Positions 1 through 64,000 are shown, numbered from the stretch's first letter. The stretch is 64,000 nt of DNA from Alphaproteobacteria bacterium (GCA_035437825.1 DAOMYX010000009.1:952-64951), one strand, 5' to 3'. The notes: generated by a model from the letters alone, not told the origin. Numbers and translations: made by a program.

Positions 1-266
1 TCGGGGTTGATGCGTTTTTTCTGCTGCGTCACCATGTCGGTGAATTCCCATTGCTTGCCGTCGAAAATTTTGCGCACGACAACCGCTTCGCCAGTGCTGA
101 TGGTATGCACGGCCTTCGCCTCTGTATCGACGCAGAGCATGACCTGCGCATCTTCCGGCGCGGCCATGGGGGTTTTGAATTCCTTGTCCTTGAGGCCATA
201 GACGGCGGCGGCGCCAAAAGCGGCGGAAAGGGTGAGGGCGGCAATCGCGGCAACGGTCTTTTTCAT
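1..266 (-). CDS. hypothetical exported protein, N-terminal part only (gene runs off the left edge)
   Basis: Reverse-strand ATG at 266-264 opens MKKTVAAIAALTLSAAFGAAAVYGLKDKEFKTP..., a typical signal peptide. The frame stays open to the window edge. It is absent from the ORF track because no stop lies in the window. Confidence 0.55.
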   Translation of the reverse strand, partial: MKKTVAAIAALTLSAAFGAAAVYGLKDKEFKTPMAAPEDAQVMLCVDTEAKAVHTISTGEAVVVRKIFDGKQWEFTDMVTQQKKRINP

Positions 267-388
267 CGGGTTCCTGCTGGTTTTAAATCGGGTGATGGGG
301 GCATCTTATAAAGATTTTATTTTATGTCAAAATATTTTTGACGATATAGACAGCTAAATGCCCGTTTTTAAATGAAAATTCAACAATA

Positions 389-410
389 AAGCCCTGCGGC
401 GGCAGGGCTT
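389..410 (-). terminator. intrinsic-terminator-like hairpin, minus orientation
   Basis: AAGCCCTGC-ggcg-GCAGGGCTT is a 9-bp stem. Only on the minus strand is it followed by a U-rich run (TATTGTTGAATTTTCATTT). No minus-strand gene ends immediately upstream of it. Confidence 0.3.
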
Positions 411-438
411 GGGGCTTAAAAAGCGCTATAAATCCGGC

Positions 439-465
439 TTGACAGTATTTCGGCAATTTTATATC
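439..465 (+). promoter_or_regulatory. sigma70-type promoter candidate for tRNA-Val
   Basis: TTGACA at 439-444, 15-17 nt spacer, TATATC/ATATCC at 460-466, about 25 nt upstream of the mature tRNA 5' end. Confidence 0.4.
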
Positions 466-489
466 CCTATGGCCTGTCCGATTACGGAC

Positions 490-565
490 GGGCGCTTAGC
501 TCAGTTGGTAGAGCACCTCGTTTACACCGAGGGTGTCGGGGGTTCGAGTCCCTCAGCGCCCACCA
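490..565 (+). tRNA. tRNA-Val (anticodon TAC)
   Basis: Full cloverleaf read by hand. Acceptor GGGCGCT/AGCGCCC, D arm GCTC-AGTTGGTA-GAGC, anticodon arm CCTCG-TTTACAC-CGAGG, T arm GGGGG-TTCGAGT-CCCTC, encoded CCA. Confidence 0.95.
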
Positions 566-867
566 TCTTTTCCCGACATCGCAGTTTTACAAAGAGGGGC
601 ACGAAGCCCCCGCTAAATTTATATTTAGCGCGGCAGAGCCGCGCGTGGTTCGAGTCCCTCAGCGCCCACCATCTTTTCCCGACATCGCCGTTTTACAAAG
701 AGGGGCACGAAGCCCCCGCTGAATTTATATTTAGCGCGGCAGAGCCGCGCGTGGTTCGAGTTCCTCAGCGCCCACCATCTTTTCCCAACATCGCAGCTTT
801 ACAAAGAGGGGCACGAAGCCCCCGCTGAGTTTATATTTAGCGCGGCAGAGCCGCGCGTGGTTCGAGT
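541..867 (+). repeat. tandem 106-bp repeat, 3 full units (541-646, 647-752, 753-858) plus a 9-nt stub, each starting with the 3' 25 nt of tRNA-Val
   Basis: GGTTCGAG occurs at 541, 647, 753 and 859 (exact period 106). Units differ by 2-5 substitutions. Each unit holds hairpins GGGGC-acgaa-GCCCC, GCTAAAT-ttat-ATTTAGC and GCGCGGC-aga-GCCGCGC. Confidence 0.95.
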
Positions 868-1009
868 GACAGCTCTGCGCTTTGTATTGTTACCTTGTAA
901 CGGCTGCGGCGTTATAGTGTAACGAAAACGCCAATAAAACGTCAGTTTCAACGGCGAAAATGCTCGAAACGCTTTGCCTAGGCGTGTGCTGCGGGGATAT
1001 GCTCTTTGC

Positions 1010-2041
1010 ATGACAGCACATCATCATACACATGACGAAAATGAACACGGGCATACGCATGAGCATGGCAGCGGTTGCAGCCATCATCATCACGCGCATG
1101 GCCACGCGCATCATCATGGCCACCATCACGGTCATGGTCATCACGGCCATCATCACCATGTGCCCAAGAATTTCGACCGCCGCTTTGCGATTGGCGCGGG
1201 CATCAATATGCTGTTTGTGGTGCTGGAGCTTACTTTCGGCTTCATTTCGAATTCGCTGGCACTGATTGCGGATGCTATTCACAATTTTTCCGATGTGGTC
1301 GGGCTTTTGCTGGCGTGGGGCGGGGCGTGGCTGGCGCGATTGCTGCCAACGGCGCGGCGCACTTACGGCTTTCGCAGCGCGACTATTCTGGCCGCGCTGA
1401 CCAATGCGGCGCTTTTGTTTGTTGTCGTCGGCGCGATTGTGATTGAAGCGGTGCACCGCTTCATGAAGCCGGCAGAGATGGCCAGCATGACGGTGGTTTG
1501 GGTTGCGCTTGCGGGGATTTTCATCAACGGCGCAACCGCGATGCTGTTCTGGCACGGTCAAAAAGACGACATCAATATCCGCGGCGCATTTCTGCACATG
1601 GCGGCGGATGCCGCGGTGTCGCTGGGTGTTGTGATTGCGGCCTTGGTGATTATGGGGACGGGTTGGTTCTGGGTTGACCCTGTTATCAGTTTGCTGATTG
1701 CGGCCGTTATTCTTTGGAGCACATGGGGATTGGCGCGGGAATCGCTGCACCTGTCGCTGGCGGGCGTACCGCCGCAGATTGACCATGCCGCGGTCAAGGC
1801 ATGGCTCGCAGGGCTGCCGGGAGTAACGGAGGTGCATGATTTGCATATTTGGGCGCTCAGCACGACGGAAAACGCCCTGACGGTTCACCTGCTGCGTCCT
1901 GATGCTGTGGCGGACGACGGCTTTTTGCAAATGGTCGCGGCGGAACTGCAAACGCGCTTTCAGATTCACCATCCGACGATTCAGATTGAAATCGGCAATG
2001 CAAAAGAGGGTTGCAAACTGGCGCCCGCGGATGTCGTTTAA
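1010..2041 (+). CDS. cation diffusion facilitator family divalent-metal efflux transporter (CzcD/ZitB-like) with a His-rich N-terminus
   Basis: Six predicted TM helices with CDF motifs (SLALIADAIHNFSDV, HMAADAAVSLGV) and a C-terminal cytoplasmic domain (HDLHIWALS). ATG 1010 is preferred over the track's TTG at 974. Confidence 0.9.
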   Translation: MTAHHHTHDENEHGHTHEHGSGCSHHHHAHGHAHHHGHHHGHGHHGHHHHVPKNFDRRFAIGAGINMLFVVLELTFGFISNSLALIADAIHNFSDVVGLLLAWGGAWLARLLPTARRTYGFRSATILAALTNAALLFVVVGAIVIEAVHRFMKPAEMASMTVVWVALAGIFINGATAMLFWHGQKDDINIRGAFLHMAADAAVSLGVVIAALVIMGTGWFWVDPVISLLIAAVILWSTWGLARESLHLSLAGVPPQIDHAAVKAWLAGLPGVTEVHDLHIWALSTTENALTVHLLRPDAVADDGFLQMVAAELQTRFQIHHPTIQIEIGNAKEGCKLAPADVV

Positions 2042-2130
2042 ACTGTATTTTTGATTTTATTGAATAAAATCATTCATATAACACTCTAAACCCTGCGCAT
2101 AAGAAAAACGGTTTATGTCGATTTATTCCG

Positions 2131-2159
2131 TTGACACAGCCCATAAAAAACGTCATTAA
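2131..2159 (+). promoter_or_regulatory. sigma70-type promoter candidate for tRNA-Asp
   Basis: TTGACA at 2131-2136, 17-nt spacer, CATTAA at 2154-2159, about 25 nt upstream of the tRNA. Confidence 0.35.
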
Positions 2160-2183
2160 ATACGTCCTGACTGCAAGAGAATT

Positions 2184-2260
2184 GCGGGTGTAGCTCAGTT
2201 GGTTAGAGCGCATGCCTGTCACGCATGAGGCCGCGGGTTCAAGTCCCGTCACTCGCGCCA
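2184..2260 (+). tRNA. tRNA-Asp (anticodon GTC)
   Basis: Cloverleaf read by hand. Acceptor GCGGGTG/CACTCGC, anticodon arm CATGC-CTGTCAC-GCATG, T arm GCGGG-TTCAAGT-CCCGT, encoded CCA. Confidence 0.95.
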
Positions 2261-2464
2261 TTCTCTTCCCCGACCGGGGATTTCACACCGTCGTGACCGG
2301 TGTTCAAAATAATCCTGAAAAACCCTTTTTTTTCAAACATAAAAGAGCTAAAAGCTCTTTAACCCTGTCATGGACAGGCGTAATATTGTTTCGCCAGTGA
2401 TTCCCGCCCGCAGCGGACGGTTCATATCACGGGTATGGCTCCGTCTTTAAGGGAAGCGCGCGAC

Positions 2465-2836
2465 ATGATTGCGACCAACATTCTCAGCGACTATTTGCCG
2501 ATTGTCATCTTTCTGGGCATCGCCATGGGGCTTGCCATCGTGATGGTATTGGCATCGTTCCTCGTCGCGCGTCAAAATCCGGACAGTGAAAAGATTTCGC
2601 CGTATGAATGCGGCTTCGAGCCCTTCGGCGATGCGCGCAGCAAGTTCGACGTGCGTTTTTATCTGGTCGCCATTTTGTTCATCATCTTCGACCTTGAAAT
2701 CGCCTTCCTGTTTCCGTGGGCGATTACGCTGGGTGAAATCGGCGTGTACGGTTTCTGGTCGATGATGCTTTTCCTCGGCGTTTTGACTGTGGGCTTTATT
2801 TACGAGTGGCGCAAAGGCGCCCTCGATTGGGAGTAA
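2465..2836 (+). CDS. nuoA: NADH-quinone oxidoreductase subunit A
   Basis: [22 protein letters not shown] and [11 protein letters not shown] are ND3/NuoA signatures. ATG 2465 (AAGGGAAG upstream) gives a normal 123 aa; the track start at 2435 remains possible. Confidence 0.9.
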
Positions 2837-2840
2837 TCGC

Positions 2841-3386
2841 ATGGACACCAACATGAAAATCGGCCAGCCCATTCCGCCGGGTGCCGCGCAAAACGCGCTT
2901 ATCACCGCCGCGACGGAAGAGTTGCAGACAAAGGGCTTTATCGTATCGCAGGTCGATAACCTGCTCGATTGGGCGCGCACGGGTTCGCTCTGGCCCATGA
3001 CCTTTGGTCTGGCGTGCTGCGCGGTTGAAATGATTCACAGCTACATGTCGCGCTATGACCTTGACCGTTTCGGCGTTATCCCGCGCCCGAGCCCGCGCCA
3101 GTCCGACGTGATGATTGTCGCAGGGACGCTGACCAACAAAATGGCGCCCGCGCTGCGCAAGGTTTACGACCAGATGGCAGAGCCGCGCTGGGTGATTTCC
3201 ATGGGTTCCTGCGCCAACGGGGGCGGGTACTATCACTATTCCTATTCCGTCGTGCGCGGTTGCGACCGCGTGGTGCCGGTTGACATCTATGTGCCGGGCT
3301 GCCCGCCGACCGCAGAGGCGCTGGTGTACGGTATCCTGCAGCTCCAGAAAAAAATCCAGCGCGAAGGCTCGCGCCTTGTGAGGTAA
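2841..3386 (+). CDS. nuoB: NADH-quinone oxidoreductase subunit B
   Basis: Cluster-N2 cysteine motifs: [25 protein letters not shown]. Confidence 0.97.
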
Positions 3387-3391
3387 CAGAC

Positions 3392-4045
3392 ATGTCTGTC
3401 GAAAACGTCGAAGGTCTTGGGGATTATATCGAGGCGGCGATGACGCCCGCCATCCTCAAAAAAGAAATGATACGCGGGGAGCTGATTTTCACCGTGCGCC
3501 GCGAAAGCCTGCGCCGCTTTGTGACGTTCCTTGTCAACGACGCCAACTGCGATTTCCGCCAGTTGATGGACGTTTGCGGCGTGGATTACCCCGAACGCGA
3601 CGAGCGTTTCGAGGTGGTTTATAACCTGCTCAGCCTGAAACACAATTTCCGCATCCGCGTCAAAGTCACGACGGACGAGGAAACGCCGGTTGATTCCGTT
3701 TGCGGCATCTTCAGCGGCGCGAACTGGTTTGAACGCGAAGTGTGGGATATGTACGGTATCCGCTTCAACGACCACCCCGACATGCGCCGCATCCTCACCG
3801 ATTACGGTTTTGAAGGTCACCCGCTGCGCAAAGACTTCCCGCTGACGGGTTTTGTAGAAGTGCGCTATGACGAAACGCAAAAACGCGTGGTGTACGAGCC
3901 TGTGAAGCTGACGCAGGAATTCCGCAATTTCGATTTCACCAGCCCGTGGGAAGGCATGACGACCATGCAGCTGCCGGGTGACGAAAAAGCCGTGAAGCAA
4001 AAAGTCGGCGCGGATTTGAAACCGCTTGAGGAGAAAAAGGCATGA
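3392..4045 (+). CDS. nuoC: NADH-quinone oxidoreductase subunit C
   Basis: 30-kDa subunit motif [21 protein letters not shown]; position between nuoB and nuoD. Confidence 0.95.
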
Positions 4046-5244
4046 GCGCAGAGGACATGGATATCGCCCCGCGCGAGAAGATTAAGCCCTATACCATCAA
4101 CTTCGGCCCGCAGCACCCTGCGGCGCACGGTGTTTTGCGCCTCATCCTTGAAATGGACGGCGAGGTGGTAGAGCGTGCCGACCCCCACATCGGCCTTCTG
4201 CACCGCGGTACCGAAAAGCTTATCGAATATAAAACCTATCTGCAGGCTGTGCCGTATTTCGACCGTCTCGACTACGTCGCGCCGATGAATCAGGAACACG
4301 CTTTCGCGCTTGGGGTTGAAAAACTGCTGGGCATCACCGCGCCCGCGCGCGCGCAGCACATCCGCGTGCTGTTCGCAGAGCTGGGCCGCGTGCTGAACCA
4401 CATTTTGAACCTGACGACCTATGCGCTTGACGTCGGTGCGCTGACGCCTGCGCTTTGGGGTTTTGAAGAGCGCGAAATCGGCATGGAGTTTTACGAGCGC
4501 GTTTGCGGCGCGCGCCTGCATGCCAACTATTTCCGCCCCGGCGGAGTGCATCAGGACATGCCGGCAGGTCTTGCCGAAGACATGTACGCCTATGCCGACA
4601 GCGTACTTGAATTCATCAACGACATGGAAAGCCTGCTGACCGAAAACCGCATTTTCAAACAGCGTACGGTTGATATCGGTATCGTTTCCAAGCGCGAGGC
4701 ATTGGACTGGGGTTTTTCCGGCCCCATGCTGCGCGCATCGGGCGTGCCGTGGGATTTGCGCAAGTCGCAGCCCTATGACTGCTATGCCGATATGGATTTC
4801 GACATTCCGACGGGCACAACGGGCGATTGCTACGCCCGCTATCTGGTGCGTGTCGAGGAAATGCGCCAGTCCTGCAAAATCATGAAACAGGCTATCGAGA
4901 AAATGCCCAAGGGCCCCGTGATGGTCGATGACCACAAAGTCACGCCGCCCAGCCGTGCGGACATGAAAAACTCGATGGAAGCGCTCATCCACCACTTCAA
5001 GCTTTATACCGAAGGCTACCATGTGCCGGCGGGTGAGACCTATACGGCCGTCGAAGCGCCCAAGGGCGAGTTTGGCGTCTATCTGGTATCGGACGGCAGT
5101 AACAAGCCGTACCGCTGCCATATCCGCGCCCCGGGTTTCGCGCATTTGTCCGCTCTGGACTTCATGTCCAAAGGACACATGCTGGCCGACGCGGTTTCGG
5201 TTATCGGCTCGCTCGACATCGTTTTTGGCGAGATTGACAGGTGA
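4042..5244 (+). CDS. nuoD: NADH-quinone oxidoreductase subunit D
   Basis: 49-kDa subunit motifs [23 protein letters not shown] and C-terminal [13 protein letters not shown] overlap with nuoC. Confidence 0.97.
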
Positions 5245-5276
5245 TGATGTCCACAAATAACAAATATATTTCCATC

Positions 5277-5378
5277 GTCATTCCGGCGAAAGCCGGAATC
5301 CAGCAGTGCGCCTGCGCGTCATATAAGTCATGTGACGGCCGGACGGCCTTCTGGATGCCGGAACAAGTCCGGCATGAC
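5277..5378. mobile_element. 102-bp MITE-like nested palindromic element in the nuoD-nuoE spacer
   Basis: Left arm GTCATTCCGGCgaaaGCCGGAATCCAG (5277-5303) and right arm CTGGATGCCGGAacaagTCCGGCATGAC (5351-5378) are inverted copies of each other, and each arm is itself a hairpin. A related copy lies at 56904-56984. Confidence 0.7.
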
Positions 5379-5405
5379 AAAGGTCACGAGGAGTAGTCAG
5401 TCGTC

Positions 5406-6062
5406 ATGTCACACGCATGTCACAAGCATTTTGAACAGCCGAAGGAATTCAAGTTCTCCGCCGAGAACATGAAACATATCGAGCAGTTCATCGCCAAATA
5501 CCCGAAAGGCAAGCAGCAGAGCGCTATCATGCCGCTGCTCGACCTTGCGCAGCGCCAGCATGACAACTGGATACCCGAGGCGGCGATGGAAGAAATCGCC
5601 CGTATCCTCGACGTGCCGCGTATCCGCGTGTTTGAAGTTGCGACGTTCTACACCATGTATAACCTCGCCCCGCGCGGTAAACACCACCTGCAATTCTGCA
5701 CCACGACGCCGTGCTGGTTGCGCGGCTCTGCCGATGTTGTTTCGGCTTGCGAAAAACATCTGGGCATCAAACTGGGCGAAACGACCGAAGACGGCATGTT
5801 CACCATTACCGACGTTGAATGCCTCGGCGCTTGCGTGAATGCGCCGGTCGTGCAGCGCAACGGCGACGAATACTACGAAGACCTGACGCCGGAAAACGTG
5901 GTCAAGGTTCTCGAAGACCTCAAGGCCGGCAAAACGCTGGAGCATGGGTCCAAAGGCGGGCGCAACAAATCCATGAGCGCCGCAGGCACGACGACGCTGG
6001 TCGAACAGGCGGGCAAATCCGGTATTCCGGTGGCCACCGATGCCGCGAAGGGGAAAAAATAA
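5406..6062 (+). CDS. nuoE: NADH-quinone oxidoreductase subunit E
   Basis: 24-kDa subunit 2Fe-2S pattern ([23 protein letters not shown]); long basic C-terminal tail. Confidence 0.95.
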
Positions 6063-7345
6063 TGTTGCAAGATAAAGACAGGATTTTTACCAACCTCTAC
6101 GGCTGGCAGGGCGCTGACCTGAAATCCGCGCAGGCGCGTGGTGATTGGAGCGGCACCAAGGATTTGATGGCCAAGGGCCACGACTGGATTATCGAAGAGG
6201 TCAAAACGTCCGAACTGCGCGGCCGCGGCGGCGCAGGCTTCCCGACCGGCATGAAATGGTCTTTCATGCCCAAAGAAAGCAAGGACGGCCGCCCGAACTA
6301 CCTCGTCATCAACGCCGATGAATCCGAGCCGGGCACCTGCAAGGACCGCGACATCATCCGCCACGAGCCGCATAAAATTGTCGAAGGCGCGCTGCTCGCG
6401 TCCTACGCCATGCGCGCGCATGCCTGCTATATCTACATCCGCGGCGAATTCTATATGGAAGCGATGGCGCTGCAAAAAGCCATCGACGAAGCCTACGCAG
6501 CCGGTTTGATTGGCAAAAACGCTAGCGGCAGCGGCTGGGATTTCGACCTGTACCTGCACCGCGGCGCGGGGGCTTATATCTGCGGCGAAGAAACCGCGCT
6601 TCTGAACTCTCTTGAAGGTAAAAAAGGCCAGCCGCGCAACAAGCCGCCGTTTCCGGCGGGCGCTGGGCTCTATGCTTGCCCGACGACGGTCAACAACATT
6701 GAAACCATCGCCGTGGTGCCGGAAATCCTGCGCCGCGGGGGCGCTTGGTTCGCCTCCATCGGGCCCGAAAAAAACCGCGGCACGAAGGTGTTCTGCATCT
6801 CCGGCCATGTCAACAATCCTTGCAACGTCGAAGAAGCCCTCGGCGTGCCGCTGAAAGATTTGATTGAAAAACACGCGGGCGGCGTGCGCGGCGGGTGGGA
6901 TAACCTGCTGGCGATTATCCCCGGTGGTTCTTCCACGCGTCTGCTTCCGCGCGATGTTTGCGACACCATCACCATGGATTTCGATGCCCTGCGCGGCGCG
7001 TGGTCGGGTCTTGGTACCGCGGGCGTGATTGTGATGGATAAATCGACCGATGTGGTTTACGCGATTGCGCGTCTGGCGCGTTTTTACTGGCACGAAAGCT
7101 GCGGCCAGTGCACGCCCTGCCGCGAAGGCACGGGCTGGATGTACCGCATCATGCAGCGCATGGTGAAGGGCGAGGCGAATATCGAGGAAATCGACATGCT
7201 CCTCGACATCGGCTCCGAAATCGAAGGTCATACTATTTGCGCACACGGCGATGCTTCGGCTTGGCCCATCCAAGGCCTCATCAAGCATTTCCGCCCCGAA
7301 ATGGAAAAGCGCATCCTCGAATACCGCAAGCGTCTGGTGGCGTAA
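6062..7345 (+). CDS. nuoF: NADH-quinone oxidoreductase subunit F
   Basis: [23 protein letters not shown] and [12 protein letters not shown] motifs. Start moved to ATG 6062 (TAATG junction with nuoE); the track's 5819 start is an Arg-rich overlap with nuoE. Confidence 0.95.
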
Positions 7346-7359
7346 GGAGAGCAATAACA

Positions 7360-9393
7360 ATGCCTAAACTCACAATCGACGGCATGGAAGTCACGGTAGA
7401 GCCGGGGACTTCGATTATTCAGGCGGCGGAGCAGCTGGGCATTGAAGTGCCGCGCTTTTGCTATCACGACAAGCTGTCCGTGCCGGCCAATTGCCGCATG
7501 TGTCTGGTCGAGGTTGAAAAATCGCCCAAGCCGGTCGCTTCCTGCGCGATGCCCTGCGCCGACGGCATGAACGTTTTCACCAAATCGCCGCTGGCGCAAA
7601 AAGCGCGCAAGGGCGTGATGGAAATGCTCCTGGTCAACCACCCGCTGGATTGCCCGATTTGCGACCAGGGCGGCGAGTGCGATTTGCAGGACCAGGCCGT
7701 TGCTTACGGTTTCGACCGCTCCCGCTACCGCGAAGAAAAGCGCGCGGTGAAAGATAAAGAACTCGGCCCGCTGGTCAAAACCGTCATGACGCGCTGCATC
7801 CACTGCACGCGCTGTGTGCGTTTCGGTGATGAAATCGCGGGCGTGGACGACATGGGCGTTTTGAACCGTGGCGAACACCTTGAAATCGGCACCTATGTCG
7901 AACAGATGGTCAATTCCGAACTGTCGGGCAACCTGATTGACGTGTGCCCCGTCGGTGCGCTGACGTCGAAGCCCTATGCCTTCACGGCGCGTCCGTGGGA
8001 GCTGCGCAAAGTCGATAGCCTTGATGTATTCGATGCCGTCGGCTCCAACATCCGCATCGATACGCGTGGCGGCGCCGTTATGCGCATCCAACCGCGCCTG
8101 AACGAAGAAGTGAACGAAGAATGGATTTCCGACAAGGTGCGCTTTTCGTGGGATGGCCTCAAGCAAGGCCGCCTCGATACGCCCTATGTGCGTAAAGACG
8201 GCAAGCTGCAACCCGCCAGCTGGGGCGAGGCATTTGGCGCCATCGCCGACCGTATCGCAGGGCTGAGCGGCCAGAAAATGGCGGCGGTTGTTGGCGATAC
8301 GGCAGACTGCGAAGCCATCGTCGCGCTTAAAGACCTTATGACCGCACTTGGCTGCAATGCGTTTGAATGCCGCACGGATGGCGCGCAGTTTGATACGGCG
8401 GTGCCGGCGGGCTGGCTTTTCAACACCACGATTGCAGGGCTGGAAGATGCCGATGCGATTTTGCTGGTCGGCACCAACCCGCGCACCGAAGCGGCGCTGG
8501 TCAATGCGCGCATCCGCAAAACGTGGCTGGCGAAGCGCATTAAAATCGGCCTGATTGGCGAACAGTGCGACCTTAACTACCCCGTGAAATATCTGGGGGC
8601 AGGGGCGGAGACGCTGGAAGAACTGGCCGCAGGCAAAGGCGCTTTCGCCGAAGTGCTGAAGGGCGCGAAGAACCCCGTGATTATTCTGGGCATGGGCGCG
8701 CTGCGCCGTGCTGACGGTATGGCTATCCACGCGCTCGCGCGTAAAGTCGCCGAGACTTATAATATGGTGCGCGAAGACTGGAACGGCTTTAACCTGCTGC
8801 ATACGGCCGCAAGCCGCGTGGGCGCGCTGATGCTGGGCTTCACCGGCGGCAATCTTGAAAAGATGCCGTCCGCGCAGATGCTGTATCTGCTGGATTGCGA
8901 CGATGTGCCCGCAGATAAAATCGGCAAAGATACGTTTGTCATCTACCAAGGCCACCACGGCGACAAAGCGGCGGCGCGTGCCGACGTTATTCTGCCGGGT
9001 GCCGCCTATACCGAGAAAAATGCCACCTATGTGAACACCGAAGGCCGCGTGCAAACCGCGCGCCAAGCGGTATTCCCGCCGGGCGAGGCACGCGAAGATT
9101 GGAAAATCATCCGCGCGCTTTCTGAACTGCTGGCAAAAACGCTGCCCTATGACGACATCGTGCAGGTGCGCGCGCGTCTGGCCGCCGTCAACCCTGCATT
9201 TGCCGAGGTGAACCAACCGCTGAAAGCGGAATGGAAACCCTTCGGTGCGGAAGGCAAGGCTGATAAAGCGCCCTTCGCCGTGGCCGTTGAAAACTTCTAT
9301 CAAACCGACAGCGTGACGCGCGCATCGAAAACGATGGCCGCCTGCACCGCTTCTTTTGTCGCTAACGCAACGCCTGCGAAAACGGGGACGTGA
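7360..9393 (+). CDS. nuoG: NADH-quinone oxidoreductase subunit G
   Basis: N-terminal 2Fe-2S fold ([18 protein letters not shown]), [34 protein letters not shown] at 7344-7350 precedes ATG 7360; the track start at 7108 overlaps nuoF. Confidence 0.95.
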
Positions 9394-10457
9394 TGCCTGC
9401 ATATCTTCCGCAAAAAATGCTTGAATGGTTTCCGTGGCTCGCCTCGGAATTCTTCGTGCTTTACGTCTGGCCGGTGGTGGGCATCAGCCTTGCCATTCTG
9501 GCGCTGGTTGTGCCGCTGATTGTGGCTATGGCTTATCTGACATACGCCGAACGTAAAGTGCTGGCCGCGATGCAGCTGCGTCAGGGGCCGATGATGGTCG
9601 GGCCGTTTGGCCTGCTGCAACCGCTTGCGGACGGCCTTAAACTGCTGGGCAAGGAAACGATTATTCCGCGCGGCGCGAACCGTTTCATTTTCGTGATGGC
9701 GCCGATGCTGACCTTTATGCTGGCGCTTGTTGCGTGGGCGGTCATTCCGGTCAATGCGGGCTGGGTGCTGGCGGATATCAACGTGGGCATCCTATACCTT
9801 TTTGCCATTTCTTCGCTGGGCGTTTACGGCATTTTGATGGCAGGCTGGGCTTCCAACTCCCGCTATGCCTTCCTTGGGGGATTGCGCAGTGCGGCGCAGA
9901 TGGTTTCTTACGAAGTTTCCATCGGTCTTGTGCTGGTTACGGTTTTGCTGACCACCGGTTCGCTCAACCTGACGGATATCGTTATGGCGGAGCGCCCGTT
10001 CTGGGTTGACCTGCTGCTGTTCCCGATGTTCATCGTATTTGTGATTTCGGCGCTGGCCGAAACCAACCGTGCGCCGTTCGACTTGCCGGAAGGCGAGTCC
10101 GAGCTGGTCGGCGGCTATAACGTCGAATATTCGTCCATGACCTTCGCCCTGTTTTTCCTTGGCGAATACATGAACATGATTTTGATGTCGGGCATGACGG
10201 CTGTGCTGTTCATGGGCGGCTGGCTGCCGCCGTTCGGTATCGAAGCGCTGGCGGCTGTGCCGGGTGTGATTTGGTTCGCGCTCAAGGTCTGCTTTGTGCT
10301 GTTCATCTTCCTTTGGGCGCGCGCGACGCTGCCGCGTTACCGCTATGACCAGCTGATGCGTCTGGGCTGGAAAGTCTTCCTGCCGTTGACGCTTTTGTGG
10401 GTGGTCGTTGTGGCCGGTGCCCTTTTGTACAACAACGCCTTGCCAGGGATGGAATAA
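9390..10457 (+). CDS. nuoH: NADH-quinone oxidoreductase subunit H
   Basis: ND1 homologue: [31 protein letters not shown]. The GTG 9390 / ATG 9393 start overlaps the nuoG stop. Confidence 0.95.
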
Positions 10458-10460
10458 CCC

Positions 10461-10949
10461 ATGTCGTTTCTTGACCAAACCGCGCGCGGCTTTTTGATGA
10501 CCGAGCTTGTGAAGGGCTTCACCCTGACGCTGAAATATATGTTCAAGCCGAAGGTGACTATCAACTACCCCTTCGAAAAAGGTCCCATCAGTCCGCGTTT
10601 CCGCGGCGAACACGCGCTGCGCCGCTATCCGAACGGCGAAGAACGCTGCATCGCCTGCAAATTGTGCGAAGCGATTTGCCCCGCGCAGGCTATCACCATC
10701 GAAGCGGAGCCGCGCGATGACGGCAGCCGCCGCACCACGCGCTATGACATCGACATGACAAAATGCATTTACTGCGGCCTGTGCCAAGAGGCTTGCCCCG
10801 TCGATGCCATTGTCGAGGGGCCGAATTTCGAATTCGCCACCGAAACGCGCGAAGAGCTTTATTACAACAAACAAAAGCTGCTGGATAACGGCGACCGCTG
10901 GGAAGCGCAGATTGCCGCGAACCTCGAAGCGGACGCGCCGTACAGATAA
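10461..10949 (+). CDS. nuoI: NADH-quinone oxidoreductase subunit I
   Basis: Two 4Fe-4S ferredoxin motifs: [12 protein letters not shown] and [12 protein letters not shown]. Confidence 0.97.
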
Positions 10950-10960
10950 GGACGATAGAA

Positions 10961-11578
10961 ATGATAGAAGCGATTTTCTTTTACGCCTTCGCCGCGGTGC
11001 TGCTACTCAGCGCCGTCATGGTGATTTCGGCGCGCAACCCGGTGCATTCTGTATTGTTCCTTATTCTTGCGTTTTTCAACGCGGCGGGGCTGTTCGTCAT
11101 GCTAGGGGCTGAATTCATCGCGATGATTTTGGTCATCGTGTATGTGGGGGCGGTTGCCGTCTTGTTCCTGTTCGTGGTGATGATGCTGGACATCGATTTC
11201 AACGAACTGCGGCGCGGTATGAAGCAAAGCGCGCCCATCGGCGCACTGGTCGGCGGCATTCTTTTGGGGGAATTCGTCTGGATGTACCTGACGTGGCCGG
11301 AGCTGGCACCTGATATGCAGGAAAAAATATCACAGCCGATGCCGCATGCGGAGGCCGTGAGCAATACCCACGCGCTCGGCCGTATCCTTTACACCGATTA
11401 CGTCTATCTGTTCCAGCTGGCCGGTCTTATTCTGCTGGTGGCGATGATTGGCGCGATTGTCCTGACGCTGCGCAGCCGCCCGGGTTTGCGCCGCCAGAGC
11501 GTATCCGCGCAGGTCAGCCGCAACCCGAAAGACGTGCTCAAAGTCGAAAAAATCTCAACCGGTTCGGGAGTGTCCTGA
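10961..11578 (+). CDS. nuoJ: NADH-quinone oxidoreductase subunit J
   Basis: ND6-like hydrophobic protein in the expected operon position. Confidence 0.9.
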
Positions 11579-11579
11579 T

Positions 11580-11891
11580 ATGTGGGAAATTGGCATTACG
11601 CATTTTCTGGTGCTTTCGGCCATGCTGTTCACGCTGGGCGTTTTCGGCATCTTCCTCAACCGCCGCAACGTCATCGTTATTTTGATGTCGATTGAACTGA
11701 TTTTGCTGTCGGTCACCGTGAACCTTGTCACGTTTTCCGCGCATTTGGAAGATTTGGCGGGGCAGGTGTTTTCGATGTTCATTCTGACCGTCGCGGCGGC
11801 AGAGGCGGCTATCGGTCTTGCCATCCTCGTCGTCTTCTTCCGCAACAAATCGTCGATTGCTGTCGAAGACATCAGCACGCTCAAAGGTTAA
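11580..11891 (+). CDS. nuoK: NADH-quinone oxidoreductase subunit K
   Basis: 103-aa, three-TM ND4L homologue ([16 protein letters not shown]). Confidence 0.93.
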
Positions 11892-11925
11892 ACGATAAAA
11901 AGAACGCCCAAAGGGGTTAACGGAC

Positions 11926-13857
11926 ATGGAATATATCGCAGTTTTATCGCCGCTGGTCGGCGCGCTGGTGGCGGGCCTTTTCGGCAAGCAGATTGGCGAC
12001 AAAGGCGCGCAGTTCATTACCTGCGGCCTGATGGTGGCGGCGTCCATCGCGGCCGTCATGCTGCTGCGTGATGTGAACTTCGGCGGCGCGCCGCGCACGG
12101 TGGAGCTGTTCACATGGATTTCTTCCGGCGATTTGAACGTCAAATGGGCGCTGCGTTTCGACCAGCTTTCAGCCGTTATGGGGGTAGTCATCACGCTGGT
12201 ATCGACGGCGGTGCATATCTATTCCGTCGGCTACATGCACCATGACCCGGCGCAGGCGCGTTTCATGTCGTACCTGAGCCTTTTTACCTTTGCGATGCTG
12301 ATGCTGGTAACGGCAGACAACTTCGTACAGCTGTTCTTCGGCTGGGAAGGGGTGGGGCTTGCGTCCTATCTGCTTATCGGTTTTTGGAACCAGAAAGACA
12401 GCGCGAATGCCGCTGCCATCAAGGCCTTTGTCATGAACCGCATCGGCGACTTCGGCCTTGCACTCGGCATCTTCGCTGTGTTCCTGACCTTTGGTACGCT
12501 GAATTTCGATGCGGTCTTCGCGCAAATGGCGGACAAGGCCGACAGCTACAGCGAATTCCTCGGCTATCATGTCCATACGCTCAGCCTTATCGGCATTCTG
12601 CTGTTCATCGGCGCGATGGGTAAATCGGCGCAGCTGGGTCTGCATACCTGGCTGCCTGACGCGATGGAGGGGCCGACGCCCGTATCCGCGCTTATCCACG
12701 CGGCCACCATGGTCACCGCCGGCGTGTTCCTTGTTGCACGCATGTCGCCGCTTTATGAATTTACGCCGGAAATCCGCGAGTTTATTGCGGTCATCGGCGC
12801 CTGCACGGCTTTTGTCGCCGCGTCTATCGCGCTGACGCAGTTCGACATCAAGCGCGTGATTGCCTATTCGACCATGAGCCAGCTGGGCTATATGTTCTTC
12901 GCCCTTGGCGTATCGGCCTATAGCGCGGCGATGTTCCACCTTTTCACGCACGCGTTTTTCAAGGCGCTTTTGTTCCTTGGCGCGGGCTCTGTCATCCATG
13001 CCATGTCGGACGAACAGGACATGCGCAAAATGGGCGGCATCGCCAAGCATATCAAATTCACCTACGCGATGATGTGGATTGGCAACTTGGCGCTTGCCGG
13101 TGTGCCGGTTTTTGCGGGTTACTATTCCAAGGATATGATTTTGGAATCCGCCTTTGCGGCGCATAGCACCGTCGGCACGTTCGCTTTCTGGGTGGGTATC
13201 GCCGCTGCATTCATGACGGCGTTCTATTCTTGGCGTTTGCTGTTCATGACATTCCACGGCAAGCCGCGCGCGAGCGAGAAAGTCATGGACCATGTGCATG
13301 AATCACCCGTGATTATGACTGTGCCGCTGGCATTCCTCGCTGTCGGTGCGGTCGCGGCGGGTATGGTTTTTGCGCCTTATTTCGTCGGCGAGATGCGCGG
13401 CGAATTCTGGGGCGCCGCCATTCAGGTATTTGAAGAAAACGATACTGTCGCCCATGCGCACCATGTGCCGCAGTGGGTGAAACTGGCGCCGCTGGTGGCG
13501 GGCGTGAGCGGTATTTTGCTGGCTTTCGTCTTTTACATGCGCGCGCTGCATTGGCCTGCGGCGGTTGCCGGCTGCTTCAGCCGCCTGCATGCGTTTTTGT
13601 TCAACAAATGGTATTTCGACGAGCTTTACACCAAAATCGGTGTGAAGCCTTCGTTCTCGCTCGGCCGTTTCTTCTGGAAGAAGGGGGACGCCGCGACCAT
13701 CGACCGCCTTGGCCCCGACGGGGTATCGGCGGCTATCGTCAAGGCTTCGGTCAAGGCGCGCGAGCTGCAAAGCGGTTATATCTATCACTATGCCTTTGCC
13801 ATGTTGATTGGGGTGGTGGCGGTTGTCTCCCTCTACATCTACAAGGTATTCGGTTAA
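11926..13857 (+). CDS. nuoL: NADH-quinone oxidoreductase subunit L
   Basis: ND5 homologue: FFGWEGVGLASYLLIGFW, GKSAQLGLHTWLPDAMEGPTPVSALIHAATMV. Confidence 0.96.
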   Translation: MEYIAVLSPLVGALVAGLFGKQIGDKGAQFITCGLMVAASIAAVMLLRDVNFGGAPRTVELFTWISSGDLNVKWALRFDQLSAVMGVVITLVSTAVHIYSVGYMHHDPAQARFMSYLSLFTFAMLMLVTADNFVQLFFGWEGVGLASYLLIGFWNQKDSANAAAIKAFVMNRIGDFGLALGIFAVFLTFGTLNFDAVFAQMADKADSYSEFLGYHVHTLSLIGILLFIGAMGKSAQLGLHTWLPDAMEGPTPVSALIHAATMVTAGVFLVARMSPLYEFTPEIREFIAVIGACTAFVAASIALTQFDIKRVIAYSTMSQLGYMFFALGVSAYSAAMFHLFTHAFFKALLFLGAGSVIHAMSDEQDMRKMGGIAKHIKFTYAMMWIGNLALAGVPVFAGYYSKDMILESAFAAHSTVGTFAFWVGIAAAFMTAFYSWRLLFMTFHGKPRASEKVMDHVHESPVIMTVPLAFLAVGAVAAGMVFAPYFVGEMRGEFWGAAIQVFEENDTVAHAHHVPQWVKLAPLVAGVSGILLAFVFYMRALHWPAAVAGCFSRLHAFLFNKWYFDELYTKIGVKPSFSLGRFFWKKGDAATIDRLGPDGVSAAIVKASVKARELQSGYIYHYAFAMLIGVVAVVSLYIYKVFG

Positions 13858-13869
13858 GGAAACGGAATC

Positions 13870-15435
13870 ATGATTACTTTCCCCATCCTGTCGCTTGTGA
13901 CGTTCCTGCCGCTGGTCGGTGTGCTGTTTTTGCTGTTTATACGCGGCAACGATGAAACGGTGGCACGCAACGCGCGCGCAACGGCGCTTTTGACATCCAT
14001 CTTCACCTTCGCCTTGTCGCTCTATATGTACGCGCATTTCGACAAGACAAGTTCCGAATTCCAGTTCGTGGAGCAGATGTCGTGGCTACCCGGGCTTGAT
14101 ATCAATTATAAAATGGGTATCGACGGCATTTCCGTTTTCTTCGTGCTGCTGTCCGCGTTTCTGACGCCGATTTGCATCCTCGCCAGCTGGGAATCCATCA
14201 CCAGCCGCGTGAAGGAATACATGATTTCCTTCCTGCTTTTGGAAACCATGATGATTGGCATGTTCTGTGCGCTCGACCTTGTGCTTTTCTATGTCTTCTT
14301 CGAAGCGGTTCTTATCCCCATGTTCGTCATCATCGGCGTGTGGGGCGGGTCGCGCCGGGTTTATGCGTCGTTCAAATTCTTTCTCTACACGCTGCTCGGC
14401 TCTGTCTTGATGCTTATCGCCATTCTGGCGCTGTACCGCACGTTCAACACCACCGACATCATCCTGCTGACGCAGGTCGGCGTGCCGGAAATGATGCAGA
14501 AATGGATTTGGCTGGCCTTCCTCGCATCTTTCGCGGTCAAGGTGCCGATGTGGCCGGTGCATACCTGGCTTCCCGATGCGCACGTCGAGGCGCCGACGGC
14601 GGGCTCCGTCATTCTGGCGGGCGTGCTTTTGAAAATGGGCGGTTATGGTTTTCTGCGTTTGTCGCTGCCGATTTTGCCCGAAGCCTCCGCGTACTTTACC
14701 CCGATGATTTTCACCCTCAGCGTGATTGCGGTGGTTTATACCTCGCTCGTCGCGCTGGTGCAGGAAGACATGAAGAAGCTGATTGCCTATTCATCCGTCG
14801 CGCACATGGGTTTTGTCACGCTGGGTATTTTCACGTTTAACCAGCAAGGTCTTGAAGGCGCGATGTTCCAGATGCTGTCGCACGGCGTGGTTTCAGCCGC
14901 GCTGTTCCTTTGCGTTGGTGTGGTTTACGACCGTCTGCATACACGCGAAATCGCGCGCTATGGCGGGCTGGTTAAAAACATGCCGCGTTATGCGGCGGTG
15001 TTTATGCTGTTTACCATGGCCTCGGTCGGTTTGCCGGGCACCAGCGGTTTTGTGGGTGAATTCCTTGTTCTGGCCGGCATGTGGCAGGCCAGCACGCTTT
15101 TCACCTTCATCGCTGCGACGGGTGTGGTTCTGGGGGCGGCCTATATGCTGTTCCTTTACCGCCGCGTGGTGTTTGGGGAACTGAACAAGCCGGATGTAAA
15201 GGCTATGAAAGACATCAACCTGCGCGAACTGTCGATTTTTGCGCCGCTGGTGGTTTTGGTGCTGTGGATGGGGGTTTATCCCTCCAGCGTCATTGCCCCG
15301 ATGGCGCCGTCTTTGACGCGCGTTCTCGACCAATATCATGCGCGTGTCACCCATAAAACGGCCATGACACCCGTTATTCAAAAAACCGCCGCGCCCGCCG
15401 AAGAAGCCGCCGGTGAGGGAGAGGCACAACAATGA
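13870..15435 (+). CDS. nuoM: NADH-quinone oxidoreductase subunit M
   Basis: ND4 homologue: [38 protein letters not shown]. Confidence 0.96.
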
Positions 15436-16886
15436 GACCCTTCGAAGCCCCTGCGCTGACGCCAGCATTTCCGGAAATTTTCCTCGGGCTGGTTACGCTA
15501 TTTCTCATCATTCTCGGTGTTGCCCGCAAGGATGAAGACAACACCACAGTCACCAATTTCAGCATCTTTGCGCTGATTGCCGTCGCGGCTGTGATGTTCC
15601 GCTTCAGTCATGAAACGTTCAGCACCTTCAACGGCATGTTCGTGACGGACGGTTTTGCCGTTTACATGAAAATACTTATTCTGCTCGGCTCCGCTGTCAC
15701 GATTTTCATGTCGGCGCGCTATGTCGAAAACCAGCGTATGGCGCGGTTTGAATATCCGGTGCTTATTCTGTTCTCGACGCTCGGCATGATGCTGATGACC
15801 TCGGCGAATGACCTGATATCGCTTTATATGGCTTTGGAGCTGCAAAGCTTGCCGCTTTACGTTCTCGCCGCCATGCGCCGCGACAGTGTGAAATCGACGG
15901 AGGCGGGGCTGAAATACTTCGTCCTCGGCGCTTTGTCTTCGGGCATGCTGCTTTATGGCTCGTCTCTGATTTACGGCTATACCGGCGCGACGAATTTCAA
16001 CGACATCGCCGCTGCGCTCACCACACATGAATTCCTGCCGGTCGGTGTTGTAACGGGCATGGTTCTGCTGCTTTCCGGTTTTGCCTTCAAGGTTGCGGCT
16101 GTGCCGTTCCACATGTGGACGCCGGACGTGTACGAAGGTGCCCCCACATCTGTGACCGCGTTTTTCGCGATTGTGCCCAAAATGGCTTCGCTCGCCCTGA
16201 TGGTGCGCGTGTTCATGGGGCCGTTCGAGCCGATGGTCGATGAATGGCGTCAGGTTGTGGTCTTGCTGGCCGTCGCCTCGATGGCGCTGGGCGGTATTGC
16301 CGCGATTGCGCAGCAGAATATCAAGCGGATGCTTGCCTATAGTTCCATCGGCCACATGGGCTATGCCCTCGGCGGTATTGCCGCGGCCAGCGAACCGGGT
16401 ATCAAGGCTGTCATTATCTATGTCACTATTTATATGATGACCAGCATAGGCACCTTCGCGATTGTGCTGATGATGAAACAAAAAGACCGCATGGTCGAAA
16501 ACATCCGCGACCTTTCGGGTCTGGCGTCGCGCCAGCCGATGATTGCGCTCAGCATGGCGATTATGATGTTCTCCATGGCGGGCATTCCGCCGCTGGCAGG
16601 TTTTTTCAGCAAGCTGTTCATCTTTCAGGCGGCGATTGATGCGGGGCTTTACGGTCTTGTGTTCATGGGTGTGATTACCTCGGTCATTTCCGCCTTCTAT
16701 TACCTGCGTATCGTCAAAATCATGTATTTCGACGCCGCGCCCGACGAAGGCATCGACCCCGCGACGGATGGCCGATTGAACGCTGTTCTGGCGGTATCTT
16801 CGGTTGCGGTCGTTCTGTTCATCGTCATCCCTGTGCCTATTCTGGGCGCGGCGGGGACGGCGGCGGCGACGCTGTTCAGTCGATGA
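15432..16886 (+). CDS. nuoN: NADH-quinone oxidoreductase subunit N
   Basis: ND2 homologue: [29 protein letters not shown] overlap with nuoM. Confidence 0.96.
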
Positions 16887-17629
16887 TGACGGCGACGATA
16901 TCCGCCGATATACCTGCCATTACCGTGCTTGAAACCACGGGCAGCACGAATGACGATGCGAAAGAACTGGCGCGGGCGGGCGCAGCCGAGGGGACAGTCG
17001 TCCACGCGCTGCGTCAGACCGCAGGCCGTGGGCGGCAGGGCAATCACTGGATGTCCGAAGCCGGTAATCTTTACATGAGTATGATATTACGCCCGAACGT
17101 CAGCGCCGCCGATAGCGGGCAGCTGTCGTTTCTTGCGGCCGTCGCGCTGGCGCAAACGGTGCAGGTGCTCTTGCCGCCGGGCAGCGATGTCGCGCTCAAA
17201 TGGCCGAACGACGTCCTGATTGGCGGACGCAAAGCCGCCGGTATTTTGCTCGAGGCTGAAAGCGCGGCGCAATCCGCAGGACCTGAATGGCTGGTGCTGG
17301 GCATGGGGCTCAACCTGATGCACGCACCCGATGGTGCGGTCAGCCTGCAATCTGCTGGGGCGGACGATGTCGATGTTACGCGCGCGCGCGACATGCTGGT
17401 GGGAAATGTGCTGGCGCTTTACCGCCGCTGGCAGCGCGAGGGTTTCGCCGCTATCCGCAGTGCATGGCTGGAGCGTGCGGCGCATCTTGGAAAAAACATC
17501 CGCGTACGTTTGCCGTCCGAAGAATTTACCGCTGTATTCGACGGTATCGACGCGCGCGGCGCACTTGAAGTGACGATGGCGGGCGGCGCGAAGCGCGTTA
17601 TCGCCTCCGGAGAGGTATTTGCAATATGA
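16883..17629 (+). CDS. birA: biotin--[acetyl-CoA-carboxylase] ligase, catalytic-only type without an HTH domain
   Basis: GRGRQGNHW biotin-binding motif and KWPNDVL. At 248 aa there is no N-terminal repressor domain. Start overlaps the nuoN stop. Confidence 0.9.
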   Translation: MMTATISADIPAITVLETTGSTNDDAKELARAGAAEGTVVHALRQTAGRGRQGNHWMSEAGNLYMSMILRPNVSAADSGQLSFLAAVALAQTVQVLLPPGSDVALKWPNDVLIGGRKAAGILLEAESAAQSAGPEWLVLGMGLNLMHAPDGAVSLQSAGADDVDVTRARDMLVGNVLALYRRWQREGFAAIRSAWLERAAHLGKNIRVRLPSEEFTAVFDGIDARGALEVTMAGGAKRVIASGEVFAI

Positions 17630-19332
17630 ACACGAATAAAAACGACAAAAAAATCATGCCGCCCGATTTCAAAATGAAACCGGATGCGCTTTATCTGGTG
17701 CCGCTCGGCGGCTGCGGTTTTTTTGGCGCGAATATGGCGCTTTACGGCTGCAACGATAAATGGATTATGATTGATTGCGGTATGGGCTTTGCCGATGAAA
17801 CCATGCCGGGCGTGGATATTTTGCTGCCTGACCCGTCATTCGCGACATCGTTGGGTGACCGCCTTCTGGGTGTTATTTTCACCCATGCGCATGAAGACCA
17901 TATCGGTGCGATTGAACATCTCTGGCCGCGTATCAAAAAACCGCTATACGCAACGCCGTTCACCGCCGCGCGTATCCGTCAGGATTTGCTGGAACAAAGC
18001 TGGGGCACGCAAGCAAAGCTGCACGAAGTTGCCCCCAAAAAGCCGCTGGTGCTGGGGCCTTTCACCATCCGTTTCATCGACGTTGCCCATTCGATACCGG
18101 AAGCGCAGGCGCTGGCGATTACGGCGGCAGGTGTCGGCACGGTTTTGCACACAGGTGACTGGAAAATCGACGCTGCCCCCGTTGTGGGCAAGCTGACGGA
18201 TGAAGCCGCGCTGCGCGCGCTGGGCGACGAAGGCGTTTTAGCGCTGGTGGGGGATTCCACGAACGCCATGGTGCCGGGCCATTCCGGTTCGGAACAAACA
18301 GTGCGCGACAATCTGGCTGAACTGTTCGGGGAATTTTCCGGCGCGATTGTTATCAGCTGTTTTTCAACTAACGTTGCGCGTGTGCACAGCATTTATCACG
18401 CGGCGCAGAAATGCGGACGGCAGGTTTGCCTTGTCGGGCGCTCTCTCTGGGCGGTCGAAGAAGCGGCGCGCGACAGCGGGTATATGAACGGCCTGCCGAT
18501 GTTTCTGGATGGCGATATCGCGCGGCGTTTGCCGGCGGAAAAACTGGTTTATGTCTGCACAGGCTCGCAAGGGGAGCCGCGCGCGGCGCTGGCGCGCATA
18601 TCCAACGACGACCATCCGGATGTCAGTCTGGCGCCGGGGGATGTGGTTATTTTCTCTTCCCGCACCATTCCGGGGAACGAGCGGGCGATTGAGCGCATCA
18701 AAAACCGCCTTTATGCCCTCGGCGTAGATATCGTGACGGAGCGCGAGGCGCCTGTGCATGTTTCCGGCCACCCGTATCGCGACGAGCTCAAACAGATGTA
18801 CGCATGGGTGCGCCCGCGCTTCGCTATCCCCGTGCATGGCGAGCGCATGCAAATGGAAAAACACGGCCTTCTGGCGCGCGAATGTGGTGTGGATGACGCT
18901 ATCGTGCCCGAAAACGGCAAGGTGATTGAAATCTCCGCGGCGTCTTTGAAGGTCATTGGCGATGTGAAATCCGGCGTGCTGGCTATCGAAGGCAAACGTA
19001 TCGTCGAGACAAACCACGAAGCCATTCTGGCGCGCAAGCGCATCATGTGGAACGGCAGCCTTGTTGTGACCGCAGTCGTAAGTGCGGGCGGAGATTTGCT
19101 CGCGCCGGTGCAAATCACCGCGCTGGGTCTTTTGGATGAAAATAGCGATTTGGATACCGGATATATCGACGATGTAATTGCCGAAGTGGGCGAGAAAGTG
19201 CGTAATCTTTCCAAAGAAGACCGCCGCGATGATAATATTTTGTCCGAAGCCATCCGCGTGACAGCGCGCCGTTTCTTTGCCGAACGTTTTGACCGTAAGC
19301 CGCAAACGCGCGTGCATCTGGTGCGGGTGTAA
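17626..19332 (+). CDS. rnj: ribonuclease J (metallo-beta-lactamase / beta-CASP family)
   Basis: HAHEDHIG metallo-beta-lactamase motif, about 560 aa, conserved position after nuoN-birA in alphaproteobacteria. Start overlaps the birA stop. Confidence 0.88.
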   Translation: MNTNKNDKKIMPPDFKMKPDALYLVPLGGCGFFGANMALYGCNDKWIMIDCGMGFADETMPGVDILLPDPSFATSLGDRLLGVIFTHAHEDHIGAIEHLWPRIKKPLYATPFTAARIRQDLLEQSWGTQAKLHEVAPKKPLVLGPFTIRFIDVAHSIPEAQALAITAAGVGTVLHTGDWKIDAAPVVGKLTDEAALRALGDEGVLALVGDSTNAMVPGHSGSEQTVRDNLAELFGEFSGAIVISCFSTNVARVHSIYHAAQKCGRQVCLVGRSLWAVEEAARDSGYMNGLPMFLDGDIARRLPAEKLVYVCTGSQGEPRAALARISNDDHPDVSLAPGDVVIFSSRTIPGNERAIERIKNRLYALGVDIVTEREAPVHVSGHPYRDELKQMYAWVRPRFAIPVHGERMQMEKHGLLARECGVDDAIVPENGKVIEISAASLKVIGDVKSGVLAIEGKRIVETNHEAILARKRIMWNGSLVVTAVVSAGGDLLAPVQITALGLLDENSDLDTGYIDDVIAEVGEKVRNLSKEDRRDDNILSEAIRVTARRFFAERFDRKPQTRVHLVRV

Positions 19333-19336
19333 TGTC

Positions 19337-19594
19337 ATGTCCCTGCTGTATGCTTTTTTTATCTATCTGCTGATTTGGTGGGTGCTGCTGTTCACCATAC
19401 TGCCGCTGGGGGTAGAGCGTCACGCCGAAGACGGCAAGGGGTTTGACAGCGGGGCACCCAAATTCGCGAATATCCGCAAAAAACTTATCTGGAACACCAT
19501 CCTTTCCGCCGTGGTGCTGGCGATTATATGGGTTTTGGTTGAAATCGATGTCATTCGCTGGCGTGAATGGTTTGATGCGGGAGGAACACCATGA
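19337..19594 (+). CDS. DUF1467-family small membrane protein
   Basis: MSLLYAFFIYLLIWWVLLFTILPLGV... matches my recollection of DUF1467 proteins that follow the nuo cluster in alphaproteobacteria. ATG 19337 is preferred over the track start at 19277, which overlaps rnj. Confidence 0.75.
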   Translation: MSLLYAFFIYLLIWWVLLFTILPLGVERHAEDGKGFDSGAPKFANIRKKLIWNTILSAVVLAIIWVLVEIDVIRWREWFDAGGTP

Positions 19595-20049
19595 GATTTT
19601 TTGTTTTTGCTGTCGCCGTGTTTTTCAGCGCGCCTGCATTTGCGCAGACAGTGGTGCTGGACGATGCCGCTTGCCGCGCGATAACGGCGCATGTGCCGGA
19701 CAGCGGCGTTGAATATCAGCCGGGCGTCGATGTGCACGGCAAGCCGGTTGTCGAGGCTGACCTGAACCCGTCGCCCATTAAAATGCCCGAAACCATCCGC
19801 TTTACAATCACGGTTGATACCATGAAATACGCCGGCATTGCCGTGCCAGCGGGTGTCGAGGGTAAAGCCGCGATAGGCGAAGTGGAAATTGGCAAGGACG
19901 GGCGCATGCTGTTCAACGGCGCGCCGATGGAAGGCGAGGCAGAAGCTGCCTTGCGTGCCCTTTGCAAAGACAAAACGCCTGAAAAACAAGGGTATAACCG
20001 GCAAAACGGCGGGCTTCTAAAATACCCCGCCGATGCTTATAATCGCTAG
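19591..20049 (+). CDS. hypothetical periplasmic protein
   Basis: Signal peptide MRFFVFAVAVFFSAPAFAQ. ATGA overlap with the DUF1467 gene. No family recognised. Confidence 0.65.
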   Translation: MRFFVFAVAVFFSAPAFAQTVVLDDAACRAITAHVPDSGVEYQPGVDVHGKPVVEADLNPSPIKMPETIRFTITVDTMKYAGIAVPAGVEGKAAIGEVEIGKDGRMLFNGAPMEGEAEAALRALCKDKTPEKQGYNRQNGGLLKYPADAYNR

Positions 20050-20081
20050 GTTTCATTATTTACCGCAAACGGACGTACATC

Positions 20082-21563
20082 ATGGCTGAAGCAGCGCAAA
20101 AACCGAAAAATTCCAAAACCGCTATCACCCCCACGCGGGAAGAAAACTTCCCCGAATGGTACCAGCAGGTCATCAAGGCCGCTGACATGGCTGAAAACGC
20201 GCCGGTGCGCGGCTGCATGATTATTAAACCGTATGGCTTCGCCATGTGGGAAAACGTGCAAAAGCATCTGGATGTACTGATTAAAAACGAAGATGTGCAG
20301 AACGCGTATTTCCCGCTGCTTATCCCCATGAGCTATATCGCGCGCGAGGCGGAACATATTGACGGTTTCGCCAAGGAATGTGCGGTTGTGACGCATCACC
20401 GCCTGTCGATAGATGAAAAAACCGGCCAGCTGGGCCCCGACAAGGATTCCGTTTTGAGCGAGCCGATGATTATCCGCCCGACGTCGGAAACCATCATTGG
20501 CGAGTCCATGAAAAACTGGGTGCAATCGTACCGCGACTTGCCGCTGAAGCTGAACCAGTGGTGCAATATCATGCGTTGGGAAATGCGCCCGCGTATTTTT
20601 CTGCGTACGGCCGAATTCCTGTGGCAGGAAGGGCATAACGCCTTCGCCACGGCGGAAGAGGCCGATGCCGATGCCCGCCGTATGCTGGATGTTTATAACA
20701 ACATGTTCGAAAACTATCTGGCGATTGCGACCATTCCGGGCGCGAAAACGCCGGATGAGCGTTTCCCCGGCGCGATTGAAACCTACACGCTTGAAACGTT
20801 CATGCAGGATGGCAAGGCGCTGCAGGGCTGCACGTCGCATAACCTTGGGCAGACGTTTGCGCGCTCCTGCGATATCAAATATCTGGATAAAGACGGCGCG
20901 CAAAAGCTGGCATGGACGACGTCGTGGGGCTTTACCACCCGCACGATTGGTGCATCCATCATGGTGCATGCTGACGATGACGGTATGGTCATGGCGCCGA
21001 TGGTGGCGCCGCATCAGGTCGTTATTCTGCCCTTTATCAACGACGATGCCGACCGCGCTAAAATCCTCGAAGCTTGCGACAACGTTAAACGCATGTTGCA
21101 CGCGGCCGGTATCAGCGCGCGCGTGGATGCGTCCGAAGCCCGCAGTTCAGATAAAATGTGGACGGCGATTAAAAAGGGCGTCCCCGTACGTCTTGAAATC
21201 GGCGCGCGTGAACTGGCCGAGGGGCAGGTGGTTTTCACCCGCCGCGACCTTGGCAAAGACGGCAAGATGAAAGTTTCCATCGACGCTTGCGCGGCCGAAA
21301 TCGGCAAGGCGCTGCAACAAATGCAAAAAGATTTGCTGGAGCGTTCACGTGCGCGTTTGCAGGCGCAAATCACGGATGTCAAAACGCTCAAGGACGTGCG
21401 CGATTATTATGCGGCGGACAAGACGGGCGGCTTGCGTCTTGATTATGCGTTGGTCAAGGATTCTGCGGAATTTGCGGCCATCGCCAAGGAATACGCGGTG
21501 ACCACGCGCTGCTTGCCGTTTGCGGATGGCGGCGAAAAAGTGATTGTGGCGAAATCTTACTAA
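20082..21563 (+). CDS. proS: proline--tRNA ligase, archaeal/eukaryote-like architecture
   Basis: FPEWYQQVIKAADMAE, RPTSETIIG, LNQWCNIMRWEMRPRIFLRTAEFLWQEGH, GTSHNLGQTFA and the C-terminal ...VIVAKSY align residue-for-residue with the Thermus-type ProRS as I recall it. Confidence 0.95.
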   Translation: MAEAAQKPKNSKTAITPTREENFPEWYQQVIKAADMAENAPVRGCMIIKPYGFAMWENVQKHLDVLIKNEDVQNAYFPLLIPMSYIAREAEHIDGFAKECAVVTHHRLSIDEKTGQLGPDKDSVLSEPMIIRPTSETIIGESMKNWVQSYRDLPLKLNQWCNIMRWEMRPRIFLRTAEFLWQEGHNAFATAEEADADARRMLDVYNNMFENYLAIATIPGAKTPDERFPGAIETYTLETFMQDGKALQGCTSHNLGQTFARSCDIKYLDKDGAQKLAWTTSWGFTTRTIGASIMVHADDDGMVMAPMVAPHQVVILPFINDDADRAKILEACDNVKRMLHAAGISARVDASEARSSDKMWTAIKKGVPVRLEIGARELAEGQVVFTRRDLGKDGKMKVSIDACAAEIGKALQQMQKDLLERSRARLQAQITDVKTLKDVRDYYAADKTGGLRLDYALVKDSAEFAAIAKEYAVTTRCLPFADGGEKVIVAKSY

Positions 21564-22009
21564 TGCCGCTTGCGTTTCGCCAGATTGCCGTTGATACGCC
21601 AGACCATGCCGCCATGCTGGCGCTGCGGGAGCGTATCCTGCGCAAACCCATCGGCTTGAGCGTCACGCTTGAGGAAATCGCGCGCGACAGCGGCGATTAC
21701 CTGCTGGGCGGTTTTGAGGGCGATAACATCGTTTGCTGCCTGATTTTGCAAAAAAGCGATGGCGGTTGGATAAAAATGCGGCAGGTCGCCGTCGATAACG
21801 GGCGGCAGGGGCAGGGCATCGGGGCGCAGATGCTGCGCGCGGCGCTTGATGTTCTGCGTGGCTGGGGCACGGCCAATGTTTATTGCCATGCCCGCGAAAC
21901 GGCGCGCGATTTTTACCTGCAAAACGGCTGGGTCGTCACCAGCGATACTTTTGACGAAAACGGCATTCCGCATTGCCGTATGGAATTTACTCTGGATAAG
22001 GCGCAATAG
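21563..22009 (+). CDS. GNAT family N-acetyltransferase (ElaA-like)
   Basis: Acetyl-CoA motif RQGQGIGAQML and C-terminal ENGIPHCRM (compare E. coli ElaA EDGIPHIGM). TAATG junction with proS. Confidence 0.8.
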   Translation: MPLAFRQIAVDTPDHAAMLALRERILRKPIGLSVTLEEIARDSGDYLLGGFEGDNIVCCLILQKSDGGWIKMRQVAVDNGRQGQGIGAQMLRAALDVLRGWGTANVYCHARETARDFYLQNGWVVTSDTFDENGIPHCRMEFTLDKAQ

Positions 22010-22014
22010 GCATC

Positions 22015-23262
22015 ATGTCTCTCGCATTCGAAAAAATGGTGGCGGGGCGCTATTTGCGCTCCAAACGCAAAGAGGGGTTTATCTCCGTCATTGCAGGGTT
22101 TTCGTTCCTCGGCATCATGCTTGGTGTGGCGACGCTGATTATTGTCATGTCAGTCATGAACGGTTTTCGGGCGGAGCTGATTGGCCGTATCCTCGGCCTT
22201 AACGGCCACATGAATGTTTTCAGCTATAGCGGCTCTATTGTGACGTATGAACCGCTGATGGTGCGTCTGCAAAAAGTGCCTGGTATTACAAGTGCTGCGC
22301 CCGCCATCGAAGGGCAGGCGCTTGCGAAAATGGGCGACAACGCGCTCGGCATGGTTGTGCGCGGCATGCGGGCGGAGGATTTTGCCGTCCGTCCCATTTT
22401 GTCCGGCGCTATCGTGGACAGGCTGGAGGGGGACGATTATTTCGGCGGCGATAACATCGCCATCGGCAAAGGGCTTGCAGAGCGTTATCGCCTGCGTCCG
22501 GGCAGCCGGATTTTCATGGTCTCGTCCAAAAGCCGCACAACGCCCTTTGGCAGCATGCCAATTCAGGCGGCATTTATCGTGGGCGCGATTTTTGATGCGG
22601 GCATGTATGAATATAACAACAGTTTTGCCTATATGCCGCTTGAAACCGCACAGAAATTTTTCAACATGGGTGACGGCGTGGGGTCGGTTGAGGTGATGAC
22701 GGATAACCCGTCGCACATCCGCCAGATACGCGCGGCGGTTGAAAATGAATTGCAGGGCGAATTCGCGGTGACGGACTGGCAGGACAGCAACGCGAGTTTT
22801 TATAACGCGCTGCAGGTGGAGCGCAACGTCATGTTCCTTATCCTGACGCTGATTATCCTTGTGGCTGCATTCAATATTATCTCCAGCCTTATCATGCTGG
22901 TGAAGGACAAAGGGCGTGATATCGCCATTCTGCGCACCATGGGCGCGACGAAGGGGATGATTATCCGTATTTTCTTTTTTACGGGCGCAACCATTGGTGT
23001 TGTCGGCACGATGGCAGGTGCGGTTTTGGGCATTGCTTTTGCCAGCAATATCGAAAGCATCCGCCGCTGGCTGGAGGGGCTGACCAATACCAACCTGTTT
23101 TCGGACGAGATTTATTTTCTATCCAAATTGCCCGCGCAGCTGAATGCCGGCGATGTGCTGGTGACGGTGGGTATGGCGCTGTTTTTATCCTTTGCCGCGA
23201 CGATATACCCGGCATGGCGCGCGGCAAGGCTTGACCCGGTGGAGGGACTGCGCCGTGAATAA
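22015..23262 (+). CDS. lolC: lipoprotein-releasing ABC transporter permease (LolC/LolE family)
   Basis: 415 aa. N-terminal TM, periplasmic domain, C-terminal FtsX-like 3-TM bundle (ILRTMGA motif). Followed by lolD. Confidence 0.9.
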   Translation: MSLAFEKMVAGRYLRSKRKEGFISVIAGFSFLGIMLGVATLIIVMSVMNGFRAELIGRILGLNGHMNVFSYSGSIVTYEPLMVRLQKVPGITSAAPAIEGQALAKMGDNALGMVVRGMRAEDFAVRPILSGAIVDRLEGDDYFGGDNIAIGKGLAERYRLRPGSRIFMVSSKSRTTPFGSMPIQAAFIVGAIFDAGMYEYNNSFAYMPLETAQKFFNMGDGVGSVEVMTDNPSHIRQIRAAVENELQGEFAVTDWQDSNASFYNALQVERNVMFLILTLIILVAAFNIISSLIMLVKDKGRDIAILRTMGATKGMIIRIFFFTGATIGVVGTMAGAVLGIAFASNIESIRRWLEGLTNTNLFSDEIYFLSKLPAQLNAGDVLVTVGMALFLSFAATIYPAWRAARLDPVEGLRRE

Positions 23263-23941
23263 TACATCGCAAAGTCAAAGCGTCCTGAAACTTGAAAATG
23301 TCGTGCGCAGCTTTACGCAGGGCGGGCAGACGCTGGATATTCTGCGCGGGGTGAATGTCGATTTGCGCCGTGGTGAAATTGTTGCTCTGCTGGGGCCCAG
23401 CGGTTCGGGCAAAACGACCATGCTCCAAATCGCAGGGCTTCTGGAGCCGCCGACCAGCGGCAAGGTCTTTGTGGGCGGCATCGCCGCAACCGATACGTCG
23501 GACGAGGCGCGCACAACCATGCGCCGCGACCAGATTGGATTCGTATATCAATTTCACCACCTGCTGCCGGATTTTACCGCGCTTGAAAACCTGATGTTGC
23601 CGCAATATATCGCGGGCAAGGACAAGGCGGCGGCGCGGGAGCGGGCGCAGCATCTGCTCTCCCTCGTCGGGCTTGAAAAACGTATGGGGCATTTCCCGTC
23701 GCAATTGTCGGGCGGGGAGCAGCAGCGCGTTGCCATCGCGCGCGGTCTTGTGAATCATCCGGCGCTTTTGCTGGCGGACGAGCCGACAGGTAACCTCGAC
23801 CCCAAAACCGCCGACGAGGTTTTCGGTATTCTGGTGCAGACCATCCGCAGCGAAAATATCGGCGCGCTGGTGGTTACGCACAACCACGATTTGGCCGCAC
23901 GCATGGACCGCGTGCTGGAGCTTAAAGACGGCTGCGTCTAA
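23255..23941 (+). CDS. lolD: lipoprotein-releasing system ATP-binding protein
   Basis: Walker A GPSGSGKTT, signature LSGGEQQRVAIAR, Walker B LLLADEPTGNLD. GTG 23255 overlaps the lolC end; the track start at 23192 is an overlap artefact. Confidence 0.92.
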   Translation: MNNTSQSQSVLKLENVVRSFTQGGQTLDILRGVNVDLRRGEIVALLGPSGSGKTTMLQIAGLLEPPTSGKVFVGGIAATDTSDEARTTMRRDQIGFVYQFHHLLPDFTALENLMLPQYIAGKDKAAARERAQHLLSLVGLEKRMGHFPSQLSGGEQQRVAIARGLVNHPALLLADEPTGNLDPKTADEVFGILVQTIRSENIGALVVTHNHDLAARMDRVLELKDGCV

Positions 23942-23949
23942 CGCCGGCT

Positions 23950-24705
23950 TTATTTCAATTTGGGATGGCGGGGTTTCGGCAGCGGAATTGTTTCGCGGGC
24001 AGGCACGTCGTATTGACGCAGTTCTTGCAGCGCGCCCGTTGCGGCGGCGGTGATGATTACCGTTTCGACAAATTCAAGGCGGTCTTCGTCTTTGCTGAGG
24101 TCGTAGCGGTGGAACATGCTTTCGCCGCTTTTGCCCGACGGGTTCCAGAAGGTTTTACTATCAAGATAGGTCGGGTTGCTGCGCGGCTTGTTAATATTCT
24201 CGCCATAACAATCAATCACGCTGTCGGGCAGCACGCGCACCAGAATGCGGGCATCGTCGATGCTGAGAATGGCATAGTGCGCCAGCGGCGGCTGTTCGCT
24301 GCTGCCCTCCTTGATAAGGCGGAGTTCGCGCAGGGTATTGAAATTGGCTTGCTCGAGCCCTATCTGCCGCAGGCCCGCTTCCTGACACATCGTTACCAGC
24401 GCGTTCAGCGCGGTGAGAGTTGGGGCAAAGGCCTGTTTTTCCGCGCGCGCGGCGGCGGCCAGCGCACTGAATGTATCGGCGATGTTTTTATGTGTCAGCT
24501 CTTTGAGCGCCGGGGTATCCGGCTCTTCGGCGGCGACCGTTTCGGCGGCAGGGGCGGTGGCTTCTTTTTTCTTCGCTTTCTTATCGGCAGGCGCAGGGGC
24601 GGCGGGGGCTGAACCGAAGCCCCAGTCTTCTTCCTTCGCTGTGTGATGTTTGCCCATCATGGCCGTTAACCCGCTGATTTTTTTGATGGCTGATAATAAC
24701 CACAT
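23950..24705 (-). CDS. hypothetical protein (orphan), Lys/Ala/Pro-rich N-terminal region
   Basis: 251-aa ORF with coding-like composition, convergent with lolD (8-nt gap). The alternative start MMGKHH at 24660 leaves a 120-bp divergent spacer to dnaE. No motif recognised. Confidence 0.55.
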   Translation of the reverse strand: MWLLSAIKKISGLTAMMGKHHTAKEEDWGFGSAPAAPAPADKKAKKKEATAPAAETVAAEEPDTPALKELTHKNIADTFSALAAAARAEKQAFAPTLTALNALVTMCQEAGLRQIGLEQANFNTLRELRLIKEGSSEQPPLAHYAILSIDDARILVRVLPDSVIDCYGENINKPRSNPTYLDSKTFWNPSGKSGESMFHRYDLSKDEDRLEFVETVIITAAATGALQELRQYDVPARETIPLPKPRHPKLK

Positions 24706-24780
24706 GCCTTTGTTATGTCAACAGGCGGTTTTGGACAGAAAGTGATTGAAATTCAATGCCTTTGGTGTGAAAACAAGGGT

Positions 24781-27700
24781 ATGTCACAGCCCTACGCACC
24801 CTTTGTTCACCTGCGTGTCCATTCGGCCTATTCGCTGGCCGAGGGGGCGATACGCATCAAAGACCTCGTGCCGCTGGCGCGTAAATTGAACATGCCGGCT
24901 GTGGCCGTGACGGACAGCGGCAACCTGTTCGGCGCGGTTGAATTTTCGCTGACGGCGGCAAAGGCGGGGGTGCAGCCCATCGTCGGTTGCCAGTTCTATA
25001 TCGAAAAGCCGGAACAGACGACGCAGAAAAACCGCAAATGCGAAATGCCGGACCAAATCGTGCTGCTCGCGCAGAGTCATGCGGGATACCTGAACCTTGT
25101 GAAACTGTCGAGCGAGGCGTTTTTACACCCGCTGCCCCACACCGAAAAGCCTGCGCTGACGTGGGAAGCATTGGCCGCGCATAGCGGCGGGCTTATCTGC
25201 CTGACGGGCGGGGCGAAGGGCAGCCTTGCGCGCATGATTACCGAAAACCGCGCGGCGGAGGCAGACAAGCTGCTTGTGCAAATGCAGGGCATGTTTGAAG
25301 ACCGCCTGTATATCGAGCTGGAGCGTCACGGCACGGCGGAGGAAGTCGCGGTTGAAGACGGGCTTCTGGATTTGGCCTATGCGCGAAATGTGCCGATTGT
25401 GGCGACAAATAACTGCTATTTCGATGACCCGTCGATGTACGAGGCGCATGACGCGCTGATGTGCATTGCCGAAAGCGCCTATGTGCAGGACGACAACCGC
25501 CGCAAAGTAACGCCGGAGCATTATTTCAAATCCGCCGAGCAAATGGCGGAGCTGTTCAAAGACCTGCCCGAAGCCATCGAGAATACGGTGCATATCGCGC
25601 GCCGCTGCGCCTTCATGCTCAAGGAAGAAAAGCCCTTTTTGCCGCGTTTCCCGACGCCGGAGGGGCAAAGCGAAGCGGATGCGCTGCGCGACCTCTCGGA
25701 AAAAGGGCTGACGTGGCGGCTTGAAAATTACGTTTTTCAACCCGGTTGGGACGAAGCCAAACGCGCGGAAGTGCGCAAGGAATATTTCGACCGTCTGAAC
25801 TATGAACTCGGCGTCATTATCGATATGGGCTTCCCCGGATACTTCCTTATCGTATCGGATTTTATCCAATGGGCGAAAGACCACGATATTCCGGTTGGCC
25901 CCGGGCGCGGTTCGGGCGCGGGCTCTGTCGTTGCATGGGCAACCAAAATTACCGACTTGGACCCCATCGCTATGAAACTGCTGTTCGAGCGTTTCTTGAA
26001 CCCCGAACGCGTATCCATGCCCGACTTTGACGTGGATTTCTGTCAGGAACGCCGCGACGAAGTTATTACTTATGTGCGCCACAAATACGGCACGGACAGC
26101 GTGGCGCAGATTATTACATTCGGTAAGCTGCAGGCGCGCGCCGTGGTGCGCGACGTCGGGCGTGTTTTGCAAATGCCTTACGGGCAGGTCGATAAAATCG
26201 CGAAGCTGGTGCCGCAAAACCCCGCGAACCCCATCAGCCTTGGCGAAGCGCTTGAGAGCGAGCCGCTGCTGCGCGAGGCGCGCGACAGCGACGAACAGGT
26301 AGGCAAGCTCATCGACGTCGCGCTCAAGCTGGAGGGGCTGTACCGTCATGCCTCCACCCACGCGGCGGGTGTAGTGATGGGGGATAAGCCGCTCGACCAG
26401 CTGGTGCCGGTTTACCGCGACCCCGGCGCCGATGCGCCCGCAACGCAGTTCAACATGAAAGACGTCGAGAAAATCGGCTTTGTGAAGTTCGACTTCCTTG
26501 GTCTTAAAACGCTTGATGTTATTCAGGAAGCCATCCGCCTTATCAAACAAACGACGGGGCTGGAGCTCGACCCGCTGAAATTCCCGCTCGAAGACCCAGA
26601 TACCTACAAGCTGCTGGCGCGCGGGGATTGCGCCGCCGTCTTCCAGCTCGAGAGTGCGGGCATGCGCGACTTGTGCCGCCAGATGAACGTCAAGAACTTC
26701 GAAGAAGTGTCGGCTATCGTCGCCCTGTTCCGACCGGGGCCGATGGAAAACATCCCGAAATACCTTGCGAACCTGAAGGGGAGCGAGGAAATTGACTACA
26801 TGCACCCGCTCCTGAAGCCGGTGACCGAAGACACCTACGGCGTCATGATTTATCAGGAACAGGTCATGCAGGCGGCGCAGGTGCTTGCGGGCTATACGCT
26901 CGGCGGTGCCGACCTTTTGCGCCGCGCGATGGGCAAGAAAATCAAATCCGAAATGGATGCGCAGCGCGCGATTTTTGTCGAGGGCTGTAAAAAGCATAAC
27001 AATATCGACGAAGGCCTCGCGGGCTCTATTTTCGACCAGATTGAAAAATTCGCGGGCTACGGCTTTAACCGTGCGCACTCGGCGGCTTACGGTCTTATCG
27101 CGTTCCAGACGGCTTATCTGAAATGCCATTTCCCTGTCGAATTCATGGCCGCGACCATGACGCAGGATATGGGCAACACCGACAAGCTGGCCGTTATCCG
27201 GCAGGAATTGCAGCGCATGGGCATCACGCTTTTGCCGCCGGATATCAATAAATCCATTCCGCGCTTTTCCGTCGAATTCATGGCGGATGGCAGCAAGTCA
27301 ATCCGCTACGCCCTCGCCGCGCTGAAAGGCGTGGGTGAAGAGGCGATGAAGCGGGTATTGGCGGAGCGTGAAGAAAACGGCCCCTTCAGCGATATTTATG
27401 ATTTCGCGCGCAGGCTTGATACCAAAGTCATCAACAAGCGGCAGATGGAATCGCTTGCTGCCGCAGGCGCGTTTGACGCCATGATTGAAAACCGCGCCGT
27501 GGCGCTGGCGGGCGTTGAAACGCTGCTGCGTTATGCCGCCGCGCATGCCGAAGAAAAAGCCAGCGGGCAGGAAAGCCTGTTCGGCGGTGGCGGCGCGGAA
27601 AGTCTGCCGGAGCCTGCCTTGCCGCAAGCCGACAAGTGGGAGCCGCTGGAAGGCCTGCGCCATGAATTCGAAGCGGTCGGCTTTTACCTCTCCGCCCACC

Positions 27701-28272
27701 CGCTCGACAATATGGCGACGCAGCTGGAACGTTTGCGCGTGGTGCCCTCAAGTCAGGTGCAGGCCGCGCTGAACGCCAGCCCGTCCAACCGCCTGCGCAT
27801 GGCGGGCATCGTTGTGCGCAAGCAGGAGCGTACGTCGCAAAAAGGCAACCGCTTTGCCTTCGTGCAAGTATCAGACCCCTACGGCGTTTTCGAGATGATG
27901 GTCTTTTCCGAGCTTCTCAACGCCGCGCGCGAGCATCTGGATGCGGGGACACCCATATTGCTTAGCGTCGATGTTGACCGGAAAAACGAAGACGAACTGA
28001 GATTCCTTGCCCAGTCTATCGAGCCGCTGACCTCGGCCGTGCAAAGCGTGACACGGCAGGTGATTGTCGAGATGCAAACGCCTGAAGCCGCCGCGCAGGT
28101 GAAGGCGATGCTCGATAACACGGGCGGCGGGCGTGTGAAGGTGCAGGTCACCGCCGATGCGGGCAAGGGGCGCACCGTAACGCTGGAACTGCCCGGTTAT
28201 TACACCATCCACGAAGACACCCCGCGCCAGCTGCGCGCCATTCGCGGCGTCGGCGAAGTGCGGGAGCTTTAA
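24781..28272 (+). CDS. dnaE: DNA polymerase III subunit alpha
   Basis: PHP domain start FVHLRVHSAYSLAEGA, polymerase core, OB fold. 1163 aa from ATG 24781. Confidence 0.97.
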   Translation: MSQPYAPFVHLRVHSAYSLAEGAIRIKDLVPLARKLNMPAVAVTDSGNLFGAVEFSLTAAKAGVQPIVGCQFYIEKPEQTTQKNRKCEMPDQIVLLAQSHAGYLNLVKLSSEAFLHPLPHTEKPALTWEALAAHSGGLICLTGGAKGSLARMITENRAAEADKLLVQMQGMFEDRLYIELERHGTAEEVAVEDGLLDLAYARNVPIVATNNCYFDDPSMYEAHDALMCIAESAYVQDDNRRKVTPEHYFKSAEQMAELFKDLPEAIENTVHIARRCAFMLKEEKPFLPRFPTPEGQSEADALRDLSEKGLTWRLENYVFQPGWDEAKRAEVRKEYFDRLNYELGVIIDMGFPGYFLIVSDFIQWAKDHDIPVGPGRGSGAGSVVAWATKITDLDPIAMKLLFERFLNPERVSMPDFDVDFCQERRDEVITYVRHKYGTDSVAQIITFGKLQARAVVRDVGRVLQMPYGQVDKIAKLVPQNPANPISLGEALESEPLLREARDSDEQVGKLIDVALKLEGLYRHASTHAAGVVMGDKPLDQLVPVYRDPGADAPATQFNMKDVEKIGFVKFDFLGLKTLDVIQEAIRLIKQTTGLELDPLKFPLEDPDTYKLLARGDCAAVFQLESAGMRDLCRQMNVKNFEEVSAIVALFRPGPMENIPKYLANLKGSEEIDYMHPLLKPVTEDTYGVMIYQEQVMQAAQVLAGYTLGGADLLRRAMGKKIKSEMDAQRAIFVEGCKKHNNIDEGLAGSIFDQIEKFAGYGFNRAHSAAYGLIAFQTAYLKCHFPVEFMAATMTQDMGNTDKLAVIRQELQRMGITLLPPDINKSIPRFSVEFMADGSKSIRYALAALKGVGEEAMKRVLAEREENGPFSDIYDFARRLDTKVINKRQMESLAAAGAFDAMIENRAVALAGVETLLRYAAAHAEEKASGQESLFGGGGAESLPEPALPQADKWEPLEGLRHEFEAVGFYLSAHPLDNMATQLERLRVVPSSQVQAALNASPSNRLRMAGIVVRKQERTSQKGNRFAFVQVSDPYGVFEMMVFSELLNAAREHLDAGTPILLSVDVDRKNEDELRFLAQSIEPLTSAVQSVTRQVIVEMQTPEAAAQVKAMLDNTGGGRVKVQVTADAGKGRTVTLELPGYYTIHEDTPRQLRAIRGVGEVREL

Positions 28273-28317
28273 TTCAAAACGGCATTGCCGCTATAAAACG
28301 CCAGCCGGAGGTTCCTT

Positions 28318-28827
28318 ATGCCGCATCATTTCAAGGTAGAAGAGCTTGAGTTTCAAAAGCGCGGCGCACCGATAGAGGTTTTTGACCTGTTATCCAGCCC
28401 GCGCCTCGGCCAGTTGGCCGGATGCAAGTGGCTGCAGGTCGATATCCGCCGTCTGGAGCCGGGAAAGTTTTCCTTTCCCTATCATGCACACCGTGCGTCC
28501 GAAGAGTTTTTTATGATTTTGTCAGGACAGGCAACGCTACGCAGTCCCGAAGGCTTTCGTATTGTAACTGCGCAGGAAATAGTGATTTTTCCGGCAGGGG
28601 CGGAGCATGCGCATCAGCTTTATAACCATGGCGATGAAGATTGCGCCTATCTGGATGTGCGTACAACGCCAGCGATTGATGTCGTCGATTACCCCGATAC
28701 GGGCAAGGTGAATATCCTGCCGCAGATGGAAGTTTACGACCAGAAGCAGGGGCGCTGCGAATACTACAGCGGCGAGCAGGATGTTGCGCGTCATTGGCCG
28801 GCAGATGTGCTGAAACCGGAAAAGTAA
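28318..28827 (+). CDS. cupin domain protein
   Basis: Two cupin motifs: FPYHAHRASEEFFMILSG and VIFPAGAEHAHQLYN. Confidence 0.8.
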   Translation: MPHHFKVEELEFQKRGAPIEVFDLLSSPRLGQLAGCKWLQVDIRRLEPGKFSFPYHAHRASEEFFMILSGQATLRSPEGFRIVTAQEIVIFPAGAEHAHQLYNHGDEDCAYLDVRTTPAIDVVDYPDTGKVNILPQMEVYDQKQGRCEYYSGEQDVARHWPADVLKPEK

Positions 28828-28830
28828 ATA

Positions 28831-29337
28831 TCAGCGTTGCCCGGGCACGCGCGAGCGGATAGCGGGAGAGGGGGCGAGGATGATGTCGCCATCCAGCACG
28901 CTGGCGCGGCGCCCCATGTTTTCGCGGGCGGCGGATTGTATTTCTGCAAAGCGGCTGTGATGTGCCGCCTTGGCGAAATCGCCGCCGAGTTTTTTCGAAA
29001 GCCAGCCGTCCCCTTCCGCAAGTTCCGCCTCGCTTTCGATTGTGCCGCCGCGGGCGATTTGGGCGGCTTCCAGTGCGGCCAGTCTTTGCACGGCCTCTGC
29101 TGCCGTCAAATCCTGCGCTTCGCCGCGCAAAATCAGGCAGCTGTCGATTTCGTGCTTTTCGATATCGCCAAGGCCTGCGGCCGCTTTTTGCTGGTCATAG
29201 CTGCGGCGGTAAACCCAGAACACATGGTGCAGGCGGTTGTCGTCTTCGGGGTTTTCGCTGTGCAGCGCATGGGTGCGGTACATCTGCCCGCGCTCCAGCA
29301 GGTGGTCGAGGTCGGATTTTGGAGGCTGGCCATTCAT
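28831..29337 (-). CDS. hypothetical protein (orphan)
   Basis: 168-aa ORF convergent with the cupin gene (3-nt gap). No family recognised. Confidence 0.5.
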   Translation of the reverse strand: MNGQPPKSDLDHLLERGQMYRTHALHSENPEDDNRLHHVFWVYRRSYDQQKAAAGLGDIEKHEIDSCLILRGEAQDLTAAEAVQRLAALEAAQIARGGTIESEAELAEGDGWLSKKLGGDFAKAAHHSRFAEIQSAARENMGRRASVLDGDIILAPSPAIRSRVPGQR

Positions 29338-29516
29338 GGCGCTGTTCCTTGGCGGTGGGGCTTGCCCGGTGTTTGTTTCGAAAAATCGATGCTAGCCGCC
29401 GCGCATTTTTATGTCAATAATCTTATGAAATTGGCAAAAAACAACCTTTTAGCGCCCTCCGGCGGGGCGGGGTGGGTAAAAAACCGCTAAAAACCTGTAA
29501 AAAGACTATGTTTTCC

Positions 29517-29680
29517 TTGCAAAAGCGGGGGTTTGAGGTTAAAAACGCCCACATCAAACATACGAACAGTTCGTATGTAATTCGCATGCACGCGTGCGCG
29601 GTCTTGTCAAAAAGGTCGCTTCGGTGCCCCAAGGGGCTTCTATCCGCGTGCAGAGGTATAACCGAGAAAGGACTATCCTC
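29517..29680 (+). promoter_or_regulatory. rpsB promoter candidate plus structured leader
   Basis: TTGCAA (29517-29522), 17-nt spacer, TAAAAA (29540-29545). The leader contains a perfect 10-1-10 palindrome ACATACGAAC-a-GTTCGTATGT (29558-29578), GCACGCGTGC, and GCCCC-aa-GGGGC. Confidence 0.4.
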
Positions 29681-30466
29681 ATGACGATGCCCACCTTTAC
29701 CATGCGCCAGCTCCTCGAAGCCGGTGTTCACTTCGGCCACCACACCCGCCGCTGGAACCCCAAGATGAAACCCTACATCTTCGGTGACCGCAACAACGTT
29801 CACATCATCAACCTCGAACTGACGGTTCCGATGCTGTACAACGCGCTGAAAAACCTGCGCGACATCGTTGCTGGCGGCGGCCGCGTCCTGTTCGTCGGCA
29901 CCAAGCGTCAGGCGACCGAGAAAATTGCAGAAACCGCACAGCGCTGCGGCCAGTACTACGTCAACTACCGCTGGCTCGGCGGCATGCTGACGAACTGGAA
30001 CACCATCTCCAACTCCATCAAGCGCCTGCGCGAAGTGGACGAGATGCTGAACAACCCCGAAGTCAAGCACGCCCTGACGAAAAAAGAGCAGCTGAACCTC
30101 GCCCGCGAGAAAGAGAAGCTCGAAAAAACCCTCGGCGGCATTAAAGACATGGGCGGCCTGCCCGATGCCATCGTCGTTATCGACGTGATGAAAGAGTCGA
30201 ACGCCATCCTCGAAGCAAAGCGCCTTGGCGTTCCTGTTTTCGGCGTTGTCGATACGAACTGCGATCCCGATGGCGTGGATTTCATGATCCCCGGCAACGA
30301 CGACGCAACCCGCGCCATCAACCTGTATTGCGACCTGTTCGCTGAAACGGTTCTGGACGGCCTGCAGGCAGAAGTCACGAAGTCCGGCAAGGACGTCGGC
30401 GCTTCCGAAAACCCGACCGCTGAAAACCTCGAAGAGGTTGAAGCCAAGGCTGCCGCTGCCGGCTAA
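29681..30466 (+). CDS. rpsB: 30S ribosomal protein S2
   Basis: [27 protein letters not shown] 29681 is preferred over the track start at 29594. Confidence 0.97.
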
Positions 30467-30563
30467 TCACCCCTTTTACAGGGGCATGAAACCATCCACT
30501 TAAATGGCCTCCCCCGGCTTTTGCGGCCGGGGGATGGCTTACAACAGAGAGGGACACAGAAAA

Positions 30564-31487
30564 ATGACCGAAGTAACCGCATCGATGGTGAAAGAACTGC
30601 GCGAAAAATCCGGCGCAGGTATGCTGGATTGCAAAAAAGCGCTGGCTGAAAACAACGGCGATATCGACGCCGCCATGGACTTCTTGCGCAAAAAAGGCCT
30701 CGCCTCCGCTGCCAAGAAATCCAGCCGCGCTGCTGCCGAAGGTCTCGTCAGCGTTGCTGCAAACGGCAACACCGGCGTTATCATCGAGCTGAACGCAGAA
30801 ACTGACTTCGTTGCCCGCAACGACCAGTTCCAGACGTTCCTGTCGCAACTGACGGATGCCGCGCTTTCGACCAAAACCGGCGACGTTGAAGCGCTGAAAA
30901 AACTGCAAGTCGCAGGCAAAGCTGCTGAAGAAGGCCTGACCGAGCTTATCGCCAACATCGGCGAGAACATGACCCTGCGCCGCTCCCAGCTGCTCAGCGT
31001 ATCGAACGGCGTGGTTGCGACCTACGTTCACAACGCGCTGCAGCCCAACCGCGGCAAAATCGGCGTTCTGGTTGCGCTCGAATCCACCGGCGACGCCGAC
31101 AAACTCGGCGCACTTGGCCGCCAGCTGGCGATGCACATCGCGGCTGCACGCCCCGAAGCGCTGACCGTCGAAGAGCTGAACCCCGAGACCGTCGCGCGCG
31201 AGCGTGCTGTGCATGCCGACAAGGCAACGCAAAGCGGCAAGCCTGCCGACATCGTCGAGAAGATGGTCGAAGGTTCCATGCGCAAATACTACGAGCAGGT
31301 CGTTCTGATGAACCAGACCTACATCATCGATGGCGAGAACAAAATCTCCGCCGTCATTGAAAAAGCCGCCAAAGACATCGGCGCCCCTGTGAAGCTGGCT
31401 CAATACGTCCGCTTCGAACTGGGCGAAGGCGTTGAAAAAGCCGCTGACGATTTCGCATCCGAAGTCGCCAAAATGGCCAACGGCTAA
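30564..31487 (+). CDS. tsf: translation elongation factor Ts
   Basis: MVKELREKSGAGMLDCKKAL N-terminus. GAGAGGGA RBS upstream of ATG 30564. Confidence 0.97.
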   Translation: MTEVTASMVKELREKSGAGMLDCKKALAENNGDIDAAMDFLRKKGLASAAKKSSRAAAEGLVSVAANGNTGVIIELNAETDFVARNDQFQTFLSQLTDAALSTKTGDVEALKKLQVAGKAAEEGLTELIANIGENMTLRRSQLLSVSNGVVATYVHNALQPNRGKIGVLVALESTGDADKLGALGRQLAMHIAAARPEALTVEELNPETVARERAVHADKATQSGKPADIVEKMVEGSMRKYYEQVVLMNQTYIIDGENKISAVIEKAAKDIGAPVKLAQYVRFELGEGVEKAADDFASEVAKMANG

Positions 31488-31506
31488 GACTTATACGCTT
31501 TGCCGC

Positions 31507-31542
31507 GTCACTTTGTCCCGCACCATACCGGGACAGGGTGAC
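31507..31542 (+). other. 14-bp RNA hairpin in the tsf 3' region
   Basis: GTCACTTTGTCCCG-caccatac-CGGGACAGGGTGAC has two G-U pairs that exist only on the + strand. No U-tract follows. Confidence 0.45.
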
Positions 31543-31662
31543 GCCGGCGGGGCGGCTACGGACTTGGATACCGGATGCGCAGTATGGTCACGATAAGATA
31601 AAGACTTCTCTCCCCGCCGTTCAGGCGGCAGACTTCGGGTTCAGACACACAGGGGTTTCATC

Positions 31663-32394
31663 ATGTCCGCACCGCGTTTCAAACGTGTTCTTCTTAAAAT
31701 CTCCGGCGAAGCTTTGATGGGGGAAGGGGAATACGGCATTGAAACCGACATGGTCAACCGCATCGCCCGCGACATCAAGGAAGTAACCGACCTCGGCGTC
31801 GAGGTTTGCCTGGTGGTCGGCGGCGGCAATATCTTCCGCGGTGTTTCCGGCGCGGCTGTGGGCATGGACCGCTCGGCGGCCGATTACATGGGCATGCTGG
31901 CAACCGTTATCAATTCCCTCGCGCTGCAAAATGCGCTTGAAAAACTCGGCGTCAGCACGCGCGTACAATCCGCCATTCCGATGTCCAGCGTGTGCGAACC
32001 CTATATCCGCCGCAAGGCCGTGCGCCACATGGAAAAAGGCCGCGTGGTCATTTTCGCCGCCGGTACCGGCAACCCGTTTTTCACCACCGACACCGCCGCG
32101 GCGCTGCGCGCATCCGAAATGGGTTGCGATGCGCTGCTCAAAGGCACCAAGGTCGATGGCGTCTATACCGCCGACCCCATCAAAGTACCGACCGCGAAAA
32201 AATTCGACAAGCTGACCTATCTGGAAGTGCTGTCGAACGATTTGGGCGTCATGGATGCTTCCGCCATTTCGCTGGCGCGTGAAAACAATATTCCCGTCAT
32301 CGTTTTCTCCATCAAGCAACCGGGCGCTTTTGCCGAGCTGATGCAGGGACGTGGCGCATACACCATCGTAGCAAAAGAGGTTCAAAATGGATAA
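31663..32394 (+). CDS. pyrH: UMP kinase
   Basis: [31 protein letters not shown]. Confidence 0.97.
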
Positions 32395-32944
32395 CATCGA
32401 CATGAACGACCTTGAACGCCGCATGCAAGGCGCGTTCGACTCCCTCAGCAAAGAATTCGCAGGCCTGCGCACCGGCCGCGCTTCCGTCAACCTGCTCGAC
32501 CCCGTTGTGGTCGAAGTTTACGGCGCCAAAATGCCCCTGAACCAAGTCGCGTCCGTCGCCGTGGCCGAACCGCGCCTGCTGACCGTGCAAGTCTGGGATG
32601 CCAACAACACGAAATCCGTTGAAAAGGCGATTGCCAACGCAGGCCTCGGCCTTAACCCGCAGCCGGCTGGCACGCTCATCCGCGTACCGCTGCCGGGTCT
32701 GACCGAAGAGCGCCGCGTGGAGCTGGTGAAAGTCGCCGCCAAATACGCCGAAGCCGGCCGCGTTGCCGTGCGCAACATCCGCCGCGAGGGTATGGATACC
32801 GTCAAGAAACTGCAAAAAGACGGCAAGATGTCCGAAGACGAGCAGAAGAAAAACGAAGAGCGTATCCAGAAAATGACCGACACCTGGGTCAAGAAAATCG
32901 ACGACGCGCTCGCCCACAAAGAACAAGAAATCAAACAGGTATAA
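32387..32944 (+). CDS. frr: ribosome recycling factor
   Basis: 185 aa with [11 protein letters not shown] and [10 protein letters not shown] motifs; overlaps the pyrH end. Confidence 0.97.
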
Positions 32945-32963
32945 GCCGGAGAGGGCTTTCGCG

Positions 32964-33710
32964 ATGTCCCAGCCGGACACCACCGCCGCATTGCCGCGCC
33001 ACGTCGCCATTATCATGGACGGGAACGGCCGCTGGGCGGCGGCGCGCGGACTGAGCCGTATCGAAGGCCACAAAAAAGGCGCCGAAGCCGCACAGCGTGC
33101 CGTCGAGGCCGCGCGCGAGCTTGGTATCCGCTATATCACCCTGTTTGGCTTTTCATCCGAAAACTGGAACCGCCCGACGGCGGAGGTGGAAGGGCTGATG
33201 GCGCTTTTGCGCTATTACCTCAAAAAAGAAACCGATGCGCTGCATAAATCAGGCGCGCGTTTGCGCGTCATCGGCGACCGCAGCCGCTTGCCCAAAGACA
33301 TCGTGGAGATGATAGAGCAGGCGGAGAGCATCACCGGCGGCAACGATGGTTTAACGGTCGTTATCGCGCTGAGCTATGGCGGGCGGCAGGATATTGTTTT
33401 CGCCGCGCGCGAAGTGGCCAAGGCCGCAGCCGCAGGCAAAATCGCGCCTGAAAAAATCAGCGAGGATATTTTCGCAAGCTATCTGATGACAGCGGATATT
33501 CCCGACCCCGATTTGATGATACGCACCAGCGGCGAAAGCCGTATCAGCAATTTCCTGCTGTGGCAGCTGGCCTATGCGGAGATGTTTTTTACGAATACCC
33601 TCTGGCCTGATTTCAGCCGCGTCGATATGGAAGCCGCGCTGGCGTGTTTCGCCAACCGCGAGCGACGCTATGGCGGGTTGCCGCCGTGCAAAACTGGACA
33701 AAGCGCCTGA
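32964..33710 (+). CDS. uppS: di-trans,poly-cis-undecaprenyl-diphosphate synthase
   Basis: HVAIIMDGNGRWA and RTSGESRISNFLLWQ motifs. Confidence 0.96.
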   Translation: MSQPDTTAALPRHVAIIMDGNGRWAAARGLSRIEGHKKGAEAAQRAVEAARELGIRYITLFGFSSENWNRPTAEVEGLMALLRYYLKKETDALHKSGARLRVIGDRSRLPKDIVEMIEQAESITGGNDGLTVVIALSYGGRQDIVFAAREVAKAAAAGKIAPEKISEDIFASYLMTADIPDPDLMIRTSGESRISNFLLWQLAYAEMFFTNTLWPDFSRVDMEAALACFANRERRYGGLPPCKTGQSA

Positions 33711-33745
33711 GTTCCTCTCGGGCTTTACATGCAAGGAATAAAAGC

Positions 33746-34630
33746 ATGACCACAGATGCAACCCCCGCAAATGCCGCCGAGGCAAAACCGCCCGTAAACA
33801 GCTCGCTGAAAGAACGCGCCAAAGGCGCCTTGATGTTCGCGCCGCCCGTGCTGTTTATTATCTGGTGGGGCGGGGCGCCCTTCGCCTGGATGATGGCGGC
33901 GGCGGCCGGCATCGGCGCCTATGAATGGTCGCGCATGGTGATGACGGGAAAAGACAATGTGCCTGCACATCTGGTCACGCTGGCAACGTCATGCACGGCG
34001 CTGGCCGCGCTGGTCAGCTATATGGTGATGAACCCTGTGCTGGCGGCGCTGTTTCTGCTGGCGCTGTCGGTTCTGGTTTTCGCCTATAACTTTTCGCAAA
34101 ACGGGCCGAAGCCGTGGCTGCTGATTTTCGGCATGCTTTACGTCGGCTTTGCGCTGTCGATGATGATATGGCTGCGCGACGGCGGGGCGCTGTCGGGGCT
34201 TTATCATTTCTGCACGCTGCTGTTTATCGTATGGGCGAGCGATATTTGCGCCTATTTCACCGGCCGCACGCTGGGCGGGCCGAAACTGGCGCCGTCTATC
34301 AGCCCCAAGAAAACATGGTCGGGCTTTTTTGGCAGCAGCGTCGGCGCGGGGCTTGTTGCCGCAGGCATGGCGGCGCCCTGGACTTTGTCGCTGCTGGGGC
34401 TGGAGGGCGTCACGCTGGGCGGTATGGGGCCGGTCGGCTATTTCGTTCTGGGTTTCGTGCTGGCGATGGTCGGGCAGGCGGGTGATTTGTTCATTTCGAT
34501 TTTCAAACGCCATTTCGGCGTCAAGGATACGGGCGCGCTTATCCCCGGGCATGGCGGCATTCTTGACCGTATCGATGCGCTGATTTTGGTCGCCATTCTG
34601 TTCGGCGCGCTCAAGGCTGCGCTGGGATGA
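33746..34630 (+). CDS. cdsA: phosphatidate cytidylyltransferase
   Basis: Multi-TM protein with C-terminal signature SIFKRHFGVKDTGALIPGHGGILDRID. AAGGAA RBS precedes ATG 33746; the track start at 33644 overlaps uppS. Confidence 0.93.
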   Translation: MTTDATPANAAEAKPPVNSSLKERAKGALMFAPPVLFIIWWGGAPFAWMMAAAAGIGAYEWSRMVMTGKDNVPAHLVTLATSCTALAALVSYMVMNPVLAALFLLALSVLVFAYNFSQNGPKPWLLIFGMLYVGFALSMMIWLRDGGALSGLYHFCTLLFIVWASDICAYFTGRTLGGPKLAPSISPKKTWSGFFGSSVGAGLVAAGMAAPWTLSLLGLEGVTLGGMGPVGYFVLGFVLAMVGQAGDLFISIFKRHFGVKDTGALIPGHGGILDRIDALILVAILFGALKAALG

Positions 34631-35832
34631 ACCGCGCCGCCAGCCAGCCGGAGGCCAAGTCAGAGAGCGCAAAAGATGTGCGCCGCGTGAGTGTGCTGGG
34701 CTCCACCGGTTCTATCGGCAAAAGCACGGTCGATTTGCTGGCAGGGCACCGTGACCGGTTTACTGTCGAAGCGCTGACGGGGCACCGCAACGTGCAGCTG
34801 CTGGCGGAGCAGGCGAAGGCACTGGGCGCGAAGCTGGCCGTTATCGGCGATGCCGCGCTTTATGAAGAATTAAAATCTGCCCTTTCCGGAACAGGCATCG
34901 AAGCCGCCGCGGGTACGGATGCGGTGATTGAGGCCGCAAGCCGCCCTGCGGACTGGCTGATGGCCGCGATTGTCGGCACTGCAGGCCTGCGCCCGACGCT
35001 GGCGGCGATTGCGCAGGGCACGGCGGTGGCGCTGGCCAATAAAGAATCTATCGTGGCAGCAGGCCCTTTGATGCTGGCGGCAGTCGAGGCCGCAGGCGCG
35101 ACGCTGCTGCCGGTGGATAGTGAGCATAATGCGGTGTTTCAGGTTTTTGACCCCGCGCAGCGCGGCGGGGTTGCGCGGATTATCCTGACAGCCTCCGGTG
35201 GGCCTTTCCTGCGCAAATCGCGTGCGGCGCTGGCGACGATTACCCCGGCCGAAGCCGTGCGCCATCCCAACTGGTCGATGGGGGCGAAAATTTCCGTCGA
35301 TAGCGCGACGATGATGAATAAATCTTTGGAAATCATCGAAGCGTCTTATCTTTTTAATCTGCCGGATGAAAAAGTGGACGCGGTTATTCACCCGCAATCT
35401 GTGGTTCACTCAATGGTTGAATATATCGATGGAAGTGTCTTGGCGCAGATGGGGGCGGCCGACATGCGCACCCCCATCGCCCATACGCTTGGCTGGCCGG
35501 AGAGGATTGCGACCACAGGGCAACGGCTTGACCTGTCGGGTATGCTGTCGATGCAGTTTGAACCCGTGGATACCGCGCGCTTTCCGGCAGTGGCACTGGC
35601 GCGGCAGGCGGTGCGGGCGGGGCTGGGGTATCCGGCGGTGCTGAACGCGGCTAACGAAGTCGCGGTCGAAGCGTTCCTGCGCGGTCAGCTTTCTTTCGAT
35701 AAAATCGAAATTCTGGCCGAACAGGCCTTGCAAAGGGTTGATATAGGGCGCATATCAACGCTGGATGACATCATTGCACTGGATGCGGCAACGCGGACTA
35801 TTGCCGAAAACAGTCTGCGGACGCTACAATAG
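34627..35832 (+). CDS. dxr: 1-deoxy-D-xylulose-5-phosphate reductoisomerase
   Basis: VLGSTGSIGKST NADPH motif, LANKESIV, HPNWSMG. Confidence 0.96.
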   Translation: MNRAASQPEAKSESAKDVRRVSVLGSTGSIGKSTVDLLAGHRDRFTVEALTGHRNVQLLAEQAKALGAKLAVIGDAALYEELKSALSGTGIEAAAGTDAVIEAASRPADWLMAAIVGTAGLRPTLAAIAQGTAVALANKESIVAAGPLMLAAVEAAGATLLPVDSEHNAVFQVFDPAQRGGVARIILTASGGPFLRKSRAALATITPAEAVRHPNWSMGAKISVDSATMMNKSLEIIEASYLFNLPDEKVDAVIHPQSVVHSMVEYIDGSVLAQMGAADMRTPIAHTLGWPERIATTGQRLDLSGMLSMQFEPVDTARFPAVALARQAVRAGLGYPAVLNAANEVAVEAFLRGQLSFDKIEILAEQALQRVDIGRISTLDDIIALDAATRTIAENSLRTLQ

Positions 35833-35870
35833 AATAATAATATTTCTTTCGCGCGAGAGGGACGGCCAAC

Positions 35871-37082
35871 ATGGAATTATTGCTCGACATGCTGTCGGTG
35901 CCGGTCAAGTTTTTCAAAGACTACGGCGGACCGTTTATTCTGGTGCTCAGCCTTCTGGTCTTCGTGCACGAATGGGGACATTACATTGTCGCGCGTATGT
36001 GCGGCGTGAAGGTCGTCAGCTTTTCCATCGGCTTTGGCAAGGAATTGTTCGGCTGGACGGACAAGCGCGGCTGCCGCTGGAAATTCAGCCTCGTGCCCCT
36101 TGGCGGTTATGTGCAGATGTTCGGCGATACCGACCCCGCCAGCGCGCAGCACGACGATACCGTTAAAAATGCCGCAGACGACGCCCCCCGCCCCATGACG
36201 GCGGAGGAGCGCAAGGTTGCGTTTTTCGCGCAGCCTGTCGGCCGCCGCGCCGCGATTGTGATTGCAGGGCCTGCCATCAACTACATTTTCGCGATTTTCA
36301 TTCTGGCTGGTCTTTATGTATTTCAAGGCCAGCCCTACATTCCGCCCGTTGCCGCAGGCATTGCCGAAGGCTATCCGGCGGAGCAGGCGGGCATGCGCCC
36401 CGACGACCTGATTGTCGCGATGAACGACACGGAAATCGTCAGCTTCAACGACCTGCGCAAGTTTATGGCCGTAAACCTCGACCAGCCGCTGAAAATGACC
36501 ATCAAGCATTCGACCGCGCCTGGCGAGTGGAACAGCGCGCCCAAAACCGTCGATATCCAGCCGCGTCTGGAATATGAAACCGACCGTTTCGGCTTCCGCC
36601 ACGCCACCGGCCGCCTTGGCATCGTCAGCCCCAAGGGCGCGATGGAAATGCGCGAGCATAATATTGCCAGCGCCTTCTGGTACGCGACATTGGAAACCGT
36701 CAACATCACCGCCGATACGCTGAAGGCGCTCGGCCAGATGGTGCTGGGTATCCGCAGCACGGACGAGCTGGGCGGTATCCTGCGCATCGGCGCCTATGCG
36801 GGCGATTTCGCGCAAAAGGGGCTCGTGGCCTTTATCACCTTCGCCGCGCTTTTGTCGGTGAACCTTGGTTTCATCAACCTGCTGCCGATTCCCATGCTCG
36901 ATGGGGGGCATCTTTTGATGTATGCTATGGAAAAGATACGCGGCCGCCCCCTCAGCGATATGGTGCAGGAATACATGCTGCGCGTGGGTTTGCTGTTTTT
37001 GCTCTTTATTATGGTTTTTGCGACGTGGAATGACCTTGTGCAACTGAAGCTGGTGGACTACGTTAAGAGCCTGATTTCTTAA
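35871..37082 (+). CDS. rseP: RIP zinc metalloprotease RseP
   Basis: HEWGHYIVAR active site, central PDZ region, NLLPIPMLDGGH motif. Confidence 0.95.
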   Translation: MELLLDMLSVPVKFFKDYGGPFILVLSLLVFVHEWGHYIVARMCGVKVVSFSIGFGKELFGWTDKRGCRWKFSLVPLGGYVQMFGDTDPASAQHDDTVKNAADDAPRPMTAEERKVAFFAQPVGRRAAIVIAGPAINYIFAIFILAGLYVFQGQPYIPPVAAGIAEGYPAEQAGMRPDDLIVAMNDTEIVSFNDLRKFMAVNLDQPLKMTIKHSTAPGEWNSAPKTVDIQPRLEYETDRFGFRHATGRLGIVSPKGAMEMREHNIASAFWYATLETVNITADTLKALGQMVLGIRSTDELGGILRIGAYAGDFAQKGLVAFITFAALLSVNLGFINLLPIPMLDGGHLLMYAMEKIRGRPLSDMVQEYMLRVGLLFLLFIMVFATWNDLVQLKLVDYVKSLIS

Positions 37083-37139
37083 TACAAAAAACAACAAACC
37101 TTAACGTACCTGTTACGTCACGAAGCGCACGACTGGATC

Positions 37140-39452
37140 ATGAACACATTTCGCTCCCCGACACCGAAGATGCCGGCGATTTGCCGCACGGTCGCCTGTT
37201 TCGGCCTGTGGCTTTTTGTCATGCTGGCTGCGCCCACGCTTGCCCACGCGCAGGGCGCCGATACTATCCGGCAAATTAAAGTCGAAGGCACGCAGCGTAT
37301 CGAGCCTGCAACGGTTTTGTCCTACATATCACTGCAGGCGGGTGACCGTTTTGATACCGTCAAGCTGAACCGTGCGCTGAAATCGCTTTTTGCGACGGGG
37401 CTGTTTGCCGACGTTTCGCTGTATCAGGAGGGGCGCGACCTTGTCGTCGTGGTGGTCGAAAACCCCATCATCAACGAAATCGCGTTTGAAGGTAACGAGA
37501 AGATTAAAAAAGACGCGCTGATGGCCGAGGTGCAGCTGCGCCCGCGCACCGTTCTGACGCGCACCAAGGTGCAGGCCGATGTGGCGCGCCTGCAGGAAAT
37601 GTACCGCCTGAGCGGCCGTTTTTCCGCCAGTGTCGAGCCGAAAATCATCAAGCTCGACCAGAACCGCGTGAACCTTGTTTTCGAAATCAGCGAAGGCCCG
37701 CAAACGCTGATTTCCCGCATTGTTTTTCTGGGTAACAAGCGCTTTGACGATGGCGATTTGCAGCGCGTTATCCGCAGCCGCGAAGACCGCTGGTGGCGTA
37801 TCTGGTCGGGCGCCGATAAATACGACCCCGACCGCGTGGCCTTTGACCGCGAGATGCTGCGCAAATTCTACCTTGAACACGGCTATGCCGATTTTCTGGT
37901 TGAAAGCGCGATTGCCGAGCTGTCGCCTGACCGCAAGCATTTCTATGTCACCTTTACCCTGAACGAAGGGGAACGCTACAAGGTCGGCAAGATTGACGTG
38001 AAGAGCAATTTGCAAGACCTCGACGGCGAAACCTTGCGCTCCGCCCTGACCTTCAAATCGGGCGAGTGGTACAAGGCCAGCGCGATTGAAAACAGCGTCA
38101 ACAAACTGACGGACGAGCTGGGCAACCGCCAGTATGCTTTCGTCGATGTAACGCCGACGGTGGAACGCCGCCGCGACGCACGCGAAATCGACATCGCCTT
38201 CACGATTAACGAAGGCAACAAAGTCTTCGTTGAAAACATCAACATCAACGGCAACGTCCGCACCATGGACGAGGTTATCCGCCGCGAGATGCAGCTGGTC
38301 GAAGGTGACCCCTTCAACGCCGCACGCCTGAAGCGTTCCGAACAAAAGCTGCGCAACTTGACCTATTTCGAAAACGTGCAGGTCAAAACGGCGCGCGGCA
38401 GCAGCCCCGACAAAACCAATATCGACATCAACGTCGCTGAAAAATCCACAGGTGAACTGTCGCTGGGCGGTGGCTATTCGACGTCCGACGGTGTCTTGGG
38501 TGAATTCCGCATCCGCGAGCGTAACTTCCTCGGCAAAGGTCAGGATTTGACCTTGGCGACCACGCTTTCGACACGCCGTTCGCAGTTCGATTTCAGCTTT
38601 ACCGAACCGTATTTCCTGAACCGCGACCTCAGCTTCGGCGTCGATGCCTTCCACATCGTGCGGGACTATCAGGACTACAGCTCGTACGACAGCCGCCGCA
38701 CGGGCGGGGGCTTGCGCCTTGGTTATCCGCTGTCGGAAAGGCTGCGTCATGACCTTGGTTATAGATATGATATTACCGAGATTGAAAACGTTGACCCGAC
38801 GGCTTCGCTGTTCATCCAGCGTCAGGAAGGCCGCCGCAAGACCTCTGCCATCAACCACAAGCTGACCTATGATTCAACCGACAGCCGTCTGGAGCCGACC
38901 GAAGGTATCGTCGCGCGTCTTGAAAACGAAGTCGCGGGCATCGGCGGCGATGCGCGTTACCTGCGCAGCCGCGTCGGCGCGACGGCTTATTTCCCTGTGC
39001 GCGACAAATGGGTGCTGAGCCTGCTTGCTGAAACCGGCTATATTTTCGGCTTCGGCGGCGAAGATTTGCGCATTAACGAACGCTTCTTTATCGGCGGCAC
39101 CACGCTGCGCGGTTTCGAGGAATCGGGTATCGGCCCGCGTGATACGGCCACCGACGACGCGCTGGGCGGGAACTTTTTTGGCCGCGGCTCCGTTGAACTT
39201 GAGTTCCCCTCCGGTCTGCCGGACGATTTGGGTGTCCGCCTGCGTACCTTCAGCGACTTCGGCGTGCTGCGCGAAGTTGACGAAAGCGGTCCCGGCATCG
39301 ACCAGTCCGACCTTATCCGCGTGACGGCGGGTGTGGGGATTTCCTGGCGTTCTCCCTTCGGTCCTGTGCGTATGGATTTTGCCGTGCCGGTCGTGAAGGA
39401 AGATTTCGACAAGGACGAGTTTTTCCGCTTCAGCTTCGGCACGCGTTTCTAA
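37140..39452 (+). CDS. bamA: outer membrane protein assembly factor BamA
   Basis: Signal peptide, five POTRA-like repeats, C-terminal beta-barrel ending FRFSFGTRF. Confidence 0.96.
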   Translation: MNTFRSPTPKMPAICRTVACFGLWLFVMLAAPTLAHAQGADTIRQIKVEGTQRIEPATVLSYISLQAGDRFDTVKLNRALKSLFATGLFADVSLYQEGRDLVVVVVENPIINEIAFEGNEKIKKDALMAEVQLRPRTVLTRTKVQADVARLQEMYRLSGRFSASVEPKIIKLDQNRVNLVFEISEGPQTLISRIVFLGNKRFDDGDLQRVIRSREDRWWRIWSGADKYDPDRVAFDREMLRKFYLEHGYADFLVESAIAELSPDRKHFYVTFTLNEGERYKVGKIDVKSNLQDLDGETLRSALTFKSGEWYKASAIENSVNKLTDELGNRQYAFVDVTPTVERRRDAREIDIAFTINEGNKVFVENININGNVRTMDEVIRREMQLVEGDPFNAARLKRSEQKLRNLTYFENVQVKTARGSSPDKTNIDINVAEKSTGELSLGGGYSTSDGVLGEFRIRERNFLGKGQDLTLATTLSTRRSQFDFSFTEPYFLNRDLSFGVDAFHIVRDYQDYSSYDSRRTGGGLRLGYPLSERLRHDLGYRYDITEIENVDPTASLFIQRQEGRRKTSAINHKLTYDSTDSRLEPTEGIVARLENEVAGIGGDARYLRSRVGATAYFPVRDKWVLSLLAETGYIFGFGGEDLRINERFFIGGTTLRGFEESGIGPRDTATDDALGGNFFGRGSVELEFPSGLPDDLGVRLRTFSDFGVLREVDESGPGIDQSDLIRVTAGVGISWRSPFGPVRMDFAVPVVKEDFDKDEFFRFSFGTRF

Positions 39453-39508
39453 AAAACGCACCGGACAAACATATAAACGTAAAAGGCACTTACAGAAGGT
39501 TTAATGAT

Positions 39509-40099
39509 ATGACACACATCCGCACTTTCACCGCCGCCGTTTTTGCCGTCCTTTTGATGGGCGCGGCGCCGTCTTTTGCCGCAGCCCCCGTAACGGCCGC
39601 GCAGGGCGCCTCCGCCAGCGGCATTGTTTTCGGTATCATGGATTTGGATGGCGTTCTGCGTAAAAGCGCGGCCGGCGAAGATATCCTGAAAACCGTCAAC
39701 GCCAAGCGCAAGGAATACGAAGCGCAAATCACCAAAGAAGAAGAAACGCTGAAAAAGCAAAAAGACGAAATCATCAAAAAACGCGACAAGATGACCGAGG
39801 CCGATTTCGAAAACCAGCGCAAGGAGTTCGAGAAAAAAGCCGCGCAAGGCTTCAAAATGGTGCAGGAGCGTAAACAAACGCTGGATTACGCCTTTAACCA
39901 GGCGATGACCAAACTGCGCGAAGAAACGCTGAAAATCACTGCGGAAATCGCGCGCCTGCGCAGCCTTGATGTCGTCTTCTCCGATGATTCCGTCATTCTG
40001 GCGGAACGCGGCTATGACATTTCCGAAGAAGTTCTGGCGCGTTTGAACAAAGACGTGAAGAAAATCCCCGTCAACTTCGCTTTGCCGAAAAAGAAATAA
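39509..40099 (+). CDS. OmpH/Skp family periplasmic chaperone
   Basis: Signal peptide plus a Lys/Glu-rich coiled-coil body; conserved position between bamA and lpxD. Confidence 0.85.
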   Translation: MTHIRTFTAAVFAVLLMGAAPSFAAAPVTAAQGASASGIVFGIMDLDGVLRKSAAGEDILKTVNAKRKEYEAQITKEEETLKKQKDEIIKKRDKMTEADFENQRKEFEKKAAQGFKMVQERKQTLDYAFNQAMTKLREETLKITAEIARLRSLDVVFSDDSVILAERGYDISEEVLARLNKDVKKIPVNFALPKKK

Positions 40100-40112
40100 G
40101 CGGGAGAGTGGC

Positions 40113-41144
40113 ATGGCCGATCCGCGTTTTTTTCAAAAAGCAGGGCCTTTCACGCTGGGCGAACTTGCGCAGCTGACGGGCGCGACACTGTCCGACCCCG
40201 CTGCGGCGGGCAAGGCGCTTACCGACGTCGCCCCGCTGCAAGACGCGCAAGCGGAGCATCTGTCGTTCCTCGATAACAAGAAATATGCGTCCTTCTTCAA
40301 GGCGACCAAGGCGGGGGCGTGTTTCGTGCGTCCCGAACTGGCGGCAGACGCGCCCGCGGGCACGGTTTGCCTGACGCATAAAAACCCCTATAAAGCCTAT
40401 GCTATTGCGGCGCAGGCGTTTTACCCGCAGCCGAAGCCGGAAACTTTCCGCGCACCGTCGGCTGTTATCGACCCTGCGGCGGTGATTGGTGCAGATTGCC
40501 ACATCGGCCACGGCGCGGTGATTGGCAAAGGTGTTAAAATCGGCGACCGCAGCCGCATTGGCGCGCTGGCGGTTATCGAAGACAACGTTGAAATTGGCGC
40601 TGATTGCGACATCGGCGCGCGCGTCTATCTGACGCATACCGTGATGGGCAACAAAGTGCGCCTGCATCCGGGCGCGGTTATCGGCCGTCCGGGTTTTGGT
40701 TTTGCCATCGACCCCGCGGGCTATGTGGCTGTGCCGCAGCTGGGCCGTGTGATGATTGGCGATGACGTCGAGATTGGCGCCAATACCACCATCGACCGCG
40801 GCGCAGGCCCCGATACGGTTATCGGGCAGGGCACGCGCATCGACAACCTCGTGCAAATCGGACATAACGTGCACATCGGTAAATTCTGCGTGGTTGTGTC
40901 GCAGACGGGCATTTCCGGTTCCACCCAGCTTGGCGATTACGTCATGACGGGCGGGCAGTCGGGCTTTGCCGGCCATCTTAAAATCGGTGCGGGCGCCAAA
41001 ATCGCCGCGCAATCGGGCATCATGCGGGATATCCCGCCGGGCGGGGAAGTCATGGGCTCTCCCGCTGTGCCCATCCGCCAGTTTATGCGCCAGACCGCTA
41101 TCTGGTCGCGCATCAGCCTCAAGAAAGGACAAGACGAAACATGA
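40113..41144 (+). CDS. lpxD: UDP-3-O-acylglucosamine N-acyltransferase
   Basis: N-terminal MADPRFF...LGELA domain followed by a long hexapeptide-repeat left-handed beta-helix. Confidence 0.95.
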
Positions 41145-41614
41145 CGACGACTGAACCGGCAAAGCCTGCTGCACCGCTGCTGGATACCCGCCGCATCATG
41201 GAAATGCTGCCGCATCGCTTTCCGATGCTGCTCATCGACCGCGTACTCGAAGTTGACCCGAGCGAGCGTGCACTCGCCCTTAAAAACGTCACCATCAACG
41301 AAGATTTCTTCAACGGCCATTTTCCGGGCGCACCGGTTATGCCGGGCGTGTTGATTATCGAAGCCATGGCGCAGACCGCGGCCGCGCTGGTTGTGCATTC
41401 GGTCGGTAAAGAGCTTGAAGGCAAGCTTGTCTATTTCATGGCGATTGACGAAGCGAAATTCCGCCGTCCGGTGACGCCGGGCGACCAGTTGAAAATCGAA
41501 GTCGTGCGCGTGCAAAACCGCCGCAACGTCTGGAAGTTCAAAGGCGAAGCGCGGGTGGATGGCGAGCTTTGTGCCGAAGCCATCGTGACCGCTATGATTA
41601 TGGATGGGAAATAA
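41141..41614 (+). CDS. fabZ: 3-hydroxyacyl-ACP dehydratase FabZ
   Basis: [13 protein letters not shown] and [23 protein letters not shown]. Confidence 0.97.
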
Positions 41615-41771
41615 GCCCTTTTTGCGCAAAAAACGGCTGTTTGGCGTCCAAAAGCCCCCATTTTAAGCTGTTTTTTGTTACAGACTGTCACATAGCGTGA
41701 TTTGGCTCTGAAATTCCATTTTGCTATCAATAACTTATCGTAAAACCGCTGCGCGCACGGAGAGTATATTC

Positions 41772-42578
41772 ATGGCACAGGCCGTCATTCACAAAACCGC
41801 CATCATCGAAGACGGCGCGATTATCGGCGAAGATTGCAAAATCGGCGCTTATTGCGTTGTCGGTCCGAATGTGAAACTCGGCCGCGCGGTGGAGCTTAAA
41901 TCGCATGTCGTTATCGATGGCTATACCACGATTGGCGATGAAACCATTGTCTGGCCGTTTGCGTCCCTCGGCTCCGCGCCGCAGGATTTGAAATTCAAGG
42001 GCGAAAAATCCGAACTGATTATCGGCGCGCGCTGCAAAATCCGTGAACATGTCACCATGAACCCCGGCACCGAAGGCGACAAGATGAAAACCGTCGTCGG
42101 CGACAACTGCCTGTTCATGACTGCATCGCACGTTGCGCATGACTGCATCGTCGGCAACAACGTCATTCTTGCCAATAACGCCACGCTGGCCGGTCACGTC
42201 GAAGTGGGCGATTTCGCCATCATCGGCGGGCTTGCCGCTGTACATCAATTCGTCCGCATCGGGCCTTTCGCCATGATTGGCGGCATGTCGGGCGTTGAAT
42301 ACGACGTCATTCCTTACGGTCTTGTCAAAGGCGAGCGCGCGCATCTGGCCGGTCTTAACTACGTCGGGCTCGAACGCCGCGGCTTTACCAAAGACCAGGT
42401 GCAGCTGCTGATGAAAGCCTTCCGCCAGTTGTTCGATAATAACGGCACGCTGGCCGAGCGCATCAATACCGTTGCCAACGATTTCGGCAGCGAACAGGCT
42501 GTCATGCGCATGATTGAATTCATCCGTGCGAAAGAAGGCCGCTCGGTTCTTCAGCCCAAATCCGCTGCGAACGGTTGA
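41772..42578 (+). CDS. lpxA: acyl-ACP--UDP-N-acetylglucosamine O-acyltransferase
   Basis: Hexapeptide repeats plus a C-terminal helical domain. ATG 41772 is preferred over the track's TTG at 41721. Confidence 0.95.
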   Translation: MAQAVIHKTAIIEDGAIIGEDCKIGAYCVVGPNVKLGRAVELKSHVVIDGYTTIGDETIVWPFASLGSAPQDLKFKGEKSELIIGARCKIREHVTMNPGTEGDKMKTVVGDNCLFMTASHVAHDCIVGNNVILANNATLAGHVEVGDFAIIGGLAAVHQFVRIGPFAMIGGMSGVEYDVIPYGLVKGERAHLAGLNYVGLERRGFTKDQVQLLMKAFRQLFDNNGTLAERINTVANDFGSEQAVMRMIEFIRAKEGRSVLQPKSAANG

Positions 42579-42581
42579 ACC

Positions 42582-43394
42582 ATGTCGCGCCTCGGGATTA
42601 TAGCGGGGAGCGGCGGGCTCCCCCGCAGGCTCATCGAGGCATGCCGCAGGGACGGGCGCGAATTTTTCGTGTTGGGCTTCCGCGGCCAGACCGAAGACGG
42701 TTTGATGTCCGGTGTGCCGCACGGCTGGACGAAACTTGGCGCAACGAATGCGGCGATTGAAATCCTCAAACAGAATAACGTCGATACGCTGGTGATGGCG
42801 GGCGCCATCCGCCGTCCGTCGCTGCGTGAAATGCGGCCGGATTTGCGCACGCTCAAGGTTTTTGCACGTCTTGGGGCTGCAGCCTTTGGCGATGATGCGC
42901 TTTTGCGTGCTGTCGTGGACGAGCTGGAAAAAGAAGGCTTCAGCATTGTCGGTGCGCATGACATTGAACCTGCGCTGATTACCACCACCGGCGTCCTCGG
43001 CCGTATCCAGCCGGGGGAGCAAAATTGCATCGACCGCGATTTCGGTATCAAGGTCACCAAAACCCTCGGCGCGCTTGATGTCGGTCAGGCTGCCGTTGTG
43101 CAGCAGGGGATTGTTATCGGCATTGAAGCTGTCGAGGGTACGGATAACCTGCTCGCGCGGTGCCGCAAGCACCGCCGCCAGGGGATTGGCGGCGTGCTGG
43201 TCAAGTCCTGCAAACCGCAGCAGGACCGCCGCATCGATTTGCCTGCGATTGGCCTGCGCACCGTGCGCCGCGCGTATGAGGCGGGCCTCTCCGGCATTGC
43301 GGTCGAGGCGGGGGCGTCTATTCTTCTCGACCGTGACGAAGTGATTGCCGCGGCGGACAGCCTTGGCCTGTTTATCGAAGGGTTTACCGCATGA
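42582..43394 (+). CDS. lpxI: UDP-2,3-diacylglucosamine diphosphatase LpxI (DUF1009)
   Basis: LGIIAGSGGLP N-terminus and DVGQAAVV...GIEAVEGTD motif; canonical lpxA-lpxI-lpxB position in alphaproteobacteria. Confidence 0.88.
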   Translation: MSRLGIIAGSGGLPRRLIEACRRDGREFFVLGFRGQTEDGLMSGVPHGWTKLGATNAAIEILKQNNVDTLVMAGAIRRPSLREMRPDLRTLKVFARLGAAAFGDDALLRAVVDELEKEGFSIVGAHDIEPALITTTGVLGRIQPGEQNCIDRDFGIKVTKTLGALDVGQAAVVQQGIVIGIEAVEGTDNLLARCRKHRRQGIGGVLVKSCKPQQDRRIDLPAIGLRTVRRAYEAGLSGIAVEAGASILLDRDEVIAAADSLGLFIEGFTA

Positions 43395-44629
43395 CGGATA
43401 TTCTGGGCATGATTGACGAAGATACGCCAAAATCAGCGCTCAAAGAGCCGCTGCGTATTTTTCTGGTCGCGGGTGAGGCGTCGGGCGATCTTCTGGGCGC
43501 GAACCTGATGCGTGCGCTGAAGGCCGAGCGCGCCGATGTGCAATTCTTCGGCGTGGGCGGAAAAAATATGCAGGCGCAGGGTATGGAAAGCCTGTTTCCG
43601 ATGGAAGAACTTTCGGTCATGGGGCTGGCCGAGGTTTTGCCGCGGCTGTTTAAAATCATGGCGCGCATCCGCCAGACCCGCAAAGCTGTTTTGAATATCA
43701 AGCCGCACGCGCTTGTCACCATCGATAGTCCTGATTTCTGTTTCCGCGTCGTGCGGCAGGTCAAGGCGTGCAGCAAGGATATTCCGTGCATTCATTACGT
43801 TGCGCCGAGTGTCTGGGCATGGCGACCGAAGCGGGCGGAGAAGGTGGCGAAGTTCCTCGACCACATCCTCACGTTGTTGCCGTTCGAGCCGCCGTATTTC
43901 ACCCGTCATGGCCTCGATGCGACATTCGTCGGCCATCCTGTTGTTGAAAAAATCGATAGCCGCGGCGATGCCAACCGCTTCCGCGAAAAATACGGTCTCA
44001 AGGCCAATCAGCCCGTATTCTGCATGCTGCCCGGCAGCCGCATGAGCGAGCTGAGCCGTTTGCTGGACAAATTCAGCGAGACGGCCGACATCGTTTTGCG
44101 TCACCGTCATCAGGCGGTTATCGTCATTCCGACGCTTGCGCATCTGAAACCCTATATAGAAAAGTTTTTCGTGGGCAAGGGCATCAACCCGATTGTGGTC
44201 ACGGATGACCAGGACAAATACGACAGCTTTTCTGCAGGTACCGCGGCGCTGGCGGCGTCCGGCACGGTGACGCTGGAACTGGCGCTGGCCGACACGCCGC
44301 ACATCATCGCGTATAAATTGAACCCGATGTCGGCGTGGGTGGCGAAACATCTGGTCAAAACGCCCTATGTTAACCTTATCAATATCCTTCTGCGCCGCCC
44401 TGTGGTGCCGGAACTGCTTTTGGAAGAATGCGAACCGCAGCCGATGTCGCGCGCGCTTTTGCGCCTGATGGACGACCGCGATGCGCGCAGCCAGCAGCTG
44501 ATGGATTTCCGCGAGGCGTTGATTAAAATCGGCCTTGGCGACCCCAAACCGCCGAGCGTGCGCGCGGCCGAAGCCGTTATCGAAACCGTCGAAAAAAATA
44601 TCCTGAAAAAAAGGTCTGCCCTGCCATGA
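43391..44629 (+). CDS. lpxB: lipid-A-disaccharide synthase
   Basis: IFLVAGEASGDLLGA N-terminus, GT-B fold length; overlaps the lpxI end. Confidence 0.95.
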   Translation: MTDILGMIDEDTPKSALKEPLRIFLVAGEASGDLLGANLMRALKAERADVQFFGVGGKNMQAQGMESLFPMEELSVMGLAEVLPRLFKIMARIRQTRKAVLNIKPHALVTIDSPDFCFRVVRQVKACSKDIPCIHYVAPSVWAWRPKRAEKVAKFLDHILTLLPFEPPYFTRHGLDATFVGHPVVEKIDSRGDANRFREKYGLKANQPVFCMLPGSRMSELSRLLDKFSETADIVLRHRHQAVIVIPTLAHLKPYIEKFFVGKGINPIVVTDDQDKYDSFSAGTAALAASGTVTLELALADTPHIIAYKLNPMSAWVAKHLVKTPYVNLINILLRRPVVPELLLEECEPQPMSRALLRLMDDRDARSQQLMDFREALIKIGLGDPKPPSVRAAEAVIETVEKNILKKRSALP

Positions 44630-47600
44630 TGAAGCGTATCGTCGCCGCGCTGTTTGTTTTGCTGCTGGTGGCGCTGGCGCTTTTGCTGGTGGTGCCGAAC
44701 TTTATCGACTGGAACAAGCATAAAGATACGCTGGCCGTGCATGCTGCCGCTTATTTGCAGCGGGATGTTAAAATCGGTGGTGATATTACTTTCCGTCTTT
44801 TGCCGAACCCGCAGCTATCGGTGAGCGATGTCAGTGTGGCCTCGGTCGAAGGGGCCAAAGCGCCTGATTTCTTCAAGCTGCGCCAGCTGGAGGCAAAAAT
44901 CCGCTTTGCGCCACTGCTCGAAGGGCATGTCGAAATCGAAAAAATACATCTGGTCGAGCCTGAGCTGGTGCTTGAAGTGCTGGCCGACGGCCGCGCCAGC
45001 TGGCAAGGGTTGATGCAGGGTGATGCCGCGCGCAAACCGGTCGTTTTTGGTGAGCAGGGCGATGCCGTCAAACTTGAAGACGTGACGCTCAAGGGCGGGC
45101 GCATCCGTTATGTGCAGGCATCATCGGGCGTGGATATGGCGCTTGAACATCTCAACCTTTCTGTCGCGGCGCCCAGCTTGCGCGGGCCTTATAAAATCGT
45201 CGGCGACATGCGTTTCCGCGATGTGCCGGTAAGCGTAGAAGCAACGACGGGGCAGGCCGACGAAAAAGGCATGCCGCTCAATATTCTGTTCCAGCCACTT
45301 GAAAAACTGCCGCAGCTTTCGCTGAAAGGTACGCTTGGTAAAAATGCCGAAGGGGCTTTTTACGAAGGCGATATTCAGCTGGAACAAGGCGCGCCTGCCA
45401 GCCTTTTCACGCAAACCTTCCTGAGTGCGCCTGCCTGGATGCAGGAAGACATGAGCCTGAACGGCAAACTTTCCATGCGTGCGGGGCTGCTGACGCTGGA
45501 AAATATCGACGGGCGCAGCGGCAAAAACGGCAAAGTTTCCGGCAAGGTTTCGTTGAGCCGGCCGCCGATGGAAACGCCAGTTCTTGACGTGGCGCTGAAG
45601 CTTGAACATTTGCCGCTGGGCGGCAAAGAAATGGCGCTGCCCGAAGGAATGCGCGCCAAACTGTCACTGGAGGCAGAGGATGCACTATGGCGTGGCCAGC
45701 GTTTGCCGTCGGTGAAGCTGCTTGCCGAAAGCGGCGGGCAGGCATGGATGGTGCGCAAGCTGAGCGCGCAGCTGGCAGGCAAGACAGAATTTGAAGCCGA
45801 AGGCACGGTGCGGCCTGAACAGCAAACGCAGAGCCTTAAAATAAATTTCTCTACGGCCGATATTGCGGTTTTTGCAAAAAGCTATGCGGGGTTTTTGCCT
45901 GCGGCGGCGGCAAATATCCTGCCGCAACTGCCGGTGCAGGATGTGAAGCTGACGGGTAATCTCGATATCCGCGGCGACCGTACCAGCCTTTATAATTTTA
46001 ACGCTACATCTGGCGCGGAAGGCAAGGCGGGCGGGGTTCTGAATTTCTCCGGTAAAGAGATGGAAGCGCGGCTGAACCTTTTCGGCCTGTCGTGGGACGG
46101 GATGACGCCGGAACAACGCGCAGGTCTGATGAACGTACTTTTTGCCGCAGGTAACGATATTGATATTTCCGCAGGCGGGCAAAAATTTGCAGGCGAGACG
46201 TTTAATAACGTGACGCTCAAGGCGGAAGCGAAAGATAAAGACATCCGGATTGAAAAGTTCTCGGGCATTTACGGTGCAGACGGCGCATTCGGCGTTTCCG
46301 GCAATTTCACCGCATGGCCGCCGGAGGGGGCGGAAAGTGCCGCGCTCGATTTCACGCTCAAGGGCAGCGATGCCGCCGCCGCCGCGAAGCTGGCCGGCTT
46401 CGCGTGGCCGATGCCGCTGAATACAGCCGCACCGCTGGATATTCAGGGTAGCTGGCGCCGCAGCGCAGGGCAGAATACCTATAGCTTCGCAGGTGGATTC
46501 CGCGGCGGTACGGTGGATGTGAAAAAACCGTCAGCCGACGGGCCGCGCAAACTGGTGCTGTCGATGCCGGACAGTCAGGGCTTGCTGGCGCTGTTCGGTA
46601 TGGACATCGACCGTCTGGTCAGCCCCGCGGGCGCCGCGACGCTTGCGGCCGATATGACGGGCGATGATAACGCTTATGTGCTGGACGGTTTGCGCCTGAG
46701 CATCAAGGACGCCGTGACCAGCGGCCGTGCGGAGAAAAACGACAAGGGCATCACGGCAGACCTGCGCACGGCAAGCGCGCAATTTGACCGCTGGCTGGCG
46801 GCGGATATCCGCCAGAGTGTGCCGCTTGCGCTTAAACTGCGTGCAGACAGGGCGGATGCGCGCGGGCTTGCGCTGCAAAATCTGGACAGCGATATGACGG
46901 TCACGTCGTCGAAAATAGACATCCGTGCGCTCAAGGCCGGTATCTGGGGCGGCACAACCAATGCGCGCGGTACGCTCATGCGCGGTGAAAACCGCCAATG
47001 GACGGCCAAGCTGGACGGCGATATTAAATCTTTCCGCCCGCTGCAAATTCCGCACGGCATTATCGGCGTCACGGCGGACGAGGGGGATATGACGTTCGAT
47101 ATGACGGCGCAGGCGCAGGATAAAACACCCTTTGGCGATATCGCGGGCAGCTTCGCGCTCAGCCTGCCGCGCCTTGAGGTGCAGGGTTTTGACCCTGCCG
47201 CGCTGGCGTCCTATCTGGACGGACTAAACGGTGCGCCGCAGGATTTGGCGGCCACGGCACATAAAACCCTGCGCAGTGGGGCTGCCAGCTACGGCGACGT
47301 GAATATCGATTTCACGCGTGCAGGCAATGTCATCACGCTGAAAAGCCTTTCGCTGGACAATCAGGACAGCAGTGTCAAGGTTGAAGGTCATCTGGATACG
47401 GCAGCATCGAAATATGACATAAAGGCATTTTTGACGCTGAAGGCGCTGCGTGATTTGGATGTTCTTGAAATCACGCGCGCAGGCGATGTAACAACTGCGC
47501 CGGATTTGCGTTTTGACAACAAGCCGATTACTGACTTCGCCGCGGCGCGCGCGCCTGCGCCTGTTCCTGAAGTGCCCGCACCTGCGCCCGTGGTGGAAAC

Positions 47601-47880
47601 AGCGCCGATGGGCGAAGACGCGGAAATGTTGCCGCCCGGTTACTTGTCTGTACCGCAGGAAGGTGCCGCACCGCCGCCGGATGAAGAAGGCGAGGAAGAA
47701 CTGTCGCGCGACATTCTGCCGGTCGAGGAAGAAAACCTTTCACCGCCGCCCGTCACGGAAGATACCGCAATGCCGGAGCAAGCCCCGCCGCAGCCGCAAG
47801 ACATCGGTAGCGAACAAGGGCAACCCACGCCGGAGGAGAATAACCCCATCGGCGGTATTCTGGACAGGCTGGGGCAGTAA
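44626..47880 (+). CDS. AsmA family protein (large periplasm-spanning, N-terminal membrane anchor)
   Basis: N-terminal TM and AsmA-type start (LLVVPNFIDWNKHKD...KIGGDITFRLLPNPQLSVSDV...IHLVEPELVL). 1084 aa with an acidic Pro-rich C-terminal tail. ATGATGA junction with lpxB. Confidence 0.85.
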   Translation: MMKRIVAALFVLLLVALALLLVVPNFIDWNKHKDTLAVHAAAYLQRDVKIGGDITFRLLPNPQLSVSDVSVASVEGAKAPDFFKLRQLEAKIRFAPLLEGHVEIEKIHLVEPELVLEVLADGRASWQGLMQGDAARKPVVFGEQGDAVKLEDVTLKGGRIRYVQASSGVDMALEHLNLSVAAPSLRGPYKIVGDMRFRDVPVSVEATTGQADEKGMPLNILFQPLEKLPQLSLKGTLGKNAEGAFYEGDIQLEQGAPASLFTQTFLSAPAWMQEDMSLNGKLSMRAGLLTLENIDGRSGKNGKVSGKVSLSRPPMETPVLDVALKLEHLPLGGKEMALPEGMRAKLSLEAEDALWRGQRLPSVKLLAESGGQAWMVRKLSAQLAGKTEFEAEGTVRPEQQTQSLKINFSTADIAVFAKSYAGFLPAAAANILPQLPVQDVKLTGNLDIRGDRTSLYNFNATSGAEGKAGGVLNFSGKEMEARLNLFGLSWDGMTPEQRAGLMNVLFAAGNDIDISAGGQKFAGETFNNVTLKAEAKDKDIRIEKFSGIYGADGAFGVSGNFTAWPPEGAESAALDFTLKGSDAAAAAKLAGFAWPMPLNTAAPLDIQGSWRRSAGQNTYSFAGGFRGGTVDVKKPSADGPRKLVLSMPDSQGLLALFGMDIDRLVSPAGAATLAADMTGDDNAYVLDGLRLSIKDAVTSGRAEKNDKGITADLRTASAQFDRWLAADIRQSVPLALKLRADRADARGLALQNLDSDMTVTSSKIDIRALKAGIWGGTTNARGTLMRGENRQWTAKLDGDIKSFRPLQIPHGIIGVTADEGDMTFDMTAQAQDKTPFGDIAGSFALSLPRLEVQGFDPAALASYLDGLNGAPQDLAATAHKTLRSGAASYGDVNIDFTRAGNVITLKSLSLDNQDSSVKVEGHLDTAASKYDIKAFLTLKALRDLDVLEITRAGDVTTAPDLRFDNKPITDFAAARAPAPVPEVPAPAPVVETAPMGEDAEMLPPGYLSVPQEGAAPPPDEEGEEELSRDILPVEEENLSPPPVTEDTAMPEQAPPQPQDIGSEQGQPTPEENNPIGGILDRLGQ

Positions 47881-47897
47881 GCGATTACTTGCCTGTT

Positions 47898-48119
47898 TTA
47901 CGCGGGTTTTTGCTTATAGTGTTCCAAAATGAAAACGCGCAGGGCACTCGACAGATTGTCCGGGTGGTCGGAGTCGATTCCGGCGATAAGCCCGTTAATC
48001 GAAACACCCTTTTCTTCGGCGATTTCTTTGAGGCTGTCCCAGAAGGCCTGTTCCAGCGTGATGCTGGTGCGGTGTCCGGCGACGGTAATGGAATGTTTTT
48101 GAGAGAGACGATGGGGCAT
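47898..48119 (-). CDS. ribbon-helix-helix domain protein (RHH_4-like)
   Basis: SITVAGHRTSITLEQAFWDSLKEIAEEKGVSINGLIAGID...NLSSALRVFILEHY matches the small alphaproteobacterial RHH family as I recall it. ATG 48119 with an AAAGGA RBS; the track start at 48242 is an upstream extension. Confidence 0.75.
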   Translation of the reverse strand: MPHRLSQKHSITVAGHRTSITLEQAFWDSLKEIAEEKGVSINGLIAGIDSDHPDNLSSALRVFILEHYKQKPA

Positions 48120-48242
48120 CGAAGTTCCTTTCTGGCAGCGGGAGCGCAGGATGATGCAAGGCCCTGTTTCTCCCTTACGGTGCAATTGTACCGCAAATTT
48201 ATTAAAAAATGTAGTGGGTTTATGCGGGAAAGCATCTCCCAT

Positions 48243-48275
48243 AAAAAAGCGCCGCCTTTGCGGGCGGCGCTTTTT
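48243..48275 (-). terminator. rho-independent terminator of fumC (bidirectional shape)
   Basis: AAAAAA-GCGCCGCC-tttgcg-GGCGGCGC-TTTTT, 22 nt downstream of the fumC stop. Confidence 0.8.
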
Positions 48276-48296
48276 GCGTAATGCGGATAGGCGCGC

Positions 48297-49724
48297 TTAG
48301 TCGCGCGGGCCAATCATGGTTTCGGGCTTCACGGCCTTGTCGAATTCCTCGGCGGAGAGGAGGTTCAACTCAACCGCCGCGTCTTTCAGCGTGCCGCCGG
48401 TTTTGTGGGCGTGCTTGGCGATTTTGGCGGCGTTGTCATAGCCGATGACGGGGTTCAGCGACGTGACCAGCATCAGGCTTTCATTGAGCAGCTTGGTGAT
48501 GCGCTCGCGGTTCGGCTCGATACCGACGACGCAGTTGTCGGTGAAGCTGCGCGCCGCATCTGCCAGCAGGCGGATGGATTGCAGCAGGTTGTAAATCATC
48601 ACAGGCTTGAACACGTTGAGTTCAAAATGGCCGTTAGAGCCGGCGATGGAAACCGTGGTGTGGTTGCCCATGATTTGTGCGCAGACCATGGTCAGTGCTT
48701 CGGACTGGGTCGGGTTGACCTTGCCCGGCATGATGGAGGAGCCGGGTTCGTTCTCCGGCAGGCTAATCTCGCCAATGCCGCAGCGCGGGCCGGAGCCGAG
48801 CAAACGCACGTCATTCGCGATTTTCATCAGCGAGCAGGCGATGGTGTTCATCGCGCCCGAAGATTCCACCACCGCATCATGCGCCGCCATGGCTTCGAAT
48901 TTGTTTTCGGCCGTGGTGAAGGGGATATCGGTGATTTGCGATACTTTTTGCGCGAACAGTTCGGCAAAGCCTTTTTTGCAGTTAAGGCCGGTGCCGACGG
49001 CGGTGCCGCCCTGCGCCAGTTGCGACAGGCGGGGCAGGCCGGCCTTCACGCGCTCGATACCGTATTTGACCTGCATGGCATAGCCGGAGAATTCCTGCCC
49101 CAGCGTGACGGGCGTGGCGTCCTGCAAATGGGTGCGGCCGATTTTGATGATGTCCTTGAACGCCTGTGCCTTGGCATCCAGTGCCGCGTGCAGGTGTTCG
49201 AGCGCGGGAATAAGTTCGTGGTGGATTTGCTCCACCGCCGCGATGTGCATGACAGTCGGGAAAGTATCGTTCGACGACTGGCCGTAATTCACATGGTCGT
49301 TCGGGTGAACAGGTTTTTTGGAGCCGATTTCACCGCCCAGAATTTCAATCGCGCGGTTGGAAACAACCTCGTTGATGTTCATGTTGGTTTGGGTGCCCGA
49401 ACCGGTTTGCCACACGACAAGGGGGAAATGCTCGTTCAGCGTGCCGTCCATAACTTCTTCGGCGGCCTGTACGATGGCGCTGCCGATTTTCTTGTCAAGC
49501 GCGCCTAATTCCATATTCGCGAGGGCGGCGGCTTTTTTCTGTACGCCCAGCGCGCGCACCAGCGGCAGGGGCATGCGCTCGGTGCCGATTTTGAAGTTTT
49601 CGAAGGAGCGCTGCGTCTGTGCGCCCCAATATTTGTCGGCGGGTACTTCGACTTCGCCCATAGAGTCGGTTTCGATGCGAACCTGGGGGATTTCTTCGGC
49701 GGATGCCGTCTGGCTGGGGGACAT
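48297..49724 (-). CDS. fumC: class II fumarate hydratase
   Basis: [13 protein letters not shown] signature and the N-terminal [24 protein letters not shown] 49724 is preferred over the TTG at 49763. Confidence 0.96.
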
Positions 49725-49859
49725 TCTTTTACCCTCTGATATGGATGAAAAACTGCCGCTCAATCTAGCAAAATGCCTTCACAAATCAATGGTCTTGCCG
49801 CTATATTATGTATCTCAAAAATCAAATAAAAACGGCCATCGGCAGAGGACATAATACAG

Positions 49860-52514
49860 ATGCTTGAAAAAACCTTTGAAAGCAAGGACGTCGAAAAGAA
49901 ACACTACGAAAGCTGGGAAAAATCCGGCGTTTTCGCGGCCGATGTGAAAAGCAACAAGCAGCCCTATTGCATCCCCATGCCGCCGCCCAACGTGACGGGC
50001 AGCCTGCACATGGGCCACGCGCTGACCATGACCCTGCAAGACATCCTGACGCGGTTTGAACGCATGCAGGGCCGCGATGTTCTGTGGCAGCCGGGCACCG
50101 ACCATGCGGGTATTGCGACGCAGATGGTGGTCGAACGTCTTTTGAACAAAGACGGCAAAACCCGCCATGACCTTGGCCGCGATAATTTTTTGAAGCGCGT
50201 GTGGGAGTGGAAAGAAGAATCCGGCTCCACCATCACGCGCCAGCTGCGCCGCCTTGGCGCAACGCCCGACTGGTCGCGCGAGCGTTTCACGATGGACGAG
50301 GGGCTGAACAAGGCCGTCAACAAAGTCTTCGTCCAGCTGTATAAAGAAAAACTGATTTACAAGGACAAGCGCCTTGTGAACTGGGACCCCAAGATGCACA
50401 CCGCGCTGTCCGACCTTGAAGTCGAACAGGTCGAAATCAAGGGCAACATGCACTACTTCCGCTATCCGGTCGAAGGGCAGGTGGAGTGTTTCATCACCAT
50501 CGCCACCACGCGCCCCGAAACCATGCTGGGCGATACGGCGATTGCGGTGCATCCGGATGATGAACGCTATAAAGACCTCGTCGGCAAATTCGCCGCACTG
50601 CCGCTGACGGACCGTCTTATTCCTATTATCGCCGATGAATACGCCGACCCGACCAAGGGAACGGGCGCGGTGAAAATCACGCCTGCGCATGACTTTAACG
50701 ACTTCGAAGTCGGCAAACGCCACAACCTGCCGATGATTTCGATTTTCGACCGTGATGCCAAGGTCAACGAAAACGCGCCGGAGGCCTTCCGCGGTCTTGA
50801 CCGTTTCGAAGCACGCAAAAAAGTGCTGGCGGAGTTGGAAGCGCTCGAGCTTATCGAGAAAATCGAGCCGACCGTCCACGCCGTTCCGCATGACGAAAAA
50901 TCCAAAACGGTTATTCTGGAGCCGTTCCTGACCGAGCAGTGGTATTGCGATGCCGTGACGCTGGCACAGCCTGCCATTAAGGCTGTTGAAGAAGGCCGCA
51001 CCGAATTCGTACCCAAAAACTGGGAAAACACCTATTACCAATGGATGCGCAATATCCAGCCGTGGTGTATTTCGCGCCAGCTGTGGTGGGGGCATCAAAT
51101 CCCCGCATGGTATGATGACGAAGGCAAAGTCTATGTCGCCGAAACCGAAGAAGAAGCGCAGGCAGAGGCCGGCGCAGGCGTGAAGCTGACGCGCGACGAA
51201 GACGTGCTGGATACCTGGTTCTCCTCTGCGCTCTGGCCGTTCTCTACGCTCGGCTGGCCGGAAAACAACGAAGCGGTGAAGCGCTACTATCCGGCTGAAA
51301 CGTTGATTACGGGCTTTGACATCATTTTCTTCTGGGTTGCCCGCATGATGATGATGGGCATCCATTTCATGGGCGATGTACCGTTCAAAAAGGTCTATAT
51401 CCACGCGCTGGTGCGCGATGAAAAAGGCCAGAAGATGTCCAAGACCAAGGGCAACGTCATCGACCCCTTGGACATCATCGACGAATACGGCGCGGATGCG
51501 CTGCGCTTTACCCTGACCGCGCTGGCGGCGCAGGGGCGTGATGTGAAGCTCGGCGCTGCGCGCGTCGAGGGGTATCGCAACTTCGCCACCAAGCTTTGGA
51601 ACGCGTCGCGTTTCTGCGAAATGAACGGCTGCGAACTCAAGCTGGATTACAATCCCAAGGCGGCGCAACATACGCTGAACCGCTGGATTTTGTCCGAACT
51701 GGCGGTCGTGAGCGAAAGCGTGGCGGCCAGCCTCAAGGCTTACCGCTATAACGATGCGGCCATGACGCTGTACCATTTCACATGGGGCACGTTCTGCGAC
51801 TGGTATATCGAATTCACCAAGCCGCTGCTGAATGGCGCGGACGAAGGCGTGAAGCAGGAAACGAAGGATACGACGGGCTGGGTGCTCGACCAGCTGCTGA
51901 CGCTGCTGAACCCCATCATGCCCTATATTACCGAAGAGCTGCACGCCCACCTGATGAACAAAGGCGAGCTGGGCAAGGACGATTGGCTGCAATCGCGCCC
52001 GTGGCCTGTGTTTGACGCCGCAATTGTTGATAAAGCCGCGCAGGCGGAGGTCAACTGGGTGGTGCGTCTTATCACCGAAATCCGCTCCGTCCGTGCGGAC
52101 ATGAACGTACCGGCGGCGGCGCAAATCGAAATGCTGCTCAAAGGTGCGAATGCGGAGAGCAAGGCGCGCCTTGAGAAATACGCCGACATCATCAAACGTC
52201 TCGCCCGTCTGTCGAAAGCAGCGGCGAGCGAAGCGGAAGCGCCCAAAGGCTCCTTGCAAATGGTGATTGACGAGGCGACGATTGTACTGCCCATCGCGGA
52301 CGTCGTTGACCTTGCGCAAGAGCGTGCGCGGTTGCAAAAAGCCATCGAGAAAGAGCAGCAGCAGATTGAGAAAATCAACAAGATGCTGAACAATCAAGGC
52401 TTCCTTGCCAAGGCGCCCGAAGAAGTGGTGGAGGAGCAGAAAGAACTGAAATCCGCCGCCGAAAACACCATCGCCAAGCTCACGCAGGCGCTCAAGCAGA
52501 TAGAGGCGGCATAA
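49860..52514 (+). CDS. valS: valine--tRNA ligase
   Basis: PNVTGSLHMGHA (HIGH) and KMSKTKGN (KMSKS) motifs; C-terminal coiled coil. Confidence 0.97.
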   Translation: MLEKTFESKDVEKKHYESWEKSGVFAADVKSNKQPYCIPMPPPNVTGSLHMGHALTMTLQDILTRFERMQGRDVLWQPGTDHAGIATQMVVERLLNKDGKTRHDLGRDNFLKRVWEWKEESGSTITRQLRRLGATPDWSRERFTMDEGLNKAVNKVFVQLYKEKLIYKDKRLVNWDPKMHTALSDLEVEQVEIKGNMHYFRYPVEGQVECFITIATTRPETMLGDTAIAVHPDDERYKDLVGKFAALPLTDRLIPIIADEYADPTKGTGAVKITPAHDFNDFEVGKRHNLPMISIFDRDAKVNENAPEAFRGLDRFEARKKVLAELEALELIEKIEPTVHAVPHDEKSKTVILEPFLTEQWYCDAVTLAQPAIKAVEEGRTEFVPKNWENTYYQWMRNIQPWCISRQLWWGHQIPAWYDDEGKVYVAETEEEAQAEAGAGVKLTRDEDVLDTWFSSALWPFSTLGWPENNEAVKRYYPAETLITGFDIIFFWVARMMMMGIHFMGDVPFKKVYIHALVRDEKGQKMSKTKGNVIDPLDIIDEYGADALRFTLTALAAQGRDVKLGAARVEGYRNFATKLWNASRFCEMNGCELKLDYNPKAAQHTLNRWILSELAVVSESVAASLKAYRYNDAAMTLYHFTWGTFCDWYIEFTKPLLNGADEGVKQETKDTTGWVLDQLLTLLNPIMPYITEELHAHLMNKGELGKDDWLQSRPWPVFDAAIVDKAAQAEVNWVVRLITEIRSVRADMNVPAAAQIEMLLKGANAESKARLEKYADIIKRLARLSKAAASEAEAPKGSLQMVIDEATIVLPIADVVDLAQERARLQKAIEKEQQQIEKINKMLNNQGFLAKAPEEVVEEQKELKSAAENTIAKLTQALKQIEAA

Positions 52515-52515
52515 G

Positions 52516-52995
52516 ATGAAACCGGGGATTTTCCGCAGACTCATCAACCTCTGGCCGCCCTTTCTGGGGGCGGGTATCAAGGTCAAGGAAATCTCCGACG
52601 ACTATAGCGACTTCAAGGTGGAAATGAAGCTGACGCGGCTGAACCGCAACTATGTCGGTACGCAGTTCGGCGGCTCCATTTACGCCATGACAGACCCGTT
52701 TTATATGCTTATTCTGATGAAGAACCTCGGCAATGATTACATTGTATGGGACAAGGCGGCCGATATCCGCTTCAAACTGCCGGGCAAAGGAAAGCTGACC
52801 GCGCATTTCAACATCAGCAAAGAGCGCATCGCCGAAATTAAGGCGGAGGCCGATACAAATTATAAAGCCGAGCCGCGCTTCACCGTCCATGTAAAAGACG
52901 AAAAGGGCAACGTGGTTGCCGAGGTGGACAAGGTGCTGTACGTCCGCCGCAAAGACAGCAAAAAAACGCCGCCGCAAACGCCGCCCCAGCCCTGA
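52516..52995 (+). CDS. DUF4442-like hotdog-fold (thioesterase-like) protein
   Basis: NLWPPFLGAGIKV...NRNYVGTQFGGSIYAMTDPFYMLILMKNLGNDYIVWDKAA matches my memory of DUF4442 proteins. ATG lies 1 nt after the valS stop. Confidence 0.65.
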   Translation: MKPGIFRRLINLWPPFLGAGIKVKEISDDYSDFKVEMKLTRLNRNYVGTQFGGSIYAMTDPFYMLILMKNLGNDYIVWDKAADIRFKLPGKGKLTAHFNISKERIAEIKAEADTNYKAEPRFTVHVKDEKGNVVAEVDKVLYVRRKDSKKTPPQTPPQP

Positions 52996-53008
52996 GAAAG
53001 AATAGCTG

Positions 53009-53488
53009 ATGATGGAAATCAAGGCCCCTGGCGCCTATGACGTTTACATGAACAAGCCGTCGGTTTTTCTGGCCGGCAGTATCGAAATGGGCGTGGCGGA
53101 GGATTGGCAGGCCAAGGTGTCATCGGCGCTGTCCGTTATGGATGTGCTGGTGCTTAACCCCCGCCGCGATAACTGGGACAGCAGCTGGGCGCAGAATATC
53201 GACAACCCGCCGTTCCGCGAGCAGGTGGAGTGGGAGCTTTCCGCCCTCGACGCCGCCAGCGTGGTTTTGATGTATTTCGACCCTGCGACCAAATCGCCGA
53301 TTACACTGCTGGAGCTGGGTATTCACGCGGCGGCCAATCCGGAAAAACTTATCGTCTGCTGCCCGCAAGGATTCTGGCGCAAGGGGAATGTGGATATCGT
53401 CTGCAACCGCTACGGCGTGCGCCAGACGGAAACGCTGGACGGACTTATCCAGCAAACAGTGCTGCGCCTGCAATCCGCGGCGGCCTGA
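53009..53488 (+). CDS. nucleoside 2-deoxyribosyltransferase-like domain protein
   Basis: VFLAGSIEMG..DWQ, NPRRDNWDSSW, SPITLLELG and CPQGFWRKGNV resemble the Nuc_deoxyri_tr2-type Rossmann-like family. Confidence 0.6.
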   Translation: MMEIKAPGAYDVYMNKPSVFLAGSIEMGVAEDWQAKVSSALSVMDVLVLNPRRDNWDSSWAQNIDNPPFREQVEWELSALDAASVVLMYFDPATKSPITLLELGIHAAANPEKLIVCCPQGFWRKGNVDIVCNRYGVRQTETLDGLIQQTVLRLQSAAA

Positions 53489-53511
53489 TAGACAAGAAAA
53501 GGAAGAATGTG

Positions 53512-53757
53512 ATGATTGGCAAAATTATTGGCGCGCTGGTCGTGCTGGGCATCGTCGGGTATTTTATGGTGTCGCTCGGCAGCAAAGCAAAAGAAGCCCC
53601 GCAAAGCGCGGCCGTCAGCAAGCTGCAAAACGAAATCCAGCAACAGCGCCAGCAGCTGGATAATATCGAAGGCAGCCTGACCGTCCAGCAGCCTGTCGCG
53701 CCTGCGCCGGAAAATGCAGAAGATGCAGAGTCTGACGCTGCCGATACGCAAGAATAA
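53512..53757 (+). CDS. small single-pass membrane protein, Gln-rich and acidic tail
   Basis: MIGKIIGALVVLGIVGYFMVSL TM helix. AAAAGGAAG RBS precedes ATG 53512. The track ORF from 53230 overlaps the previous gene. Confidence 0.5.
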   Translation: MIGKIIGALVVLGIVGYFMVSLGSKAKEAPQSAAVSKLQNEIQQQRQQLDNIEGSLTVQQPVAPAPENAEDAESDAADTQE

Positions 53758-53778
53758 ATCCAGATAATCAACAGCATA

Positions 53779-53810
53779 CCCCGGCCACAAGTCGGGGAGC
53801 GTGGCCGGGG
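53779..53810. terminator. GC-rich hairpin between convergent genes (possible shared terminator)
   Basis: CCCCGGCCAC-12 nt-GTGGCCGGGG is a 10-bp stem. The T-tracts on both sides are weak. Confidence 0.4.
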
Positions 53811-53903
53811 CTTTGCTGCTGAACAACGCCGCAAGAGCGGCGTCTATGTGGGCATATAATCCTTATACGGGTTTACCCCCGTTTCCGGATTAAGCCTTTT
53901 TTG

Positions 53904-54380
53904 TCAGCCTGCAGCTTTTTTTGCGCCTTTTTGCTCGATAAGCTTGCCGCTGCCTGCGGACAAGATTTCAATCTTGCGCGCTTTCATTTCCTCCGGAATT
54001 TCACGGACGAGGGAAATGGTCAGCAGCCCGTTTTCAAGCACGGCGCTTTCCACCTTGATATGGTCGGCCAGCTGGAAGCGGCGTTCAAACGCCCGCGCCG
54101 CGATGCCGCGGTGCAGATAGGTCACGCCTTTGTTATCGTCGCGTTCCTGCGCGCGGCCTTGCACCAGCAGCTGGTTTTCTTTGGACGTGATGTCGATTTC
54201 ATCTTGCGTGAAACCGGCTACGGCCATGGTGATGCGGTACTGGTCGTCGCTGACCTTGACGATGTTATAGGGCGGATAGGCGTTTTCCTGCTCGTTCAGC
54301 ATGCCGGTTTCCAGCATGCGGGAGAGCCGGTCAAAGCCGACGGTGGAGCGGAAAAGCGGGGAAAAGTCAAAAGTGGTCAT
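53904..54380 (-). CDS. Hsp20/alpha-crystallin family small heat-shock protein (IbpA-like)
   Basis: FDFSPLFRSTVGFDRL, YPPYNI, alpha-crystallin core. AAGGAGG RBS 7 nt before ATG 54380. Confidence 0.93.
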   Translation of the reverse strand: MTTFDFSPLFRSTVGFDRLSRMLETGMLNEQENAYPPYNIVKVSDDQYRITMAVAGFTQDEIDITSKENQLLVQGRAQERDDNKGVTYLHRGIAARAFERRFQLADHIKVESAVLENGLLTISLVREIPEEMKARKIEILSAGSGKLIEQKGAKKAAG

Positions 54381-54500
54381 GATGATATCCTCCTTGAGCA
54401 ATATCAGGTTACATGTATCAGGCAGTCATCCCGCTATGCGGGCATGCTGCAGGAAGGTTTTGTAGCGAAGCCCCACCATGGGCACTTCTGCCTTCCTGAT
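54381..54500 (-). promoter_or_regulatory. ROSE-like RNA thermometer 5' UTR of hsp20
   Basis: The last hairpin GAUAUU(G)CU-caagg-AGGAUAUC (54405-54384) pairs the UUGCU motif, with a bulged G, against the Shine-Dalgarno. Upstream hairpins are CAGGAAGG...CCUUCCUG and CCCGC-aua-GCGGG. Confidence 0.55.
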
Positions 54501-54506
54501 AAAATC

Positions 54507-54534
54507 ATATATGCGGATTTTTTCCGGCGTCAAG
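54507..54534 (-). promoter_or_regulatory. heat-shock (sigma32-like) promoter candidate for hsp20
   Basis: Minus strand reads CTTGACG, 17 nt measured from CTTG, then CATATAT (with CCGCATAT resembling CCCCATNT). Confidence 0.45.
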
Positions 54535-54577
54535 ACATGTAAAAAAAAATCAGGAAATTCAAAAATAAAGCGCATAG

Positions 54578-54614
54578 CAAAAAACCGCCCTGCGTATGCG
54601 GGGCGGTTTTTTTG
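54578..54614 (-). terminator. rho-independent terminator of rpmE (bidirectional shape)
   Basis: AAAAAA-CCGCCC-tgcgtatgcg-GGGCGG-TTTTTTT, 30 nt downstream of the rpmE stop. Confidence 0.8.
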
Positions 54615-54643
54615 AAGTTCTGAGCAGCAAAAGACGGCGAAAA

Positions 54644-54904
54644 TTATTTCGCTGCTTTTTTGTCTTCTTTGCCTTCGTCCAGCGTAGCAAGGCCGAGACC
54701 GGCGTACTTGTTGCTGAACTTTGCCAGACGGCCTTTTTCCATCACCTTCGCGGCACCGCCCGTCCAAGCGGGGTGGTTCAGCGGGTCGATGTCGAGGCGC
54801 ATAACGTCGCCGGGTTTGCCCCAGCAGCTGCGCGTCGTGTATTCGGTGCCGTCGGTCATGACGACTTTAATTTCGTGGTAATCGGGATGGATGTCTGCCT
54901 TCAT
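54644..54904 (-). CDS. rpmE: 50S ribosomal protein L31
   Basis: [10 protein letters not shown]...[16 protein letters not shown]. Lacks the CxxC zinc motif. Confidence 0.95.
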
Positions 54905-55111
54905 GGCGATAGCTCCTTAAAATCTTTATCAGGCTGGCTTTTTACAGAGATTTTTCTTATTGTGCAAGCAATTTATTGACTTTGGCGGGCAATAGCCCAT
55001 TCTCTGCCACACGCGGGGGATAAACGGCTTTTTATTTACATAAATAATAAAGCCGCCGCCAGCCAAAAACAAATAAAATCAAAACAAGAAGCACAAGACC
55101 GGCAGCTTACC

Positions 55112-56896
55112 ATGGCACAGGACAGCAATACAGAGGCGGCACCCCGCCGGATGATACAAAAGCCCATCGGGCTGCTCTGGCCGCTTCTGGCGCCCTATAA
55201 ACGCCAGCTGGCGGGGGGAATCGGGGCCTTGATGCTGGCCTCCGGCATGATGCTGGCCATGGGCTGGGGACTCAAGAATATCGTCGACCACGGCTTTGCC
55301 GACACGACGGGGGATTTCCTTGACCGTGCGCTTCTGGTGCTTTTGGCTGTTATCCTGCTGATGGCCGCCGCGACTTATACCCGTGTGCGCCTGATTAACC
55401 AGGTGGCGGAGCGTATTACCACCGATTTGCGCCAGCGCATTTACCTTCATCTGCTCTCGCTCGACCCTGCGTATTTCGAACGTGAAAAAACCGGCGACCA
55501 AGTTTCGCGCATTAACGCGGATACGACGGTTTTGCAACTGGTCGTCACCAGTAACCTGCCGTCTGCTTTCCGGCATTTCCTGATGCTGATTGGCGGGGTC
55601 GCGATGCTTTGCGTGGTCAGCCCCTCCATGACCGGGATTGTCATGCTGGCCGTGCCGCTGGTTGTGGCGCCGATGATTTATTTCGGCCGCCGCGTGCGCG
55701 CCAAATCGCGCGATACGCAATCGCGCGTCGGCGACATCGGCGCCTATACCCATGAAACGCTGATGGGCATGCAAACCATCCAGTCTTTCGGCTACGAAGG
55801 CGAAGCCGCGCGCCGTTTCGATGCGCTGGCCGAAGAGACCTATAACACCGCCAGTAAATATATCCGCGCGCGCGCCTTTCTGGTCGCGTTTGTGATTTTC
55901 ATCGTGCTGGGCGCTATCGGTCTTGTGCTGTGGTCGGGCGGGCATAAAGTTCTTACGGGTGAAATGTCGGCGGGAGAGCTCTCGGCCTTTTTGTTCTATG
56001 CCGCCATGGTTGCGGGCGCCTTGATGGCCGTGAGCGAAGCCATGAGCGATTTCAACCGCGCCAGCGGCGCCGCTGACCGCATCATCCAGCTGTTGGCGGC
56101 GGAACCTGCCGTGCAGCCCTCTGCGCAAGGGTTGACTTTGCCCGAAAACGTGGCGGGCTATGTGACGTTTGACGGCGTGACATTCAGCTATCCGACAAGG
56201 CCGGAGCGTCTGGCGCTCGACCGTGTATCTTTCACGGTGACCGCGGGCGAAGTGATTGCACTGGTGGGGCCGAGTGGCGCGGGCAAATCCACCATCTTCC
56301 AGCTGCTGCAGCGCTTTTACGACCCGCAGCAGGGCGCGATTTCGATTGATGGTGTTGACGTACGCGACCTCGACCCGCGTCATGTGCGCGCGGCGCTGGG
56401 CGTTGTGTCGCAAGACCCGGCCGTTTTTTCGATGTCGGTTGCCGAAAATATCCGCATCGGCCGGCCGGATGCCACAGATGCCGAGGTGATGCATGCCGCA
56501 GAGATGGCGCAGGCGCATGGATTTATTTCCGAGCTGCCGCAAGGATACGAAACCATGGTCGGGGAGCGTGGCAACCGTCTTTCCGGCGGGCAGCGCCAGC
56601 GCATCGCGATTGCGCGCGCGCTTTTGAAAAATCCGGCGATATTGCTGCTGGACGAAGCAACCTCTGCACTTGATTCATCAAACGAGCAAGCCGTGCATCT
56701 GGCGCTGCGCGAACTGATGAAAGGCCGCACGACATTCGTGATTGCGCACCGCCTGTCCACAGTGCAGGACGCCGACCGTATTTTCGTACTCGACCAAGGC
56801 CGCATCGTTGCGGCGGGCACGCATCACCATTTGTTCGGGCAAGACAGGCTCTATACCCACCTTGCCGGATTGCAGGACTTGCGCGCGGCGGGGTAA
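55112..56896 (+). CDS. ABC transporter, fused permease/ATP-binding protein (MsbA/ABCB-like exporter)
   Basis: Six-TM domain followed by Walker A GPSGAGKST, LSGGQRQRIAIARA, ILLLDEATSALD and the H-loop IAHRL. Confidence 0.92.
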   Translation: MAQDSNTEAAPRRMIQKPIGLLWPLLAPYKRQLAGGIGALMLASGMMLAMGWGLKNIVDHGFADTTGDFLDRALLVLLAVILLMAAATYTRVRLINQVAERITTDLRQRIYLHLLSLDPAYFEREKTGDQVSRINADTTVLQLVVTSNLPSAFRHFLMLIGGVAMLCVVSPSMTGIVMLAVPLVVAPMIYFGRRVRAKSRDTQSRVGDIGAYTHETLMGMQTIQSFGYEGEAARRFDALAEETYNTASKYIRARAFLVAFVIFIVLGAIGLVLWSGGHKVLTGEMSAGELSAFLFYAAMVAGALMAVSEAMSDFNRASGAADRIIQLLAAEPAVQPSAQGLTLPENVAGYVTFDGVTFSYPTRPERLALDRVSFTVTAGEVIALVGPSGAGKSTIFQLLQRFYDPQQGAISIDGVDVRDLDPRHVRAALGVVSQDPAVFSMSVAENIRIGRPDATDAEVMHAAEMAQAHGFISELPQGYETMVGERGNRLSGGQRQRIAIARALLKNPAILLLDEATSALDSSNEQAVHLALRELMKGRTTFVIAHRLSTVQDADRIFVLDQGRIVAAGTHHHLFGQDRLYTHLAGLQDLRAAG

Positions 56897-56903
56897 CCCG
56901 CAG

Positions 56904-56984
56904 GTCATTCCGGCGCAGGCCGGAATCCATAAAAAACATCACAGGCGTATAAAGAAGATGGACACCGGCCTGCGCCGGTGTGAC
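56904..56984. mobile_element. 81-bp MITE-like nested palindromic element, second copy
   Basis: GTCATTCCGGCgcagGCCGGAATCCAT (56904-56930) and ATGGACACCGGCctgcGCCGGTGTGAC (56958-56984) are inverted copies. They differ only by compensating TT..AA versus CA..TG stem changes. Confidence 0.7.
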
Positions 56985-57005
56985 GGGTGTTTTGTGCGGG
57001 GAGTG

Positions 57006-58769
57006 TTACCGCGCGAAGACGAGGTCAACGCGTTCCAGCGGTTTGCGGTCGGTTTCGAGGCCGAGGGCGCGGACATCGACGCGCGTCGGTTCCACCCCGT
57101 TATCCATCAGGAACGAACGCACGGCCAGTGCGCGCGACAGCGAAATGCGGCGGGCGCTGGTTTTGCTGCCGTCTTCGCCCGAAGCATAGGCATGCACCGC
57201 GAGGCGGCGGGCTTTGCTTTCGCGCAAATGCGGGATGATGTTGACGAGTTTTTGCTGCGTGTCCGCCGTCAGGTCGCTGGAGGTGCCGTCGAATTCCAGC
57301 GTCAAATCCGCCAGCGTCGGCACGGCTATATCGCGCGGCTGCGGCGCGGGCGGCGCAAGGGCGACGCGCGCGGGAACGGCTTCGATGTTCTGGCTGATTT
57401 TTTCAAGCTCCGGCGCGCTCAGCGGCGGGCGGATTTTTTCGGTGGGCTTGGGCGCGGGGCGGCTGGCCAGCAGGGCTTCCGCCTCGTCGCTCGAAAGCGG
57501 CACAAGGCTGTCGCGGTTTGCAGACGCTTCAGCAGCTATGGGGGCGGCGGGCGTTTCTGCTGCGGCATCCAAAGCCGTTGTTGCGGGCAAAGTCGTTGTC
57601 ACGGGCTGGCGGCGCGGCAGTTCTTCGGCGGCGGGGGCGGATTCCACAACCACCAGCGACGGACGCGGGGCGGCAGGCTTTTCTGCCTGCGGTGCGGGCG
57701 CATCCGGCAGCGTTTCGCCATAGAGTGCGGCTGCTTCTGCCAGAGTCATATCTTCGGTATTTGTTTTGTTTTCGATGGCCGCGGACATGTCGTCTTTTAC
57801 AGGCGGCACGGACAGGGCGGCGATGTCGTCATCGCTCAAAACGGTTTGCGGCAGCTCTTCCATCGGCGGTTTGCGCAGGGGCAAGGTGGCGATAGCTTCT
57901 TGCGGCGCAGGGGCGGCCACTGCAGCAGGCGCTGCGGCTTCGGGAGTTGCTGCGGCTATGGTTGCAGGCTTCGCGGGCATTGCCGGTACTGCGGGCGCGG
58001 CATATTCATCGCCGCGCAAGCCTTCGGGCAGAACAGGCCGTTCAAACCGCTGGATATCCGCCGCCGGACGCGCCGCCGGCGGGTAGGAAATACGCGCAGC
58101 AGGGGCGGCGGGTGATTTTTGTGTACCCAAGGCCGCTTGTGGCGCGGGGATGACTTCGCGCGTTTCTTGCGGTGTCAGCAAGGCCGTTTCCTGTGCCGCA
58201 GGCGCAGGGGCCATGTCAGGCTTGCGCATCGGGTGGGCGATTGTTTCCGCGCGTGCGGCGTGTTGTGCCGGGGTGGGCTCCAGAATAGGCGCCATTAGTT
58301 TTGCACGCGGCGCTGTCGCCGGCGTTTCCGCCGTTACCGTACGGCGCGGCATTTCAGATGCTGCTACGGGCGGCTGCGTTACGGGGGTGGCGGCGGCTTT
58401 CGGCAGCGGCGGCACAACGGGCTCGCTGAACATCGGTTTGATGACGCGGCGGGGTTGATTGTCTTGCGGTGCTGCGGTTTCAGCCGCGGCGGGTGCAGGT
58501 TGCACGGCGGGCTGCGGTTCTGGCGCTGCGGCAGGGACGGGCGGCGGCGCCAAAGGTTGACGCAGCACCACGGGCGGCATGTTGCCTTCGGCGGGTTGCT
58601 GCGCTGTGGGCGCCAGTGCATCGCCCGAAAGCGCGCCAAGGTCAACCTCGACGTTCGGCTTTGCGGGTTTGTAGTAGTGATATTGCGCGTGCGCAGGTGC
58701 AGCGAGGGCGCTCGCAAGTGCAGCAGCGGCGGCGCTGACAAGAAGATATTGTTTCAAACTTGCCATCAT
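57006..58769 (-). CDS. OmpA/MotB C-terminal domain protein with about 470 aa of Pro/Ala-rich linker
   Basis: Signal peptide MMASLKQYLLVSAAAAALASALAAPAHA and C-terminal OmpA-like domain (RRLAVHAYASGEDG...NRRISLSRALAVRSFL-type motif). Confidence 0.85.
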   Translation of the reverse strand: MMASLKQYLLVSAAAAALASALAAPAHAQYHYYKPAKPNVEVDLGALSGDALAPTAQQPAEGNMPPVVLRQPLAPPPVPAAAPEPQPAVQPAPAAAETAAPQDNQPRRVIKPMFSEPVVPPLPKAAATPVTQPPVAASEMPRRTVTAETPATAPRAKLMAPILEPTPAQHAARAETIAHPMRKPDMAPAPAAQETALLTPQETREVIPAPQAALGTQKSPAAPAARISYPPAARPAADIQRFERPVLPEGLRGDEYAAPAVPAMPAKPATIAAATPEAAAPAAVAAPAPQEAIATLPLRKPPMEELPQTVLSDDDIAALSVPPVKDDMSAAIENKTNTEDMTLAEAAALYGETLPDAPAPQAEKPAAPRPSLVVVESAPAAEELPRRQPVTTTLPATTALDAAAETPAAPIAAEASANRDSLVPLSSDEAEALLASRPAPKPTEKIRPPLSAPELEKISQNIEAVPARVALAPPAPQPRDIAVPTLADLTLEFDGTSSDLTADTQQKLVNIIPHLRESKARRLAVHAYASGEDGSKTSARRISLSRALAVRSFLMDNGVEPTRVDVRALGLETDRKPLERVDLVFAR

Positions 58770-58783
58770 ACGCTCTTCAATAA

Positions 58784-59599
58784 TTATGACGCCTTGGCGT
58801 CGGCTTTTTTCGCGGCGGGTGCTTTGACGCGCGCGGCGAGGTCTTTGTGAAGCGCGCTATTGGCCGCGACAAGGCTGCCGCCGGTGTTGAAGTTTTTGCC
58901 CATCTTGGCATCCGTCGCCTGTCCGCGCGCTTCGCGCACAAGAACGATACCTGCGGCAACATCCCAAAGACCGCCGCTGATATGCGACTTGCAAAACGCG
59001 TCAAGGCGGCCTGCGGCGACATAGGCGAGGTCAAGGCAGGTGCTGCCCATGTTGCGGATAACCGTGCCGGATTTCACCAGCGTGGCGAGGCCTTCGATGC
59101 TGTCATAGGCGGCGTGATGCAGCGCAACGGCAGCCTCGGCCAGCGAGTTGCGACCGGAAACCTGAATGCGGCGGTTGTTGAGGTAAGCGCCGAGGCCTTT
59201 TTCTGCCCAGAACAATTCGTCCTTCACGGGGTCGTAAATCACGCCCGCGACGATGTCGCCGTCTTTTTCCAGCGCAATCGAAACACACCAGTGCGGAATG
59301 CCGTGCAGGAAGTTCATAGTGCCGTCGAGCGGGTCCACAATCCAGCGGCAGGACGGGTCTTCACCCTTCACTTCGCCGCTTTCTTCCATCAGGAAGCCAT
59401 ATTTCGGGCGTGCCTTGAGCAGGATTTCGCGGATGATTTTTTCGGCTTTGTGGTCGGCGGTGGAAACGAAGTTGCCGGGGCCTTTGCGCGATACCTGCAG
59501 CTGTTCAACTTCGCCGAAGTCGCGCACAAGCGAGCGGCCTGCCTTTTCGGCGGCTTCGACCATGACGTTCATGTGGGCAGAGCGGCGGGCGACGGCCAT
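58784..59599 (-). CDS. suhB: inositol monophosphatase family protein
   Basis: FLMEESGE, WIVDPLDGTMNF and GSTCLDLAYVAAGRLDAF motifs. Confidence 0.9.
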   Translation of the reverse strand: MAVARRSAHMNVMVEAAEKAGRSLVRDFGEVEQLQVSRKGPGNFVSTADHKAEKIIREILLKARPKYGFLMEESGEVKGEDPSCRWIVDPLDGTMNFLHGIPHWCVSIALEKDGDIVAGVIYDPVKDELFWAEKGLGAYLNNRRIQVSGRNSLAEAAVALHHAAYDSIEGLATLVKSGTVIRNMGSTCLDLAYVAAGRLDAFCKSHISGGLWDVAAGIVLVREARGQATDAKMGKNFNTGGSLVAANSALHKDLAARVKAPAAKKADAKAS

Positions 59600-59621
59600 C
59601 TCGGTATCCTTTGGTTTGTGG

Positions 59622-59786
59622 TTAGTCGTTACGACTGAACAGGCTGCCGAACAACGGTTTTTTGTTTTGTGGTTGCTGCGGCACCGTGGCCATCATGACC
59701 GCTTCGGGCGGGGTGGCGACGGCGCGTTTCCATGTCTCCGCCTCTGCGGCGGAAACGTGGAAACAATCCTGTACATCGTATTTCAT
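59622..59786 (-). CDS. possible 54-aa small protein between efp and suhB
   Basis: ATG 59786 lies 8 nt after the efp stop. Product: MKYDVQDCFHVSAAEAETWKRAVATPPEAVMMATVPQQPQNKKPLFGSLFSRND. GC3 is similar to neighbouring genes. No clear RBS, and it is below the track's size cut-off. Confidence 0.3.
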   Translation of the reverse strand: MKYDVQDCFHVSAAEAETWKRAVATPPEAVMMATVPQQPQNKKPLFGSLFSRND

Positions 59787-59794
59787 CGGACGGC

Positions 59795-60361
59795 TTAGTC
59801 TTTTGCGCGTTCGACGTAGGTGGAATCTTCGGTACGCACAACGATGCGCGTGCCGGATTCAATATGCGGCGGCACCAGAACGCGCGCGCCGTTTTCCAGC
59901 ACGGCGGGTTTGTAGGAAGAAGATGCCGTCTGGCCTTTGACCACGGGGTCGGCTTCGACGATTTGCATGATGACCGTTTCGGGCAGGGTCATCGACAGCG
60001 GGCGGCCTTCGTGCATTTGCACTTCAACCATCATGCCGTCTTGCAGGAACTGGGCAGGTTCGCCAATCAGATCTTTGTTCACGACGATCTGTTCGTAGTT
60101 TTCGTTGTTCATGAACGTGTATTCGCCGTCGTTGGCATAGAGGAACTGGAAGTCCATGCTCTCGACGCGGGCGCGTTCGACCATATCCTGCGTGGCGAAG
60201 CGGATGTCGGTTTTGGTGCCCGATACGATGTCGCGCATGACGACCTGCGCGACGGAGGCGCCTTTGCCCGGGGTGCGGATGTCGTTGCTCATGACGACCC
60301 AGAGCTTTTCGTTGTATTCCACCACCATGCCTTTGCGGAGGGTGTTTGCTGCGACTTTCAT
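59795..60361 (-). CDS. efp: translation elongation factor P
   Basis: 188 aa with the loop RTPGKGAS carrying the conserved Lys; three OB-like domains. Confidence 0.96.
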   Translation of the reverse strand: MKVAANTLRKGMVVEYNEKLWVVMSNDIRTPGKGASVAQVVMRDIVSGTKTDIRFATQDMVERARVESMDFQFLYANDGEYTFMNNENYEQIVVNKDLIGEPAQFLQDGMMVEVQMHEGRPLSMTLPETVIMQIVEADPVVKGQTASSSYKPAVLENGARVLVPPHIESGTRIVVRTEDSTYVERAKD

Positions 60362-60407
60362 GTATTCACCTTGGAATTTATTTTCATATTTTAAGCGTAA
60401 CTGCAGC

Positions 60408-60932
60408 TTAAGGCTTCTTGCCCAGCCGCGAGACGATTGCTTTACCTAAATTTTTTAAGGCAATTTGTAAATCGTTTTCTTGAATATCGCCCACCAGCGC
60501 GTCAATCTTTTGCTGTTCCTGCATGGTCAGGGGACGGGTGAGAGGGGGCTTTACCTTTTTATTATCCATAACACCAGAGTGCTGGATAATTTTAATCTCC
60601 TTGATAGCGCTGTAGCCGAAAAAGACGTTCAACCGCTCGGCCAGCAGGTCTTTCTGGTAGCTCAGCTCCAGCGCGAAGGCGGGCTGCACGGCCAGCACCA
60701 GCGTTGCCTTGGGCGGCGTTTTGTCGCCCTTTTGCCCGTCCTTTTTCTTGGTGCCTGACGTGCGGCTGTATTTCAGCTCCATCGGGGTGGTCTGGGCGGC
60801 GATTTCGGGGCCGGCGATATGTTCCCACTCGGCCAGCATTTTGCCGAACAGCATGTTTTTCTTCCCAAAGGCGTCTTTGGTCAGGGCGGGGACAAGGTCC
60901 GCGACAGGGCGTGGCCGGTTGGGTGTTGTCAT
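60408..60932 (-). CDS. DUF721 (DciA-like) domain protein
   Basis: RPVADLVPALTK...MLAEWEHIAGPEIAAQTTPMELKY fits the DUF721 N-terminal pattern; typical head-to-head position with mutY. Confidence 0.65.
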   Translation of the reverse strand: MTTPNRPRPVADLVPALTKDAFGKKNMLFGKMLAEWEHIAGPEIAAQTTPMELKYSRTSGTKKKDGQKGDKTPPKATLVLAVQPAFALELSYQKDLLAERLNVFFGYSAIKEIKIIQHSGVMDNKKVKPPLTRPLTMQEQQKIDALVGDIQENDLQIALKNLGKAIVSRLGKKP

Positions 60933-60961
60933 GGGTACCGAGTATGGCTATTTAAAAGGCC

Positions 60962-62038
60962 ATGTCCAGAACCAAAAAGACAGATGTAAAGGGGCTTCAG
61001 GCCGGTTTGCTGGGGTGGTTTGACCGCCACCGCCGCGTCATGCCGTGGCGCGCAGCCAAGGGCAAGCGTGCGAACCCGTATCATGTCTGGCTGTCGGAAA
61101 TCATGCTCCAGCAGACGACGGTGGTGACGGTCGGTCCGTATTTCATGAAATTCATCGGTCTTTGGCCGACGGTGGGTGATTTGGCGGCGGCCAAGCTGGA
61201 CGACGTACTGACCGCGTGGGCAGGGCTTGGCTACTACGCCCGCGCGCGCAACCTGCATAAATGTGCGCAAGTGGTGACATCGCTGCATGGTGGCCGCTTT
61301 CCGGCAGATGAGCAGGCCTTGCTTGAGCTGCCCGGTATCGGGCCTTATTCGGCGGCGGCGATTGCCTCTATCGCTTTTGACCGTCCGGCCGTGGCTGTCG
61401 ATGGCAACGTGGAGCGGGTGGTTAGCCGGTTTTTGAATATCGAAGAGCCATTGCCGCAATCCAAGCCCGCCATTCGTGACGGGGCGGCGCTGCTGGCGGC
61501 GGGCAATCCGCGCCCCGGTGATTTTACGCAGGCTTTCATGGAATTGGGGGCGACTGTTTGCACTCCGCGCAAGCCTCGCTGTGGCCTTTGCCCGTGGCAG
61601 CAGGATTGCAAGGCGCGCAAGGCGGGAAACGCCGAAGAGCTGCCGCGCAAGCTGCCCAAGAAGGCCAAGCCCGCCAAATTTGGCAAAGTCTATTGGATTA
61701 GCAATGCCAAAGGGCAGGTCATGATACAAAAGCGCACCGATAAGGGGCTTTACGAAGGCATGTACCAGCTGCCGACCACCGCATGGCTGACCGATAAAAA
61801 GGCAGCTGCGGGGCTGGGGCTTGATTTCTTGAAGGGCAAGGGGGCAAAGGCGCTGGGGGCTTCGGTGAAGCACAGTTTCACCCATTTCGACCTTAGTCTT
61901 GAAATATGGCAATACAGTGGCCGCGCTACAAAGCTGCCTGCGGGCGGGATATGGGTCTATCCGGATGAACTGGCCAGTTATGCCCTGCCCAGTCTGATGC
62001 AAAAAGCCGCCCGCCTTGCCGCAGGCACGGCAGGATGA
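60962..62038 (+). CDS. mutY: A/G-specific adenine DNA glycosylase
   Basis: WLSEIMLQQTTV, HhH LPGIGPYSAAAI, 4Fe-4S loop CTPRKPRCGLCPWQQDC, NUDIX-like C-terminal domain. Confidence 0.95.
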   Translation: MSRTKKTDVKGLQAGLLGWFDRHRRVMPWRAAKGKRANPYHVWLSEIMLQQTTVVTVGPYFMKFIGLWPTVGDLAAAKLDDVLTAWAGLGYYARARNLHKCAQVVTSLHGGRFPADEQALLELPGIGPYSAAAIASIAFDRPAVAVDGNVERVVSRFLNIEEPLPQSKPAIRDGAALLAAGNPRPGDFTQAFMELGATVCTPRKPRCGLCPWQQDCKARKAGNAEELPRKLPKKAKPAKFGKVYWISNAKGQVMIQKRTDKGLYEGMYQLPTTAWLTDKKAAAGLGLDFLKGKGAKALGASVKHSFTHFDLSLEIWQYSGRATKLPAGGIWVYPDELASYALPSLMQKAARLAAGTAG

Positions 62039-62117
62039 CAGCCCGCCCCAAGGCTGTTATAATGATAAAGTCCGGATTTTGAAGTCTTCGCCGAAGCGCG
62101 AAGGCAGGGGGAAAAGA

Positions 62118-62909
62118 ATGTTTTCATTTCGTTTGGCAAAACATGCGTTGGCTGGGGCTGTATTTGCGATGGCGGTTTCGCTGTCTGCCGTCGCCGAAGC
62201 GCCGCCCGAAACGCCACCCGAGGCTGTCGGTGGCCGTGGTGAATCTTTTGCCGCGCCGACCTTTCGTGAACTTGCGCTGACCAGCCTTATGCTGGAGGCT
62301 TTCGACACGACCAAAAACGAAACAATCGACGAGTATGCGAAGCTGATGTACTGCCCGCTGTACCGCGAAAATTTCAAATCGGATTTCGCATGGAACAACG
62401 TGCGGCAGGAGCTTGGCCGCAAACTGCAGGGCAAGCGCGAATATTTCCGTACGCATTACGAGATTATGGGGGTTGTCTATCTTGGCCGCTATGCTTTCGA
62501 AACGCAGGATTTTCCTTTTGTAAAAAATACCGCGCTGGTGAACGTGGGCTCTCTCACCCTGCTCACAACGCCGCAGCGGGCGCGTCGTGACGGATGGCGG
62601 ATATGTGACGACCTTGAAGCTTCGAAGCTTTTCCCGACGGGATATCTGTTCGCACTACAGCAACCTTTGACGCTTGACCGGCTGAAAATGCCTCTTGAGG
62701 ATGCTGAAAAGCTTCTTAAGCGCATGGATATGATGAACAACAAGGAGCGCGCCCTTTTCATCCGCTTCCGTATACGCTTGCTGGGGTCGGGCATCATTGT
62801 CGAACGCGGTACGACTAAGAACTTGCTCTTGCGCGGAGAGCTCGCGGCGGTCGATTTGTTCTATGACCGCGAGATGAGCAAGCATTTCGCATCTATTTCA
62901 CTGAAATAA
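62118..62909 (+). CDS. hypothetical secreted protein
   Basis: Signal peptide MFSFRLAKHALAGAVFAMAVSLSAVAEA. AGGGGG RBS precedes ATG 62118; the track start at 62016 overlaps mutY. Confidence 0.6.
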   Translation: MFSFRLAKHALAGAVFAMAVSLSAVAEAPPETPPEAVGGRGESFAAPTFRELALTSLMLEAFDTTKNETIDEYAKLMYCPLYRENFKSDFAWNNVRQELGRKLQGKREYFRTHYEIMGVVYLGRYAFETQDFPFVKNTALVNVGSLTLLTTPQRARRDGWRICDDLEASKLFPTGYLFALQQPLTLDRLKMPLEDAEKLLKRMDMMNNKERALFIRFRIRLLGSGIIVERGTTKNLLLRGELAAVDLFYDREMSKHFASISLK

Positions 62910-62916
62910 CCATCGC

Positions 62917-63348
62917 ATGCCGTCGGCGGAAGACAGCCGTATATTCGCCCTGCCGCAGCGGGAGATATATGCGCTGCTGATGGATGTGGAAAATTTTCCG
63001 TCCTATGTCCCTTATATCCGTGCGGCGCGTTTTATATCGCGCAAGGGGAAGGTGAGCATCGCCGAAGTAGATGTCGGCGTGCCTGGGTTGCATTTCAGCT
63101 ACCGCTGCGAAATTACCGAAACGCCGTATGAAAAAATCTCCATCCGCGAGATTTCGGGGCCGTTTGAATACTTGCGCTGTGAAATGTTGTTCGAGGCGCT
63201 GGATGCAGGGCGTACGCGTGTGACGTACCGCTTTTCCTCGCGCTTCCGCTCCCGCCTTATGAATGCCGTCGCCGACCCTGTTTTCAACGTACAGCTGAAA
63301 TCAACCTTGCGAGAACTCGCGCGGTTTATCAGGCGGCGTTCCGGTTAA
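62917..63348 (+). CDS. SRPBCC/START-fold protein (RatA / Coq10-like)
   Basis: 143 aa. ...IYALLMDVENFPSYVPY... and C-terminal VADPVFNVQLKSTLRELA fit the polyketide_cyc2/RatA family. Confidence 0.75.
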   Translation: MPSAEDSRIFALPQREIYALLMDVENFPSYVPYIRAARFISRKGKVSIAEVDVGVPGLHFSYRCEITETPYEKISIREISGPFEYLRCEMLFEALDAGRTRVTYRFSSRFRSRLMNAVADPVFNVQLKSTLRELARFIRRRSG

Positions 63349-64000
63349 GCGCCTTTGGGTGCCACGCTGCGCAGCGGATGCGCCGCCGGAAGGGTGGCGA
63401 TTTTTTGTTCAAGTCTTGCCTTGATGCCATCCCATTCATTTCCTGTCAGGCGGACGTTCCGGCCGTTGTATGTGGCGTTGCCGTTTTGCAGCGGCTCCAG
63501 CAGGGCGCGGGTGCCTATATAAAAAGTATCGGACTGCACATCGGCACGCAGCGTGATGGCGGCGATGCGGCGGAAGGTTTCCTGCGTCAGTTTCTTGTCG
63601 CGTGCAGCGCGGAAGGCGCGGGCGAGGGATTTCAGGCGTGCCTCGTCCGGCGTATGCTGCCTTGCGTATTCCTTGGCGATTTTTGCGGTTTGGCCGGGCG
63701 TGAGCGACACGAAATTGGCGCTTTCACGGTCCAGCAGGATTTTATCAACGGTGAAGGTCGTCAGATGCGACGTTTTGCCCGCCATGATGAATTGCACCGC
63801 GCGTTTCCATGACGCGTAACCAATATCGGTTTTTTGTCCGTCAAAGCGCTGGACATGACGGATGACGGCGTAAGCATCGGCGGTATTTTCCGCCAGCGTG
63901 CCGTGCGTTTCGGGGGACAGCACATGTCCGGTTTCGTGGTCGAACGTGCCGACATCATCCACGGCGCGGTTGGCGCGGTCGTAAAGCGGGTACTTGTCGC
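63345..64000 (-). CDS. hypothetical protein with HExxH motif, C-terminal part only (ORF open to the right edge)
   Basis: The frame stays open upstream of the track's GTG (...DKYPLYDRANRAVDDVGTFDHETGHVL...). It contains HETGH and shares a TTAA double stop with the convergent SRPBCC gene. Confidence 0.5.
   Translation of the reverse strand, partial: DKYPLYDRANRAVDDVGTFDHETGHVLSPETHGTLAENTADAYAVIRHVQRFDGQKTDIGYASWKRAVQFIMAGKTSHLTTFTVDKILLDRESANFVSLTPGQTAKIAKEYARQHTPDEARLKSLARAFRAARDKKLTQETFRRIAAITLRADVQSDTFYIGTRALLEPLQNGNATYNGRNVRLTGNEWDGIKARLEQKIATLPAAHPLRSVAPKGA

Follow-up and report, generated by a model that had tools for sequence, protein, structure and literature searches.

The closest described counterpart of the array analysed here is found in the tyrT operon of E. 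coli, whose transcript releases the rtT RNA from repeats that, to our knowledge, have for decades been an isolated curiosity with no clear function. In the K-12 tyrT-tyrV locus, TRF delimits 3.1 copies of a 178 bp unit with 95% matches, each unit holding the 19-mer AATCCTTCCCCCACCACCA, i.e. the end of tRNA-Tyr from the T loop to the CCA, and the annotated end of rttR is exactly such a CCA. In the consensus of the Rfam family RtT (RF00391), a closing helix forms between GGGAAGG and the tRNA-derived CCUUCCC, with CCACCACCA left over as a tail. Another kind of trailer RNA is represented by the tRNA 3' external transcribed spacers, e.g. 3'ETS-leuZ of E. coli, which are single-copy and act by pairing with known sRNAs. 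A literature search on rtT, tyrT, rttR and Micavibrio tRNA found nothing specific.

The window, i.e. the whole stretch of 64,000 nt of alphaproteobacterial DNA that was analysed, opens with a minus-strand gene for a 112-aa protein, followed by tRNA-Val with its array, a His-rich CDF metal transporter gene (1010-2041), tRNA-Asp (2184-2260) and the nuo genes from nuoA onward. ARAGORN places tRNA-Val, anticodon TAC, at 490-565 on the plus strand (70.3 bits with the Rfam tRNA model), and inside this gene starts a tandem array at 541-867, for which TRF reports a period of 106 bp, 3.1 copies, 96% matches, no indels and a score of 612. The coordinates, period and copy number agree with the original prediction, which also gave correctly the recurrences of the 25-nt tRNA end, the terminal stub and the 2-5 substitutions between units. 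The repeated tRNA part GGTTCGAGTCCCTCAGCGCCCACCA consists of the last 25 nt of tRNA-Val (541-565) and returns as an identical plus-strand copy, again from the T loop to the CCA, at 647-671 and as a third copy with one C->T at 753-777, as a motif search confirmed; by chance, no recurrence would be expected. Between these copies lie spacer 1 (566-646), made up of a linker (566-590) and a 56-nt hairpin block (591-646), and spacer 2 (672-752), with an A->C change in the linker and an A->G change in hairpin 2, while spacer 3 (778-858) is followed by the 9-nt stub GGTTCGAGT at 859-867, the distal breakpoint of the array in the window lineage. The units are 98% and 96% identical, and a search of the 64 kb for a 53-nt hairpin-rich part of the spacer found only its three copies in the array, with 0-1 mismatch. 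In short, the module joins the last 25 nt of tRNA-Val, from its T loop to the CCA, to the gene's own 81-nt trailer. The same array is present, base for base, in two further assemblies of the same organism, i.e. L001 (ENA ERZ761605) and L002 (GCA_002334985.1).

The analogy to tyrT/rtT drawn by the original prediction is stronger than first stated, extending to the period and copies reported by TRF, the CCA ends and the layout of a closing helix. Both loci have a tandem repeat directly behind a same-strand tRNA gene, both comprise 3.1 copies with 95-96% matches, and in both the stretch from the T loop to the CCA of the adjacent tRNA is part of the unit, as is a segment complementary to this stretch, so that a closing helix, internal hairpins and a free NCCA tail are predicted for either unit. 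They differ in the tRNA (Val versus Tyr) and the host, which is here an alphaproteobacterium, in the length of the unit (106 bp versus 178 bp) and of its tRNA part (25 nt versus 19 nt), and in that the small basic ORF tpr has no counterpart here: the plus strand of the unit contains no ATG, and the only ORFs listed, 409-828 and 799-1011, are spurious. Moreover, rtT is known as a released RNA, whereas the tRNA-Val array is known from its sequence. The RF00391 model found no match at E<=1 in positions 1-3000 of the window and none at the gathering score in L003, L015 and L016, three of the related loci introduced below, while E. coli gives four matches of 133-137 bits; conversely, a covariance model of the tRNA-Val unit (R1) found no match in E. 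coli. The array is therefore an analogue of rtT rather than a homologue or family member, and homology to RtT or any other Rfam family was rejected for want of a match. Spacers of the 3'ETS-leuZ type are likewise tRNA trailers conserved beyond maturation needs, with a possible RNA role of their own, but they contain no copy of the tRNA 3' end, and their single copy and known sRNA partners set them further apart from the tRNA-Val array.

Each spacer had been predicted to fold into three adjacent hairpins. All three can be drawn on the plus strand, in spacer 1 at 596-610 (hairpin 1), 612-629 (hairpin 2) and 628/630-644 (hairpin 3), but, as first drawn, hairpins 2 and 3 have the two bases G628 and C629 in common and thus cannot both be full length simultaneously; the core of hairpin 3 without this overlap is GCGGC-aga-GCCGC (630-642). 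In addition, the fold with three separate hairpins reaches -25.2 kcal/mol, compared with -33.6 kcal/mol when the tRNA-derived fragment is paired to the 5' half of hairpin 1. Because of the 2-nt overlap and the inferior energy, three independent hairpins were discarded as the structure of the unit.

The preferred fold arises from a complementarity of hairpin 1 to the tRNA itself. Hairpin 1 with its flanks (594-611, GAGGGGCACGAAGCCCCC) is nearly the reverse complement of the tRNA T arm (GAGGGACTCGAACCCCC), and the variants of hairpin 1 in L014 unit 2, L020 and L008 come closer still; random G+C-rich hairpins match the T-arm complement equally well in between <=5/100,000 and 1/1,000 trials. Owing to this anti-T-arm, a unit delimited from CCA to CCA is able to form a helix between its tRNA-derived fragment and the 5' half of hairpin 1. 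The RNAalifold consensus of 11 such units shows a closing helix of 11+4 pairs, with 99% of its cells paired, enclosing hairpin 3 and leaving a free 3' tail, AGCGCCCACCA. In the window, copy 2 (647-671) is predicted to pair with 594-605, its tail at 661-671 staying free. Since both sides are nearly invariant, the closing helix displays no covariation. The energy folds of single units differ: the closing helix is the minimum-energy fold in five of the 11, and in the other six the tRNA fragment pairs elsewhere in the spacer. The z-scores of the unit folds are modest, at about -2.3. A tRNA-like minihelix was rejected, as inspection of the unit by eye revealed nothing complementary to the acceptor 3' strand AGCGCCC.

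To place the array in an evolutionary context, we compared tRNA-Val trailers from about a dozen lineages, collected by exact-protein look-ups of homologues of the CDF transporter and of the 112-aa protein, supplemented by one scan each of genomes and metagenomes; the upstream 112-aa protein has homologues in three clusters only. The module was found only behind tRNA-Val(TAC), in Micavibrio-like alphaproteobacteria (some of them titled Micavibrio sp.), in 0.6 to 3.3 copies. A match from the genome scan, L010, was dismissed as a chance hit in coding DNA without a tRNA. The 3.1 copies of the window recur in the identical arrays of L001 and L002; the same species from another sample (L017) has at least 1.8 copies in a different unit order, on a contig that ends inside the array, and the closest other lineage found, L008 and L009, whose CDF transporter is 98% identical, has 1.1. 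Further away, there are 3.3 copies in L015, three in L003 (three spacers), 2.4 in L014, where the units are just 84% alike, 1.6 in both L026 and L016, 1.2 in L028 and 0.6 in L012, which equals L016 minus exactly one unit. L013, L020 and L029 have no repeat and retain the tRNA, the linker and hairpin 1 only. The original prediction had named a copy number unconserved in close relatives as evidence against it: this is what L008 shows, with its 1.1 copies, but the hairpin block is nevertheless kept in more distant lineages.

The window and L008 share the 9-nt stub as the distal end of the array, whereas L028 keeps 21 nt of the tRNA part; the array of L003 breaks off within hairpin 3, those of L014, L016, L012 and L026 within hairpin 1 or directly behind it, and that of L015 in the linker, past a full 25-mer. 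This comparison indicates that the distal end is truncated independently in each lineage, and since the breakpoint in the last repeat unit differs per lineage, the array end is a rearrangement hot spot. Because arrays of other lineages stop elsewhere and that of L015 ends with a full 25-mer, the stub is a truncated fourth copy of the tRNA part, and its being the site of a single founding duplication is unlikely. The gene content between tRNA-Val and the CDF gene also varies, comprising no gene, a TPR-methyltransferase, a fatty-acid-hydroxylase/creatininase fusion or a Cu/Zn superoxide dismutase (lineage-specific segments: L003 3059-4912, L016 2130-3923 and L006 364-4849).

In a tree of the units, three clades are seen. 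Unit 1 of L015 is orthologous with unit 1 of L016, and unit 1 of L014 with the units of L003, so the arrays predate several lineage splits, while other units are lineage-specific amplifications. Judging from these relationships, units are gained, lost and homogenised through unequal recombination between the repeats. The array is also dispensable, since L012 lost it and neither L008 nor L028 possesses a complete extra CCA end.

Conservation is distributed unevenly along the unit. Between lineages, identity amounts to 97-100% in the tRNA-derived 25-mer, 81-95% in the 56-nt hairpin block and 37-55% in the 25-nt linker, the last resembling ordinary intergenic DNA (distal upstream sequence about 55%). 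Even within one array, that of L014, two units differ at 14/25 positions of the linker and agree at 51/56 of the hairpin block; the single unit of L008 is the most diverged. The alignments thus point to selection or gene conversion that preserves the tRNA part and the hairpin block, and gene conversion with the tRNA, itself under selection, could account for the conservation of the tRNA part in place of any selection acting on its copies.

Most changes in the stems preserve pairing. Compensatory changes were found in hairpin 3, with G-C replaced by A-U throughout the L003 clade, and in hairpin 1, with GGGGC/GCCCC replaced by GCGGC/GCCGC in L014 unit 3 and by GGGAU/AUCCC in L029. The covariation that had been proposed as a check in related tRNA-Val loci is hence present in stems 1 and 3, but hairpin 2 is broken by a 1-nt deletion in the L015/L016 clade. 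Two G-U changes in the window had been put forward as an argument for a plus-strand RNA; this argument turned out weak and non-discriminating once all lineages were counted, because among the one-sided stem changes of 12 units about 6-7 stay paired only on the plus strand and three only on the minus strand, a difference that is not significant.

Upstream of tRNA-Val, a promoter-like sequence on the plus strand consists of TTGACA (439-444) and the A/T-rich TATATC (460-465). It was not called by the consensus scan; the block TTGACAG...TTTATATCC.TATGGCCTGTCCGAT is kept upstream of tRNA-Val in L003, L008, L015, L016 and L026, and the proximal 60 nt upstream of the gene are 81-95% identical, compared with about 55% in the distal intergenic DNA. 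Within 541-867, the terminator scan found no terminator-like site on either strand. Behind the array, GCTCTGC (872-878), which is followed by UUUGUAUUGUU, is complementary to GCAGAGC in the last copy of hairpin 3, so that the post-array segment (868-906, plus strand) folds and is a weak candidate for the end of the tRNA-Val transcript, although the terminator scan did not call it. L008 has, at 2029-2062, 11 extra nt after the stub compared with the window, which form GCGCC-UUGUA-GGCGC followed by CUUGUAUUGUU; this hairpin is a better plus-strand terminator candidate than any in the window version.

The trailer starts with a U/C-rich motif, i.e. TCTTTTCCCGAC after tRNA-Val (566-577) and after copy 2, and TCTTTTCCCAAC after copy 3, and most relatives examined have a TTTYYCCC-like start behind the CCA. 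The same motif opens the trailer of tRNA-Asp (2261-2274) as TTCTCTTCCCCGAC and may be a 3'-processing signal common to tRNA-Val and tRNA-Asp. Behind this neighbouring tRNA-Asp gene, no repeated 3' fragment was found.

Some features of the flanking DNA were recorded along the way. In the window, the segment 888-922 ahead of the His-rich CDF gene contains the two palindromes GTTACCTTGTAAC and GCGTTATAGTGTAAC. L003, L013 and L015 have kept the element GCGTTATAG(T/A)(G/A)TAAC in front of their CDF genes amid DNA that is not conserved, and it resembles the operator of a metal-responsive regulator. The N-terminal run of the CDF transporter (window 1010-1160) is rich in His, Gly and Asp and varies in length among relatives, TRF detecting periodicities of 18 and 24 nt in L012, L013 and L014, and gene callers disagree on its start (293 aa versus 343 aa). 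Public gene calls on the minus strand of L002 (3418-3687, 89 aa) and L008 (1997-2341, 114 aa) overlie the array stub (in L008), the post-array spacer and the His-rich CDF start, and are probably spurious. At 56000-60000 of the window, the G+C content is 0.62-0.635, compared with about 0.57 elsewhere in it.

The main rival to an RNA made from the array is a duplicated terminator or insulator module: a convergent minus-strand gene would have hairpin 1 as its intrinsic terminator, the array would be a neutral, recombination-prone stack of this terminator and the tRNA 3' end, and any plus-strand RNA would be a by-product, an explanation that we regard as possible but rather unlikely. Hairpin 1 is the sole trailer element found in every lineage, array-less ones included, and a U-rich run (UCUUUGU, UCUUUCU, UCUUUUUU or CUUUUUU) comes after it on the minus strand in every case, since the plus-strand AAAGA before the hairpin is invariant. 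In L003, L014, L015, L016, L012, L020, L026, L028 and L029, the trailer borders on a convergent gene, which in most relatives encodes a TPR-methyltransferase or a fatty-acid-hydroxylase/creatininase, and in L029 the scan called hairpin 1 terminator-like on the minus strand (GGGATTTCTATCCC CTTTTTTATA); the variable copy number and dispensability of the array would also fit. However, the scan did not call hairpin 1 a terminator in the window, L003 or L012, and the window, L008 and L013 have no convergent gene, the module nonetheless standing at 3.1 copies in the window. A terminator leaves unexplained why hairpin 3 and the tRNA copies are conserved and why multi-unit arrays have persisted for so long, and the one-sided stem changes lean, though not significantly, to the plus strand.

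An origin by integration, raised as the alternative in the original prediction, would make the array the functionless scar of a tyrosine-integrase insertion at a tRNA-Val attB, which left behind a displaced 25-nt copy; the element would then have been deleted down to 81 nt and the remnant amplified afterwards. Such att-type features are indeed present, as the 3' segment of the tRNA forms 25-nt direct repeats, L012 and L016 differ by exactly one unit, and behind the array lies a hot spot of rearrangement whose gene content is lineage-specific. Williams is said to have described in 2002 the stretch from the T loop to the 3' end, which is what the repeated tRNA part spans, as the identity block typical of T-loop-targeting integrases, and an unrelated viral contig, L018, has the same tRNA-Val 3' end (fragment 1705-1736) beside an integrase (1820-2959). 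Compared with attL/attR repeats of tyrosine integrases, with which they have the direct repeat of the T loop to 3' end and the rearrangement-prone flank in common, the tRNA-Val repeats are 81 nt apart instead of kilobases, periodic, homogenised and without an integrase. In fact, no integrase or phage gene lies beside the array in about 12 related loci, the neighbours being the CDF transporter, nuo, methyltransferase and hydroxylase-creatininase genes, with housekeeping-like genes downstream; tblastn with the L018 integrase found nothing in the window or the related loci, and IMG/VR contains no match to the spacer's hairpin-1 motif and a single one to the 25-nt core, in that unrelated high-GC contig. 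The spacer is far too short for an element, the hairpin block is kept far better than expected of a scar, and hairpin 1 in the repeat-less relatives marks the trailer as native rather than imported DNA. We therefore reject an integrase or phage origin of the spacer and consider the scar very unlikely as an account of the array, with the possible exception of the founding duplication. It remains hardly conceivable that the array is an assembly artefact or a protein-coding repeat. Short-read metagenome assemblies can miscount tandem repeats, but the array is identical in independent assemblies, which argues against an artefact, related arrays occur in many other samples, and substitutions distinguish the units. 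An ORF of 139 aa (409-828) spans the array, and public gene calls overlap the array-holding region between tRNA-Val and CDF in L002 and L008; however, as predicted, there is no coding logic, in that this ORF runs through the tRNA and the 106-nt period, not being divisible by 3, shifts the frame with each unit. Relatives have periods between 103 and 106 nt, no conserved ORF was found, and a coding repeat was rejected. A dispersed REP/MITE-like repeat was likewise rejected, no further copy being present in the 64-kb window; covariance model R1 matched only tRNA-Val trailers in 183 kb of loci.

The viral contig deserves a remark of its own: at 1636-1760 of L018, a 32-nt tRNA-Val 3' fragment has CCCCAGGTCAGAGCCT repeats on both sides and an adjoining tyrosine integrase, which is a classic attP-like arrangement with the same tRNA end in an unrelated host.

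Taken together, we lean towards an old tandem amplification of the tRNA-Val 3' end and its trailer that is maintained by recombination and probably co-transcribed and processed. The array would be transcribed as a long 3' trailer from the tRNA-Val promoter, presumably the promoter-like sequence at 439-465, and read-through is suggested by the lack of a canonical plus-strand terminator inside the array. Each spacer would then fold closed with the next tRNA-derived fragment, the anti-T-arm pairing with the T fragment and the AGCGCCCACCA tail staying free, and the machinery that matures tRNA 3' ends would cut at each CCA-proximal site, after the U/C-rich motif, yielding RNAs of about 106 nt in the way that the tyrT transcript of E. 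coli yields rtT. Transcription through the array, cleavage at the CCA and stability of the RNA are thus all inferences. A trailer RNA and a convergent terminator are not mutually exclusive.

It is tempting to speculate, though we think it improbable, that the tRNA-Val array and E. coli rtT are convergent members of one class of trailer RNAs that mimic tRNA 3' ends. If this were true, the unit would be a stable RNA, closed by a helix of its tRNA 3' fragment with the anti-T-arm and presenting a free acceptor-strand-plus-CCA tail, and such RNAs would act as a decoy, dosed by the copy number, for a factor that recognises tRNA 3' ends, with a maturation nuclease, the CCA-adding enzyme, a stringent-response sensor or a tRNA-targeting toxin as candidates.

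Regardless, the locus is a second, sequence-unrelated case of the rtT anatomy, behind a different tRNA in a distant bacterial class, and has outlasted several lineage splits. Its recurrence points either to a shared mechanism by which tRNA genes acquire such arrays or to a shared use of the RNA, and it provides a comparative handle on rtT by showing which features recur. More cases may be searched for by a simple rule, i.e. tandem repeats whose unit begins in the T loop of the adjacent tRNA. Even if the array were a neutral by-product, it would still be a clean case of concerted evolution and of breakpoint clustering at a tRNA 3' end.
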